Origin: Escherichia coli
Lineage (GTDB): Bacteria; Pseudomonadota; Gammaproteobacteria; Enterobacterales; Enterobacteriaceae
DNA length: 64,000 bases
Assembly: GCF_003334305.1 (NCBI RefSeq)
Contig: NZ_QOWS01000002.1
Strand: one strand, 5' to 3'
Shown: one piece after another, positions 1 through 64,000 of the stretch
Layout of the letters: each line of letters begins with the position of its first letter
How positions within the stretch are numbered: position 1 is the first letter of the stretch
Made by a program: the position numbers and the translations under genes
The notes under the pieces: model-generated
Databases searched by the model: none
Told to the model about the DNA's origin: nothing
Seen by the model: the letters and a program-made list of their open reading frames with translations, nothing else

Positions 1-599
1 TTCAGCGTCAGGAAGCTCAGGTAACGAATAGCCGCTTTCTCTTCAGCGCTTAAATCCAGCGCGCGCAGCATACCTGCATTTTCCAACTGGGGCAGGCATT
101 TTTCCAGGACCGCCAGCTCAGCTTTCGCGTCTTTATCGCCACCTTTGGCTTTCTTCTGTACGCGATGAATCGCACGTTCGCAGGTGTCGAGGTCTGCCAG
201 CGCCAGTTCGGTGTTGATAACTTCAATATCGTCAGCCGGGTTAACTTTGCCGGAAACGTGAATGATGTTGTCATTTTCAAAGCAGCGAACAACGTGACCG
301 ATCGCTTCGGTTTCACGGATGTTGGTCAGGAACTGGTTACCCAGACCTTCGCCTTTCGATGCGCCTTTTACCAGACCGGCGATATCGACAAATTCCATGG
401 TCGTGGGAAGCGTACGTTGCGGTTTTACGATTTCAGCCAGTTGATCCAGGCGAGGGTCAGGCATTGGTACGACGCCTGTGTTCGGCTCAATGGTGCAGAA
501 TGGAAAGTTGGCCGCTTCAATACCGGCTTTGGTCAGCGCGTTGAACAGGGTAGATTTCCCGACGTTGGGCAAACCGACGATACCGCATTTGAATCCCAT
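1..599 (-). CDS. ychF: Ribosome-binding ATPase YchF (Obg-family), 5' part only; gene continues beyond window start
   Basis: Reverse-strand translation from ATG at complement(597..599) reads [20 protein letters not shown] (P-loop); runs off the window edge so absent from the ORF track. Confidence 0.9.
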
Positions 600-715
600 G
601 ATTTAAATCACCTTAATATCTTAATAATCAAACTGTTATTGCTAACAGATTGCAGAAATGGAAATAACTTTGCCTATTATACACGGCACTCGGCAAAAAT
701 GCCGCAGACAACGAC

Positions 716-1300
716 TTATTGCGCTTTAAAGGCGTGCAATCGGTTCGTTGCTTTGGTCAAGCCATCTGTAAACCACATTTCAGTACAACGCGCCGCTTCG
801 TCGATGGCTTCATCAATTAACTTCTGTTCACTAACAGGCGGTTTGCCTAACACAAAACCGACAACTTTATTTTTATCGCCCGGATGACCGATTCCGATGC
901 GTAAACGGTGAAAGTTAGGGTTATTACCCAATTTACTGATGATGTCTTTCAGTCCATTGTGACCACCATGGCCACCGCCCAATTTAAATTTGGCGACGCC
1001 AGGAGGCAGATCCAGTTCGTCGTGGGCCACCAGAATTTCGTCCGGATTAATGCGGAAAAAACTGGCCATCGCCGCAACGGCTTTGCCGCTGAGATTCATA
1101 AATGTAGTCGGGACTAACAGGCGGACATCTTCGCCTCCAAGAGTGACTCGCGAAGTATAACCAAAGAATTTAGCCTCTTCGCGCAGCGGAGCGCGCAAAC
1201 GCTCTGCCAGTAAGTCAACGAACCAGGCACCAGCATTATGTCGCGTTGCGGCGTATTCAGCACCGGGGTTCGCCAGGCCGACAATCAATTTAATCGTCAC
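716..1300 (-). CDS. pth: Peptidyl-tRNA hydrolase
   Basis: Track ORF 194 aa, [24 protein letters not shown]...; recognised Pth sequence and length. Confidence 0.95.
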
Positions 1301-1577
1301 GTTTTTTTGTCCTGAGTGTGTACATAACTGGCGCGTAGTTTACTGGTTGCGGCCCCGCTTGACAAAAAACTGCGTATCAAATGCAGATAACGTAATAATT
1401 GCCTGAGTGGACTATTAGAAAGTCAAGGTGTTCAGGCGTTTATTTGTAAAGTTTTGTTGAAATAAGGGTTGTAATTGTGATCACGCCCGCACATAACCCA
1501 CAGGGTGTTGTCTATACTTTACACATAAGGAAGAGGGGTATTCCCTGTTACAACCCAGAAAGTTCCGGAGGTGACAT

Positions 1578-1856
1578 ATGAAACGCAAAAACGCTTCGTT
1601 ACTCGGTAACGTGCTCATGGGGTTGGGTCTGGTGGTAATGGTGGTCGGCGTGGGGTATTCAATCCTCAACCAGTTACCACAGTTTAATATGCCCCAGTAT
1701 TTCGCACATGGTGCAGTGCTAAGTATTTTCGTCGGTGCCATTCTCTGGCTGGCGGGTGCCCGTGTTGGCGGGCATGAACAGGTGTGCGACCGTTACTGGT
1801 GGGTTCGCCACTATGACAAACGTTGCCGCCGTAGCGATAATCGCCGTCATAGCTAA
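1578..1856 (+). CDS. ychH: Small membrane protein YchH
   Basis: Track ORF 92 aa with hydrophobic core; expected position between pth and dauA. Confidence 0.85.
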   Translation: MKRKNASLLGNVLMGLGLVVMVVGVGYSILNQLPQFNMPQYFAHGAVLSIFVGAILWLAGARVGGHEQVCDRYWWVRHYDKRCRRSDNRRHS

Positions 1857-1874
1857 CAAATAATGCAGTTTGCT

Positions 1875-1900
1875 GACCAGTCAGTTTGCGCTGACTGGTC
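1875..1900. terminator. Inverted repeat between convergent ychH and dauA, probable bidirectional terminator
   Basis: gaccagtcagtttgcgctgactggtc palindrome directly between the two stop codons. Confidence 0.45.
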
Positions 1901-1910
1901 AATCTCGTAC

Positions 1911-3590
1911 TTATAAATCCGCCATCGCCGCGCGACGATTCGGGAAGAACGCCAGGCGTCCCGGGATCGGTTGAATGCCAGCGCGAGCCATAGTGCGCAG
2001 TGGCTGGAATTCCACGTTGCACACGCGCAGTTCACATCCCTCGGGCAGACGCTTCACAAAACGCTGGAACGCATCAAGACCACCAGCATCAAGTACCGGA
2101 ACCGCATCCCACTTCAGAATCACAATCCGTTTTCCTTCCAGACGTGACTCCAGGTCCGTGAACAAGCCTTCAGCAGCAGCAAAAAACAGCGGGCCAATAA
2201 CGCGCAGTACCAGAACATCGTCTGGAACATCTACGACTACCGGTGCCAGGCGAGTCATACGTGCGATACGACGCATAAACAGCAGCGATGCCAGCACGAT
2301 CCCCACGCTGATGGCAATAACCATATCAAACAGCACGGTCAGCGACATGCACAGCAGCATGACAATGATGTCATCTTTCGGTGCATGACGCAGCAAGTCG
2401 ACCACTTTATGCGCTTCACTCATGTTCCACGCCACCATCAACAGCAGGGCTGCCATAGCGGAAAGCGGCAGCCAGGAGAGCAGCGGTGCCAGTACCAGCA
2501 GGGCAAGAATAACCAGAATAGAGTGGATCACCGCTGAGATAGGGGAAGTTGCCCCGGCACGGACGTTAGCGGCAGAACGCGCGATGGCAGCTGTAGCGGT
2601 AATACCACCAAAGAACGGAGCGATAATATTCCCCAGTCCCTGTCCAACCAGTTCGCTGTTCGCCTTGTGTTTCGTCCCGGTCATACCATCCAGTACCACG
2701 GCGCAGAGCAGAGATTCGATTGCGCCGAGCATTGCCATTGAGAATGCCGCAGGCAGCAGTGTGCGAATAGAATCCCAGGTTAGCGTGAATTCTGAATTAG
2801 GCAGATCCCACGGCAGCACCAGTTGCGGCAGCAGTTGCGGAATACCGTTACCCTGAGAACCATCGGCCAGGACGTAGTGGAATTGCGAACCGATGGTAGC
2901 AACATGTCCGCCGAGCAGGTTAACAATCCCCATCACCGCGCAACCAGCCAGCAAGGCCGGAAGGTGACCGGGTAAACGAATGCCCAGACGCGGCCAAAAA
3001 ACAAGAATACCTAGCGTCACAATGCCAATGGCAGCATCACCCACATTAATGGTCGGCAGCGCCATAAATAATGCGCCGACTTTTTGTAGATAATGTTCCG
3101 GGACATGGGCCATTTGCAGACCGAGAAAATCTTTAATCTGCATGGTACCGATGGTGATCCCGATACCCGAGGTGAAACCTAAGGTGACGGAAACCGGAAT
3201 ATACTCAATCAGGCGACCAAAGCGTGCCAGACCCATCAGAATCAAAAAAATCCCCGACAGCAAGGTCGCAACCAGCAGTCCTGCCAGTCCAAACTGTTGC
3301 GACACGGGATAGAGAATTACCACAAATGCCGCAGTCGGACCGGAAACGCTAAAGCGTGACCCACCCGTCAGAGCAATGACAATCCCCGCAACAGCTGCGG
3401 TATATAAACCGTACTGGGGTGCCACACCACTACCAATAGCCAACGCCATCGCCAGCGGGATAGCAATAATCCCGACGGTTATCCCGGCAATCAGGTCACG
3501 GGTAAACCGTGCGGCAGTATATTTTTCTTTCCAGCAAGCGTCGATCAGAGCGCGGAAAGGCATCACATGTGAGGAAAATATTTTGTTCAC
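1911..3590 (-). CDS. dauA: SulP-family C4-dicarboxylate transporter DauA (YchM)
   Basis: Track ORF 559 aa, polytopic membrane region followed by C-terminal STAS-like region; expected position. Confidence 0.9.
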
Positions 3591-3673
3591 AATAATGTTT
3601 CATCCGTGAGCGCATCATCTGTCAACTAAATGGCAGGTGAAGGAGGCATAGGTCATACAAATGGATATTACAG

Positions 3674-3698
3674 ACAAAAAAACCCGCCGCAGCGGGTC
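3674..3698 (-). terminator. Rho-independent terminator after prs
   Basis: GC hairpin acccgccgcagcgggt preceded on the plus strand by an A-run (T-run on the minus strand). Confidence 0.5.
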
Positions 3699-3714
3699 TT
3701 TGAGCCGGGTTCGA

Positions 3715-4788
<1,074 letters not shown>

Positions 4789-4812
4789 TCACCGAAACTC
4801 AGCTTGCCCGGC

Positions 4813-5663
4813 TTAAAGCATGGCTCTGTGCAATGGGGAAAGATTAACGCCTTTCGCCACAAAGCCATTGAGCCATTCCGGGGCTTGCTCTAGCACCTGG
4901 CGGGCTTCAGACTCTGTATCAAATTCAGCAAAGACACAGGCCCCTGTCCCAGTCAGGCGCGACGGGGCGTATTCTAACAGCCAGGAAAGCACCGCATCAA
5001 CCTCGCGAAAACGTTTTCTTGCGATAACCTCGCAATCATTGCTGAATTCACATTTTAGCAACGTTTCTATTGACCTTTTTGGCGTATTGCGCGGGAGTTC
5101 AGGATCTTTAAAAATCACCGGAGTCGGAATACTTACACCAGGGTGCGCCACCAGATACCACTTCTCTGGCGGATCCACCGGCGTTAGTATTTCACCAACG
5201 CCTTCGGCAAACGCGGCATGCCCCCGAACAAAGACAGGAACATCTGCGCCCAGCGTCAGCCCCATTTCCGCCAGCTCATCCATGCTTAGCCCGCATTGCC
5301 AGAGATGATTTAATGCCACCAGGACCGTCGCGGCATTGGATGAACCACCGCCGAGACCGCCGCCCATCGGCAAACGCTTGTCAATGCTGATATTCGCACC
5401 GCTTCCCGTCGGAAGACGCCCGCTGTCTGCCGCAGTTTTTATCAACAATCGCGCTGCGCGAACGATCAGGTTATCTTCATGTTCCACGCCTTCAACGGGC
5501 GTTAACAGACGAATATCCCCATCGTCACGAAGCTCAATGCTGATGGTGTCGCCGTAATCAAGAAACTGAAACAGCGTTTGCAGCGTGTGGTAACCATCCG
5601 CACGCTGACCGGTAATGTATAAAAACAGATTAAGTTTTGCCGGAGAGGGCCACTGTGTCCGCA

Positions 5664-5664
<1 letters not shown>
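4813..5664 (-). CDS. ispE: 4-diphosphocytidyl-2-C-methyl-D-erythritol kinase
   Basis: Track ORF 283 aa [26 protein letters not shown]..., GHMP kinase motifs; 1-nt overlap with lolB stop. Confidence 0.92.
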
Positions 5665-6356
<692 letters not shown>

Positions 6357-6500
6357 CTATGTTCAAGTTGTCTTAATTGCCAGAATCTAACGGCTTTCGG
6401 CAATTACTCCAAAAGGGGGCGCTCTCTTTTATTGATCTTACGCATCCTGTATGATGCAAGCAGACTAACCCTATCAACGTTGGTATTATTTCCCGCAGAC

Positions 6501-7757
6501 ATGACCCTTTTAGCACTCGGTATCAACCATAAAACGGCACCTGTATCGCTGCGAGAACGTGTATCGTTTTCGCCGGATAAGCTCGATCAGGCGCTTGACA
6601 GCCTGCTTGCGCAGCCGATGGTGCAGGGCGGCGTGGTGCTGTCGACGTGCAACCGCACGGAACTTTATCTTAGCGTTGAAGAGCAGGATAACCTGCAAGA
6701 GGCGTTAATCCGCTGGCTTTGCGATTATCACAATCTTAATGAAGAAGATCTGCGTAAAAGCCTCTACTGGCATCAGGATAACGACGCGGTTAGCCATTTA
6801 ATGCGTGTTGCCAGCGGCCTGGATTCACTGGTTCTTGGGGAGCCGCAGATCCTCGGTCAGGTTAAAAAAGCGTTTGCCGATTCGCAAAAAGGTCATATGA
6901 AGGCCAGCGAACTGGAACGCATGTTCCAGAAATCTTTCTCTGTAGCGAAACGCGTTCGCACTGAAACAGATATCGGTGCCAGTGCTGTGTCTGTCGCTTT
7001 TGCGGCTTGTACGCTGGCGCGGCAGATCTTTGAATCGCTCTCTACGGTCACAGTGTTGCTGGTAGGCGCGGGCGAAACCATCGAGCTGGTAGCGCGTCAT
7101 CTGCGCGAACATAAAGTACAGAAGATGATTATCGCCAACCGCACTCGCGAACGTGCCCAAATTCTGGCAGATGAAGTTGGCGCGGAAGTGATTGCCCTGA
7201 GTGAGATCGACGAACGTCTGCGCGAAGCCGATATCATCATCAGTTCCACCGCCAGCCCGTTACCGATTATCGGGAAAGGCATGGTGGAGCGCGCATTAAA
7301 AAGCCGTCGCAACCAACCAATGCTGTTGGTGGATATTGCCGTTCCGCGCGATGTTGAGCCGGAAGTTGGCAAACTGGCGAATGCTTATCTTTATAGTGTG
7401 GACGATCTGCAAAGCATCATTTCGCACAACCTGGCGCAGCGTAAAGCCGCAGCGGTTGAGGCGGAAACTATTGTCGCTCAGGAAACCAGCGAATTTATGG
7501 CGTGGCTGCGAGCACAAAGCGCCAGCGAAACCATTCGCGAGTATCGCAGCCAGGCAGAGCACGTTCGCGATGAGTTAACCGCCAAAGCGTTAGCGGCCCT
7601 TGAGCAGGGCGGCGACGCGCAAGCCATTATGCAGGATCTGGCATGGAAACTGACTAACCGCTTGATCCATGCGCCAACGAAATCACTTCAACAGGCCGCC
7701 CGTGACGGGGATAACGAACGCCTGAATATTCTGCGCGACAGCCTCGGGCTGGAGTAG
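6501..7757 (+). CDS. hemA: Glutamyl-tRNA reductase
   Basis: Track ORF (484 aa) trimmed to internal ATG at 6501 giving [21 protein letters not shown]..., 418 aa; recognised HemA. Confidence 0.92.
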
Positions 7758-7798
7758 CAGTACATCATTTTCTTTTTTTACAGGGTGCATTTACGCCT

Positions 7799-8881
7799 AT
7801 GAAGCCTTCTATCGTTGCCAAACTGGAAGCCCTGCATGAACGCCATGAAGAAGTTCAGGCGTTGCTGGGTGACGCGCAAACTATCGCCGACCAGGAACGT
7901 TTTCGCGCATTATCACGCGAATATGCGCAGTTAAGTGATGTTTCGCGCTGTTTTACCGACTGGCAACAGGTTCAGGAAGATATCGAAACCGCACAGATGA
8001 TGCTCGATGATCCTGAAATGCGTGAGATGGCGCAGGATGAACTGCGCGAAGCTAAAGAAAAAAGCGAGCAACTGGAACAGCAATTACAGGTTCTGTTACT
8101 GCCAAAAGATCCTGATGACGAACGTAACGCCTTCCTCGAAGTCCGAGCCGGAACCGGCGGCGACGAAGCGGCGCTGTTCGCAGGCGATCTGTTCCGTATG
8201 TACAGCCGTTACGCCGAAGCCCGCCGCTGGCGGGTAGAAATCATGAGCGCCAGCGAGGGTGAACATGGTGGTTATAAAGAGATCATCGCCAAAATTAGCG
8301 GTGATGGTGTGTATGGTCGTCTGAAATTTGAATCTGGCGGTCATCGCGTGCAGCGTGTTCCTGCTACGGAATCGCAGGGTCGTATTCATACTTCTGCTTG
8401 TACCGTTGCGGTAATGCCAGAACTGCCTGACGCAGAACTGCCGGACATCAACCCAGCAGATTTACGCATTGATACTTTCCGCTCGTCAGGGGCGGGTGGT
8501 CAGCACGTTAACACCACCGATTCGGCAATTCGTATTACTCACTTGCCGACCGGGATTGTTGTTGAATGTCAGGATGAACGTTCACAACATAAAAACAAAG
8601 CGAAGGCGCTTTCAGTGCTCGGTGCTCGCATCCACGCTGCTGAAATGGCAAAACGCCAACAGGCCGAAGCGTCTACCCGTCGTAACCTGCTGGGGAGTGG
8701 CGATCGCAGCGACCGTAACCGTACTTACAATTTCCCGCAGGGGCGCGTTACCGATCACCGCATCAACCTGACGCTCTACCGCCTGGATGAAGTGATGGAA
8801 GGTAAGCTGGATATGCTGATTGAACCGATTATCCAGGAACATCAGGCCGACCAACTGGCGGCGTTGTCCGAGCAGGAATAA
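7799..8881 (+). CDS. prfA: Peptide chain release factor 1
   Basis: Track ORF 360 aa containing the GGQ motif ([11 protein letters not shown]). Confidence 0.95.
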
Positions 8882-9714
8882 TGGAATATCAACACTGGTT
8901 ACGTGAAGCAATAAGCCAACTTCAGGCGAGCGAAAGCCCGCGGCGTGATGCTGAAATCCTGCTGGAGCATGTTACCGGCAGAGGGCGTACTTTTATTCTC
9001 GCCTTTGGTGAAACGCAGCTGACTGACGAACAATGTCAGCAACTTGATGCGCTACTGACACGTCGTCGCGATGGTGAACCCATTGCTCATTTAACCGGGG
9101 TGCGAGAATTCTGGTCGTTGCCGTTATTTGTTTCGCCAGCGACCTTAATTCCGCGCCCGGATACGGAGTGTCTGGTGGAGCAGGCACTGGCGCGGTTGCC
9201 TGAACAACCTTGCCGTATTCTTGATCTCGGGACGGGTACCGGGGCGATTGCGCTTGCGCTGGCTAGCGAGCGCCCGGACTGCGAAATTATCGCTGTAGAT
9301 CGTATGCCTGATTCTGTCTCCCTGGCACAACGTAATGCCCAGCATCTGGCGATCAAAAATATCCACATTCTGCAAAGCGACTGGTTTAGCGCGCTAGCCG
9401 GGCAGCAGTTTGCGATGATTGTCAGCAATCCGCCGTATATTGACGAGCAGGACCCACATCTTCAACAAGGCGATGTCCGCTTTGAGCCGCTCACTGCGCT
9501 GGTTGCGGCAGACAGTGGAATGGCAGACATCGTGCATATCATCGAACAGTCGCGTAACGCGCTGGTATCCGGCGGCTTTCTGCTTCTGGAACATGGCTGG
9601 CAGCAGGGCGAAGCGGTGCGACAAGCATTTATCCTCGCGGGGTATCATGACGTCGAAACCTGCCGTGACTATGGTGATAACGAGCGCGTAACGCTCGGCC
9701 GCTATTATCAATGA
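8881..9714 (+). CDS. prmC: Release factor glutamine N5-methyltransferase PrmC (HemK)
   Basis: Track ORF 277 aa with NPPY motif and SAM-binding DLGTGTG; start overlaps prfA stop. Confidence 0.93.
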   Translation: MEYQHWLREAISQLQASESPRRDAEILLEHVTGRGRTFILAFGETQLTDEQCQQLDALLTRRRDGEPIAHLTGVREFWSLPLFVSPATLIPRPDTECLVEQALARLPEQPCRILDLGTGTGAIALALASERPDCEIIAVDRMPDSVSLAQRNAQHLAIKNIHILQSDWFSALAGQQFAMIVSNPPYIDEQDPHLQQGDVRFEPLTALVAADSGMADIVHIIEQSRNALVSGGFLLLEHGWQQGEAVRQAFILAGYHDVETCRDYGDNERVTLGRYYQ

Positions 9715-10103
9715 CAAGTTTTTCTACACTGCTTAGTGTTCATCTTATTAGTCTCGCGCTTTCTGTTGGGCTATTAACCTTACGTTTCTGGCTACGTTAT
9801 CAGAAGCATCCACAGGCATTTGCTCGCTGGACGCGCATTGTGCCGCCGGTTGTCGATACGGTGTTATTGTTAAGCGGCATTGCGTTGATGGCTAAAGCGC
9901 ACATCCTGCCATTTTCCGGGCAGGCACAGTGGCTGACTGAAAAGCTGTTTGGAGTTATCATTTATATCGTTTTGGGTTTTATTGCACTCGATTATCGTCG
10001 TATGCACAGTCAGCAGGCGCGCATTATTGCCTTCCCGCTGGCGTTGGTGGTGCTGTACATCATCATTAAACTCGCCACCACAAAAGTACCGTTACTGGGG
10101 TAA
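9711..10103 (+). CDS. sirB2: Inner-membrane protein SirB2 (YchQ)
   Basis: Track ORF 130 aa, hydrophobic; overlaps prmC stop. Confidence 0.8.
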   Translation: MTSFSTLLSVHLISLALSVGLLTLRFWLRYQKHPQAFARWTRIVPPVVDTVLLLSGIALMAKAHILPFSGQAQWLTEKLFGVIIYIVLGFIALDYRRMHSQQARIIAFPLALVVLYIIIKLATTKVPLLG

Positions 10104-10106
10104 GTC

Positions 10107-10916
10107 ATGAGATCGTTAGCTGATTTCGAATTTAATAAAGCGCCATTGTGCGAAGGCATGATCCTGGCTTGCGAAGCAATCCGCCGCGATTTTCCCTCGC
10201 AAGATGTTTACGACGAACTGGAGCGTCTCGTTAGTCTGGCGAAGGAAGAAATCAGCCAGCTTCTGCCTTTAGAAGAGCAGCTGGAAAAACTGATCGCGCT
10301 GTTTTACGGCGACTGGGGATTTAAAGCCTCACGCGGCGTTTATCGTCTTTCCGATGCATTATGGCTGGACCAGGTGTTAAAGAATCGACAGGGCAGTGCG
10401 GTATCATTAGGTGCGGTTTTATTATGGGTCGCGAATCGTCTCGATTTGCCGCTGCTGCCGGTGATTTTCCCTACGCAGCTGATATTGCGCATTGAATGTC
10501 CGGATGGCGAAATTTGGCTGATTAATCCTTTTAACGGTGAATCGTTAAGCGAACATATGCTGGACGTATGGTTAAAGGGAAATATCAGCCCGTCGGCGGA
10601 ACTGTTTTATGAAGACCTTGATGAAGCTGATAACATTGAGGTAATCCGCAAATTGCTGGATACACTCAAAGCCTCGTTGATGGAAGAAAATCAGATGGAG
10701 CTGGCGTTACGCACCAGCGAAGCTTTATTACAATTCAACCCTGAAGATCCCTATGAAATTCGCGATCGCGGGTTGATTTATGCGCAACTGGATTGCGAAC
10801 ACGTTGCGTTGAACGATTTAAGTTATTTCGTTGAACAGTGTCCGGAAGACCCGATCAGCGAAATGATCCGTGCGCAAATAAATAACATCGCGCATAAACA
10901 TATTGTGCTGCATTAA
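10107..10916 (+). CDS. sirB1: SirB1 (YchA), transglutaminase-like/TPR protein
   Basis: Track ORF 269 aa; conserved position upstream of kdsA. Confidence 0.8.
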   Translation: MRSLADFEFNKAPLCEGMILACEAIRRDFPSQDVYDELERLVSLAKEEISQLLPLEEQLEKLIALFYGDWGFKASRGVYRLSDALWLDQVLKNRQGSAVSLGAVLLWVANRLDLPLLPVIFPTQLILRIECPDGEIWLINPFNGESLSEHMLDVWLKGNISPSAELFYEDLDEADNIEVIRKLLDTLKASLMEENQMELALRTSEALLQFNPEDPYEIRDRGLIYAQLDCEHVALNDLSYFVEQCPEDPISEMIRAQINNIAHKHIVLH

Positions 10917-10942
10917 TTAATCGACATTTTACTCAAGATTAA

Positions 10943-11806
<864 letters not shown>

Positions 11807-11825
11807 TCTTTTTTGCTTGAAAAAT

Positions 11826-11859
11826 AAAGTCTTAGCGTTCTGCGTTAAGACTTTTTTCA
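11826..11859 (+). terminator. Rho-independent terminator after kdsA
   Basis: Hairpin agtcttagcgttctgcgttaagact followed by a T-run. Confidence 0.5.
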
Positions 11860-11954
11860 TGGGTGCCAGATACAAAAAAGGCCGCAGGCTGTTACCCCTG
11901 CGGCCGGTTTCGGGCGCATATTGCCATCACGGCAGCCTGACGCCCGTTTTCACC

Positions 11955-12062
11955 TTACTTCCGGTTACGCCACCAGCCGACAATCGCTGCGGTAATAATC
12001 CCCGCCAGGATCGGTGCTGCCAGGTCGTGCCAGAAAATCATGGCAAACTTCGCGAGCGTCAT
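11955..12062 (-). CDS. ldr: Ldr type I toxin, 35-aa membrane peptide (copy 1)
   Basis: Reverse-strand ORF ATG..TAA translates to MTLAKFAMIFWHDLAAPILAGIITAAIVGWWRNRK; below the track size cut-off; followed by hairpin and T-run at complement(11873..11905). Confidence 0.85.
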   Translation of the reverse strand: MTLAKFAMIFWHDLAAPILAGIITAAIVGWWRNRK

Positions 12063-12107
12063 ATAGCCGCCTTGTTGTAATGACAACATTTTGCGGCTAT
12101 TCTTGAA

Positions 12108-12176
12108 TTGTTGATGGTTCAAGATTAGCCCCCGTTCTGTTGTCAGGTTTTACCTCTCAACGTGCGGGGGTTTTCT
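12108..12176 (+). ncRNA. rdl: Probable Rdl antisense RNA against the ldr 5' leader (copy 1); ends approximate
   Basis: Established ldr/rdl architecture places the antisense RNA opposite the toxin leader; plus-strand G-rich stem with T-run at about 12165..12176; exact ends not determinable by eye. Confidence 0.3.
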
Positions 12177-12490
12177 CTTTCCAGCAACCAATGCCACCAG
12201 GGATAAAGCCCCCGCAACATTGCGCCTCACCGGATAATTCCGGCTTGGTGTGGATACTACGTCTCAATTCATCTTCACTTCATCCCTGAAATGTTTGCAA
12301 TGAAGAGTGCATTCCGGTTTTTCAACAGCTGTTACAGTCGTTTCATGAGGGCTCTGGATGATGCTTCCAGCTCGGGTTGCCAATATTTACTTGTGGAAGA
12401 GATAAAGACAAAAATGGCCGCAGGCTGTTACCCCTGCGGCCGGTTTCGGGCGCATATTGCCATCACGGCAGCCTGACGCCCGTTTTCACC

Positions 12491-12598
12491 TTACTTCCGG
12501 TTACGCCACCAGCCGACAATCGCTGCGGTAATAATCCCCGCCAGGATCGGTGCTGCCAGGTCGTGCCAGAAAATCATGGCAAACTTCGCGAGCGTCAT
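12491..12598 (-). CDS. ldr: Ldr type I toxin, 35-aa peptide (copy 2)
   Basis: Identical 108-nt ORF displaced by 536 nt. Confidence 0.85.
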   Translation of the reverse strand: MTLAKFAMIFWHDLAAPILAGIITAAIVGWWRNRK

Positions 12599-12643
12599 AT
12601 AGCCGCCTTGTTGTAATGACAACATTTTGCGGCTATTCTTGAA

Positions 12644-12712
12644 TTGTTGATGGTTCAAGATTAGCCCCCGTTCTGTTGTCAGGTTTTACCTCTCAACGTG
12701 CGGGGGTTTTCT
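12644..12712 (+). ncRNA. rdl: Probable Rdl antisense RNA (copy 2); ends approximate
   Basis: Same element displaced by 536 nt. Confidence 0.3.
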
Positions 12713-13003
12713 CTTTCCAGCAACCAATGCCACCAGGGATAAAGCCCCCGCAACATTGCGCCTCACCGGATAATTCCGGCTTGGTGTGGATACTACGTCT
12801 CAATTCATCTTCACTTCATCCCTGAAATGTTTGCAATAAAGAGTACATTCCGGCTTTTCAACAGCTGTTGCAGTGGTTTCGTGCAGGTTGTGGTACAGGC
12901 TCGCAATTCTGATTAACGAGCTGTCCAGGTAGTATGAAGAAATACAATAAGCAGGAATTTATCTTATCTCCCCCGATTTCCGTCATCGGAGGAGATATAA
13001 CTG

Positions 13004-14104
13004 TCAGGCAAATATCGTCATCAAATAGGCGGCAAACAGTGCCAGATGCGCTGCGCCATTGAGCACGTTAGTACGTCCGGTGGAGAAGGAGATATGGCAC
13101 AGCACTAAAGAGGCCACCATCACCACCATTTCTGGCGCACCAAGTGCAAACTGTAATTCGTTACCCGTCATAAAGGCAATTAGCGTGACGACAGGTACGG
13201 TAAGCGAAATGGTTGCTAACACTGAACCAAAGAACAGATTCATCGCGCGCTGGACCTGGTTGTTCAACACTGCTTTTAACGCACCTAAACCTTCCGGCGA
13301 CAGAATCAACAGAGCCACCAGGAAGCCAGTAAAGGCGACAGGGGCATTCATGCTGTCGAGCAATGTCTCCAGCGGGCTGGCATTCATTTTGGTGACTGCA
13401 ATAACGGCAATCAGATGGATAATCAACCAGATAGCATGCCACACGCTGCTATGGGCAGACGGTTTACCGTGATGCGGGTCATCGTCATCACTGTCATCTT
13501 CGTGCTCGTAGACAAACAAACTTTGATGCGTTTTGGTCTGGATCAGCAAAAATACGCCATACATTGCCGCAGAAATTAATGCTACCAGTAACGCCTGACC
13601 GGTTGAAAAATTCGCCGCAGGCAGAGCCATTGGAAATACCAGTACGATTATCGCCAGGGGGAACAGCGCAATTAAATACTGCTTGATACCAAACAGATTC
13701 ATATATTGGGTGGCAAACTTACGACCGCCCAACAATAATGAAAAGCCAACCAGCCCACCGGTAACAATCATAATGATTGAATAGAGCGTATCACGCATTA
13801 GCGTTGGCGCGGCGTCGCCGGTTGCCATTAAAGCTGAAATCAAACTGACTTCAAGAATAACCACTGAAAGGCTAAGAATAAGCGAACCGTAAGGTTCTCC
13901 CAGGCGATGGGCTAATACGTCCGCATGACGGACAACACTAAAGGCGCTACTTAAAATACCAATAAGCGCAAGAAGATTGATGGCAATGACCACTGGTAGT
14001 GTCTGGCTGCTTCCCCACAGGAACAGCACTACCAGCGCCAGAACCGGGAAAATAAGCGAAGTCTCCTTGTGGCGGGTTTTTACCGCCTCTTGAGCATTTG
14101 ACAT
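13004..14104 (-). CDS. chaA: Ca2+/H+ (Na+,K+/H+) antiporter ChaA
   Basis: Track ORF (395 aa) trimmed to ATG at complement(14102..14104) giving MSNAQEAVKTRHKETSLIFPVLAL..., 366 aa; polytopic with acidic loop EHEDDSDDDD. Confidence 0.92.
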   Translation of the reverse strand: MSNAQEAVKTRHKETSLIFPVLALVVLFLWGSSQTLPVVIAINLLALIGILSSAFSVVRHADVLAHRLGEPYGSLILSLSVVILEVSLISALMATGDAAPTLMRDTLYSIIMIVTGGLVGFSLLLGGRKFATQYMNLFGIKQYLIALFPLAIIVLVFPMALPAANFSTGQALLVALISAAMYGVFLLIQTKTHQSLFVYEHEDDSDDDDPHHGKPSAHSSVWHAIWLIIHLIAVIAVTKMNASPLETLLDSMNAPVAFTGFLVALLILSPEGLGALKAVLNNQVQRAMNLFFGSVLATISLTVPVVTLIAFMTGNELQFALGAPEMVVMVASLVLCHISFSTGRTNVLNGAAHLALFAAYLMTIFA

Positions 14105-14373
14105 TATGGTTATCCCTTTGCAGATGAATTTATCGAAAATGTAAAAAATAGGTAGGAAAAATAACAGAAAGTGTCTGGATATCGGTAACATTTTACGAAT
14201 TTTTACCCCACTGTCGATTTTTTACTCATTGGGACATAAAAATAAGTATTACGTTTAGACAATGTTTGTTTTAGCGTTTCTTAAGAACAGTCTGACATGA
14301 AAATTCTTATGTTTTGGCAAGAGTAGATATTGTTGACCACACTTAATGTTCAACTTTGTAAAAGGAGTCAACG

Positions 14374-14604
14374 ATGCCGTATAAAACGAAAAGCGATCTG
14401 CCGGAAAGCGTAAAGCACGTTCTACCGTCTCATGCCCAGGATATCTATAAAGAAGCGTTCAACAGCGCATGGGATCAATATAAAGATAAAGACGATCGGC
14501 GTGATGACGCCAGTCGCGAAGAAACCGCGCATAAAGTGGCCTGGGCTGCTGTGAAGCATGAATATGCCAAAGGGGATGATGATAAATGGCATAAAAAATC
14601 GTAA
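14374..14604 (+). CDS. chaB: Cation transport regulator ChaB
   Basis: Track ORF 76 aa MPYKTKSDLPESVKHVLPSHAQDIYKEAF... Confidence 0.9.
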   Translation: MPYKTKSDLPESVKHVLPSHAQDIYKEAFNSAWDQYKDKDDRRDDASREETAHKVAWAAVKHEYAKGDDDKWHKKS

Positions 14605-14761
14605 AACCGGTAGCTTAGTTAAAGCTATTCGTGCGGTGTTGCCTTGCAAGTGGTCCGTGGATTGCATATTGTCCCGTTAGTGGTTTCAAAATGAGCAGTA
14701 AAAATGTCCGGAAGACACCAAAAAGTTGTCGCAGGGAAGTATGCAGTGGCGGAGGTGTAAG

Positions 14762-15457
14762 GTGATAACGCGTGATTTCTTGATGAATGCCGATTGTAAA
14801 ACGGCATTTGGTGCCATTGAAGAATCACTCTTATGGTCAGCAGAACAACGGGCGGCTTCGCTGGCGGCGACGCTGGCTTGTCGACCTGATGAGGGACCGG
14901 TGTGGATCTTCGGTTATGGATCGTTGATGTGGAATCCGGCACTGGAGTTTACCGAGTCGTGCACCGGTACACTGGTTGGATGGCATCGCGCATTTTGCCT
15001 GCGCCTGACCGCCGGGCGCGGGACTGCGCACCAGCCGGGACGGATGCTTGCACTGAAAGAGGGCGGACGCACCACAGGCGTCGCCTATCGACTGCCAGAA
15101 GAGACGCTGGAGCAGGAACTAACCCTATTGTGGAAGCGCGAGATGATTACCGGCTGTTATCTGCCAACCTGGTGTCAGCTTGATCTTGATGATGGACGCA
15201 CAGTAAACGCCATTGTGTTTATTATGGACCCGCGACATCCAGAATATGAATCTGACACTCGCGCTCAGGTCATCGCGCCGTTGATTGCGGCGGCGAGCGG
15301 TCCGCTGGGAACCAACGCACAATACCTGTTTTCACTGGAACAGGAGCTTATCAAACTGGGAATGCAGGACGATGGGCTGAATGATTTGCTGGTATCGGTA
15401 AAAAAACTGCTGGCGGAGAATTATCCGGATGGTGTGTTACGGCCGGGATTCGCCTGA
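14762..15457 (+). CDS. chaC: Glutathione-specific gamma-glutamylcyclotransferase ChaC
   Basis: Track ORF (243 aa) trimmed to GTG at 14762 giving (M)ITRDFLMNADCKTAFG..., 231 aa; contains YGSL motif. Confidence 0.88.
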   Translation: MITRDFLMNADCKTAFGAIEESLLWSAEQRAASLAATLACRPDEGPVWIFGYGSLMWNPALEFTESCTGTLVGWHRAFCLRLTAGRGTAHQPGRMLALKEGGRTTGVAYRLPEETLEQELTLLWKREMITGCYLPTWCQLDLDDGRTVNAIVFIMDPRHPEYESDTRAQVIAPLIAAASGPLGTNAQYLFSLEQELIKLGMQDDGLNDLLVSVKKLLAENYPDGVLRPGFA

Positions 15458-15500
15458 GTAAACTTCCCTCATAGTGGGGCGTCAGACGCCCCCTCAAACA

Positions 15501-15854
15501 TTAAAATGTGAGCACTTTATCGGCTGACAGCGTCCATTGCGCCAGTTCCACAAGAGTACCGATTTCCACCCCATCAATAAGAGGAAGTGTGCTAATCCCG
15601 CGCCCGTCGGTACAGGTTTTGCACAATTTCACCGGTACATTCTGAGCGGTAAGGATCTCCAGCATTTGCTGAATGTTGTAGCCTTCCACTGGTTTTTGCC
15701 CGCGCAACCCGGCTGTGACCGCATCAGACATCAGGAACAGACGCAGATCCAGATTGCTCTCCTGCTCTCGTAACGCAATGGCCAGCCGCAAGCTGTTAAA
15801 CAAGGATTCGCTCCCGTAAGGTGCGCCATTGGCAACGATCACGATTTTTTGCAT
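15501..15854 (-). CDS. ychN: DsrE/DsrF-like protein YchN
   Basis: Track ORF 117 aa MQKIVIVANGAPYGSESLFNSLRLAIAL... Confidence 0.85.
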   Translation of the reverse strand: MQKIVIVANGAPYGSESLFNSLRLAIALREQESNLDLRLFLMSDAVTAGLRGQKPVEGYNIQQMLEILTAQNVPVKLCKTCTDGRGISTLPLIDGVEIGTLVELAQWTLSADKVLTF

Positions 15855-15871
15855 TATTTACTCCTGTATTC

Positions 15872-15966
<95 letters not shown>

Positions 15967-15976
15967 AGACAAAAGT

Positions 15977-16016
<40 letters not shown>

Positions 16017-16038
16017 ATTACCGGAAGTTACCGACGTT

Positions 16039-17433
16039 TTGAGCCGTTTCGTTCCTCGCATTATCCCGTTTTATTTACTCTTGCTTGTAGCAGGCGGTAC
16101 AGCTAACGCACAATCTACCTTCGAGCAAAAAGCGGCAAATCCCTTTGATAATAACAATGATGGTCTGCCGGATTTAGGCATGGCTCCCGAAAATCATGAT
16201 GGGGAAAAACACTTTGCTGAAATTGTGAAAGATTTCGGCGAAACCAGTATGAATGATAACGGGCTGGATACTGGCGAGCAGGCAAAAGCTTTCGCATTGG
16301 GAAAAGTCCGCGACGCGCTTAGTCAACAGGTTAATCAGCACGTAGAGTCCTGGCTATCACCGTGGGGAAATGCCAGTGTTGACGTCAAAGTGGATAACGA
16401 AGGACATTTCACCGGCAGTCGTGGAAGCTGGTTTGTGCCGTTACAAGATAATGATCGTTATCTCACCTGGAGCCAGCTTGGTCTTACTCAGCAGGATGAT
16501 GGGTTGGTGAGCAATGTGGGCGTTGGGCAACGCTGGGCGCGCGGCAACTGGCTGGTGGGTTATAACACTTTTTATGACAACTTGCTGGACGAAAATCTTC
16601 AGCGAGCGGGCTTTGGTGCCGAAGCGTGGGGCGAATATTTGCGACTATCGGCAAACTTTTATCAGCCGTTTGCTGCATGGCATGAACAGACAGCCACGCA
16701 GGAACAACGGATGGCGCGCGGGTATGACCTGACAGCCCGGATGCGCATGCCGTTCTATCAACACCTCAATACCAGTGTCAGCGTAGAACAGTATTTTGGT
16801 GATCGTGTTGATTTGTTTAACTCTGGTACGGGTTATCACAATCCCGTCGCGTTGAGTCTGGGATTAAATTACACCCCTGTGCCATTAGTCACTGTGACGG
16901 CCCAGCATAAACAGGGTGAAAGTGGCGAGAATCAAAATAACCTCGGGCTGAATCTTAATTACCGCTTTGGTGTACCGCTCAAAAAACAACTTTCTGCGGG
17001 CGAGGTTGCCGAAAGTCAGTCGTTACGTGGTAGTCGCTATGACAATCCGCAGCGAAATAATCTACCGACTCTTGAGTACCGACAGCGAAAAACGTTAACG
17101 GTGTTTCTGGCGACACCTCCGTGGGATCTAAAACCTGGCGAAACAGTGCCACTGAAATTACAAATCCGCAGTCGTTACGGTATTCGGCAACTGATTTGGC
17201 AGGGCGATACGCAGATATTAAGTTTAACGCCAGGCGCACAAGCCAACAGCGCGGAGGGCTGGACGCTGATCATGCCTGACTGGCAGAACGGGGAAAGGGC
17301 GAGCAATCACTGGCGATTGTCTGTGGTGGTGGAAGATAACCAGGGGCAGCGTGTCTCCTCCAATGAGATCACGCTAACGCTTGTCGAACCGTTCGATGCA
17401 TTGTCAAACGACGAACTGCGCTGGGAACCGTAA
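16039..17433 (+). CDS. ychO: Putative invasin/intimin-family outer-membrane protein YchO
   Basis: Track ORF 464 aa starting at TTG with signal-like N-terminus; start codon choice uncertain. Confidence 0.75.
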   Translation: MSRFVPRIIPFYLLLLVAGGTANAQSTFEQKAANPFDNNNDGLPDLGMAPENHDGEKHFAEIVKDFGETSMNDNGLDTGEQAKAFALGKVRDALSQQVNQHVESWLSPWGNASVDVKVDNEGHFTGSRGSWFVPLQDNDRYLTWSQLGLTQQDDGLVSNVGVGQRWARGNWLVGYNTFYDNLLDENLQRAGFGAEAWGEYLRLSANFYQPFAAWHEQTATQEQRMARGYDLTARMRMPFYQHLNTSVSVEQYFGDRVDLFNSGTGYHNPVALSLGLNYTPVPLVTVTAQHKQGESGENQNNLGLNLNYRFGVPLKKQLSAGEVAESQSLRGSRYDNPQRNNLPTLEYRQRKTLTVFLATPPWDLKPGETVPLKLQIRSRYGIRQLIWQGDTQILSLTPGAQANSAEGWTLIMPDWQNGERASNHWRLSVVVEDNQGQRVSSNEITLTLVEPFDALSNDELRWEP

Positions 17434-18084
17434 TCAGAAAATGCGCTCCTGATGCACCCATACCGCTGCTTCCACGCGAGACTTGAGCTTCATTTTCTTC
17501 AGCATGTGCTTGACGTGCACTTTTACTGTGCTTTCGGTGATGTCCAGGCGGCGGGCAATCATCTTGTTCGGCAAACCCTGGGCAATCAGCTTGAGAATAT
17601 CGCGCTCGCGTGGGGTTAACTGGTTAACATCGCGCTCAGTAGTGGCACGGTTAGCACGCAAGCTGGCGGCCAGAACAGGCGTTAATGCTTCGCTTAATAC
17701 CATTTCGCCAGCAGCTGCCTGATGCAATGCTTTCAGCAGATCTTCCGGTTCCATATCTTTTAACAGATAGCCATCCGCGCCGCGTTTCAGTGCGGTGACC
17801 ACATCTTCTTCATGGTTAGAGACGCTGAATACCACAATGCGCCCTGAGAGGGACTTTTCGCGCAGTTTATCCAGCGTTTCCAGACCGTTCATGCCGGGCA
17901 TATTGAGATCTAACAGGATCAGATCGGGATCAAGAGACTCCGCCAGTTCAATACCCTGTTCGCCATTACTCGCTTCGCCAACCACGGTGATATCTGGTGC
18001 CATGCTGATAAGCTGTTTTACGCCAGTTCGCAGCATCGGGTGATCGTCAATCAGCAGGATAGTAGCCGGTTCCTGATTACTCAT
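17434..18084 (-). CDS. narL: Nitrate/nitrite response regulator NarL
   Basis: Track ORF (254 aa) trimmed to ATG at complement(18082..18084) giving [25 protein letters not shown]..., 216 aa; receiver plus LuxR-type HTH. Confidence 0.95.
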
Positions 18085-19873
18085 GGGTATCTCCTTGGAC
18101 GTCTGTGAAAGTTTTTTCGGGAATAAAGGTGACCACCACTTCGGTGCCACCTGATTCACGACGGCGGACGCGGCAATCGCCTCGTAAACTTTGCGCACGG
18201 TCGCGCATTATTATCATGCCGTAGTGATTGCTGCGGATGGCATTTTCAGGCACGCCGCAGCCGTTATCCTGGACGGTCAGTTTGACCTGATTATCGTTTT
18301 GCGCCACCGTCACCACGACCTCACTCGCTTGCGAATGTTTGAGGGCGTTACTTAATGCCTCACGGGCAATTTGCAACAAGTGGATTGCCTGATGCGAAGG
18401 CACCAGACGAGGCGGCAATTGATAATCCAGCTTCACCGGGAAGCCAAATTTGGCGCTGTACTCTTCGCAACTCGCCTCCAGCGCCGGACGTAATCCAGGC
18501 TCGGTGAGCTGCAAGCGGAATGTGGTGAGCAATTCACGCAACTGCGCCCAGGATGCATTCAGTTCGTTACGGATCTGACTTAACAGTTCGCGGCTGCTTT
18601 CTGGCAGCGCATCGCCCTGCATCTGTAAACAACTCACCTGCATCTTCATACAAGAGAGAGATTGGGCAATAGAATCATGCAGTTCGCGCGCAATGGTGGC
18701 ACGCTCTTCCATCACGATCAACTGTTGCTGACGTTCCTGATGGCGATCCAGCGCCAGCGTGGCGGTGAGTTGTTCAACCAGGGTATCCACCAGTTGTTGT
18801 TGATCATGGCTAAGATGACGCCCCTGCGGCAGGGTCGCCAGCAAAATACCGTACTGCGTATGAGAGTCAGCCAGCCGCCACTTCAGGGTTGTGCCGCGAT
18901 CGCCAACGGGTAATACGCCGCGCGGGCAGAGCTGGCAGCCTTTATCATCACAAGTCATATCTGGCTGGCAGGTAAACTCCTGATGATTCTCTTCATCATC
19001 AGTATCATAAACCCGCAGTTCGATATCACGTAGCAGGGTTAAATTCTGTAAGCCGTTGAGTACCGGTGACAGGCGTTCACACAGCGGGGCGCGGGAATGC
19101 AAACGGCGGTTAGCCTGCCATAAAAATGAGAGGATCTGATTTTTATGCTCCAGCCCGGCGGTTTTCTCCTGAACCCGCTGCTCAAGTACGGCATAACTTT
19201 CGGCCAGTTCTGCAGACATATTGTTCAACGCAGTTCCAAGCATCGCCATTTCGTTGCGCCCGCTGATGTTTGCGCGTTGGGTAAAATCGCGATGACTGAC
19301 GGCACTCGCCATTGCCAGCAGTTGCCGCCACGGTTGTAGCAGTCGCGCCCGCAACCAGATAATAGTGAACACCAGTAAAAGTGCCATAAATACCGCCATT
19401 ACCCGATGGACCAGTACCACTGTCTCGATGCGCATTTCCGTGGTGCGGTCAAAACCAGATACCAGTTGATCAAGCCCGGCAACAAACTGGCTGACATCCG
19501 CTGACACCGTTTCTCGGTTTTGTGCACGCATCAACGCAGGGATCAGTTCATTACGCCAGTAATCTTGTAAACCCTGTAATTGCGCCAGTTGTCCGTCTCG
19601 TTCTGCTGCTCGAGTCAACTCGGCGCTAAATGCCGTTTGTTCCATCTCTTTAATTAAGGGCTTGTCTTTCTCGCTTAATGGCACTGCTGCCAACAGACGG
19701 TAACTTTGCATGCGCAGCGATCCCGCTTTGTTGATCGCATGGGCGCTGCCCTGAACGCCTTGCACCAGCCAGCCAGAAACCGCCATCCCTGCCAGTCCAA
19801 TAGCAGTAGAAAGCAACACAATAAGCGCAACCTGATTAACCAGGGTGAGCGGAGAGAGACAACGTTTAAGCAT
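18077..19873 (-). CDS. narX: Nitrate/nitrite sensor histidine kinase NarX
   Basis: Track ORF 598 aa with HAMP and histidine kinase regions; 8-nt overlap with narL. Confidence 0.95.
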
Positions 19874-20138
19874 GTAAACCTCTTCCTTCAGGCTTTAAAT
19901 GAGCAATAACCTTAATGAATGTGACGATACATTCTGGAATGGCAGTATTCTCGGCTATTGGCTGAAGTATACCCATACCCGGAAAGAGTTACTCCTTATT
20001 TGCCGTGTGGTTAGTCGCTTTACATCGGTAAGGGTAGGGATTCTACAGCACCGTGAAAAATCTCATAATTTTTATGAAATCACTGTACTCACTATGGGTA
20101 ATGATAAATATCAATGATAGATAAAGTTATCTTATCGT

Positions 20139-20152
20139 TTGATTTACATCAA
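20139..20152 (+). promoter_or_regulatory. FNR box (TTGAT-N4-ATCAA) in the narK promoter
   Basis: ttgatttacatcaa about 60 nt upstream of the narK ATG, with a second half-site-like atcaatgat just upstream. Confidence 0.6.
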
Positions 20153-20211
20153 ATTGCCTTTAGCTACAGACACTAAGGTGGCAGACATCGAAACGAGTAT
20201 CAGAGGTGTCT

Positions 20212-21603
20212 ATGAGTCACTCATCCGCCCCCGAAAGGGCTACTGGAGCTGTCATTACAGATTGGCGACCGGAAGATCCTGCGTTCTGGCAACAACGCGG
20301 TCAACGTATTGCCAGCCGTAACCTGTGGATTTCCGTTCCCTGTCTGCTGCTGGCGTTTTGCGTATGGATGTTGTTCAGCGCTGTTGCGGTGAACTTACCG
20401 AAAGTCGGTTTTAATTTTACGACCGATCAGCTATTTATGTTGACTGCGCTGCCTTCGGTTTCTGGCGCGTTATTACGTGTTCCATACTCCTTTATGGTTC
20501 CTATCTTCGGTGGTCGTCGCTGGACGGCGTTCAGCACCGGTATTCTGATTATTCCTTGCGTCTGGCTGGGTTTTGCCGTGCAGGATACCTCCACGCCTTA
20601 TAGCGTCTTCATCATCATCTCTCTGCTATGCGGCTTTGCTGGCGCGAACTTCGCATCCAGTATGGCAAACATCAGCTTCTTCTTTCCGAAACAGAAGCAG
20701 GGTGGCGCGCTGGGTCTGAATGGTGGTCTGGGAAACATGGGCGTCAGCGTCATGCAGTTGGTTGCTCCGCTGGTGGTATCACTGTCGATTTTCGCAGTAT
20801 TTGGTAGCCAGGGCGTCAAACAGCCGGATGGGACTGAGCTGTATCTGGCGAATGCGTCCTGGATATGGGTGCCGTTCCTTGCCATCTTCACCATTGCAGC
20901 GTGGTTTGGCATGAACGATCTTGCTACCTCGAAAGCCTCCATCAAGGAGCAGTTGCCGGTACTCAAACGGGGTCATCTGTGGATTATGAGCCTGCTGTAT
21001 CTGGCAACCTTCGGCTCCTTTATCGGCTTCTCCGCGGGCTTTGCAATGCTGTCAAAAACGCAGTTCCCGGATGTTCAGATTCTGCAATACGCTTTCTTCG
21101 GGCCGTTTATTGGTGCGCTGGCGCGTTCTGCAGGTGGTGCATTATCTGACCGTCTGGGCGGAACTCGTGTCACGCTGGTGAACTTTATTCTGATGGCGAT
21201 TTTCAGCGGCCTGCTGTTCCTGACCTTACCTACTGACGGGCAGGGCGGAAGCTTCATGGCGTTCTTCGCGGTCTTCCTGGCGCTGTTCCTGACAGCTGGG
21301 CTGGGTAGTGGTTCCACTTTCCAGATGATTTCAGTGATCTTTCGTAAACTGACAATGGATCGCGTGAAAGCAGAAGGGGGTTCTGACGAACGTGCGATGC
21401 GTGAAGCGGCAACCGACACGGCGGCGGCGTTGGGTTTCATCTCTGCGATTGGCGCGATAGGTGGCTTCTTTATCCCGAAAGCGTTCGGTAGCTCGCTGGC
21501 ATTAACGGGTTCGCCAGTTGGCGCAATGAAAGTATTTTTGATTTTCTATATCGCCTGCGTAGTGATTACCTGGGCGGTATATGGTCGGCATTCTAAAAAA
21601 TAA
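20212..21603 (+). CDS. narK: Nitrate/nitrite antiporter NarK (MFS)
   Basis: Track ORF trimmed to ATG at 20212 giving MSHSSAPERATGAVITDWRPEDPAFW..., 463 aa; SD gagg upstream. Confidence 0.93.
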   Translation: MSHSSAPERATGAVITDWRPEDPAFWQQRGQRIASRNLWISVPCLLLAFCVWMLFSAVAVNLPKVGFNFTTDQLFMLTALPSVSGALLRVPYSFMVPIFGGRRWTAFSTGILIIPCVWLGFAVQDTSTPYSVFIIISLLCGFAGANFASSMANISFFFPKQKQGGALGLNGGLGNMGVSVMQLVAPLVVSLSIFAVFGSQGVKQPDGTELYLANASWIWVPFLAIFTIAAWFGMNDLATSKASIKEQLPVLKRGHLWIMSLLYLATFGSFIGFSAGFAMLSKTQFPDVQILQYAFFGPFIGALARSAGGALSDRLGGTRVTLVNFILMAIFSGLLFLTLPTDGQGGSFMAFFAVFLALFLTAGLGSGSTFQMISVIFRKLTMDRVKAEGGSDERAMREAATDTAAALGFISAIGAIGGFFIPKAFGSSLALTGSPVGAMKVFLIFYIACVVITWAVYGRHSKK

Positions 21604-21734
21604 ATCTTAATATTTGATTATCCTTTGCGCGGCATGATGTCGCGCTTTTTTTATGCGTCATTTAGTTACAACATACTCATATTATATGGCTTATTTCGCC
21701 GGATTTCATTAAGAGCCATTAATATGTTACCCAT

Positions 21735-21945
21735 GGGGAATACTCCTTAATACCCATCTGCATAAAAATCTTAATAGTTTAAATAACTACAGGTATAAAA
21801 CGTCTTAATTTACAGTCTGTTATGTGGTGTCTGTTAATTATCCTAAAGGGGTATCTTAGGAATTTACTTTATTTTTCATCCCCATCACTCTTGATCGTTA
21901 TCAATTCCCACGCTGTTTCAGAGCGTTACCTTGCCCTTAAACATT
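21735..21945 (+). promoter_or_regulatory. narG control region with NarL heptamers, AT-rich IHF-type spacer and FNR box
   Basis: TACTCCT (21741..21747) and TACCCAT (21751..21757) match NarL heptamer TACYYMT; perfect FNR box ttgatcgttatcaa at 21891..21904, about 90 nt upstream of narG ATG. Confidence 0.65.
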
Positions 21946-21995
21946 AGCAATGTCGATTTATCAGAGGGCCGACAGGCTCCCACAGGAGAAAACCG

Positions 21996-24900
21996 ATGAG
22001 TAAATTCCTGGACCGGTTTCGCTACTTCAAACAGAAGGGTGAAACCTTTGCCGATGGGCATGGCCAGCTTCTCAATACCAACCGTGACTGGGAGGATGGA
22101 TATCGCCAGCGTTGGCAGCATGACAAAATCGTCCGCTCTACCCACGGGGTAAACTGCACCGGCTCCTGCAGCTGGAAAATCTACGTCAAAAACGGTCTGG
22201 TCACCTGGGAAACCCAGCAGACTGACTATCCGCGTACCCGTCCGGATCTGCCAAACCATGAACCTCGCGGCTGCCCGCGCGGTGCCAGCTACTCCTGGTA
22301 TCTTTACAGTGCCAACCGCCTGAAATACCCGATGATGCGCAAACGCCTGATGAAAATGTGGCGTGAAGCGAAGGCGCTGCATAGCGATCCGGTTGAGGCA
22401 TGGGCTTCTATCATTGAAGACGCCGATAAAGCGAAAAGCTTTAAGCAGGCGCGTGGACGCGGTGGATTTGTTCGTTCTTCCTGGCAGGAGGTGAACGAAC
22501 TGATCGCCGCATCTAACGTTTACACCATCAAAAACTACGGCCCGGACCGTGTTGCTGGTTTCTCGCCAATTCCGGCAATGTCGATGGTTTCTTACGCATC
22601 GGGTGCACGCTATCTCTCGCTGATTGGCGGTACTTGCTTAAGCTTCTACGACTGGTACTGCGACTTGCCTCCTGCGTCTCCGCAAACCTGGGGCGAGCAA
22701 ACTGACGTACCGGAATCTGCTGACTGGTACAACTCCAGCTACATCATCGCCTGGGGGTCAAACGTACCGCAGACGCGTACCCCGGATGCTCACTTCTTTA
22801 CTGAAGTGCGTTACAAAGGGACCAAAACTGTTGCCGTCACACCAGACTACGCTGAAATCGCCAAACTGTGCGATCTGTGGCTGGCACCGAAACAGGGCAC
22901 CGATGCGGCAATGGCGCTGGCGATGGGCCACGTAATGCTGCGTGAATTCCACCTCGACAACCCAAGCCAGTATTTCACCGACTATGTGCGTCGCTACACC
23001 GACATGCCGATGCTGGTGATGCTGGAAGAACGCGACGGTTACTACGCTGCAGGTCGTATGCTGCGCGCTGCTGATCTGGTTGATGCGCTGGGCCAGGAAA
23101 ACAATCCGGAATGGAAAACTGTCGCCTTTAATACCAATGGCGAAATGGTTGCGCCGAACGGTTCTATTGGCTTCCGCTGGGGCGAGAAGGGCAAATGGAA
23201 TCTTGAGCAGCGCGACGGCAAAACTGGCGAAGAAACCGAGCTGCAACTGAGCCTGCTGGGTAGCCAGGATGAGATCGCTGAGGTAGGCTTCCCGTACTTT
23301 GGTGGCGACGGCACGGAACACTTCAACAAAGTGGAACTGGAAAACGTGCTGCTGCACAAACTGCCGGTGAAACGCCTGCAACTGGCTGATGGCAGCACCG
23401 CCCTGGTGACCACCGTTTATGATCTGACGCTGGCAAACTACGGTCTGGAACGTGGCCTGAACGACGTTAACTGTGCAACCAGCTATGACGATGTGAAAGC
23501 TTACACCCCGGCCTGGGCTGAGCAGATCACCGGCGTTTCTCGCAGCCAGATTATTCGCATCGCCCGTGAATTTGCCGATAACGCTGATAAAACGCACGGT
23601 CGTTCGATGATTATCGTCGGTGCGGGGCTGAACCACTGGTATCACCTCGATATGAACTATCGCGGTCTGATCAACATGCTGATTTTCTGCGGCTGTGTCG
23701 GTCAGAGCGGGGGCGGCTGGGCGCACTATGTAGGTCAGGAAAAACTGCGTCCGCAAACCGGCTGGCAGCCGCTGGCGTTTGCCCTTGACTGGCAGCGTCC
23801 GGCGCGTCATATGAACAGCACTTCTTATTTCTATAATCACTCCAGCCAGTGGCGTTATGAAACCGTGACTGCGGAAGAACTGCTGTCGCCGATGGCGGAT
23901 AAATCCCGTTATACCGGACACCTGATCGACTTTAACGTCCGTGCAGAACGCATGGGCTGGCTGCCGTCTGCGCCGCAGTTAGGCACTAACCCGCTGACTA
24001 TCGCTGGCGAAGCAGAAAAAGCCGGGATGAATCCGGTAGATTACACCGTGAAATCCCTTAAAGAGGGTTCCATCCGTTTTGCGGCAGAACAACCAGAAAA
24101 CGGTAAAAACCACCCGCGCAACCTGTTCATCTGGCGTTCTAACCTGCTCGGTTCTTCCGGTAAAGGCCATGAGTTTATGCTCAAGTACCTGCTGGGGACG
24201 GAGCACGGTATCCAGGGTAAAGATCTGGGGCAGCAGGGCGGCGTGAAGCCGGAAGAAGTGGACTGGCAGGACAATGGTCTGGAAGGCAAGCTGGATCTGG
24301 TGGTTACGCTGGACTTCCGTCTGTCGAGCACCTGTCTCTATTCCGACATCATTTTGCCGACGGCGACCTGGTACGAAAAAGACGACATGAATACTTCGGA
24401 TATGCATCCGTTTATTCACCCGCTGTCTGCGGCGGTCGATCCGGCCTGGGAAGCGAAAAGCGACTGGGAAATCTACAAAGCCATCGCGAAGAAATTCTCC
24501 GAAGTGTGCGTCGGCCATCTGGGTAAAGAAACCGACATCGTCACGCTGCCTATCCAGCATGACTCTGCCGCTGAACTGGCGCAGCCGCTGGATGTGAAAG
24601 ACTGGAAAAAAGGCGAGTGCGACCTGATCCCAGGTAAAACCGCGCCACACATTATGGTCGTAGAGCGCGATTATCCGGCGACTTACGAACGCTTTACCTC
24701 TATCGGCCCGCTGATGGAGAAAATCGGTAATGGCGGTAAAGGGATTGCCTGGAACACCCAGAGCGAGATGGATCTGCTGCGTAAGCTCAACTACACCAAA
24801 GCGGAAGGTCCGGCGAAAGGCCAGCCGATGCTGAACACCGCAATTGATGCGGCAGAGATGATCCTGACACTGGCACCGGAAACCAACGGTCAGGTAGCCG

Positions 24901-25739
24901 TGAAAGCCTGGGCTGCCCTGAGCGAATTTACCGGTCGTGACCATACGCATCTGGCGCTGAATAAAGAAGACGAGAAGATCCGCTTCCGCGATATTCAGGC
25001 ACAGCCGCGCAAAATTATCTCCAGCCCGACCTGGTCTGGTCTGGAAGATGAACACGTTTCTTACAACGCCGGTTACACCAACGTTCACGAGCTGATCCCA
25101 TGGCGTACGCTCTCTGGTCGTCAGCAACTGTATCAGGATCACCAGTGGATGCGTGATTTCGGTGAAAGCCTGCTGGTTTATCGTCCGCCGATCGACACCC
25201 GTTCGGTGAAAGAAGTGATAGGCCAGAAATCCAACGGCAACCCGGAAAAAGCGCTCAACTTCCTGACGCCGCACCAGAAGTGGGGTATCCACTCCACCTA
25301 CAGCGACAACCTGCTGATGCTGACTTTAGGTCGCGGTGGTCCGGTGGTCTGGTTGAGTGAAGCCGATGCCAAAGATCTGGGTATCGCCGATAACGACTGG
25401 ATTGAAGTATTCAACAGCAACGGTGCTCTGACTGCCCGTGCTGTTGTCAGCCAGCGTGTTCCGGCAGGGATGACCATGATGTACCACGCGCAGGAACGTA
25501 TCGTTAACCTGCCTGGTTCGGAAATTACCCAACAGCGTGGTGGTATCCATAACTCGGTCACCCGTATCACGCCGAAACCGACGCATATGATCGGCGGCTA
25601 TGCCCATCTGGCATACGGCTTTAACTACTACGGCACCGTAGGTTCTAACCGCGATGAGTTTGTTGTAGTGCGTAAGATGAAGAACATTGACTGGTTAGAT
25701 GGCGAAGGCAATGACCAGGTACAGGAGAGCGTAAAATGA
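21996..25739 (+). CDS. narG: Respiratory nitrate reductase A alpha subunit
   Basis: Track ORF 1247 aa; N-terminal Cys/His cluster HGVNCTGSCSWKIYVKNGL for FS0; recognised NarG. Confidence 0.97.
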   Translation: MSKFLDRFRYFKQKGETFADGHGQLLNTNRDWEDGYRQRWQHDKIVRSTHGVNCTGSCSWKIYVKNGLVTWETQQTDYPRTRPDLPNHEPRGCPRGASYSWYLYSANRLKYPMMRKRLMKMWREAKALHSDPVEAWASIIEDADKAKSFKQARGRGGFVRSSWQEVNELIAASNVYTIKNYGPDRVAGFSPIPAMSMVSYASGARYLSLIGGTCLSFYDWYCDLPPASPQTWGEQTDVPESADWYNSSYIIAWGSNVPQTRTPDAHFFTEVRYKGTKTVAVTPDYAEIAKLCDLWLAPKQGTDAAMALAMGHVMLREFHLDNPSQYFTDYVRRYTDMPMLVMLEERDGYYAAGRMLRAADLVDALGQENNPEWKTVAFNTNGEMVAPNGSIGFRWGEKGKWNLEQRDGKTGEETELQLSLLGSQDEIAEVGFPYFGGDGTEHFNKVELENVLLHKLPVKRLQLADGSTALVTTVYDLTLANYGLERGLNDVNCATSYDDVKAYTPAWAEQITGVSRSQIIRIAREFADNADKTHGRSMIIVGAGLNHWYHLDMNYRGLINMLIFCGCVGQSGGGWAHYVGQEKLRPQTGWQPLAFALDWQRPARHMNSTSYFYNHSSQWRYETVTAEELLSPMADKSRYTGHLIDFNVRAERMGWLPSAPQLGTNPLTIAGEAEKAGMNPVDYTVKSLKEGSIRFAAEQPENGKNHPRNLFIWRSNLLGSSGKGHEFMLKYLLGTEHGIQGKDLGQQGGVKPEEVDWQDNGLEGKLDLVVTLDFRLSSTCLYSDIILPTATWYEKDDMNTSDMHPFIHPLSAAVDPAWEAKSDWEIYKAIAKKFSEVCVGHLGKETDIVTLPIQHDSAAELAQPLDVKDWKKGECDLIPGKTAPHIMVVERDYPATYERFTSIGPLMEKIGNGGKGIAWNTQSEMDLLRKLNYTKAEGPAKGQPMLNTAIDAAEMILTLAPETNGQVAVKAWAALSEFTGRDHTHLALNKEDEKIRFRDIQAQPRKIISSPTWSGLEDEHVSYNAGYTNVHELIPWRTLSGRQQLYQDHQWMRDFGESLLVYRPPIDTRSVKEVIGQKSNGNPEKALNFLTPHQKWGIHSTYSDNLLMLTLGRGGPVVWLSEADAKDLGIADNDWIEVFNSNGALTARAVVSQRVPAGMTMMYHAQERIVNLPGSEITQQRGGIHNSVTRITPKPTHMIGGYAHLAYGFNYYGTVGSNRDEFVVVRKMKNIDWLDGEGNDQVQESVK

Positions 25740-35927: not shown

Positions 35928-38603
35928 TTAAGCGGATTTTTTCGCTTTTTTCTCAGCTTTAGCCGGAGCGGCTTCTTTTTTCGCTGCAGTTTCACCTTCT
36001 ACATAATCACGACCGTAGTAGGTATCCAGCAGGATCTGTTTCAGCTCGGAGATCAGCGGGTAACGCGGGTTAGCGCCGGTGCACTGGTCATCGAACGCAT
36101 CTTCAGACAGTTTATCCACGTTCGCCAGGAAGTCTGCTTCCTGAACGCCAGCTTCACGGATAGATTTCGGAATACCCAGTTCAGCTTTCAGCGTTTCCAG
36201 CCATGCCAGCAGTTTCTCGATCTTAGCAGCAGTACGGTCGCCCGGTGCGCTCAGACCCAGGTGGTCGGCAATTTCAGCATAACGACGGCGAGCCTGCGGA
36301 CGGTCATACTGGCTGAATGCAGTCTGCTTGGTCGGGTTGTCGTTCGCATTGTAGCGAATAACGTTACAAATCAGCAGGGCGTTTGCCAGACCGTGCGGAA
36401 TATGGAACTGGGAACCCAGTTTGTGCGCCATTGAGTGACATACACCCAGGAAGGCGTTCGCAAACGCGATACCCGCGATAGTCGCTGCACTGTGAACACG
36501 TTCACGCGCTACCGGATTTTTAGACCCTTCGTGGTAGGACGCTGGCAGATATTCTTTCAGCAGTTTCAGTGCCTGCAGAGCCTGACCATCAGAGAACTCA
36601 GATGCCAGTACAGAAACATAAGCTTCCATGGCGTGAGTTACTGCGTCCAGACCACCGAAAGCACACAGGGACTTCGGCATGTCCATAACCAGGTTGGCGT
36701 CGACAATCGCCATATCCGGAGTCAGCGCATAGTCTGCCAGCGGATATTTCTGACCAGTAGCGTCGTCAGTTACAACCGCAAACGGAGTGACTTCAGAACC
36801 TGTACCAGAAGTGGTGGTGACAGCGATCATTTTCGCTTTCACGCCCATTTTCGGGAACTTGTAGATACGTTTACGGATATCCATAAAGCGCAGCGCCAGC
36901 TCTTCGAAGTGAGTTTCCGGATGTTCGTACATAACCCACATGATCTTCGCGGCGTCCATCGGGGAACCACCACCCAGCGCGATAATCACGTCTGGTTTGA
37001 AGGAGTTTGCCAGTTCTGCACCTTTACGAACGATGCTCAGGGTCGGGTCCGCTTCTACTTCGAAGAAGACTTCAGTTTCAACGCCTGCTGCTTTCAGTAC
37101 GGAAGTGATCTGATCAGCATAACCATTGTTGAACAGGAAGCGGTCAGTCACGATGAGCGCACGTTTGTGGCCATCAGTAATCACTTCATCCAGCGCGATT
37201 GGCAGGGAGCCACGGCGGAAGTAGATAGATTTCGGAAGTTTGTGCCACAACATGTTTTCAGCTCGCTTAGCAACGGTTTTCTTGTTGATCAGGTGTTTCG
37301 GACCAACGTTTTCAGAGATGGAGTTACCACCCCAAGAACCACAACCCAGAGTCAGGGAAGGTGCGAGTTTGAAGTTATACAGGTCACCGATACCACCCTG
37401 AGACGCTGGGGTGTTAATCAGGATACGAGCCGTTTTCATTTTCTGACCGAAGTAAGAAACGCGAGCCGGTTGGTTATCCTGGTCAGTGTACAGGCAAGAG
37501 GTATGACCGATACCGCCCATAGCAACCAGTTTCTCTGCTTTTTCTACCGCGTCTTCGAAATCTTTAGCGCGGTACATTGCCAGAGTCGGGGACAGTTTTT
37601 CATGTGCGAACGGTTCGCTTTCATCAACAACGGTCACTTCACCGATCAGAATCTTGGTGTTTTCTGGTACAGAGAAGCCTGCCAGTTCAGCAATTTTATA
37701 GGCTGGCTGACCAACGATAGCCGCGTTCAGCGCACCGTTTTTCAGGATAACATCCTGAACAGCTTTCAGCTCTTTACCCTGCAACAGATAGCCGCCGTGG
37801 GTTGCAAAACGTTCACGTACAGCGTCATAAACAGAGTCAACAACAACAACAGACTGTTCAGAAGCACAGATTACGCCGTTGTCGAAGGTTTTGGACATCA
37901 GTACAGATGCAACTGCACGTTTGATATCAGCAGTTTCATCGATAACAACTGGAGTGTTGCCCGCGCCTACACCGATAGCTGGTTTACCGGAGCTGTATGC
38001 GGCTTTAACCATGCCCGGACCACCAGTCGCGAGGATCAGGTTGATGTCTGGGTGGTGCATCAGTGCGTTAGACAGTTCAACAGAAGGTTGATCGATCCAG
38101 CCGATCAGATCTTTCGGAGCACCGGCAGCGATAGCAGCCTGCAGAACGATATCAGCCGCTTTGTTGGTGGCATCTTTTGCACGCGGGTGCGGGGAGAAGA
38201 TAATGGCGTTACGGGTCTTCAGACTGATCAGCGATTTGAAGATAGCAGTTGAAGTCGGGTTAGTGGTCGGAACGATACCGCAAATAATACCGATTGGTTC
38301 AGCGATAGTGATGGTACCAAAAGTGTCGTCTTCAGACAGAACACCACAGGTTTTTTCATCTTTATAGGCGTTGTAGATATATTCAGAAGCAAAGTGGTTT
38401 TTGATCACTTTATCTTCGACGATACCCATGCCGGATTCGGCAACGGCCATTTTCGCGAGTGGGATTCGAGCATCTGCAGCAGCCAGAGCGGCGGCGCGGA
38501 AGATTTTGTCTACTTGCTCTTGAGTGAAACTGGCATATTCACGCTGGGCTTTTTTTACACGCTCTACGAGTGCGTTAAGTTCAGCGACATTAGTAACAGC
38601 CAT
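35928..38603 (-). CDS. adhE: Bifunctional aldehyde/alcohol dehydrogenase
   Basis: Track ORF 891 aa [35 protein letters not shown]... Confidence 0.97.
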
Positions 38604-39079
38604 AATGCTCTCCTGATAATGTTAAACTTTTTTAGTAAATCATCTGCTCGAATACGAGAGTATAGTCAGTGCGGTGATGATTTGCTTAACCTATGAAAAT
38701 CAAAAGCTTACTCGCGCTCACACTCACTGTGATTTACTAAAAGAGTTTAAACATTAGAGTTATTATCTCTAATGCGTCACTTCCAGGTGGCGTAAGCAAG
38801 ATTACTCACTTCTGGGTACTGATTACGTGATCCAAATCAAATTTTTGCAAAGCTGACACCTTTCAGCATCGCTTTTCGCCATTATAGCTAACAGTTAATA
38901 AATTGTAGTATGATTTGGTGGCTACATTAGCATGTTTTGCACAACTAGATAACAATAACGAATGATAGCAATTTTAAGTAGTTAGGAGGTGAAAAATGCT
39001 GTCAAAAGGCGTATTGTCAGCGCGTCTTTTCAACCTTATTTATGGCTAACATTATCCGGCTTTTGCTTCGGAGCTAACC

Positions 39080-39727
39080 GTGATTCAGACCTTTTTTGAT
39101 TTTCCCGTTTACTTCAAATTTTTCATCGGGTTATTTGCGCTGGTCAACCCGGTAGGGATTATTCCCGTCTTTATCAGCATGACCAGTTATCAGACAGCGG
39201 CAGCGCGAAACAAAACTAACCTTACAGCCAACCTGTCTGTGGCCATTATCTTGTGGATCTCGCTTTTTCTCGGCGACACGATTCTGCAACTTTTTGGTAT
39301 ATCAATTGATTCGTTCCGTATCGCCGGGGGCATCCTGGTGGTGACGATAGCGATGTCGATGATCAGCGGCAAGCTTGGCGAGGATAAACAGAACAAGCAA
39401 GAAAAATCAGAAACCGCGGTACGTGAAAGCATTGGTGTGGTGCCATTGGCGTTGCCGTTGATGGCGGGGCCAGGGGCGATCAGTTCTACCATCGTCTGGG
39501 GTACGCGTTATCACAGCATTAGCTATCTGTTTGGTTTCTTTGTGGCTATTGCATTGTTCGCTTTATGTTGCTGGGGATTGTTCCGCATGGCACCGTGGCT
39601 GGTACGGGTTTTACGCCAGACCGGCATCAACGTGATTACGCGTATTATGGGGCTATTGCTGATGGCATTGGGGATTGAATTTATCGTTACTGGTATTAAG
39701 GGGATTTTCCCCGGCCTGCTTAATTAA
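39080..39727 (+). CDS. ychE: MarC-family inner-membrane protein YchE
   Basis: Track ORF 215 aa, polytopic. Confidence 0.88.
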   Translation: MIQTFFDFPVYFKFFIGLFALVNPVGIIPVFISMTSYQTAAARNKTNLTANLSVAIILWISLFLGDTILQLFGISIDSFRIAGGILVVTIAMSMISGKLGEDKQNKQEKSETAVRESIGVVPLALPLMAGPGAISSTIVWGTRYHSISYLFGFFVAIALFALCCWGLFRMAPWLVRVLRQTGINVITRIMGLLLMALGIEFIVTGIKGIFPGLLN

Positions 39728-40464
39728 TTCCTTTCAAATGAAACGGAGCTGCCATGCTCCGTTTACTTCGTCATTATTTTTACTTTGTTCCCGCGCAGTT
39801 ATCAAAAGCAAAAGGAATAGGTAAAAATATTCTTCTCAAATTACAGTTAGTTATAAGGATTTCCTTAACTGCTTCTCCTCACCATCATGTTATTTTCGCC
39901 ACATCATAATCCTGGGCTTGCTGAAGAATAATTGAAATGATATTAGTAATTCCACTGCCTTTGGTAGAGGAAAGTGCTAAATAATAATCAATTGTTAAAT
40001 TATTGTGCATTTCACTACTGGAACTGTAATCAGAAAAGATAGACATGCTTAGCCAATCTCTATTTGATTGAATTGAAAGATGTTTGTTAAGGCATGGATG
40101 CAAGCTATAGATTCTGATACGGTCAATAAAAGAGAATTGCTTAACAATTTTGCAAAATGTATTGGCGAGTAAGAACCGCATTTGGTACTTTCCGGGCAAC
40201 CGCCAGACGATTATTTATTGGTAATGAGAATAATTAACAATTAAAGAGCGTCGCGAAAGAATAATGTGTCTCGACAGGGGAGACACAGTACGAATCGACA
40301 TAAGGTGATCGTCTGAATCACCAGAATAAATAAAGTCGGTGATAGTAATACGTAACGATAAAGTAACCTGACAGCAGAAAGTCTCCGAGCCTGTGCAGGG
40401 TCCCAATCCGGGATTACACATGCTGGTTAATACCAGTAATTATAATGAGGGAGTCCAAAAAACA

Positions 40465-42096
40465 ATGACCAACATCACCAAGAGAAGTTTAGTAGCAGCT
40501 GGCGTTCTGGCTGCGCTAATGGCAGGGAATGTCGCGCTGGCAGCTGATGTACCCGCAGGCGTCACACTGGCGGAAAAACAAACACTGGTACGTAACAATG
40601 GTTCAGAAGTTCAGTCATTAGATCCGCACAAAATTGAAGGTGTTCCGGAGTCTAATATCAGCCGAGACCTGTTTGAAGGCTTACTGGTCAGCGATCTTGA
40701 CGGTCATCCAGCACCTGGCGTCGCTGAATCCTGGGATAATAAAGACGCGAAAGTCTGGACCTTCCATTTGCGTAAAGATGCGAAATGGTCTGATGGCACG
40801 CCAGTCACAGCACAAGACTTTGTGTATAGCTGGCAACGTTCTGTTGATCCGAACACTGCTTCTCCGTATGCCAGTTATCTGCAATATGGGCATATCGCCG
40901 GTATTGATGAAATTCTTGAAGGGAAAAAACCGATTACCGATCTCGGCGTGAAAGCTATTGATGATCACACATTAGAAGTCACCTTAAGTGAACCCGTTCC
41001 GTACTTCTATAAATTACTTGTTCACCCATCAACTTCACCGGTGCCAAAAGCCGCTATCGAGAAATTCGGCGAAAAATGGACCCAGCCTGGTAATATCGTC
41101 ACCAACGGTGCCTATACCTTAAAAGATTGGGTCGTAAACGAACGAATCGTTCTTGAACGCAGCCCGACCTACTGGAACAACGCGAAAACCGTTATTAACC
41201 AGGTAACCTATTTGCCTATTGCTTCTGAAGTTACCGATGTCAACCGCTACCGTAGTGGTGAAATCGACATGACTTATAACAACATGCCGATCGAATTGTT
41301 CCAGAAGCTGAAAAAAGAGATCCCGGACGAAGTTCACGTTGATCCATACCTGTGCACTTACTATTACGAAATTAACAACCAGAAACCGCCATTCAACGAT
41401 GTGCGTGTGCGTACCGCACTGAAACTAGGTATGGACCGCGATATCATTGTTAATAAAGTGAAAGCGCAGGGCGACATGCCCGCCTATGGTTACACTCCAC
41501 CGTATACTGATGGCGCAAAATTGACTCAGCCGGAATGGTTTGGTTGGAGCCAGGAAAAACGTAACGAAGAAGCGAAAAAACTGCTGGCTGAAGCGGGTTA
41601 TACCGCAGACAAACCGTTGACCATCAACCTGTTGTATAACACCTCCGATCTGCATAAAAAGCTGGCGATTGCTGCCTCTTCATTGTGGAAGAAAAACATT
41701 GGTGTAAACGTCAAACTGGTTAACCAGGAGTGGAAAACGTTCCTCGACACCCGTCACCAGGGTACTTTTGATGTGGCCCGTGCAGGCTGGTGTGCTGACT
41801 ACAACGAACCAACTTCCTTCCTGAACACCATGCTTTCGAACAGCTCGATGAATACCGCGCATTATAAGAGCCCGGCCTTTGACAGCATTATGGCGGAAAC
41901 GCTGAAAGTGACTGACGAGGCGCAGCGCACAGCTCTGTACACTAAAGCAGAACAACAGCTGGATAAGGATTCGGCCATTGTTCCTGTTTATTACTACGTG
42001 AATGCGCGTCTGGTGAAACCGTGGGTTGGTGGCTATACCGGCAAAGATCCGCTGGATAATACCTATACCCGGAATATGTACATTGTGAAGCACTAA
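40465..42096 (+). CDS. oppA: Periplasmic oligopeptide-binding protein OppA
   Basis: Track ORF trimmed to ATG at 40465 giving MTNITKRSLVAAGVLAALMAGNVALA..., 543 aa with signal peptide. Confidence 0.95.
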   Translation: MTNITKRSLVAAGVLAALMAGNVALAADVPAGVTLAEKQTLVRNNGSEVQSLDPHKIEGVPESNISRDLFEGLLVSDLDGHPAPGVAESWDNKDAKVWTFHLRKDAKWSDGTPVTAQDFVYSWQRSVDPNTASPYASYLQYGHIAGIDEILEGKKPITDLGVKAIDDHTLEVTLSEPVPYFYKLLVHPSTSPVPKAAIEKFGEKWTQPGNIVTNGAYTLKDWVVNERIVLERSPTYWNNAKTVINQVTYLPIASEVTDVNRYRSGEIDMTYNNMPIELFQKLKKEIPDEVHVDPYLCTYYYEINNQKPPFNDVRVRTALKLGMDRDIIVNKVKAQGDMPAYGYTPPYTDGAKLTQPEWFGWSQEKRNEEAKKLLAEAGYTADKPLTINLLYNTSDLHKKLAIAASSLWKKNIGVNVKLVNQEWKTFLDTRHQGTFDVARAGWCADYNEPTSFLNTMLSNSSMNTAHYKSPAFDSIMAETLKVTDEAQRTALYTKAEQQLDKDSAIVPVYYYVNARLVKPWVGGYTGKDPLDNTYTRNMYIVKH

Positions 42097-42181
42097 TGGC
42101 AATACGTGGGGCAGGAGTGTCCTGCTCCACGGTGTCTGATTTTTATCGCATTACAGAAGGCACAGGCCAGAAGGTAGGGCA

Positions 42182-43102
42182 ATGTTAAAATTTATTCTAC
42201 GTCGCTGTCTGGAAGCGATTCCGACGCTATTTATTCTTATTACTATTTCGTTCTTTATGATGCGCCTCGCGCCGGGAAGCCCTTTTACCGGCGAACGTAC
42301 TTTACCGCCAGAAGTGATGGCCAATATCGAAGCGAAATATCATCTTAATGATCCGATCATGACACAGTATTTCAGCTACCTGAAACAACTGGCGCACGGT
42401 GATTTCGGTCCATCGTTTAAATATAAAGATTATTCGGTCAATGACTTGGTTGCATCCAGTTTTCCCGTTTCTGCCAAACTGGGAGCCGCAGCATTTTTCC
42501 TTGCGGTAATACTGGGTGTTAGTGCTGGCGTTATTGCCGCATTAAAACAAAACACCAAATGGGACTATACCGTGATGGGGCTGGCAATGACCGGGGTTGT
42601 TATCCCCAGTTTTGTGGTTGCACCATTATTAGTCATGATATTTGCGATCATTTTGCATTGGCTGCCGGGCGGTGGCTGGAATGGTGGGGCGCTTAAATTC
42701 ATGATATTGCCGATGGTGGCGTTGTCACTCGCTTATATCGCCAGTATTGCGCGTATTACCCGTGGCTCTATGATTGAAGTATTACACTCCAATTTTATTC
42801 GTACTGCCCGGGCGAAAGGGTTACCTATGCGGCGGATCATTTTACGTCACGCATTAAAACCTGCTCTGTTACCCGTGCTCTCTTATATGGGCCCCGCATT
42901 TGTCGGCATTATTACCGGTTCTATGGTTATCGAAACCATTTATGGTTTGCCGGGGATTGGACAACTGTTCGTTAATGGCGCATTGAACCGTGACTATTCC
43001 TTAGTGTTAAGCCTGACCATCCTGGTTGGTGCTTTAACCATTTTGTTTAATGCCATTGTCGATGTGCTATATGCGGTTATCGACCCGAAAATCCGTTACT
43101 GA
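42182..43102 (+). CDS. oppB: Oligopeptide ABC transporter permease OppB
   Basis: Track ORF 306 aa. Confidence 0.95.
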   Translation: MLKFILRRCLEAIPTLFILITISFFMMRLAPGSPFTGERTLPPEVMANIEAKYHLNDPIMTQYFSYLKQLAHGDFGPSFKYKDYSVNDLVASSFPVSAKLGAAAFFLAVILGVSAGVIAALKQNTKWDYTVMGLAMTGVVIPSFVVAPLLVMIFAIILHWLPGGGWNGGALKFMILPMVALSLAYIASIARITRGSMIEVLHSNFIRTARAKGLPMRRIILRHALKPALLPVLSYMGPAFVGIITGSMVIETIYGLPGIGQLFVNGALNRDYSLVLSLTILVGALTILFNAIVDVLYAVIDPKIRY

Positions 43103-43116
43103 TACTGGAGCTCGCG

Positions 43117-44025
43117 ATGATGTTAAGTAAGAAAAACAGCGAGACGCTGGAAAATTTCAGTGAAAAGCTGGAGGTCGAAGGGCGCAGCTTGTGGCAGGAC
43201 GCACGTCGACGTTTTATGCATAACCGTGCGGCGGTTGCCAGTCTGATAGTGCTGGTGCTGATCGCGTTATTTGTAATCCTGGCACCGATGCTTTCCCAGT
43301 TTGCCTATGACGATACTGACTGGGCGATGATGTCCAGCGCCCCGGATATGGAGTCCGGTCACTACTTTGGTACTGACTCATCCGGTCGCGACCTGCTTGT
43401 GCGCGTTGCGATTGGCGGGCGTATCTCACTCATGGTCGGTGTTGCTGCGGCACTGGTGGCTGTGGTCGTCGGGACACTTTATGGTTCGCTTTCCGGTTAT
43501 CTGGGCGGTAAAGTGGATTCGGTAATGATGCGTCTGCTGGAAATCCTCAACTCCTTCCCATTCATGTTCTTCGTCATTTTGCTGGTGACCTTTTTCGGTC
43601 AAAACATCCTGCTGATTTTCGTGGCGATTGGCATGGTTTCCTGGCTGGATATGGCTCGTATTGTGCGTGGGCAAACCCTGAGTCTGAAGCGCAAAGAGTT
43701 TATTGAGGCGGCACAAGTTGGCGGTGTATCGACATCGGGCATTGTTATTCGCCACATTGTGCCGAATGTACTCGGTGTGGTGGTGGTCTACGCATCACTT
43801 CTGGTGCCCAGCATGATCCTCTTTGAATCTTTCCTTAGCTTCCTGGGGTTGGGTACGCAAGAGCCGTTAAGCAGCTGGGGTGCATTGCTGAGTGATGGCG
43901 CGAACTCGATGGAAGTCTCTCCATGCTTATTGTTGTTCCCAGCGGGATTCCTCGTGGTGACGCTGTTTTGTTTCAACTTTATCGGCGATGGCTTGCGTGA
44001 TGCCCTCGACCCGAAAGATCGTTAA
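43117..44025 (+). CDS. oppC: Oligopeptide ABC transporter permease OppC
   Basis: Track ORF 302 aa. Confidence 0.95.
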   Translation: MMLSKKNSETLENFSEKLEVEGRSLWQDARRRFMHNRAAVASLIVLVLIALFVILAPMLSQFAYDDTDWAMMSSAPDMESGHYFGTDSSGRDLLVRVAIGGRISLMVGVAAALVAVVVGTLYGSLSGYLGGKVDSVMMRLLEILNSFPFMFFVILLVTFFGQNILLIFVAIGMVSWLDMARIVRGQTLSLKRKEFIEAAQVGGVSTSGIVIRHIVPNVLGVVVVYASLLVPSMILFESFLSFLGLGTQEPLSSWGALLSDGANSMEVSPCLLLFPAGFLVVTLFCFNFIGDGLRDALDPKDR

Positions 44026-44036
44026 GGAGTGCAGCC

Positions 44037-45050
44037 ATGAGCGTAATTGAAACTGCAACTGTGCCGCTCGCACAACAACAGGCTGACGCACTGCTGAACG
44101 TGAAAGATTTGCGTGTCACCTTTAGTACCCCGGACGGCGACGTCACGGCGGTCAATGATTTGAATTTTTCCCTACGTGCCGGAGAAACGCTGGGTATTGT
44201 AGGTGAGTCTGGTTCGGGTAAATCGCAAACTGCATTTGCGTTGATGGGCCTGTTGGCTGCCAACGGACGTATTGGCGGATCGGCAACCTTCAATGGGCGT
44301 GAAATCCTCAATTTGCCAGAGCATGAACTCAATAAACTGCGCGCTGAACAAATCTCAATGATTTTTCAGGACCCAATGACTTCGTTGAATCCCTATATGC
44401 GCGTCGGTGAGCAGTTAATGGAAGTGCTGATGCTGCATAAGAACATGAGCAAAGCTGAGGCGTTTGAAGAGTCGGTGCGGATGCTCGATGCGGTAAAAAT
44501 GCCGGAAGCGCGTAAACGCATGAAAATGTACCCGCACGAATTTTCTGGCGGCATGCGTCAGCGAGTCATGATTGCGATGGCATTGCTATGTCGACCTAAG
44601 CTACTGATTGCGGATGAACCCACTACTGCGCTGGACGTCACCGTACAGGCGCAGATCATGACGCTATTAAATGAACTGAAGCGGGAATTTAATACCGCCA
44701 TCATTATGATCACCCACGATCTTGGCGTGGTGGCGGGGATCTGCGACAAAGTGCTGGTAATGTACGCCGGGCGCACGATGGAATATGGCAATGCGCGCGA
44801 TGTCTTTTATCAACCCGTTCATCCTTATTCTATCGGTTTGCTCAACGCGGTGCCGCGTCTTGATGCGGAAGGTGAAACAATGTTGACCATCCCGGGTAAT
44901 CCGCCAAACTTGCTGCGATTACCGAAAGGTTGCCCGTTCCAGCCACGTTGTCCACATGCGATGGAAATTTGTAGTAGCGCACCGCCGCTGGAAGAGTTTA
45001 CGCCTGGCCGTCTGCGTGCTTGCTTTAAACCGGTGGAGGAACTGTTATGA
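44037..45050 (+). CDS. oppD: Oligopeptide ABC transporter ATPase OppD
   Basis: Track ORF 337 aa, Walker A GESGSGKS and ABC signature. Confidence 0.95.
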   Translation: MSVIETATVPLAQQQADALLNVKDLRVTFSTPDGDVTAVNDLNFSLRAGETLGIVGESGSGKSQTAFALMGLLAANGRIGGSATFNGREILNLPEHELNKLRAEQISMIFQDPMTSLNPYMRVGEQLMEVLMLHKNMSKAEAFEESVRMLDAVKMPEARKRMKMYPHEFSGGMRQRVMIAMALLCRPKLLIADEPTTALDVTVQAQIMTLLNELKREFNTAIIMITHDLGVVAGICDKVLVMYAGRTMEYGNARDVFYQPVHPYSIGLLNAVPRLDAEGETMLTIPGNPPNLLRLPKGCPFQPRCPHAMEICSSAPPLEEFTPGRLRACFKPVEELL

Positions 45051-46051
45051 ATGCTGTAACTGAAGGAAGAAAAGTCCTCCTTGAAATCGCCGATCTTAAA
45101 GTGCACTTTGAAATCAAAGATGGCAAACAGTGGTTCTGGCAACCGCCGAAAACGCTCAAAGCCGTCGATGGTGTCACTCTTCGCCTGTATGAAGGGGAAA
45201 CATTAGGTGTGGTAGGGGAATCGGGATGCGGTAAGTCCACCTTTGCTCGCGCCATCATCGGTTTGGTCAAGGCGACCGACGGTCATGTTGCCTGGTTAGG
45301 TAAAGAGTTGCTGGGCATGAAGCCCGATGAATGGCGTGCCGTTCGCAGTGATATTCAGATGATTTTCCAGGATCCGTTGGCATCGCTAAACCCGCGTATG
45401 ACCATCGGCGAGATCATCGCTGAACCACTGCGTACTTATCATCCGAAAATGTCACGCCAGGAAGTTCGCGAGCGCGTGAAGGCGATGATGCTGAAAGTCG
45501 GGTTATTGCCTAACCTGATTAACCGCTATCCGCATGAGTTCTCCGGTGGGCAGTGCCAGCGTATCGGGATTGCTCGTGCTCTTATTCTTGAACCGAAGCT
45601 GATTATCTGCGATGAGCCGGTTTCGGCGCTGGACGTGTCAATTCAGGCGCAGGTGGTCAACCTGCTCCAGCAGCTGCAACGTGAGATGGGATTGTCATTA
45701 ATTTTTATCGCTCATGACCTGGCCGTGGTAAAACACATTTCCGATCGTGTGTTGGTGATGTATCTCGGCCATGCGGTAGAACTGGGGACCTATGATGAGG
45801 TCTACCACAATCCACTACATCCTTACACCAGGGCATTGATGTCGGCAGTCCCCATACCTGATCCGGATCTGGAGAAGAACAAAACCATCCAGTTACTGGA
45901 AGGGGAATTACCGTCGCCGATCAACCCGCCTTCCGGTTGTGTTTTCCGTACCCGTTGCCCGATTGCCGGTCCGGAGTGCGCCAAAACACGTCCTGTTCTG
46001 GAGGGGAGTTTCAGACACGCCGTTTCTTGCCTGAAAGTCGATCCGCTTTAA
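45047..46051 (+). CDS. oppF: Oligopeptide ABC transporter ATPase OppF
   Basis: Track ORF 334 aa, Walker A GESGCGKS; overlaps oppD stop. Confidence 0.95.
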   Translation: MNAVTEGRKVLLEIADLKVHFEIKDGKQWFWQPPKTLKAVDGVTLRLYEGETLGVVGESGCGKSTFARAIIGLVKATDGHVAWLGKELLGMKPDEWRAVRSDIQMIFQDPLASLNPRMTIGEIIAEPLRTYHPKMSRQEVRERVKAMMLKVGLLPNLINRYPHEFSGGQCQRIGIARALILEPKLIICDEPVSALDVSIQAQVVNLLQQLQREMGLSLIFIAHDLAVVKHISDRVLVMYLGHAVELGTYDEVYHNPLHPYTRALMSAVPIPDPDLEKNKTIQLLEGELPSPINPPSGCVFRTRCPIAGPECAKTRPVLEGSFRHAVSCLKVDPL

Positions 46052-46060
46052 ACACAATAA

Positions 46061-46086
46061 GGGCTGACAGTTGTCAGCCCTTTTTC
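46061..46086. terminator. Hairpin terminator between convergent oppF and yciU
   Basis: gggctgacagttgtcagccc followed by a T-run. Confidence 0.55.
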
Positions 46087-46103
46087 ACGCCGAAAGCGAT
46101 TAT

Positions 46104-47928
<1,825 letters not shown>

Positions 47929-48070
47929 AGATTAGAAATCCTTTTGAAAGCGCATTGTTATGAGTTTACGCATATGGATTCATCTGGCAAATAAAAACGC
48001 GGGAAAAGCACTGGTCAGCGTCGGGGGCGGGGGTATAATGACCATTCTGTTATTGCATAGAGTAGTTAAC

Positions 48071-48244
48071 ATGAAGCGGAGTAGAACGGAAGTGGGGCGC
48101 TGGCGCATGCAGCGTCAGGCTAGCCGACGTAAATCGCGTTGGCTTGAGGGGCAATCGCGCCGAAATATGCGTATCCACAGCATCAGGAAGTGCATTCTAA
48201 ACAAACAGCGTAACTCGTTATTGTTTGCGATCTACAATATCTAA
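48071..48244 (+). CDS. yciY: Small basic protein YciY
   Basis: Internal ATG of track ORF giving MKRSRTEVGRWRMQRQASRRKSRWLEG..., 57 aa; matches my recollection of the annotated small protein between cls and kch. Confidence 0.55.
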   Translation: MKRSRTEVGRWRMQRQASRRKSRWLEGQSRRNMRIHSIRKCILNKQRNSLLFAIYNI

Positions 48245-48298
48245 ATGTACTGGGCACCATTGCGGTGCCCAATAAGTTTACTCTTTCGTCTTTAAACT

Positions 48299-49552
48299 CT
48301 ATTTTTGCACCGATTCTTTACTGTCAGCTTTCGTTTCTTGTTCATCGTTATCGCTGAAAATACCATGACCTGAGTTCAACAACATTGAAACGAGCATATC
48401 ATTATTAATCTCTTCACCGTTTAAAACTCGCGCCAGAATTTCGCTGCCAAACAGTTGCGGTGAGAGAATGATATCCGGATGTACCATCTTAATCTTATTC
48501 AGGTTTTTGCTATCACTGACGGCGAGAACTGTTTTGACATCACTGCTCATATCTTTTGCCGAGAGTACAACAAACGCGTTATCTGCATCGTTATCACTCA
48601 GCGCCAGAATGGCCCGGCATCGATCGATTCCCGCTTTCTTTAATACTGAACTGTCATTACTGTCACCGGGGATAACATCAGCGTTATCGCCTAAGCGTTG
48701 CTCAAGTTGCTTGATATCATCTTCAGGCAAGTTGCTGATAACCGTTACGTTTTGTCCGCGTTGATTCAGTTGCAGGATCGTATTGATGGCGAGAATCGAA
48801 TGTCCGCAAACAATAAAATGATCTTTACGATGCATTGTATGATTGTTTCCTTTTACAAGTTTGTTGAATCCCCCGCGGATAAGCGGACCAAAAATTGAGG
48901 TCATAGATGTGGCAAAAACGGTAATGCCGGAAATAATGACCGAAATAGTGAACAATCGTGCTGATTCAGAAACAGGGACAATATCTCCATAGCCGACGGT
49001 TGACATGGTTTCTATCGAAAAATAGAACGCGGTCATCAAACTTTCTATTCGCGGATTAAAACCTTCGCTTAAATAAAGCGCACCGTAGGTTGAGTAAAAC
49101 AGTAATGTCGTGAAACTAATAAATGCAAAAATTGTCCCGGCTGCGGCGCTACTGTGGGAGAAGTCTTTGCGCAGTATCAGCAAAAACACCAGCGTAAAAA
49201 TGCAAAATCCAATACTAAATTTCAGCCAGGGATAAAAATGCAGGGTGTAAATTAGCGCTATCAACAACAAAATGATACTGATTGCCCATGCGAGCTTTGC
49301 CCGGAACAGTAAGCCAATGGAGTTCAGGACAAGAAAGACGCCGAGCATAAATAGTGGGGCGTTTGCCAGCAAGGAGAGATCCAACTCTGAAAATGCTTTG
49401 ATATGGAAAATATCAAGCAAATTGACCGACATACCATAGATTGTTTTAAAAATAAGCAATCCATTTAAAAAGACGGCCAGCGCGAGAATGTCGTGCCGTA
49501 GGGTCACCCATAAATTTGTTGCTGTTTGTTTGAATGTAGCCCAGTGACTCAC
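48299..49552 (-). CDS. kch: Voltage-gated potassium channel Kch
   Basis: Track ORF trimmed to GTG giving (M)SHWATFKQTATNLW..., 417 aa; selectivity filter TVGYGD and RCK/TrkA region. Confidence 0.9.
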   Translation of the reverse strand: MSHWATFKQTATNLWVTLRHDILALAVFLNGLLIFKTIYGMSVNLLDIFHIKAFSELDLSLLANAPLFMLGVFLVLNSIGLLFRAKLAWAISIILLLIALIYTLHFYPWLKFSIGFCIFTLVFLLILRKDFSHSSAAAGTIFAFISFTTLLFYSTYGALYLSEGFNPRIESLMTAFYFSIETMSTVGYGDIVPVSESARLFTISVIISGITVFATSMTSIFGPLIRGGFNKLVKGNNHTMHRKDHFIVCGHSILAINTILQLNQRGQNVTVISNLPEDDIKQLEQRLGDNADVIPGDSNDSSVLKKAGIDRCRAILALSDNDADNAFVVLSAKDMSSDVKTVLAVSDSKNLNKIKMVHPDIILSPQLFGSEILARVLNGEEINNDMLVSMLLNSGHGIFSDNDEQETKADSKESVQK

Positions 49553-49850
49553 TGATACCTCTGTAACCACAATTTTGTTTAATTATCTTAGCGTGCACAT
49601 TTTCTGAACATACATGCAGCGCGTGAATGTGTTAAACAATAGTAGATGACTTTATCGGCAGTAATCAAAGGTTTTGAGCGAGCAACTCTGCGTCAGGAAA
49701 GGGCATTTTCCTGAATATGTTCACATCATATAAAGAAATACAGATAAAGTTATTATCTGCTTGTGGTGGTGAATGCACTGACCGGCTATAAGGAAAGGCC
49801 AAACAAGAACACGGTTGCAAAAACCGTGCCCTTAAATATTGAATCTCTAT

Positions 49851-50147
49851 TCAGAACACTTTCTTAAATGGTTTCACTGAAACGTGTTCATAGACTCCTG
49901 CCGCTACGTACGGGTCAGCATCGGCCCAGGCCTGAGCTGCTTCCAGCGATTCAAATTCAGCAATAACGGTTGAGCCAGTAAATCCCGCAGCCCCTGGATC
50001 GTTACTGTCTACCGCTGGCATTGGACCAGCTGTCAACAAACGACCTTCATCATGCAGTAACTGTAAACGTGCTAAATGTGCCGGACGAACGGAAAGGCGT
50101 TTTTCGAGGCTATCAGCTTTGTCTTGAGCGTAAATAACATACAACAC
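49851..50147 (-). CDS. yciI: YciI-like protein
   Basis: Track ORF trimmed to GTG giving (M)[24 protein letters not shown]..., 98 aa. Confidence 0.85.
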
Positions 50148-50302
50148 GGGCACAACTCCTTGTTCGGGAAAGTTGTAAAGTACGTTATTTGAAAGGGCGA
50201 AGATCTGCAACGGAAAGATGATGTCTTTGTTAAGACCATGCATAAATTAAGGTCAATTACGCCAAAAATGACATTTTCACTGATCCTGATCGTCTTGCCT
50301 TA

Positions 50303-50327
50303 TTGAATATGATTGCTATTTGCATTT
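50303..50327 (+). promoter_or_regulatory. Fur box overlapping the tonB promoter
   Basis: ttgaatatgattgctatttgcattt, AT-rich dyad resembling the Fur consensus, about 45 nt upstream of tonB ATG. Confidence 0.6.
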
Positions 50328-50370
50328 AAAATCGAGACCTGGTTTTTCTACTGAAATGATTATGACTTCA

Positions 50371-51090
50371 ATGACCCTTGATTTACCTCGCCGCTTCCCC
50401 TGGCCGACGTTACTTTCGGTCTGCATTCATGGTGCTGTTGTGGCGGGTCTGCTCTATACCTCGGTACATCAGGTTATTGAACTACCTGCGCCTGCGCAGC
50501 CAATTTCTGTCACGATGGTTGCGCCTGCTGATCTCGAACCGCCACAAGCCGTTCAGCCGCCACCGGAGCCGGTGGTAGAGCCAGAACCGGAACCTGAGCC
50601 GATCCCCGAACCACCAAAAGAAGCACCGGCGGTCATTGAAAAGCCGAAGCCGAAACCTAAGCCAAAACCGAAGCCGGTGAAAAAGGTACAGGAGCAGCCA
50701 AAACGCGATGTCAAACCCGTAGAGTCGCGTCCGGCATCACCGTTTGAAAATACGGCACCCGCACGCCTGACATCAAGTACGGCAACGGCTGCAACCAGCA
50801 AGCCGGTTACCAGTGTGGCTTCAGGACCACGCGCATTAAGCCGTAATCAGCCGCAGTATCCGGCACGAGCACAGGCATTGCGCATTGAAGGGCAGGTTAA
50901 AGTTAAATTTGACGTCACGCCGGATGGTCGCGTGGATAACGTACAAATCCTCTCAGCCAAGCCTGCGAACATGTTTGAGCGTGAGGTGAAAAATGCGATG
51001 CGCAGATGGCGTTATGAGCCGGGTAAGCCAGGCAGTGGGATTGTGGTGAATATCCTGTTTAAAATTAACGGCACCACCGAAATTCAGTAA
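50371..51090 (+). CDS. tonB: Energy transducer TonB
   Basis: Track ORF trimmed to ATG at 50371 giving [26 protein letters not shown]..., 239 aa; Pro-rich EP/KP repeats. Confidence 0.93.
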
Positions 51091-51097
51091 GCAGAAA

Positions 51098-51127
51098 GTC
51101 AAAAGCCTCCGACCGGAGGCTTTTGAC
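51098..51127. terminator. Bidirectional hairpin terminator between tonB and yciA
   Basis: gtcaaaagcctccgaccggaggcttttgac, symmetric with flanking A and T runs. Confidence 0.65.
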
Positions 51128-51129
51128 TA

Positions 51130-51528
51130 TTACTCAACAGGTAAGGCGCGAGGTTTTCCTTCAGGATCAACCGCGACATACTTAAATAATGCTTCTGTCG
51201 CTTTATAGCGTTGCCCGATTGGTTCAGACGCTACTTTTTTCACCCACACTTCAATATTAATGCTGACCGATGTCGTCCCTTTCTGGACACAGCGTGCATA
51301 GCAGCACACCACATCGCCGACCGCAACCGGCCGTAAGAAAGTCATTCCTTCAACCCGCACGGTCACTACGCGACCGTGGGCAATTTCTTTCGCCAGAATA
51401 GCGCCGCCAATATCCATTTGTGACATTAACCAACCACCAAAGATGTCACCGTTGGCATTGGTATCGGCGGGCATGGCTAAAGTACGTAAAACAAGATCGC
51501 CCTGAGGGACGTTATGTGTTGTAGACAT
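51130..51528 (-). CDS. yciA: Acyl-CoA thioesterase YciA
   Basis: Track ORF 132 aa, hotdog-fold type. Confidence 0.9.
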   Translation of the reverse strand: MSTTHNVPQGDLVLRTLAMPADTNANGDIFGGWLMSQMDIGGAILAKEIAHGRVVTVRVEGMTFLRPVAVGDVVCCYARCVQKGTTSVSINIEVWVKKVASEPIGQRYKATEALFKYVAVDPEGKPRALPVE

Positions 51529-51632
51529 GGTAAAACCGACTTAAAAGGAAAATCACAGGCGCGATGCTACTATGATTTTCCTGAGGAGAACAGAGGAGAT
51601 ACAGCGCCAGCCCCGAAGGACTGGCAGTCTGG

Positions 51633-52172
51633 TTAGGATTTATCTTCCTGCGGCATGTGGCGGTAGATATAGATACCGCTTAACAATGTGAAGATTAAGG
51701 TAAGGGCGGTCAGTCCAAAGACTTTAAAGTTGACCCAAATATTTTGCGGCAGCCAGAATGCGATGTAGATGTTTGCCAGACCGCAAAGGATAAAGAAAAC
51801 AGCCCAGGCCAGATTCAGCTTCGACCATACCGGTTGCGGCAGCGTGAGTTCTTTACCCAGCATCCGCTGAATTAGCGGCTTTTTCATCACCCATTGGCTG
51901 ACTAACAGGGCTCCCGCAAACAGAGCATAAATGACTGTAACCTTCCATTTAATAAACTCATCATTGTGGAAGAACAGCGTCAAGCCACCGAAGACGACCA
52001 CCAGAACAAAAGTGATCAGGGCCATCTTCTCAACCTTACGAAAGCGAACCCAGCTATAGATAAGCACAATCGCCGTGGCGACGATCAGCGCCGCAGTAGC
52101 CGCATAGATGTCATAAATCTTGTAAAACGCGAAAAAGACAACCAGCGGTAAAAAATCAAGAAACTGCTTCAT
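51633..52172 (-). CDS. yciB: Inner-membrane protein YciB
   Basis: Track ORF 179 aa, hydrophobic. Confidence 0.9.
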
Positions 52173-52201
52173 TTTACGATTCCGTAATCAAATGCTTAAG
52201 G

Positions 52202-52945
52202 TTATTGGCGAATCAACATATACAGGCGGAACAGATAGATGAGCAATATGGCAGAAATCAGGTTGCTCAAGGTGTTCGCCAGTACGGCACCAATTTCCGG
52301 GGTTAATGCGGCAAAAGAAGAGGCAAAAAGCAGCAACAGTGTTTTTGCCAGCAACCAGCTCAGTACTGCGGGTGCCACCAGACGCATATTCGCCCAAGTC
52401 AGCCGCATACTGCTACGCATCGAGGCAAAAATGCCCATTTTGTCCTGTACCAGCATCACCGGTGCCAGGGCCAGTAAAATGGCCATGATAATTCCCGGAA
52501 CGACCACCAGCATGATGCCAATCTGTACTAAAAGGGTAGTCAGAAAAATCAGAATAAATAACTTGGGCAATATCGGCGCACTGGCACCAATAGCTCGCAG
52601 CGCACTGACTCTCTGACCCGCAGACACCAGCTGGATAATTAATATTACGCCTCCGGCGAGAATGGCGTTACCGATTAATCCTGAAAAAGTGGACGCCGCT
52701 GAAGCCTGCAGCAAAATTTGTTGCTGTTCCGGTGACATATTCTGAACCAGGTCGAACAACCCACTACTGCCGCTAACGGGCACGCCGTCATTGAGCTGCG
52801 CAAGCTGTGCATCACTGGGTGAGAAAACATGCCCTAACACCACTGTGATAAACGCACATAGCAACGATACCAACAGAATGGTCATAAATTGATTACGGAA
52901 GAAATTTCCGGTGTCACGGTATACGGACTGCGCCGTGATAGACAT
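52202..52945 (-). CDS. yciC: UPF0259 membrane protein YciC
   Basis: Track ORF 247 aa, hydrophobic. Confidence 0.88.
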
Positions 52946-53301
52946 GCACTCTCCTTGAGTTTTATGCAGGTGTTAATTAGCGGGCAATTGTACCCTGGTT
53001 AAGCCTCGGGTGGCAGCATCAGGTCTTGTATGGAAAAGCATATCTTTGTAAAGCGGAGGTAATTGCTGGCCTTCAGGCGTGGGCAAACCGCGGCAAGTGG
53101 CGAACGAGTTAATATTTGCGTAGCGAAAATATTTAAAAATTGATTTAAATCACGTTAACCAGGATTCTCAATGCAACTTCTAAATTAATCCAGATCAATA
53201 AATGGTGAATTATCATATGTAATGTGATCTATGTAGGATCATTTGTTACTCCAATGTAGGTATATTCGTCACGTTTTTATAACCATAACGACGGAGCGGA
53301 T

Positions 53302-53940
53302 ATGAAAAAGTTAACAGTGGCGGCTTTGGCAGTAACAACTCTTCTCTCTGGCAGTGCCTTTGCGCATGAAGCAGGCGAATTTTTTATGCGTGCAGGTTCT
53401 GCAACCGTACGTCCAACAGAAGGTGCTGGTGGTACGTTAGGAAGTCTGGGTGGATTCAGCGTGACCAATAACACTCAACTGGGCCTGACGTTTACTTATA
53501 TGGCGACCGACAACATTGGTGTGGAATTACTGGCAGCGACGCCGTTCCGCCATAAAATCGGCACCCGGGCGACCGGCGATATTGCAACCGTTCACCATCT
53601 GCCGCCAACACTGATGGCGCAGTGGTATTTTGGTGATGCCAGCAGCAAATTCCGTCCTTACGTTGGGGCCGGTATTAACTACACCACCTTCTTTGATAAT
53701 GGATTTAACGATCATGGCAAAGAGGCGGGGCTTTCCGATCTCAGTCTGAAAGATTCCTGGGGAGCTGCCGGGCAGGTGGGGGTTGATTATCTGATTAACC
53801 GTGACTGGTTGGTTAACATGTCAGTGTGGTACATGGATATCGATACCACCGCCAATTATAAGCTAGGCGGTGCACAGCAACACGATAGCGTACGCCTCGA
53901 TCCGTGGGTGTTTATGTTCTCAGCAGGATATCGTTTTTAA
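53302..53940 (+). CDS. ompW: Outer-membrane protein W
   Basis: Track ORF 212 aa with signal peptide and C-terminal aromatic residue (YRF). Confidence 0.93.
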   Translation: MKKLTVAALAVTTLLSGSAFAHEAGEFFMRAGSATVRPTEGAGGTLGSLGGFSVTNNTQLGLTFTYMATDNIGVELLAATPFRHKIGTRATGDIATVHHLPPTLMAQWYFGDASSKFRPYVGAGINYTTFFDNGFNDHGKEAGLSDLSLKDSWGAAGQVGVDYLINRDWLVNMSVWYMDIDTTANYKLGGAQQHDSVRLDPWVFMFSAGYRF

Positions 53941-53999
53941 TTCCGCACAAAAACGACCCCGTAATATACGGGGTCAATAAGGACATGGTATAAAGGGTA

Positions 54000-54506
54000 T
54001 TATTTCTTCGCTTCTACGCCATCAGTTTCAGAACGAATTAAAAATTTCTCAGTTGTTTGCGGAATATGCTGAATCAGCCAGTCGGCCATTTGCTTTTCCT
54101 CATTTAAAATCGCTTCGATGATCGGAATTGAGACTGTATCACCGGCATTTTTTGCTGCTGCTAATAGTGAGGTGTAACAGGCGATTTCAAATTGCTCGAA
54201 GACATATCCGCTAATAGAGCCTTTAACTATTTCATCAGAAGGGAATATACCACCGATTGACTGCCCAAGCGCAGCCATTTTACTCATGGAATCTTTAATG
54301 ACTGAACGTGAAATGTCATTACGATCAAGAATAGTTTCCAGTTGAACAATCTGGTTTTTGGTTTCACTAAGATGTTGTTCAATACGAGCGCGTAGTTCAG
54401 GATAATTATCTATACGACTGGCCATGGATTCAAGCATAGATTCGGCTTGCTTTTCCATTGCGTGGGCGTCACGTAACCAGTCATGATAATGTTCAATACG
54501 ATTCAT
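54000..54506 (-). CDS. yciE: Ferritin-like stress protein YciE
   Basis: Track ORF 168 aa. Confidence 0.88.
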   Translation of the reverse strand: MNRIEHYHDWLRDAHAMEKQAESMLESMASRIDNYPELRARIEQHLSETKNQIVQLETILDRNDISRSVIKDSMSKMAALGQSIGGIFPSDEIVKGSISGYVFEQFEIACYTSLLAAAKNAGDTVSIPIIEAILNEEKQMADWLIQHIPQTTEKFLIRSETDGVEAKK

Positions 54507-54551
54507 GAAAATGTCCTCTTTATAAAATGACTAAAAGTTAAAATTCATATT

Positions 54552-55052
54552 TCAGGCTTTATTTTCGGCTTTCTTATTTACGTTATTAAGGGCCAGATCA
54601 GTCAGTTTGATGTCGGTGGCCTTTTCTTCTTCCAGGGTTTCTTTCAGAAGCTTCGCTGCTTTACGGTAACCTAATTGTTCAGCCAGCGTCGCTAATGTCC
54701 CGTAACTGGCAATCTCATAATGCTCGACTTTCTGTGCTGCGGCAATCAGTGCGGCATCACGCACTTCGTTTTTCTCGGTACTTTCGATGACCTCATTAGC
54801 TTCTTCAATAAGACCTTCCATTGCCACACATTTCATGCGCTTAATTTTCAGGTTCGATTCGGACTCCACAACTTGATCAATACGTTCAATCTGTCCATGA
54901 GTTTCCTCGAGGTGCGCATGAAAAGCCTGACTTAATTTTTCATTTGATGTTGCTCTTGCGAGTTTTGCCAGTGCCCGGGTTAATTGTTTTTCTGCGCTGT
55001 AGGTATCTGAAAGCAGGTGAATAAATACATCTTCAATGGTCTTGATATTCAT
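54552..55052 (-). CDS. yciF: Ferritin-like stress protein YciF
   Basis: Track ORF trimmed to internal ATG giving MNIKTIEDVFIHLLSDTYSAEKQL..., 166 aa. Confidence 0.88.
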   Translation of the reverse strand: MNIKTIEDVFIHLLSDTYSAEKQLTRALAKLARATSNEKLSQAFHAHLEETHGQIERIDQVVESESNLKIKRMKCVAMEGLIEEANEVIESTEKNEVRDAALIAAAQKVEHYEIASYGTLATLAEQLGYRKAAKLLKETLEEEKATDIKLTDLALNNVNKKAENKA

Positions 55053-55137
55053 ATTTTTCTCCAGTGAAATCACTGCGAGCCATACGGCCCGCAGATGCAA
55101 TTATCTTTATCAGCTGATATTAATAATTAACGGTGAA

Positions 55138-55317
55138 TCAGGATTTACCTGATTTATTACCACCGCTTTGTTGACCGCCTTTTTTACCCGCTTCAGATGC
55201 GCGTTGCGGATCATTTTTAAAATTACCGCCGCTATGCTGACCGCCTTTACGGCCTGCGTCGGATGCCTTCTCACGGTCTTCGGCGAAATTTCCTGAACCA
55301 CCACGATGTTCGGCCAT
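55138..55317 (-). CDS. yciG: KGG-repeat stress protein YciG
   Basis: Track ORF trimmed to internal ATG giving MAEHRGGSGNFAEDREKASDAGRKGGQHSGGN..., 59 aa. Confidence 0.8.
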   Translation of the reverse strand: MAEHRGGSGNFAEDREKASDAGRKGGQHSGGNFKNDPQRASEAGKKGGQQSGGNKSGKS

Positions 55318-55661
55318 GTTATTTCTCCCGTTGCGTTGCATTGTTTCATTAATATGAGTGTTGTGTGTCGACACTCATTAAAATTAGTCGCTAATGAGAA
55401 TTAGTCAAATTAAGCGCAACGAGAAGATAGAGGGAAAATATATTTTGAGGAACATTCTGGATATATTAACAATTACCTGAGGAATAAGTGACTTAGAGAA
55501 AATTATTGATTTTACTGGTGTTATGTTGCGGGATTAATTTGTTTGATTATATTACTGTTGGGCGGAAAAATGACGTAAGTTGACGTTCGACCGGGGTAAG
55601 CGAAACGGTAAAAAGATAAATATTAAATGAATTTAGGATTTTTCCGGCTTCATTAAAGAAA

Positions 55662-55691
55662 GTTAAAATGCCGCCAGCGGAACTGGCGGCT
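55662..55691 (-). terminator. trp operon terminator after trpA
   Basis: gccgccagcggaactggcggc hairpin with adjacent A-run on the plus strand, immediately past the trpA stop. Confidence 0.65.
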
Positions 55692-55697
55692 GTGGGA

Positions 55698-56504
55698 TTA
55701 ACTGCGCGTCGCCGCTTTCATCGGTTGTACAAAAACTTTCAGTGCCGCCAGCATTTTCTCTGGCTCATTAATATGTTGCTCGATGATTTTAACAATGGCC
55801 GAACCAGAAATCGCGCCCGCAGCTCCTGCATCAATCGCTGCTTTTACCTGATCCGGGGCGGAAATACCAAACCCCTGCAATGGAGGTGCAGCGTTGTACT
55901 CTTTCAGCTTCGCAACCAGATGATTGAGGGGTAACGCGGCGCGGTTTTCTGCGCCGGTCACGCCCGCTCGTGACAGCAAATAGGTGTAACCACGACCGTA
56001 AGAGGCTATCTGGCGCAGCAGGTCGTCATCGGCATTTGGCGGGCAGATGAAGATAGGTGCGACATTATGGCGCAACGCGGCCTGGCGGAAGGGCGCGGAC
56101 TCTTCAATTGGCACATCGGCAACCAGCACCGAATCGACGCCGACTTTCTCGCACTGGGCATAAAACTCATCAATGCCTTTGTTAAACACCAGATTGGCAT
56201 ACATCAACAGGCCAATGGGAATGGTCGGGTGTTTCTGGCGAATCAGTGCCAGCATTTCAAAACATTGTGCCGGAGTCACACCTGCCGCAAAGGCGCGCAG
56301 AGTGGCGTTTTGAATGGTCGGGCCATCCGCCAGTGGGTCGGAGAAGGGGATACCTAACTCCAGCGCGTCAGCACCGGCTTCAATTAGCGTATCGATAATT
56401 TTCAATGACTGCTCAATGCCCGGATCACCGAGCGTGACGAAAGGAACGAATGCGCCTTCTTTGCGCTCCTTCAACTGGGCAAACAGAGATTCGTAGCGTT
56501 CCAT
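55698..56504 (-). CDS. trpA: Tryptophan synthase alpha chain
   Basis: Track ORF 268 aa [28 protein letters not shown]... Confidence 0.97.
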
Positions 56505-57697
56505 CAGATTTCCCCTCGTGCTTTCAAAATATCGTGAACGGTGAAGATGTCTTTATCGCCGCGACCGGAAAGGTTAACCACCAGTAGCTGCTCTTTATCC
56601 GGGTTTTCGCGCATCATTTTCAACGCATGGGCCAGGGCGTGGGAGGATTCCAGCGCCGGGATGATCCCTTCGTGCAGGCACAGCGTTTTGAAGGCTTCAA
56701 GGGCTTCATCATCGGTAATAGACACGTAATCAGCGCGTCCAGTGCTGTTAAGATACGCGTGTTGTGGGCCGACAGACGGGAAATCCAGTCCGGCGGAGAT
56801 GGAGTAAGATTCTTCAATCTGCCCGTCTTCGGTTTGCATCATCGGCGCTTTCATACCGAAATAGATACCCACGCGACCATGTTTTAGCGGTGCGCCGTGC
56901 TCGCCAGTTTCGATACCGTGACCACCTGGCTCCACACCAATCAGGCCGACGTTGGTTTCATTGATGAAATCAGCAAACATGCCGATGGCATTCGAACCGC
57001 CGCCAACACAGGCGATAACGGCATCCGGCAGGCGACCTTCTCTTTCCAGAATCTGCGCTTTGGTTTCTTCGCCAATCATCCGCTGAAACTCACGCACAAT
57101 GGTCGGATAAGGATGCGGGCCAGCTGCGGTGCCCAGCATATAGTGCGCGGTTTCGTAACTACCGGACCAGTCGCGCAGCGCCTCGTTACAGGCATCTTTC
57201 AGCGTCGCGGAACCGCTATGCACCGGGATCACTTCCGCACCCATTAAGCGCATACGAAAAACGTTAGGCGACTGGCGTTCAACGTCTTTGGCACCCATAT
57301 AAATACGGCATTTCAGGCCGAGCAGGGCGCTGGCAAGGGCCGACGCCACGCCATGCTGACCGGCACCGGTTTCGGCGATGATTTCGGTTTTACCCATCCG
57401 CTTCGCCAGCAACGCCTGCCCCAGCACCTGGTTAGTTTTATGCGCGCCGCCGTGCAGCAAATCTTCACGCTTGAGATACAGCGTGGTGTTCGTCCCGGCT
57501 GTAATGTTCTGGCATTTGGTCAGCGCGGTTGGACGCCCGGCATAGTTTTTCAGCAGGTCGTTGAACTGAGCCTGAAATTCAGGATCTTTTTGCGCACTGA
57601 CAAAAGCTTCTTCCAGCTGGCGCAGAGCAGGCATCAGGATTTGTGGCACGTACATGCCGCCAAACTCACCAAAATAGGGGTTAAGTAATGTTGTCAT
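56504..57697 (-). CDS. trpB: Tryptophan synthase beta chain
   Basis: Track ORF 397 aa [25 protein letters not shown]...; 1-nt overlap with trpA. Confidence 0.97.
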
Positions 57698-57708
57698 TGT
57701 TCCTTTCC

Positions 57709-59070
57709 TTAATATGCGCGCAGCGTCTGGAAAACCGAGGCCAAAAGACGTGCGTCTTTGATGCCCGGTTGCGACTCTACAGCAGAATTAAAATCAAGTC
57801 CGGCGCAGCCGGTTTGTGCCGCTTCCACGCAGTTATCTGCGCCTAAGCCCCCCGCCAGCAGAACGTTGCCAAGCGATTGACCATTTAATAGTGACCAGTC
57901 AAAACGTTGCCCGCTTCCACCCTGGCCGTTGTCTAAAACATATTTATCAACGTGCTGAAACTCGCGGGCGGGCAGGGTTTCACCGACGCTTAATGCTTTC
58001 CAGATGGCAACATGTGCTGGCAGAGCTTCACGCAGCGTATCGATATACAGCTGTTCTTCATTACCATGCAGTTGCACTGCCGCCAGCGATAACACCTTAG
58101 CTTTGTCCACCACATCGGCAATATCGTGATTGCGGAACACGCCAACATACTGCAACGGTGCCGCAGCCATCACTTCCTGCGCCTGTTCAACGTTGACGCA
58201 ACGCGGTGATGTCGCAACAAAAATCAACCCACCGTAAATCGCGCCCGCGTCATAAGCTGCTTTAGCATCTTGCCCACGCGTCAGGCCACATACTTTATTC
58301 TCACCCAGCAACACCCGGCGCACGGCGGCGTGCAAATCGTCATGGGCCATCAACGCCGAACCAATCAGAAAACCGTTAGCGAAGTGGCTTAACTCGCGCA
58401 CCTGAGCGTAAGTATTGATGCCGGATTCGCTGATTACCGTCACGTTGTGCCCCAGTTTCGGCGCAAGCTCGCGGGTACGGTTGAGATCAATCGACAAATC
58501 ACGCAGATCGCGGTTGTTGATGCCAACGACCTTTGCCCCCAATGCAATGGCACGCTCCAGTTCCTCTTCATTACTGACTTCGGTCAGCACACCCATCTCC
58601 AGACTGTGGGCGACGGCGGCAAGCTGGCGATATTGTTCGTCATCCAGTACTGAAAGCATTAATAAGCAGGCATCAGCCTGGTAATAGCGCGCCAGATAGA
58701 TCTGGTAAGGATCGATAATGAAGTCTTTACATAAAATCGGCTGCGGGGCGATTTGGCTGACGATGGGGAGGAAATCAAAGCTCCCCTGAAAATATTTCTC
58801 ATCAGTCAGCACCGAAATTGCCGAAGCGTAATGTTTATAAATGGCGGCAATGCGTGCTGGATCGAAATCATCACGGATCACGCCTTTTGACGGCGACGCT
58901 TTCTTGCACTCCAGAATAAACGCCGTGCGCGCACCCTGTAGCGCATCATAAAAATGTCGCGTGCTCGGCTGAACCTCATTCTGAAAACTGGCCAGCGGTT
59001 GCTGCTGTTTGCGGGTTTCTACCCAAATCGCCTTGTCTGCGACGATTTTCGCTAAAACGGTTTGCATCAT
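57709..59070 (-). CDS. trpC: Bifunctional indole-3-glycerol-phosphate synthase / phosphoribosylanthranilate isomerase
   Basis: Track ORF 453 aa. Confidence 0.97.
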
Positions 59071-60666
59071 TTACCCTCGTGCCGCCAGTGCGGTAACTCT
59101 GTCGTAAGCGGAACCACTGCGCAGTACCTCAAGAACGGTTTGCGCATTGGCTTGCAGATCTTCATGGCCATGCAGGCGCATTAACATGGCGACGTTCGCA
59201 GCGACGGCTGCTTCATGGGCGGCGTCGCCTTTACCTTGTAACAAGCGTGTTAAAATGTCACGGTTTTCTTCCGGTGTTCCGCCTGCCAGTTGCTCCTGGT
59301 GGTAGGGAGTCAGGCCAAAATCTTCAGCGGTCAATTGATAGCTCTTAATTTCGCCGTCATGCAGCTCGGCAACGATTGTCGGCGCGTGTAATGAAACTTC
59401 ATCCATCCCGCCGCTGTGCACCACCGCCGCGCGTTGATACCCCAGCACGCGCAAGGTTTCGGCAATCGGCAGCACCAGTTCCGGACTATAAACACCAATT
59501 AACGCCAGCGGCGGATGCGCCGGGTTAATCAATGGCCCCAGCACATTGAACAGGGTGCGGGTTTTCAGTTGCTGGCGAACCGGCATCGCGTGGCGGAATC
59601 CGGTGTGATACTTCGGCGCAAAGAGGAAACATACACCTAACTCATCCAGCGCCTGGCGCGATTTATCGGCGTTCATATCAAGATTAATACCGAACGCCGC
59701 CAGCAGATCGGACGAACCAGATTTACTGGAGACGCTACGGTTGCCGTGTTTCGCCACTTTCAGCCCACAGGCCGCGGCGACAAACGCACTGGCGGTAGAA
59801 ATATTGATACTGTTGCTGCCGTCACCGCCAGTACCGACGATATCAGCAAACAGATAATCCGGGCGCGGGAACGGCGCGGCGTTTTCCAGTAGCGCGGTTG
59901 CTGCTCCGGCGATCTCGTTCGGGTGCTCACCGCGAATTTTCATGCTCACCAGCGCCGCCGCCAGTTGTTCCGGCTTCAGCTCGCCACGCACCACCGCTGA
60001 AAACAGCTGGTGGCTTTCTTGTTGGCTAAGCGTCTGCGCCTGATACAGTTTTTCCAGAATCGGTTGCAGCGTGTTGGCTGGCTCTAGTTTCTGCTGCGCC
60101 CAGGCCAGCGTTTGTTCCAGCAGGCGAGCGCCCTGGGTGGTGAGAATGGATTCCGGATGGAACTGGAATCCACAAACGCGATCCGCATCGTGACGTACTG
60201 CCATCACCATGCCATTAAAATGGGCGTTGATGGTTAAACCGGCCGGAATGTTACTGCCAACCAGCGAGTGATAACGCGCCACCGGCAGCGGGTTTGTTAA
60301 TCCGGCAAACATCGCCTGACCGTCATGTTCAATGCTCGACGCTTTACCGTGAAGAATTTCGCCCGCCTGACCGACATACCCCCCATAAGCTTCGACAATC
60401 GCCTGATGACCGAGGCAAATGCCAATAATGGGCAGCTTGCCACGCAAGCGGGTGAGGAGTTCCGGCATACAACCGGCTTCGCTCGGCACACCGGGGCCAG
60501 GAGAAAGCATCAGTACCGGATTGCTCATCGTCGCCAGGCGTTCAATTAAGGTCTGCGCCGGAATATGGTTGCGGTAAATCACCACATTATGCCCATTGCT
60601 GCGCAACTGATCTGCCAGGTTGTACGTAAAAGAGTCGATATTATCGAGCAGCAGAATGTCAGCCAT
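59071..60666 (-). CDS. trpD: Anthranilate synthase component II / anthranilate phosphoribosyltransferase
   Basis: Track ORF 531 aa with N-terminal glutamine amidotransferase region. Confidence 0.97.
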
Positions 60667-62228
60667 CAGAAAGTCTCCTGTGCATGATGCGCGGTGGCAA
60701 TAGCGCGCAGTACAGCGCGGGCTTTATTACGGGTTTCGTCGGCTTCCGACTGCGGAACAGAATCAAGGACTACGCCAGCACCGGCTTGCACGGTGGCGAT
60801 ACCGTTTTCCACCAGCGCCGAGCGGATCACAATGCAGGTGTCGAGATCGCCATGCGCGGTGAAATAACCTACCGCGCCGCCGTAGCTGCCGCGGCGACGA
60901 CCTTCCGCCTCGGCAATTAACTGCATGGCGCGCACTTTCGGCGCACCGCTTAACGTCCCCATATTCATACAGGCGCGGTAAGCGTGTAGGGCGTCGAGAT
61001 CGTGGCGCAGTTCACCGACCACGCGGGAGACCAGGTGCATCACGTAAGAGTAACGGTCAACTTTGGTGAGGTCGGCGACGTAGCGGCTGCCGGGGGTGCA
61101 AATGCGTGCCAGATCATTACGGGCAAGATCCACCAGCATCAGATGTTCAGAAAGCTCTTTATGATCGGTACGCATTTCCAGTTCGATGCGGCTGTCGAGG
61201 TCTCTGTCCAGCGAGCCATCGGCACGACGACCGCGTGGACGTGTTCCGGCAATCGGGTAGATCTCAATCTGGCGGCTGGTGGCGTCATACTTGAGCGAAC
61301 TTTCCGGCGACGCGCCAAACAGGGTGAAATCATTATCCTGCATAAAAAACATGTACGGGCTGGGATTACTCTTTTTCAGCACGTAATAGGCCGCCAGCGG
61401 TGACGGGCAGGGCAGAGAGAAACGGCGAGATGGCACCACCTGGAAAATTTCTCCAGCGCGAATCGCTTTTTGCAACAAACGCACTACGCCACCGAACTCT
61501 TCATCGCTCTGATTACATTCACAACGCATATGCGGCACGGAAACCACCGGCAGCGGCGGCGCGGCTTCGGTCAGTTGCTGACGTAGTTCGTTCAGGCGAG
61601 CAGTGAGACGTTGTTTTTCTTCTTCATTCGGAGCAAACAGGCTGGCCTGAATACGGGTGCTTTTTTTCTGATGGTCAATCACCATCAGAGTTTCAGCGAG
61701 ATAAAAACAGAAATCAGGGCAGTTATTTTCCGCTGACAGTTGCGGTAAATCTTCAAATCCCGCCACAAGGTCATAAGAGAACAGGCCGCCGAAGAACATT
61801 GCTTCTCGTTCTTCCTTCGGTACATTCAACAGATTCTGCAATAAACGGAAAGCGTCAAAAACCGAAAGGGAGCATAAGCGAGCGTCTTCATCCAGCAGTG
61901 GACTGACAGGGGGGAAGCGCAGCACACGGCAGTTTGGTGATTGTTCATTTTCCACACCCGCAGGCAGGGCGTTATCCAGTAGTGTCAGCAGGGCTTCGCC
62001 GTTGCCGGAAAGTGCCTGGATTGTGACAGTGTCACCTAAAGCTGTAATGCGCAGCGCACTGTCTACCAGCAGCAGGCTTTTTAAATCATCTTTGCTGTCG
62101 ATATCTGCGGATTCCAGCAGCAGCGTTGCCGGACGATCCCCACACAACTGGTGAAAAAGCGCGGTGGGATTGTCGCGATAAGCGCCTTCGCAGGTTAGCA
62201 GTTCGAGAGTCGGTTTTTGTGTTTGCAT
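60666..62228 (-). CDS. trpE: Anthranilate synthase component I
   Basis: Track ORF 520 aa [28 protein letters not shown]...; 1-nt overlap with trpD. Confidence 0.97.
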
Positions 62229-62249
62229 TGTTATTCTCTAATTTTGTTC

Positions 62250-62277
62250 AAAAAAAAGCCCGCTCATTAGGCGGGCT
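62250..62277 (-). terminator. trp attenuator (3:4 hairpin plus U-run)
   Basis: Minus strand reads agcccgcctaatgagcgggcttttttttg between trpL and trpE. Confidence 0.85.
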
Positions 62278-62319
62278 GGGTATCTGATTGCTTTACGCAT
62301 GGTGAATACACTGCCCGTT

Positions 62320-62364
62320 TCAGGAAGTGCGCCACCAACCTTTCAGTACGAAAATTGCTTTCAT
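62320..62364 (-). CDS. trpL: trp leader peptide, 14 aa with tandem Trp codons
   Basis: Reverse complement ATGAAAGCAATTTTCGTACTGAAAGGTTGGTGGCGCACTTCCTGA = [14 protein letters not shown]. Confidence 0.9.
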
Positions 62365-62391
62365 TGTCGATACCCTTTTTACGTGAACTTG

Positions 62392-62426
62392 CGTACTAGT
62401 TAACTGGTTCGATGATTAATTGTCAA
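62392..62426 (-). promoter_or_regulatory. trp promoter with -35 TTGACA, -10 TTAACT and TrpR operator
   Basis: Minus strand reads TGTTGACAATTAATCATCGAACCAGTTAACTAGTACGCAAG; operator half-site differs by one base from the canonical sequence as I recall it. Confidence 0.85.
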
Positions 62427-62501
62427 CAGCTCATTTCAGAATATTTGCCAGAACCGTTATGATGTCGGCGCAAAAAAAATTATCCAGAACGGGAGTGCGC
62501 C

Positions 62502-63383
62502 TTGAGCGACACGAATTATGCAGTGATTTACGACCTGCACAGCCATACCACAGCTTCCGATGGCTGCCTGACGCCAGAAGCATTGGTGCACCGTGCAGTC
62601 GAGATGCGCGTCGGCACCCTGGCGATCACCGACCATGACACCACAGCTGCAATCGCGCCAGCAAGAGAGGAAATTTCACGTTCGGGACTGGCGTTGAATC
62701 TTATTCCCGGCGTGGAAATTTCCACGGTCTGGGAAAATCATGAAATTCATATTGTCGGGCTGAATATTGATATTACTCATCCGCTAATGTGTGAGTTCCT
62801 CGCGCAGCAGACAGAACGGCGCAATCAGCGGGCGCAGCTGATTGCCGAAAGACTTGAAAAAGCGCAAATACCTGGGGCGCTGGAAGGCGCACAACGACTG
62901 GCGCAGGGCGGCGCAGTGACGCGCGGTCATTTTGCGCGTTTCCTTGTTGAGTGCGGCAAAGCCAGTTCAATGGCGGATGTCTTTAAAAAGTATCTGGCGC
63001 GCGGGAAAACCGGATACGTTCCGCCACAGTGGTGTACAATAGAACAAGCTATTGATGTCATTCATCATTCTGGCGGTAAGGCGGTGCTAGCTCATCCTGG
63101 GCGGTACAATCTTAGTGCTAAATGGCTGAAAAGATTGGTTGCGCATTTTGCCGAACACCACGGTGACGCGATGGAAGTCGCGCAGTGCCAGCAATCGCCC
63201 AATGAACGTACCCAGCTGGCGGCCCTTGCGCGTCAGCATCATTTATGGGCATCACAAGGATCTGATTTTCATCAGCCATGCCCGTGGATCGAACTGGGTC
63301 GTAAACTCTGGCTGCCCGCAGGCGTTGAAGGCGTCTGGCAGCTATGGGAACAGCCGCAGAACACCACAGAGAGGGAATTATGA
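62502..63383 (+). CDS. yciV: PHP-domain 5'-3' exoribonuclease YciV (TrpH)
   Basis: Track ORF 293 aa starting at TTG, MSDTNYAVIYDLHSHTTASDG... with PHP His motifs. Confidence 0.88.
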   Translation: MSDTNYAVIYDLHSHTTASDGCLTPEALVHRAVEMRVGTLAITDHDTTAAIAPAREEISRSGLALNLIPGVEISTVWENHEIHIVGLNIDITHPLMCEFLAQQTERRNQRAQLIAERLEKAQIPGALEGAQRLAQGGAVTRGHFARFLVECGKASSMADVFKKYLARGKTGYVPPQWCTIEQAIDVIHHSGGKAVLAHPGRYNLSAKWLKRLVAHFAEHHGDAMEVAQCQQSPNERTQLAALARQHHLWASQGSDFHQPCPWIELGRKLWLPAGVEGVWQLWEQPQNTTEREL

Positions 63384-64000
63384 GCCAGTTTTTTTATATT
63401 CATCCTGATAACCCACAGCAACGTCTGATCAACCAGGCGGTGGAGATCGTGCGTAAAGGCGGGGTGATTGTTTATCCAACTGATTCCGGCTATGCGCTCG
63501 GCTGTAAAATTGAAGATAAAAACGCGATGGAGCGTATTTGTCGTATTCGCCAGCTGCCGGACGGTCACAACTTTACCCTGATGTGTCGCGATCTTTCTGA
63601 ACTCTCGACCTATTCATTTGTTGATAACGTTGCGTTTCGTTTAATGAAAAACAACACGCCGGGCAACTATACCTTCATCTTGAAGGGGACGAAGGAAGTG
63701 CCACGCCGTCTGTTGCAGGAAAAACGCAAAACCATCGGTATGCGTGTGCCTTCTAACCCGATTGCGCAGGCGTTGCTTGAAGCACTGGGCGAACCGATGC
63801 TTTCCACTTCGCTAATGCTGCCAGGCAGCGAATTTACCGAATCCGATCCCGAAGAAATTAAAGACCGTCTGGAAAAACAGGTAGATTTGATTATTCACGG
63901 CGGCTATCTCGGGCAGAAACCGACAACGGTTATTGATCTTACCGATGATACGCCGGTCGTGGTGCGTGAAGGCGTAGGTGATGTGAAGCCTTTCTTATAA
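63380..64000 (+). CDS. yciO: YciO, Sua5/YrdC-fold RNA-binding protein
   Basis: Track ORF trimmed to ATG at 63380 giving MSQFFYIHPDNPQQRLINQAVEIVRKGG..., 206 aa; stop is the last codon of the window; ATGA overlap with yciV. Confidence 0.9.
   Translation: MSQFFYIHPDNPQQRLINQAVEIVRKGGVIVYPTDSGYALGCKIEDKNAMERICRIRQLPDGHNFTLMCRDLSELSTYSFVDNVAFRLMKNNTPGNYTFILKGTKEVPRRLLQEKRKTIGMRVPSNPIAQALLEALGEPMLSTSLMLPGSEFTESDPEEIKDRLEKQVDLIIHGGYLGQKPTTVIDLTDDTPVVVREGVGDVKPFL

Follow-up and report, generated by a model that had tools for sequence, protein, structure and literature searches.

Support for a TTG initiation codon and a signal peptide in ychO, a minimal inverse autotransporter gene of Escherichia coli

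The window, that is, the whole stretch of 64,000 nucleotides that was analysed, is a segment of the Escherichia coli chromosome running from pth to yciO, and it includes the prs, hemA, cha, nar, opp, tonB, and trp genes. The annotated gene order around ychO is chaB, chaC, ychN (minus strand), ychO, narL (minus strand), and narX (minus strand). The initial annotation had placed ychO between the cha and nar genes, and this placement was borne out, with chaBC-ychN on one side and narLX on the other. The 1.7 kb around ychO showed 100% identity to strain A7 and 99.2% identity to K-12 derivatives. This 1.7-kb region was found in 5423 of 5426 complete E. coli genomes, and a full-length, intact ychO open reading frame (ORF) was found in 5421 of the 5426. 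The TAA stop codon of ychO (17431-17433) abuts the TGA stop codon of narL (17434-17436, minus strand), and the two genes are convergent with an intergenic distance of zero, which leaves no space for terminators. The ychO-narL pair is among the excludon candidates detected by RNA-seq (PMC12288877). Elsewhere in the window, two copies of the Ldr type I toxin genes lie at 11955-12062 and 12491-12598 (minus strand), where K-12 and A7 have three (ldrA, ldrB, and ldrC), and the kdsA-chaA interval is 534 bp shorter than in A7. A single tRNA-Tyr gene is present at 29020-29104 (minus strand), at the site of the tandem tyrT-tyrV pair of K-12 and A7, and this site is 119 bp shorter than in A7.

The features of the ychO locus are collected in Table 1. 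Both the ORF list and the sequence confirmed that the longest ychO frame opens at the TTG at 16039, as was first noted. The 13 codons between the in-frame stop (ending at 15999) and this TTG contain no ATG, GTG, TTG, CTG, ATT, or ATC in the ychO frame, and the later in-frame start-type codons are a TTG at codon 15 and an ATG at codon 48. The alternatives to be weighed are, thus, these two downstream codons and an ATG at 16004, which in this strain is out of frame.

Table 1. Features of the ychO locus, in window coordinates.
Feature	Position	Strand	Basis or remark
In-frame TAA opening the ychO frame	15997..15999	+	13 codons before the TTG
Out-of-frame 12-codon upstream ORF (MVFHYYRKLPTF, then stop), probably not functional	16004..16042	+	TGA overlaps the TTG (tTTGA)
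Polymorphic T-rich tract, TTATT in this strain and TTTTT or TTTTTT elsewhere	16015..16019	+	Alignment
Weak Shine-Dalgarno-like GGAAG	16023..16027	+	11 nt before the TTG
ychO initiation codon TTG, best-supported start	16039..16041	+	RefSeq, genome conservation, orthologues
Predicted Sec signal peptide, codons 1-24	16039..16110	+	Hydropathy, charge, (-3,-1) rule
ychO coding sequence, YchO/YchP-family inverse autotransporter	16039..17433	+	464 codons, then TAA; same coordinates annotated in A7
In-frame TTG, codon 15, rejected alternative start	16081..16083	+	Inside the hydrophobic core
In-frame ATG, codon 48, former annotated start (417 aa), rejected	16180..16182	+	No signal peptide after it
Inverse autotransporter beta-domain, residues 64-341, 12-strand barrel and linker	16228..17061	+	Pfam PF11924, E=4.9e-103
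Single C-terminal Ig-like passenger domain, residues about 353-450	17095..17388	+	AlphaFold2 model

Over residues 5-454 of its 464, the protein matches NCBIfam NF007556 (YchO/YchP family invasin, an equivalog) with 800.1 bits (cut-off, 508). It is the same protein as K-12 b1220 of that family, with 99% identity and the same locus between ychN and narL, and nothing of substance differs between the two. A profile built from 45 orthologues matched the crystallised beta-domains of Yersinia invasin (4E1T, E=5.8e-61) and of EHEC intimin (4E1S, E=6.9e-50). The full-length AlphaFold2 model, which is of low confidence (pLDDT 57.5) and was used only for superposition of the barrel, contains 12 strands at residues 111-306 and superimposes on 4E1T with a TM score of 0.88. 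When residues 345-460 (the C-terminal 116 residues) were modelled alone, a beta-sandwich with a mean pLDDT of 85.3 was obtained. The best PDB match of this domain is intimin D00-D0 (6TQD; E=1.2e-5, 23-24% identity), and a Pfam search returned neither Big_1 nor any other match for it, so that its assignment as Ig-like is one of fold.

YchO is, thus, a minimal inverse autotransporter, in which the signal peptide is followed by a short periplasmic segment (residues 25-100), the 12-strand barrel and its linker, and one Ig-like passenger. The signal peptide, 12-strand beta-domain, linker, and Ig-like passenger are common to the type Ve proteins, Yersinia invasin and EHEC intimin (4E1T, 4E1S, 6TQD). 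The YchO barrel shares 34-39% identity with those of invasin and intimin, with TM scores of 0.86-0.88, and the C-terminal domain resembles intimin D00. Unlike these proteins, YchO has a single Ig-like domain and lacks the tandem Big repeats, the C-type lectin tip, and LysM (PMC4787180). Pfam searches of YchO detected no LysM and no lectin domain; the score against the intimin model NF033627 was 185 bits, compared with a cut-off of 1400, and the identification of YchO as an intimin was rejected. SinH (NF033423) resembles YchO in the N-terminal region and the barrel, where its model scores 245 bits over residues 11-357. This score lies far under the cut-off of 999 bits set for SinH, itself a protein of 730 aa with several passenger domains. 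A literature search for YchO together with the term "inverse autotransporter" gave nothing relevant.

Such an outer-membrane barrel has to pass through the inner membrane, and YchO, therefore, needs a signal peptide. The initial annotation had stated that the choice of start decides whether one is present, and this proved correct. Candidate starts were compared by a heuristic based on hydropathy, charge, and the (-3,-1) rule, rather than by SignalP or another trained predictor. By this heuristic, an n/h/c layout was obtained from the TTG at 16039 and from none of the other forms compared. Its n-region, MSRFVPR, carries a net charge of +2; its h-region, IIPFYLLLLVAGG, has a mean hydropathy of 2.83 over ten residues; and its c-region, T-A-N-A, is followed by a predicted cleavage site after Ala24 (ANA|QS). 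Initiation at the codon-15 TTG was rejected. The product would begin with MLVAGGTANA, which has no n-region and a mean hydropathy of 1.03, and the codon is preceded by no Shine-Dalgarno sequence (+0.7 kcal/mol). The codon-48 ATG likewise failed the comparison. A lipoprotein reading was also rejected, as the E. coli YchO signal peptide contains no Cys. The same layout, judged by the same heuristic, is conserved in 79 of 80 orthologues, and codons 2-24 evolve with pN/pS values of 0.5-0.66 between E. coli and other Escherichia or Citrobacter, as expected of a signal peptide. Residues 1-24 would, on this evidence, act as a Sec signal peptide that is probably cut after Ala24. After export to the periplasm, residues from about 103 to 342 would form the 12-strand outer-membrane barrel with its linker, and the single Ig-like domain (about 353-450) would be the passenger that is threaded to the cell surface. 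Mutant phenotypes in an avian pathogenic strain lend indirect support to such surface exposure and to an adhesin or invasin activity (PMC4787180).

If translation began at the first in-frame ATG, at codon 48, the product would be the 417-aa protein given in earlier annotation. No start codon is more common than ATG, this one was deposited for years as the start of a 1254-bp gene (PMC4787180), and neither of two published initiation-site data sets shows a peak at the ychO TTG. The product is, however, difficult to reconcile with an outer-membrane barrel. It has no signal peptide, its N-terminus carries a net charge of -7, and its maximum hydropathy is 0.45; the early remark that no near in-frame ATG provides a signal-like N-terminus, thus, holds. 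Moreover, when E. coli was compared with other Escherichia or Citrobacter, purifying selection was evident at codons 25-47 (pN/pS 0.12-0.24), which this start would leave untranslated. These values are near those of the barrel (0.06-0.14), which indicates that the codons are coding. The NPFD and LPDLG motifs, both upstream of Met48, are nearly invariant among orthologues, and 24 of 79 orthologues have Leu or Ile in place of Met48 itself. The codon-48 ATG also has no better Shine-Dalgarno pairing (-3.3 kcal/mol), and the INRI-seq study that lacks a peak at the TTG lists no alternative ychO site either. Initiation at codon 48 is, therefore, scarcely credible. The same conclusion was reached independently in 2016 in a study of an avian pathogenic strain, which found that a 141-bp segment encoding the signal peptide was missing from the deposited 1254-bp ychO and restored it (PMC4787180); the TTG start agrees with that restoration.

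The TTG at 16039 is supported by annotation, by conservation within the species, and by orthologues. RefSeq begins ychO at this codon in six strains, namely A7, MG1655, O157:H7, a BL21-type strain, and two others, and the MG1655 gene (b1220; NP_415738.2, version 2) encodes 464 aa. A 35-nt site centred on the TTG was matched by megablast in 5416 of 5426 complete E. coli genomes. Since the megablast seed is an exact word of 28 nt, and any such word within a 35-nt query spans the TTG, the codon is intact in all 5416 matching genomes. For comparison across species, one genome was taken per species, which gave 80 loci, and each frame was walked back to its upstream stop. At the homologous position, every Escherichia, Citrobacter, and Salmonella locus (24 species) reads TTG-AGC-CGT (Met-Ser-Arg), with the TTG about ten residues ahead of the hydrophobic core. 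Most Citrobacter have an in-frame TAA five codons 5′ of the TTG (gTAAGAAGcc..GAT TTG), so that no other start in these species would keep the core, and the TTG is also the only candidate in several Enterobacter (hormaechei, cloacae, and wuhouensis). In 44 more distant species, among them members of Leclercia, Kosakonia, Pseudocitrobacter, Siccibacter, Cedecea, Phytobacter, and Trabulsiella, an ATG is found at the same or an adjacent codon, 7-10 residues ahead of the core. The 80-locus comparison, thus, supports the TTG and does not favour a shorter protein from a downstream start, an outcome that had been considered when the ambiguity was raised. From the position of the TTG, its conservation, the selection acting on the frame, the homologies, and the agreement among annotations, we infer that ychO is translated from the TTG at 16039 as a 464-residue precursor with a signal peptide, to which a probability of roughly 0.9 was assigned.

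The sequence just upstream of the TTG differs among strains. A T-rich tract 20-24 nt upstream of the codon shows a single-base length polymorphism (seen also in the loci L084 and L085); the TTATT allele of the window is the same as that of K-12, as opposed to the T5 or T6 alleles found elsewhere. In O157:H7 and BL21-type strains, the extra T (TTTTTT) shifts the upstream ATG into the ychO frame and creates a notional 476-aa product. The exact T6 allele was present in 1603 of 5418 E. coli records (about 30%). This raised the possibility that the ATG at 16004 matters in both settings, by coupling re-initiation here through a 12-codon ORF whose stop lies on the TTG (UUUGA), and by starting a 476-aa protein in the T6 strains. 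The stop of the upstream ORF does fall exactly on the ychO TTG, the in-frame allele is widespread, and some metagenome gene callers pick the upstream ATG (P0002 and the 9936-sequence cluster P0003). The ATG is, however, absent from E. whittamii, from Escherichia sp. E1V33, and from one representative of the E. coli clade, and it has no equivalent in Citrobacter, where the stop precedes the TTG by five codons. Its SD-like AAGG is merely 2 nt away. The 12-residue extension, MVFHFLPEVTDV, would add two acidic residues and cancel the charge of the n-region (net 0). RefSeq retains the TTG start even in strains that have the upstream ATG in frame, and PGAP does so in T6 strains. As a 1-nt indel that shifts the frame is tolerated just 5′ of the TTG among E. 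coli strains, this region is not coding, and the 12-codon ORF, which is not conserved outside E. coli, is probably fortuitous. A role for the ATG at 16004 is, therefore, very unlikely, and the extension in T6 strains is, judging by sequence comparison, most likely untranslated. A promoter and terminator scan of positions 15800-16250 returned one promoter-like match, in ychN, and one weak hairpin. Shuffled sequence gave as many, and the scan, therefore, did not fix the transcription start with respect to the upstream ATG.

The translation signals that accompany the TTG are weak. Its best anti-Shine-Dalgarno duplex has an energy of -4.1 kcal/mol, whereas the 24 annotated genes of the window that were scored have a median of -7.4, and the motif is kept as GGAAG, GGAAA, or AAGAAG in Escherichia and Citrobacter. 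The combination of a TTG with a weak Shine-Dalgarno sequence suggests a low translation efficiency. RNA folding revealed no stable structure in the initiation region (z=+1.4), and a structural switch at the ychO start was rejected on the same grounds. It is unlikely that the TTG and weak Shine-Dalgarno sequence, kept in Escherichia, Citrobacter, Salmonella, and part of Enterobacter where relatives have ATG, are a selected device for very low or conditional translation; under such a scenario, the T5/T6 tract might be a natural source of variation in expression, with YchO more abundant or differently targeted in O157 and BL21-type lineages.

Published initiation data were consulted for the TTG. 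In INRI-seq, which used a synthetic transcript covering ychO from -30 to +150 (PMC9825163), the entry at 1273784 has 0 reads at the TTG in all five of five in vitro replicates (PMC9825163 Table S2), and the transcript was scarce in that experiment, at 19.8 CPM. The in vivo Ribo-RET column for the same codon is also 0 (PMC9825163 Table S2), and no alternative ychO site is listed in Table S3 of that study (PMC9825163). The supplements of the TRAINSPOTTER N-terminomics study contain no entry for ychO, b1220, or P39165. With a scarce transcript and no site detected anywhere in the gene, the published data are uninformative, rather than negative. Weak initiation would be the simplest reading of the zero reads taken together with the weak Shine-Dalgarno sequence.

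The same zero counts, in vitro (with the 19.8 CPM transcript) and in vivo (PMC9825163), are what would be expected if ychO were silent or decaying in commensal E. coli and translated from no start at all, and the pairing of a TTG with a weak Shine-Dalgarno sequence points in the same direction. Disrupted forms also occur. In other E. coli strains, database variants carry an internal tandem duplication (556 aa; P0001) or in-frame deletions in the barrel (427 and 405 aa; P0004 and P0008), and ychO is split into two places in one genome (H40). Against this stand the strong purifying selection on the barrel across genera (the pN/pS of 0.06-0.14 given above), the intact full-length ORF in nearly all genomes (5421 of 5426), and the reported effects of a ychO deletion on adhesion, invasion, and motility in an avian pathogenic strain (PMC4787180). 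That ychO is silent or decaying is, therefore, highly improbable, and the variants and the split gene resemble sporadic decay, in particular lineages, of a gene that is conserved elsewhere.

The frequency of non-ATG starts in the window was determined by mapping all annotated coding sequences of A7, and then those of the curated MG1655 genome, onto it. GTG starts were found, in both RefSeq A7 and MG1655, for eight genes (pth, dauA, prs, chaC, ychJ, ychE, kch, and yciI) and TTG starts for two (ychO and rnm, also called yciV). The initial annotation had correctly listed prs, chaC, ychJ, kch, and yciI as GTG starts and yciV as a TTG start, and had missed the GTG starts of pth, dauA, and ychE. It had also put forward the several non-ATG starts as a feature of the window. 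With about 88% of starts being ATG, and hence 12% non-ATG (PMC9825163), the probability of observing at least 10 non-ATG starts among the 62 annotated genes is 0.21; at a background of 17%, it is 0.62. The proportion is, thus, ordinary and not above chance. At three of these genes, the longest ORF runs upstream of the annotated GTG, from 4662 to 4728 for prs (to an ATG), from 14726 to 14762 for chaC (to a TTG), and from 50147 to 50243 for yciI (to an ATG). RefSeq and MG1655 use the internal GTG in each, so that a longest-ORF rule would mis-call all three.

The description of the ychO start as an open ambiguity is, in consequence, outdated, as the 2016 study (PMC4787180), RefSeq, and MG1655 already settle on the TTG. 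This start is the current reference annotation and nothing new, and the present comparison confirms it, leaving unchanged the understanding of the YchO protein family and of translation initiation. The choice of start nevertheless determines what the protein appears to be. A start placed 47 codons late makes a secreted outer-membrane adhesin look cytoplasmic, an error that older records and the annotations of some strains retained, and in strains with the T6 allele gene callers still disagree, between 476 aa and 464 aa.

Follow-up and report, generated by a model that had tools for sequence, protein, structure and literature searches.

The gap between ychE and oppA of Escherichia coli contains an open reading frame (ORF) of 104 codons on its minus strand. 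This locus raises the question of whether this ORF is a gene, whether its strand gives rise to an antisense RNA, or whether the gap is the control region of oppABCDF and carries the ORF as a by-product. A sequence-only reading of this DNA favored an extended oppA leader/promoter region with a chance ORF.

The ychE-oppA gap and the oppA control region

The window analysed is the whole stretch of E. coli DNA of 64,000 nucleotides, and all positions refer to it. The ychE-oppA intergenic gap extends from 39728 to 40464 (737 bp), as defined by the flanking ORFs and by the RefSeq annotation of identical DNA. The features of the gap and its neighbourhood are summarized in Table 1. The GC content of the gap is 37.2%, as compared with 50.05% for the whole 64-kb window. 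Only 0.09% of the 737-bp segments obtained by sliding along the 64 kb have a lower GC content than the gap, and all of them are overlapping neighbours of the gap. The gap is the most AT-rich stretch of this size in the window, in agreement with its earlier description as unusually long and AT-rich. The same 737 bp is found in 5,424 of 5,426 complete E. coli genomes with identities of 90-100%, and a contiguous copy of the gap is missing in 83 of these 5,424 genomes. The ychE-oppA locus was also fetched from 80 species. The same architecture of the gap, with lengths of 664-878 bp, is observed in 70+ species across Enterobacteriaceae.

Table 1. Positions of the features in the ychE-oppA gap and its neighbourhood
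Feature	Position	Strand	Identity (75 sequences)	Remarks
adhE	35928-38603	minus
ychE	39080-39727			stop codon ends at 39727; flanking gene left of gap
Hairpin AAACGGAGC-TGCCAT-GCTCCGTTT	39741-39764	plus		directly 3' of ychE stop codon; read from sequence
104-codon ORF, TTG start	39885-40199	minus		34% GC; judged non-coding
Conserved block	39888-39897		0.89	P1 -66 to -57
oppA P1	39918-39954	plus		-35 TTGCTG 39918-39923; 17-nt spacer; -10 TATTAG 39941-39946; start A 39954
Conserved block	39928-39947		0.88-0.97	P1 spacer and -10
Conserved block, consensus GAATGTGCTAAATAATAAcCAATTGTTAAATTTT.GT.CA	39968-40007	plus	0.75-0.89	P1 +15 to +54
CTAA target of IS5U (insH21) in MG1655 NC_000913.3	39977-39980
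Variable P1-leader spacer (ORF middle)	40008-40127	plus		sequence essentially unconserved, length constrained
oppA P2 and upstream block	40128-40199	plus		-35 TTGGCG 40162-40167; extended -10 TGgTACTTT 40183-40191; start A 40199 (P1 +246)
Conserved blocks	40128-40167 and 40178-40197		0.82-0.98	P2 upstream block, -35 and -10
Leader hairpin TGTGTCTCGACAGGGGAGACACA (40265-40287), then RNase E site (40294)	40265-40294	plus		RNase E site is +341, formerly P3
Conserved block	40268-40305		0.62-0.78	hairpin and RNase E site
MicF sRNA pairing site AATAAATAAAGTCGGTGATAG	40325-40345	plus		+372 to +392; published protection
Conserved block	40328-40347		0.87-0.88	MicF site
AU-rich stretch deleted in oppA-delta-399 construct	40352-40370	plus		EM5095 junction
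Conserved block	40368-40377		0.84
Conserved block	40418-40447		0.67-0.95	just upstream of SD; 0.95 at 40438-40447
oppA SD GAGGGAG (40447-40453) and AUG (40465-40467)	40447-40467	plus		AUG is +512; sequence
oppA	ATG at 40465	plus		flanking gene right of gap

The hairpin located directly downstream of ychE retains its stem among other Escherichia species while its loop varies, and is likely the ychE terminator. It is not flagged by the terminator scan, because its T-run is interrupted. On the other side of ychE, a 17-aa small protein in RefSeq, YchT (b4771), is encoded at ~38996-39049, 30 nt upstream of ychE; it is below the length limit of the ORF list used. The start of oppA is placed at 40465 in K-12 and by PGAP, in agreement with published SD and toeprint data. 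It is placed 15 codons earlier, at an ATG at 40420 inside the leader, in the O157:H7 Sakai record, and the mechanical ORF list extends oppA to a GTG at 40393. The gap contains two further chance ORFs, one of 68 codons (40215-40421, minus strand) antisense to the P2 leader, and the other of 51 codons (39754-39909, plus strand) running from the ychE terminator region to just upstream of the P1 -35. Both are left without annotation in the genomes inspected.

Two transcription start sites of oppA, P1 (+1) and P2 (+246), have been confirmed by Carrier, Lalaouna and Masse (RNA Biol 2023; PMC9988348), where they are given as resting on primer extension and dRNA-seq. In the same paper, the "P3" of Igarashi (+341) is re-assigned as an RNase E cleavage site, MicF pairing is mapped to +372 to +392 by protection data, GcvB is placed at the oppA RBS and Hfq just upstream of the SD, the oppA leader is described to contain a polyamine-responsive structure, and Lrp is described to act on transcription. 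The primers of Carrier et al. match the window either exactly or with one strain SNP, and P1, P2, +341, +372-392 and +399 are placed consistently by them. The primer for the P1 promoter fragment, EM5064, ends at 39954, the T7-oppA primer EM4528 (+341) begins at ATCGACATAAGG, which is position 40294, and the delta-399 junction in EM5095 is located at 40352. P1 +1 is assigned to 39954, because EM5064, EM4528 and EM5095 all independently give this position. Therefore, P2 is assigned to 40199, the MicF site to 40325-40345, and the oppA AUG at 40465 to +512.

The hexamers of P1 and P2 were read from the sequence; the layout of P2 is TTGGCG-18-TACTTT with an extended -10 TG. When the 5' end of MicF is searched against the whole leader with RNAduplex, the best duplex is formed at ~40327-40346 (-20.3 kcal/mol), as an independent check of the published site. 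The AU-rich stretch at 40352-40370 has been proposed as a translational enhancer, and the SD/AUG region of oppA is where GcvB and Hfq bind and polyamines have an effect (PMC9988348). The ychE-oppA spacer is listed as H-NS-bound by Shimada et al. (2014; PMC3946193), and a further constitutive promoter, TTAACA-17-AAGAAT, is predicted in it in the same study. This promoter is identical to the plus-strand site detected at 40234-40262 in our promoter scan. A search of Rfam at a permissive threshold over 38500-41000 gives two chance matches only (plant miRNA and scaRNA), and no family on the leader.

The IS5U element of MG1655 splits the ORF and separates P1 from oppA. The P1 leader is a recurrent IS target (39977-39980 and ~40117-40123), with IS5 in MG1655 and ISSen4 in NCTC122, and these leader insertions cut P1 off from oppA. 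An IS2 difference between K-12 sub-strains at ychE-oppA is listed in PMC2072959.

Conservation of the gap was analysed by aligning 75 sequences (the window and 74 other species) and calculating identity to the window. The alignment consists of sharply bounded conserved blocks parted by near-random sequence, which is mostly 0.22-0.46 identical. The family-wide blocks coincide with P1, P2, the RNase E hairpin, the MicF site and the RBS. Thus, the gap aligns across Enterobacteriaceae as non-coding DNA made of blocks of regulatory sequence, an outcome that the sequence-only reading had named as speaking against a gene, and its preferred explanation is borne out by the published P1, P2, RNase E and MicF sites, which all map into the gap. 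These results suggest that the gap is very probably the oppABCDF control region, in which the conserved parts act as DNA and as plus-strand RNA and the minus-strand ORF is a by-product rather than a gene. According to this scheme, in which all regulators (RNase E, MicF, GcvB, Hfq, polyamines, Lrp and H-NS) are taken from the literature, two sigma-70 promoters would fire rightwards, with P1 producing a 511-nt leader and P2 a 266-nt leader. The leader would be cut by RNase E at 40294 and would pair with MicF at 40325-40345 beside the AU-rich enhancer. GcvB, Hfq and polyamines would act at the oppA ribosome-binding site, and Lrp and H-NS would act on the AT-rich DNA of the gap. The double promoter and ~500-base leader region of oppA is already known and well studied, and the finding is ordinary; as a textbook case of dense post-transcriptional control (MicF, GcvB, Hfq, RNase E and polyamines), the oppA region gains nothing new from this analysis.

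Spurious or antisense promoters are common in AT-rich DNA bound by H-NS. Because the gap is DNA of this kind, a non-coding antisense RNA may be produced over the P1 leader and promoter and modulate oppA by transcriptional interference or by forming an RNA duplex, in which case the ORF would be irrelevant. Promoter-like sites are indeed detected on the minus strand at 40009-39981 and 39805-39776. However, the number of promoter-like sites, 4, shows no excess over that expected from shuffled sequences (3.0 +/- 1.7). An Hfq-dependent 'ychE-oppA' RNA has been reported by Raghavan et al. (2011), according to papers that cite this work. This RNA may be antisense, but, as it is described there to lack a terminator and to depend on Hfq, it fits a plus-strand leader fragment like Salmonella OppX. 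In addition, the conserved blocks are fully accounted for by the plus-strand promoters and leader sites. A functional antisense RNA is therefore improbable, although it is the alternative that survives best.

Coding tests on the minus-strand ORF

The ORF is present in the window as claimed by the sequence-only reading. It extends from P1 -69 to exactly P2 +1, and is therefore antisense to the P1 leader (to its first 246 nt) and covers both promoters. PGAP annotates a shorter version of this ORF, which starts at an ATG at 40181 (39885..40181) and encodes a "hypothetical protein" of 98 aa (WP_001211521 and relatives), in 21 of 30 evenly sampled complete E. coli genomes. The curated records of K-12 MG1655 and O157 Sakai have no gene at this position. 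A weak SD-like sequence, GGAAAG, is located 7-12 nt upstream of the ATG at 40181 on the minus strand. When the gap is shuffled with its dinucleotide composition preserved, a start-to-stop ORF of at least 104 codons is obtained in 143 of 5000 shuffles (2.9%); this rate is unusual for a single gap, and such ORFs are expected several times per genome. The annotation by PGAP, the open frame in most E. coli genomes, the rarity of an ORF of such length among the shuffles and the weak SD-like motif all favor a reading of the ORF as a de novo gene that is young and specific to E. coli; it would be expressed from an antisense transcript overlapping the P1 leader, with a start just upstream of 40199.

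The product of the ORF has no match in Pfam, NCBIfam, PHROG, PADLOC or PDB, and thus lacks recognisable motifs, as had been noticed. The low-complexity composition also attributed to it is only mild: Ser, Ile and Leu account for 15, 13 and 10 of the 104 residues, and the entropy is 4.01 bits. A single-sequence AlphaFold model of the product has a mean pLDDT of 43, which is weak evidence, and shows no confident fold. The homology search proposed by the sequence-only reading indicates that the product is lineage-restricted: in a collection of 5.8 billion proteins, homologues are found in E. coli and Shigella only, the single exception being a hit labelled Enterobacter hormaechei (P0013). Truncations and fusions are frequent among the matches, with lengths of 58-143 aa. 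No report on translation of the 98/104-aa product was found by the literature search.

The reading frame is not kept in related genomes, which argues against a gene. The five other Escherichia lineages, in which OppA has an identity of at least 99.3%, all have the frame of the ORF broken by in-frame stops or frameshifts. L004, the closest sister lineage, has a single in-frame stop in addition to the terminal one; the other four lineages have 2-4 stops, and in three of these four a 1-bp indel is also found within the "conserved" C-terminal part. The E. coli frame is open end to end in none of the 74 other species. When the frame is anchored at the N-terminus, the median number of stops in these 74 species is 6, and the lowest is 1. 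When it is anchored at the C-terminus, the frame is open in two species, in which the segment is 322-323 nt long, which puts the N-terminal block into another frame. A stop-free minus-strand run of at least 90 codons is detected in the homologous segment in 8 of the 74 other species, which is more than expected from naive chance, though the frames differ and the species are related. The frames differ across genera because the segment is 322-324 nt long rather than 315. The two ends of the ORF look conserved in other genera by tblastn, because these ends are the P1 and P2 promoter blocks. The tblastn "homology" in other genera (33-40% identity over ~100 aa) was rejected as coding evidence, as it derives from these promoter blocks.

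The substitutions relative to the window are distributed evenly among the three codon positions of the ORF, both in lineage L007 (20/27/22) and in lineage L008 (24/30/25). Likewise, conservation across the family is 0.62/0.60/0.62 by codon position for the ORF, as compared with 0.85/0.96/0.48 for the ychE control, and the GC content by codon position is 0.33/0.35/0.34 for the ORF, as compared with 0.47/0.40/0.58 for ychE and 0.54/0.39/0.51 for oppA. When E. coli is compared with the more distant Escherichia lineages, identity in the middle of the ORF (39991-40126) is 53-63%, corresponding to a divergence of 0.37-0.47. The 4-fold sites of ychE and oppA diverge by 0.29-0.49, and their first and second codon positions by 0.006-0.032. 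The middle of the ORF thus diverges at the neutral rate, matching the 4-fold sites of the flanking genes. Among 12 E. coli genomes, the ORF has 15 variable sites, which are distributed as 4/7/4 by codon position without third-position excess, and the density of variable sites is 4.8% in the ORF and 4.5% in the rest of the gap.

Of the 12 E. coli genomes sampled, 9 have an intact ORF. A nonsense allele at codon 42 is found in O157:H7 SS52, Sakai and FDAARGOS_946, and a second nonsense allele, independent of the first, is found at codon 49 in AVS0285. These alleles speak against a de novo gene, as they are fixed in successful O157:H7 lineages (Sakai and SS52) and present in AVS0285, and so do the disruption by IS5 in MG1655, the polymorphism without third-position excess, the stop already present in the closest sister lineage, and the lack of a confident fold. 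Moreover, no minus-strand promoter-like site is detected upstream of the ORF start at the threshold of the scan, and a terminator-like hairpin is present just upstream of this start (40287-40265, minus strand), which is the reverse complement of the conserved leader hairpin. For a de novo gene to exist at this locus, its antisense transcript would have to be weak, purifying selection on it would have to be not yet detectable, and O157:H7 and MG1655 would have to have lost it already. Such a gene is highly improbable, as is this variant of it. The possibility that the AT-rich segment is the decayed remnant (pseudogene) of a horizontally acquired gene upstream of oppA, which would fit its GC content of 34% (low as compared with the genome) and a site that draws the mobile elements IS5, ISSen4 and IS2, is rejected as next to impossible, because the gap is syntenic and of near-equal length (664-878 bp) in 70+ Enterobacteriaceae species, a shared architecture that makes it ancestral rather than an insertion, and because the protein search found no homologue of the product beyond E. 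coli, Shigella and the single Enterobacter hormaechei-labelled hit.

The ORF, judged from its sequence, behaves as non-coding DNA, failing every coding test run. It would consist of two promoter blocks that lack stops by chance and, between them, a spacer that drifts neutrally and is at present free of stops in most E. coli. We infer that neither a functional peptide nor a functional antisense RNA is made from the minus strand of the oppABCDF control region.

The P1-P2 spacer and its flanking blocks

Across genera, the variable spacer in the P1 leader is 0.22-0.46 identical to the window over most of its length, and 0.51-0.62 identical at 40058-40077. Its length is, nevertheless, constrained. 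The anchors at 40005 and 40130, between which the spacer is located, are 133-135 nt apart in 65 of the 75 sequences (sd 2.8), whereas the lengths of the other variable stretches of the gap have an sd of 13-14. From P1 +1 to P2 +1, most genera have a distance of 254-256 nt and Escherichia has one of 247 nt, and the spacing from 40130 to 40187 is invariant (57 nt in all 75 sequences). A semi-conserved AT-rich motif, tTGAttt.tAA...TTTT, is located in the middle of the spacer (40058-40092). In 69 non-Escherichia species, this motif keeps a constant distance of ~70-80 nt to the AAAAGAGAAT block.

For the P1-specific leader of E. coli (+1 to +247; 39954-40200), the predicted fold is one extended hairpin (-60.4 kcal/mol, z = -2.6). 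In this hairpin, which is also predicted for the nearest relatives of E. coli, GGAAAGUGCUAAAU (39969-39982) pairs with AUUUGGUACUUUCC (40181-40194), the RNA copy of the P2 -10 region. The long hairpin was considered as the cause of the constant P1-P2 length and was rejected as a family-wide feature: RNAalifold gives no structure on the family alignment, single-sequence folds are inconsistent, and the long-range pair probabilities (anchored mean of the 69 non-Escherichia species) are at most 0.09. As no long-range helix is shared outside Escherichia, the constrained length is not accounted for by RNA structure. The combination of a fixed spacer length with a free sequence suggests a length-dependent promoter architecture, of which no description was found in the literature searched. 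An architectural constraint on the spacer at the DNA level is a reasonable guess, if a conjectural one. This spacer of fixed length and free sequence between P1 and P2 across Enterobacteriaceae is the one mildly interesting by-product of the analysis.

The blocks at 39968-40007 and 40128-40167, which flank the spacer, are among the most conserved of the gap (0.75-0.98 identity), and no function was found for them in the literature searched. A 9-nt inverted repeat joins both flanking blocks, with AATTGTTAA at 39990-39998 and TTAACAATT at 40142-40150. Examination by eye gives only a partial Lrp-like match in the conserved blocks, and the local 5' hairpin at 39973-40009 is weak, with a mean pair probability of 0.21. 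The block at 39968-40007 is a candidate for an operator or for a 5' leader element, and the two blocks together could be putative operators for one regulator or a leader RNA element.

Comparison with known systems

The gap is the same locus as the oppA promoter and 5' UTR of E. coli K-12 (Igarashi et al. 1997; PMC9988348). The strain of the window differs from K-12 at 39946 in the P1 -10, where T is replaced by G (TATTAG instead of TATTAT), and also lacks the IS5 present in the MG1655 reference; otherwise nothing of substance differs from the K-12 oppA region. In Salmonella, OppX is derived from the oppA 5' UTR and acts as a sponge sRNA for MicF (Matera et al. 2022, as cited in PMC9988348). 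OppX and the E. coli oppA leader are homologous, and the MicF site is conserved at 0.87-0.88, including in the Salmonella loci (L013 and L014). Unlike the case of OppX, however, no stable leader fragment is detectable in E. coli, and MicF is an activator of oppA translation (PMC9988348).

For the "hypothetical protein" that has been carried into thousands of E. coli genomes in RefSeq, the best interpretation is an antisense shadow cast by two promoters. This clean negative is useful for annotation clean-up, and calls for caution in screens for orphan genes and de novo genes. Antisense overlapping genes have been claimed in EHEC (nog1, asa and laoB), reportedly on the basis of expression and phenotype data. 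The present ORF resembles them in being a sizeable ORF antisense to an annotated functional element of E. coli. In contrast to them, it is known here from its sequence alone, and in EHEC O157:H7 it has a premature stop at codon 42. The ORF also resembles the over-predicted "hypothetical protein" ORFs of AT-rich DNA, which are likewise lineage-restricted, domain-free, flat in codon statistics and variably truncated, and likewise annotated by PGAP and absent from the curated K-12 and Sakai records. It is unlike typical over-predicted ORFs in that both of its ends seem to be conserved in other genera by tblastn, a feature that could mislead a homology-based check.

Follow-up and report, generated by a model that had tools for sequence, protein, structure and literature searches.

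Organization of the trp regulatory region

The window, by which we mean the whole 64,000-nucleotide stretch of Escherichia coli DNA that was analysed, ends in the tryptophan biosynthetic region, where the minus strand encodes trpA, trpB, trpCF, trpD, trpE and trpL and the plus strand encodes rnm (trpH) and yciO, with trpR being located outside the window. According to the annotation of the record of E. coli strain A7, the neighbourhood includes nar genes, tyrT, hns, adhE, opp and tonB and represents a standard chromosomal stretch. Annotation of the operon was taken from NZ_CP028767.1, which is 100% identical to window positions 44000-64000 (window coordinate = locus coordinate + 14000) and in which trpE, trpD, trpCF, trpB and trpA (55698..62228, minus strand) are full-length and carry no pseudogene flags. 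Elsewhere in the window, a short fragment annotated in A7 as a pseudogene for a YkgJ-family cysteine-cluster protein is located between yciC and ompW (52973-53062, minus strand). A structural polymorphism was also noted upstream of yciO, where rluB and cobO directly adjoin in the W-type haplotype and yciQ (encoding a DUF2207 protein) is found in K-12, 536, O157 and others; this polymorphism lies outside the window, which stops within yciO.

The trp promoter, which is of the sigma-70 type, consists of the -35 hexamer TTGACA (62421..62426, minus strand), a 17-bp spacer and the -10 hexamer TTAACT (62398..62403, minus strand), both hexamers being unchanged compared to K-12, and it is positioned upstream of trpL-trpEDCBA. 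In line with established knowledge of this promoter, TTAACT at 62403..62398 is taken to be the trp -10 hexamer, and the A at 62390 (minus strand), i.e. the first A of AAGTTCACG, is assumed on the same grounds to be the transcription start (+1), which places the trpL ATG at +27. A generic promoter scan of the window did not return the trp promoter in its output, because TTAACT fits only three of the six consensus positions, and this result therefore reflects a limit of the scan and not counter-evidence.

Downstream of the promoter, the trpL leader peptide (62320..62364, minus strand; WP_001700591.1 in the identical record) is the same as that of K-12 and contains the tandem Trp codons, and the Trp leader/attenuator RNA (62250..62343, minus strand) was recognised by the Rfam model RF00513 (Trp_leader) with a score of 93.1 bits (gathering score, 41), with a terminator hairpin placed within the attenuator by a terminator scan (62257..62277, minus strand). 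From the promoter through the leader, the window is identical to K-12 except for one substitution, T-16C, and apart from this one base the trp regulatory region is the textbook one.

Two further polymorphic sites were observed in this region. Codon 9 of trpL (62338-62340, minus strand), which immediately precedes the two regulatory Trp codons, reads GGT (Gly) in K-12 and in the window and GCT (Ala) in W, HS, O145:H28 and others, corresponding to the leader peptide alleles WP_001700591.1 (Gly9) and WP_001386774.1 (Ala9), respectively. Furthermore, window position 62478, located in the rnm-trp intergenic region 24 bases upstream of the rnm start (alignment column -72), carries a plus-strand A within a run of eight A, at a site that is tri-allelic, with C or T being present in the 15 other strains compared.

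A single substitution in the upstream operator half-site

The 41-bp promoter-operator sequence of the window, TGTTGACAATTAATCATCGAACCAGTTAACTAGTACGCAAG, corresponds to the minus strand from 62428 to 62388 and is found once in the window as an exact 41-mer. Alignment with K-12 MG1655 revealed a sole promoter-operator mismatch, namely a coding-strand C in place of T at 62406 (minus strand; plus-strand G), an assignment that rests on this alignment and on the allele counts given below. The substitution, designated T-16C, changes the upstream CTAG of the TrpR operator to CCAG. It affects the fifth base off the dyad axis, which runs between -11 and -12, and precedes by three bases the -10 hexamer, with which the operator dyad overlaps. 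Across the operator core (-21..-2; 62392..62411, minus strand), which was aligned with K-12 and five other strains, the window reads CGAACCAGTTAACTAGTACG and K-12 reads CGAACTAGTTAACTAGTACG. The upstream tetranucleotide (-17..-14; 62404..62407, minus strand) is thus CCAG here and CTAG in K-12, and the downstream CTAG (-9..-6; 62396..62399, minus strand) is intact in the window and replaced by CTGG in the O145:H28 clone.

In K-12 the operator forms a perfect 14-bp palindrome, ACTAGTTAACTAGT, to which the window matches at 13 of 14 bases, and the pair of CTAG tetranucleotides spaced 8 bp apart that characterizes this operator is reduced to a single one, the upstream member being CCAG. Compared to K-12 trpO/trpP, 40 of 41 bases are the same, and the -35 and -10 hexamers, spacer length, transcription start, leader peptide and attenuator are identical, whereas T-16C disrupts the symmetry of the palindrome at one of its seven pairs and, with the loss of the upstream CTAG, removes one of the two SpeI sites. 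The CCAG of the window is therefore an allelic deviation within the same orthologous operator site and not a different element. These results bear out the first-pass annotation, made from the DNA alone, which had described a plus-strand G at 62406 that generates an ACCAG half-site and alters a CTAG motif, had placed this base 3 nt upstream of the -10 hexamer, and had contrasted it with a perfect palindrome taken as the canonical operator, the latter being indeed that of K-12; its description of the leader peptide and attenuator as intact likewise agrees with the K-12 identity, the Rfam score of 93.1 bits and the terminator hairpin reported above.

Prevalence of the T-16C allele among E. coli genomes

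The distribution of T-16C was assessed by megablast with 41-mer queries carrying the allele at their centre against 5,426 complete E. coli genomes, a design in which the 28-base exact word must include the allele because of its central position. Using this approach, C at -16 was found in 182 of the 5,426 genomes (approximately 3.4%) and T in 4,811. The exact K-12 41-mer is present in 4,176 genomes, leaving about 23% of the complete E. coli genomes with at least one difference from K-12 in this 41-bp segment. Carriers of T-16C include the uropathogenic strain (UPEC) 536, the E. coli W derivatives KO11FL and SL112 and an O55:H7 strain, and were obtained from humans, cattle, dogs, chickens, rats, marmots, an echidna and seawater. 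The window itself is 100% identical over 20 kb (positions 44000-64000) to A7, which was obtained from orangutan faeces, and to eight other complete genomes, and approximately 25 genomes, many of which are confirmed T-16C carriers, share 99.7-100% identity with it over this distance; the hosts of this haplotype group comprise orangutan, echidna, cattle, chicken, rat, cat and human.

When the operator core was considered as a whole by means of a 41-mer centred on the dyad, the segment from -18 to -4 was found to be intact in 5,149 of the 5,422 genomes in which the region is present. Among the 273 genomes (of 5,422) without an exact match, 204 carry either T-16C or A-7G, the latter being the change seen in the O145:H28 clone, and T-16C accounts for at least two thirds (182/273), the residual non-matches amounting to at most 69 genomes that may represent combinations of flanking SNPs. 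T-16C consequently exceeds every other change in the operator core by a wide margin.

Several other alleles of the trp promoter were recorded, including T-28C (O157:H7; 62418), C-24T (62414), T-22C (62412), C-21T (62411), which is present in 257 genomes, and A+1G (62390), in addition to C-1A (62391), which belongs to the W group and was accompanied by T-16C in every strain examined that carries it. At -28, -24, -22, -21, -1 and +1 the window agrees with K-12.

A test of occurrence beyond chance is not applicable to one base, for which reproducibility is the relevant criterion. In this respect, the base at 62406 must be regarded as real because nine independent complete genomes match the window without a difference over 20 kb and the same base is found in 182 genomes. 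The first-pass annotation had left room for a base-call error as well as for a natural strain polymorphism. Apart from this prior suggestion nothing speaks for a sequencing or assembly error at 62406, and since it would have to have been reproduced in nine complete genomes identical over 20 kb and in 182 genomes from many laboratories and platforms, its probability can be considered negligible. The polymorphism reading, on the other hand, is upheld by the 182 carriers among 5,426 complete E. coli genomes and by occurrence of the change in two other genera, and the view of this base as an anomaly does not hold, as reference E. coli operators show the same base. T-16C is thus a real and heritable natural allele and not a mutation private to this strain; the trp element is already known, the allele is present in 182 public genomes, and nothing about it is new in kind.

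Recurrent origin of T-16C

To describe the background on which the allele occurs, 6 kb around the promoter was compared among nine carriers, six non-carriers and the window (16 strains; 4,614 indel-free sites). The C allele was found on at least six local E. coli haplotypes, the carrier groups being 31 to 148 sites apart, and several of the T-16C haplotypes have a near-identical T-bearing sister. For example, HM670 (O2:H1) differs from its T-bearing sister Nissle at two other sites of the 4,614, cattle strain 113 differs from O157:H7 F7349 at three, the O55:H7 strain DEC5E differs from this same O157:H7 strain at five, and DAM differs from K-12 at 12. In addition, the O157-specific T-28C is kept in strain 113 and is absent from DEC5E, and all four combinations of alleles at -28 and -16 exist even though these positions are merely 12 bp apart.

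A similar pattern emerged from a scan across species, in which one genome per species (GTDB representatives) was searched with an operator frame that left the inner two bases of each CTAG free. This 26-bp frame is conserved in 44 Enterobacteriaceae species, with CTAG/CTAG being present in 42 and CCAG/CTAG in two, and no third state was found at the four free CTAG positions among the 44 species scanned. The two CCAG/CTAG species, an Enterobacter-like MAG and Buttiauxella sp. B2, have genus-typical flanks and congeners with CTAG. The species representatives of E. coli and Salmonella are absent from these 44 operator-frame matches and presumably differ at a fixed flanking position, such as -21, -22 or +1.

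Descent from a single clade with a single origin is ruled out by the haplotype comparison and by the presence of the allele in other genera. Instead, the presence of at least six haplotypes, the near-identical T-bearing sisters and the occurrence in two other genera mark T-16C as a recurrent and independent T-to-C transition that has arisen in at least eight events among the sequences analysed, i.e. at least six in E. coli and one in each of the two other genera.

A single origin could also be envisaged in another form, in which the product of a single mutation to C was subsequently transferred to unrelated backgrounds by short gene-conversion tracts. Recombination in the trp region of E. coli is said to be frequent, as reportedly observed in Milkman's ECOR studies, and mosaic patterns are indeed visible in the 16-strain alignment; for instance, the TrpE protein of the window equals that of the W group, whereas its trpL is the K-12 allele, also found in 536, O157:H7 and others, and not the G9A form of the W group. 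Nevertheless, the imported tracts would need to be very short. In HM670, where Nissle-type markers persist at -72 and at +218/+237, the tract would have to be shorter than about 290 bp, and in strain 113 it must begin inside the 12 bp between -28 and -16. Moreover, the changes in Buttiauxella and in the Enterobacter-like MAG sit in genus-specific flanks and for this reason cannot derive from E. coli DNA, and no diagnostic marker common to all carriers was seen within approximately 50 bp. Dissemination from one mutational event is thus largely refuted by the haplotype and species comparisons and is judged highly improbable.

Repair bias and selective filtering as proposed causes of recurrence

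It has been described that very-short-patch (VSP) repair, mediated by Vsr, acts on T:G mismatches in CTWGG/CCWGG contexts and can stimulate mutation of CTAGG to CCAGG. This repair is held responsible for the scarcity of CTAG in the genomes of E. coli and Salmonella (Bhagwat & McClelland 1992, as cited), and the two CTAGs between trpH and trpL have been listed among the conserved intergenic survivors that are functionally kept. Consistent with such depletion, the window contains 13 CTAG tetranucleotides against approximately 250 expected from base composition, with CCAG and CTGG numbering 466 and 490, respectively, and the only ACTAGT in the 64-kb window is the downstream half of the operator. 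Furthermore, among the six CTAG sites covered by a 4.6-kb multi-strain alignment, four are polymorphic, with CCAG or CTGG as the alternative allele.

The change from CTAG to CCAG is a T-to-C transition at the second position of a CTAG/CTWGG-like site, a type of change known to be favoured by Vsr repair, and its direction is the one predicted by the CTAG depletion attributed to this repair (Bhagwat & McClelland 1992, as cited). In mechanistic terms, a Vsr side-reaction would resolve T:G mismatches in CTAG-like contexts to C:G, which would give rise to CCAG from CTAG. Based on this circumstantial evidence, Vsr repair bias is the favoured but unproven cause of the recurrence of T-16C. The explanation is weakened by the fact that CTAGT is only a four-of-five match to the optimal Vsr site CTWGG, and T-16C would differ from general CTAG depletion in being the erosion of a functional operator site in a sub-optimal CTAGT context. 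Creation of a new Dcm site by T-16C was also considered and rejected, as ACCAGT is not CCWGG.

Within each ACTAGT hexamer of the operator, CTAG can become CCAG through a T-to-C transition on either strand, and a mutation bias acting alone would be expected to affect equivalent sites equally. The observed counts among the 5,426 complete E. coli genomes are far from equal in spite of identical ACTAGT contexts: T-16C is carried by 182 genomes, its exact dyad mirror A-7G (downstream CTAG to CTGG) by 22, of which 20 belong to the O145:H28/O145 clone, and A-15G was not found in any of them. The A-7G allele of O145:H28 is the dyad-symmetric partner of T-16C, CTGG being CCAG on the other strand, and is likewise natural, yet it falls in the downstream half-site, directly after the -10 hexamer on its 3' side, is rarer and is nearly confined to one clone. 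Because counts are unequal at sites with the same hexamer context, mutation bias alone is insufficient and a selective filter is needed. Such a filter can be envisaged from the position of each change: T-8C would kill the promoter by destroying the invariant T of the -10 hexamer, A-15G would weaken the operator and at the same time create an extended -10 TGn motif, and A-7G would abut the -10 hexamer, so that T-16C, which lies outside this hexamer, retains a purine N7 where water makes contact and yields a half-site like that of mtr (see below), would survive as the least costly of the four equivalent changes. Formation of an extended -10 motif through T-16C itself was rejected, as it is A-15G that would make TGn, and A-15G is absent.

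The aroH operator has two CTAGs at the same spacing and was surveyed in the same manner; its canonical 41-mer matches 4,804 genomes, only 2,891 of them exactly, and because the aroH flanks are so polymorphic these failures are not assignable to the CTAGs.

Selection might also be invoked in a positive sense, T-16C having been repeatedly selected since a leakier trp operator helps in some niches, for example where host tryptophan is fluctuating or scarce, in which case recurrence would be due to parallel evolution in cis-regulation and not to a mutational hot spot. This possibility is in keeping with at least six origins in E. coli and two in other genera at a site that is otherwise invariant in 42 of 44 species, with persistence of the allele in diversified lineages (the window group and 536/STEC299) and not only at tips, with its share of at least two thirds of the operator-core non-matches (182/273), and with the absence of the equally mutable A-15G, which shows that selection shapes the changes observed. 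However, adaptive tuning appears unlikely in view of the rarity of other weakening changes, which beyond A-7G (22 genomes) could account for at most 69 genomes, the low frequency of the allele (3.4%) with no sweep, the diverse hosts and sources of the carriers, among which no common niche is apparent, and a direction of change that fits the known repair bias.

Predicted effect on TrpR binding and repression

TrpR reads the CT step of ACTAG through bound water, and swapping CT to TC is stated to reduce affinity approximately 15-fold (Joachimiak et al. 1994, as cited). In the TrpR-operator complex three waters contact purine N7 atoms, each contributing approximately 1 kcal/mol. As the T at -16 lies in this water-read CT step of CTAG, weaker TrpR binding is plausible, and a mild effect is suggested by the retention of a purine N7 on the partner strand when T:A is changed to C:G. 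The first-pass annotation had suggested that the variant could partly relieve repression, and such partial relief is indeed plausible, since the base belongs to the step that is read through water.

A comparison is offered by mtr, which is also repressed by TrpR. The K-12 mtr promoter contains TGTACTCGTGTACTGGTACAGTG, which we take to be the mtr TrpR box reportedly described by Heatwole & Somerville and by Sarsero et al. (1991), and the right half of this sequence reads GTACCAGT, a CCAG half-site. On this assignment, the mtr box has CCAG for CTAG at the same half-site position as T-16C, and the T-16C half-site GAACCAGT matches the mtr half-site GTACCAGT in the ACCAGT core; mtr differs in being another promoter, the other half-site of which is also non-consensus (CTCG).

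A second comparison concerns laboratory mutants of the trp operator. Operator-constitutive (Oc) trp mutants were reportedly isolated in the laboratory by Bennett & Yanofsky in 1978, and symmetric operator mutagenesis is said to have been carried out by Bass et al. in 1987 and by Joachimiak et al. in 1994. These reportedly are, like T-16C, single changes in the CTAG-containing symmetric part of the operator, but the laboratory mutants were selected or engineered for lost repression, whereas T-16C is natural. The variant operator sequence was not found in print in the literature searched, which likewise yielded no useful data on operator-constitutive mutants or from challenge-phage assays.

A lineage of approximately 25 genomes from varied hosts carries T-16C and mtr has a CCAG half-site, both of which argue for at most a mild effect, and the persistence of the allele in the window lineage makes a strongly deleterious effect unlikely. 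T-16C would thus be predicted to modestly weaken TrpR binding at the central site and at the upstream tandem site, the dimers at which have the upstream CTAG in common, and this weaker binding would somewhat raise basal expression of the trp operon when tryptophan is plentiful, with attenuation being unaffected. It is also possible that T-16C is neutral, or that it causes a slight shift in intrinsic promoter strength.

Concluding remarks

The interpretation that we prefer, with a probability of roughly 80%, is that the window carries an ordinary wild E. coli trp promoter-operator with a common and recurrent T-16C allele, which would be explained by Vsr repair bias in combination with functional tolerance and for which a modest weakening of TrpR binding is predicted. 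A broader proposition is that T-16C and its mirror A-7G together represent parallel cis-regulatory evolution towards a mild operator-down allele, either through an advantage of a leakier operon or through Vsr erosion acting against purifying selection; this is offered tentatively and is considered rather unlikely. If it were true, the trp operator would be a natural arena in which DNA-repair bias is opposed to regulatory constraint, and an intermediate repression phenotype would be expected.

What this analysis adds to a known element is the finding that T-16C is recurrent and fits both a known repair bias and functional tolerance, which is of modest population-genetic interest. The perfect operator palindrome of K-12 is not universal in E. 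coli, and this operator difference is relevant to users of 536 or of W-derived production strains, as well as to the annotation of trp regions by analogy with K-12. Furthermore, the recurrent and one-directional change from CTAG to CCAG constitutes a clean natural test of repair bias eroding functional sites as opposed to tuning of repression. If T-16C measurably weakens repression, it would illustrate in a simple manner how a classic regulatory switch varies in nature.
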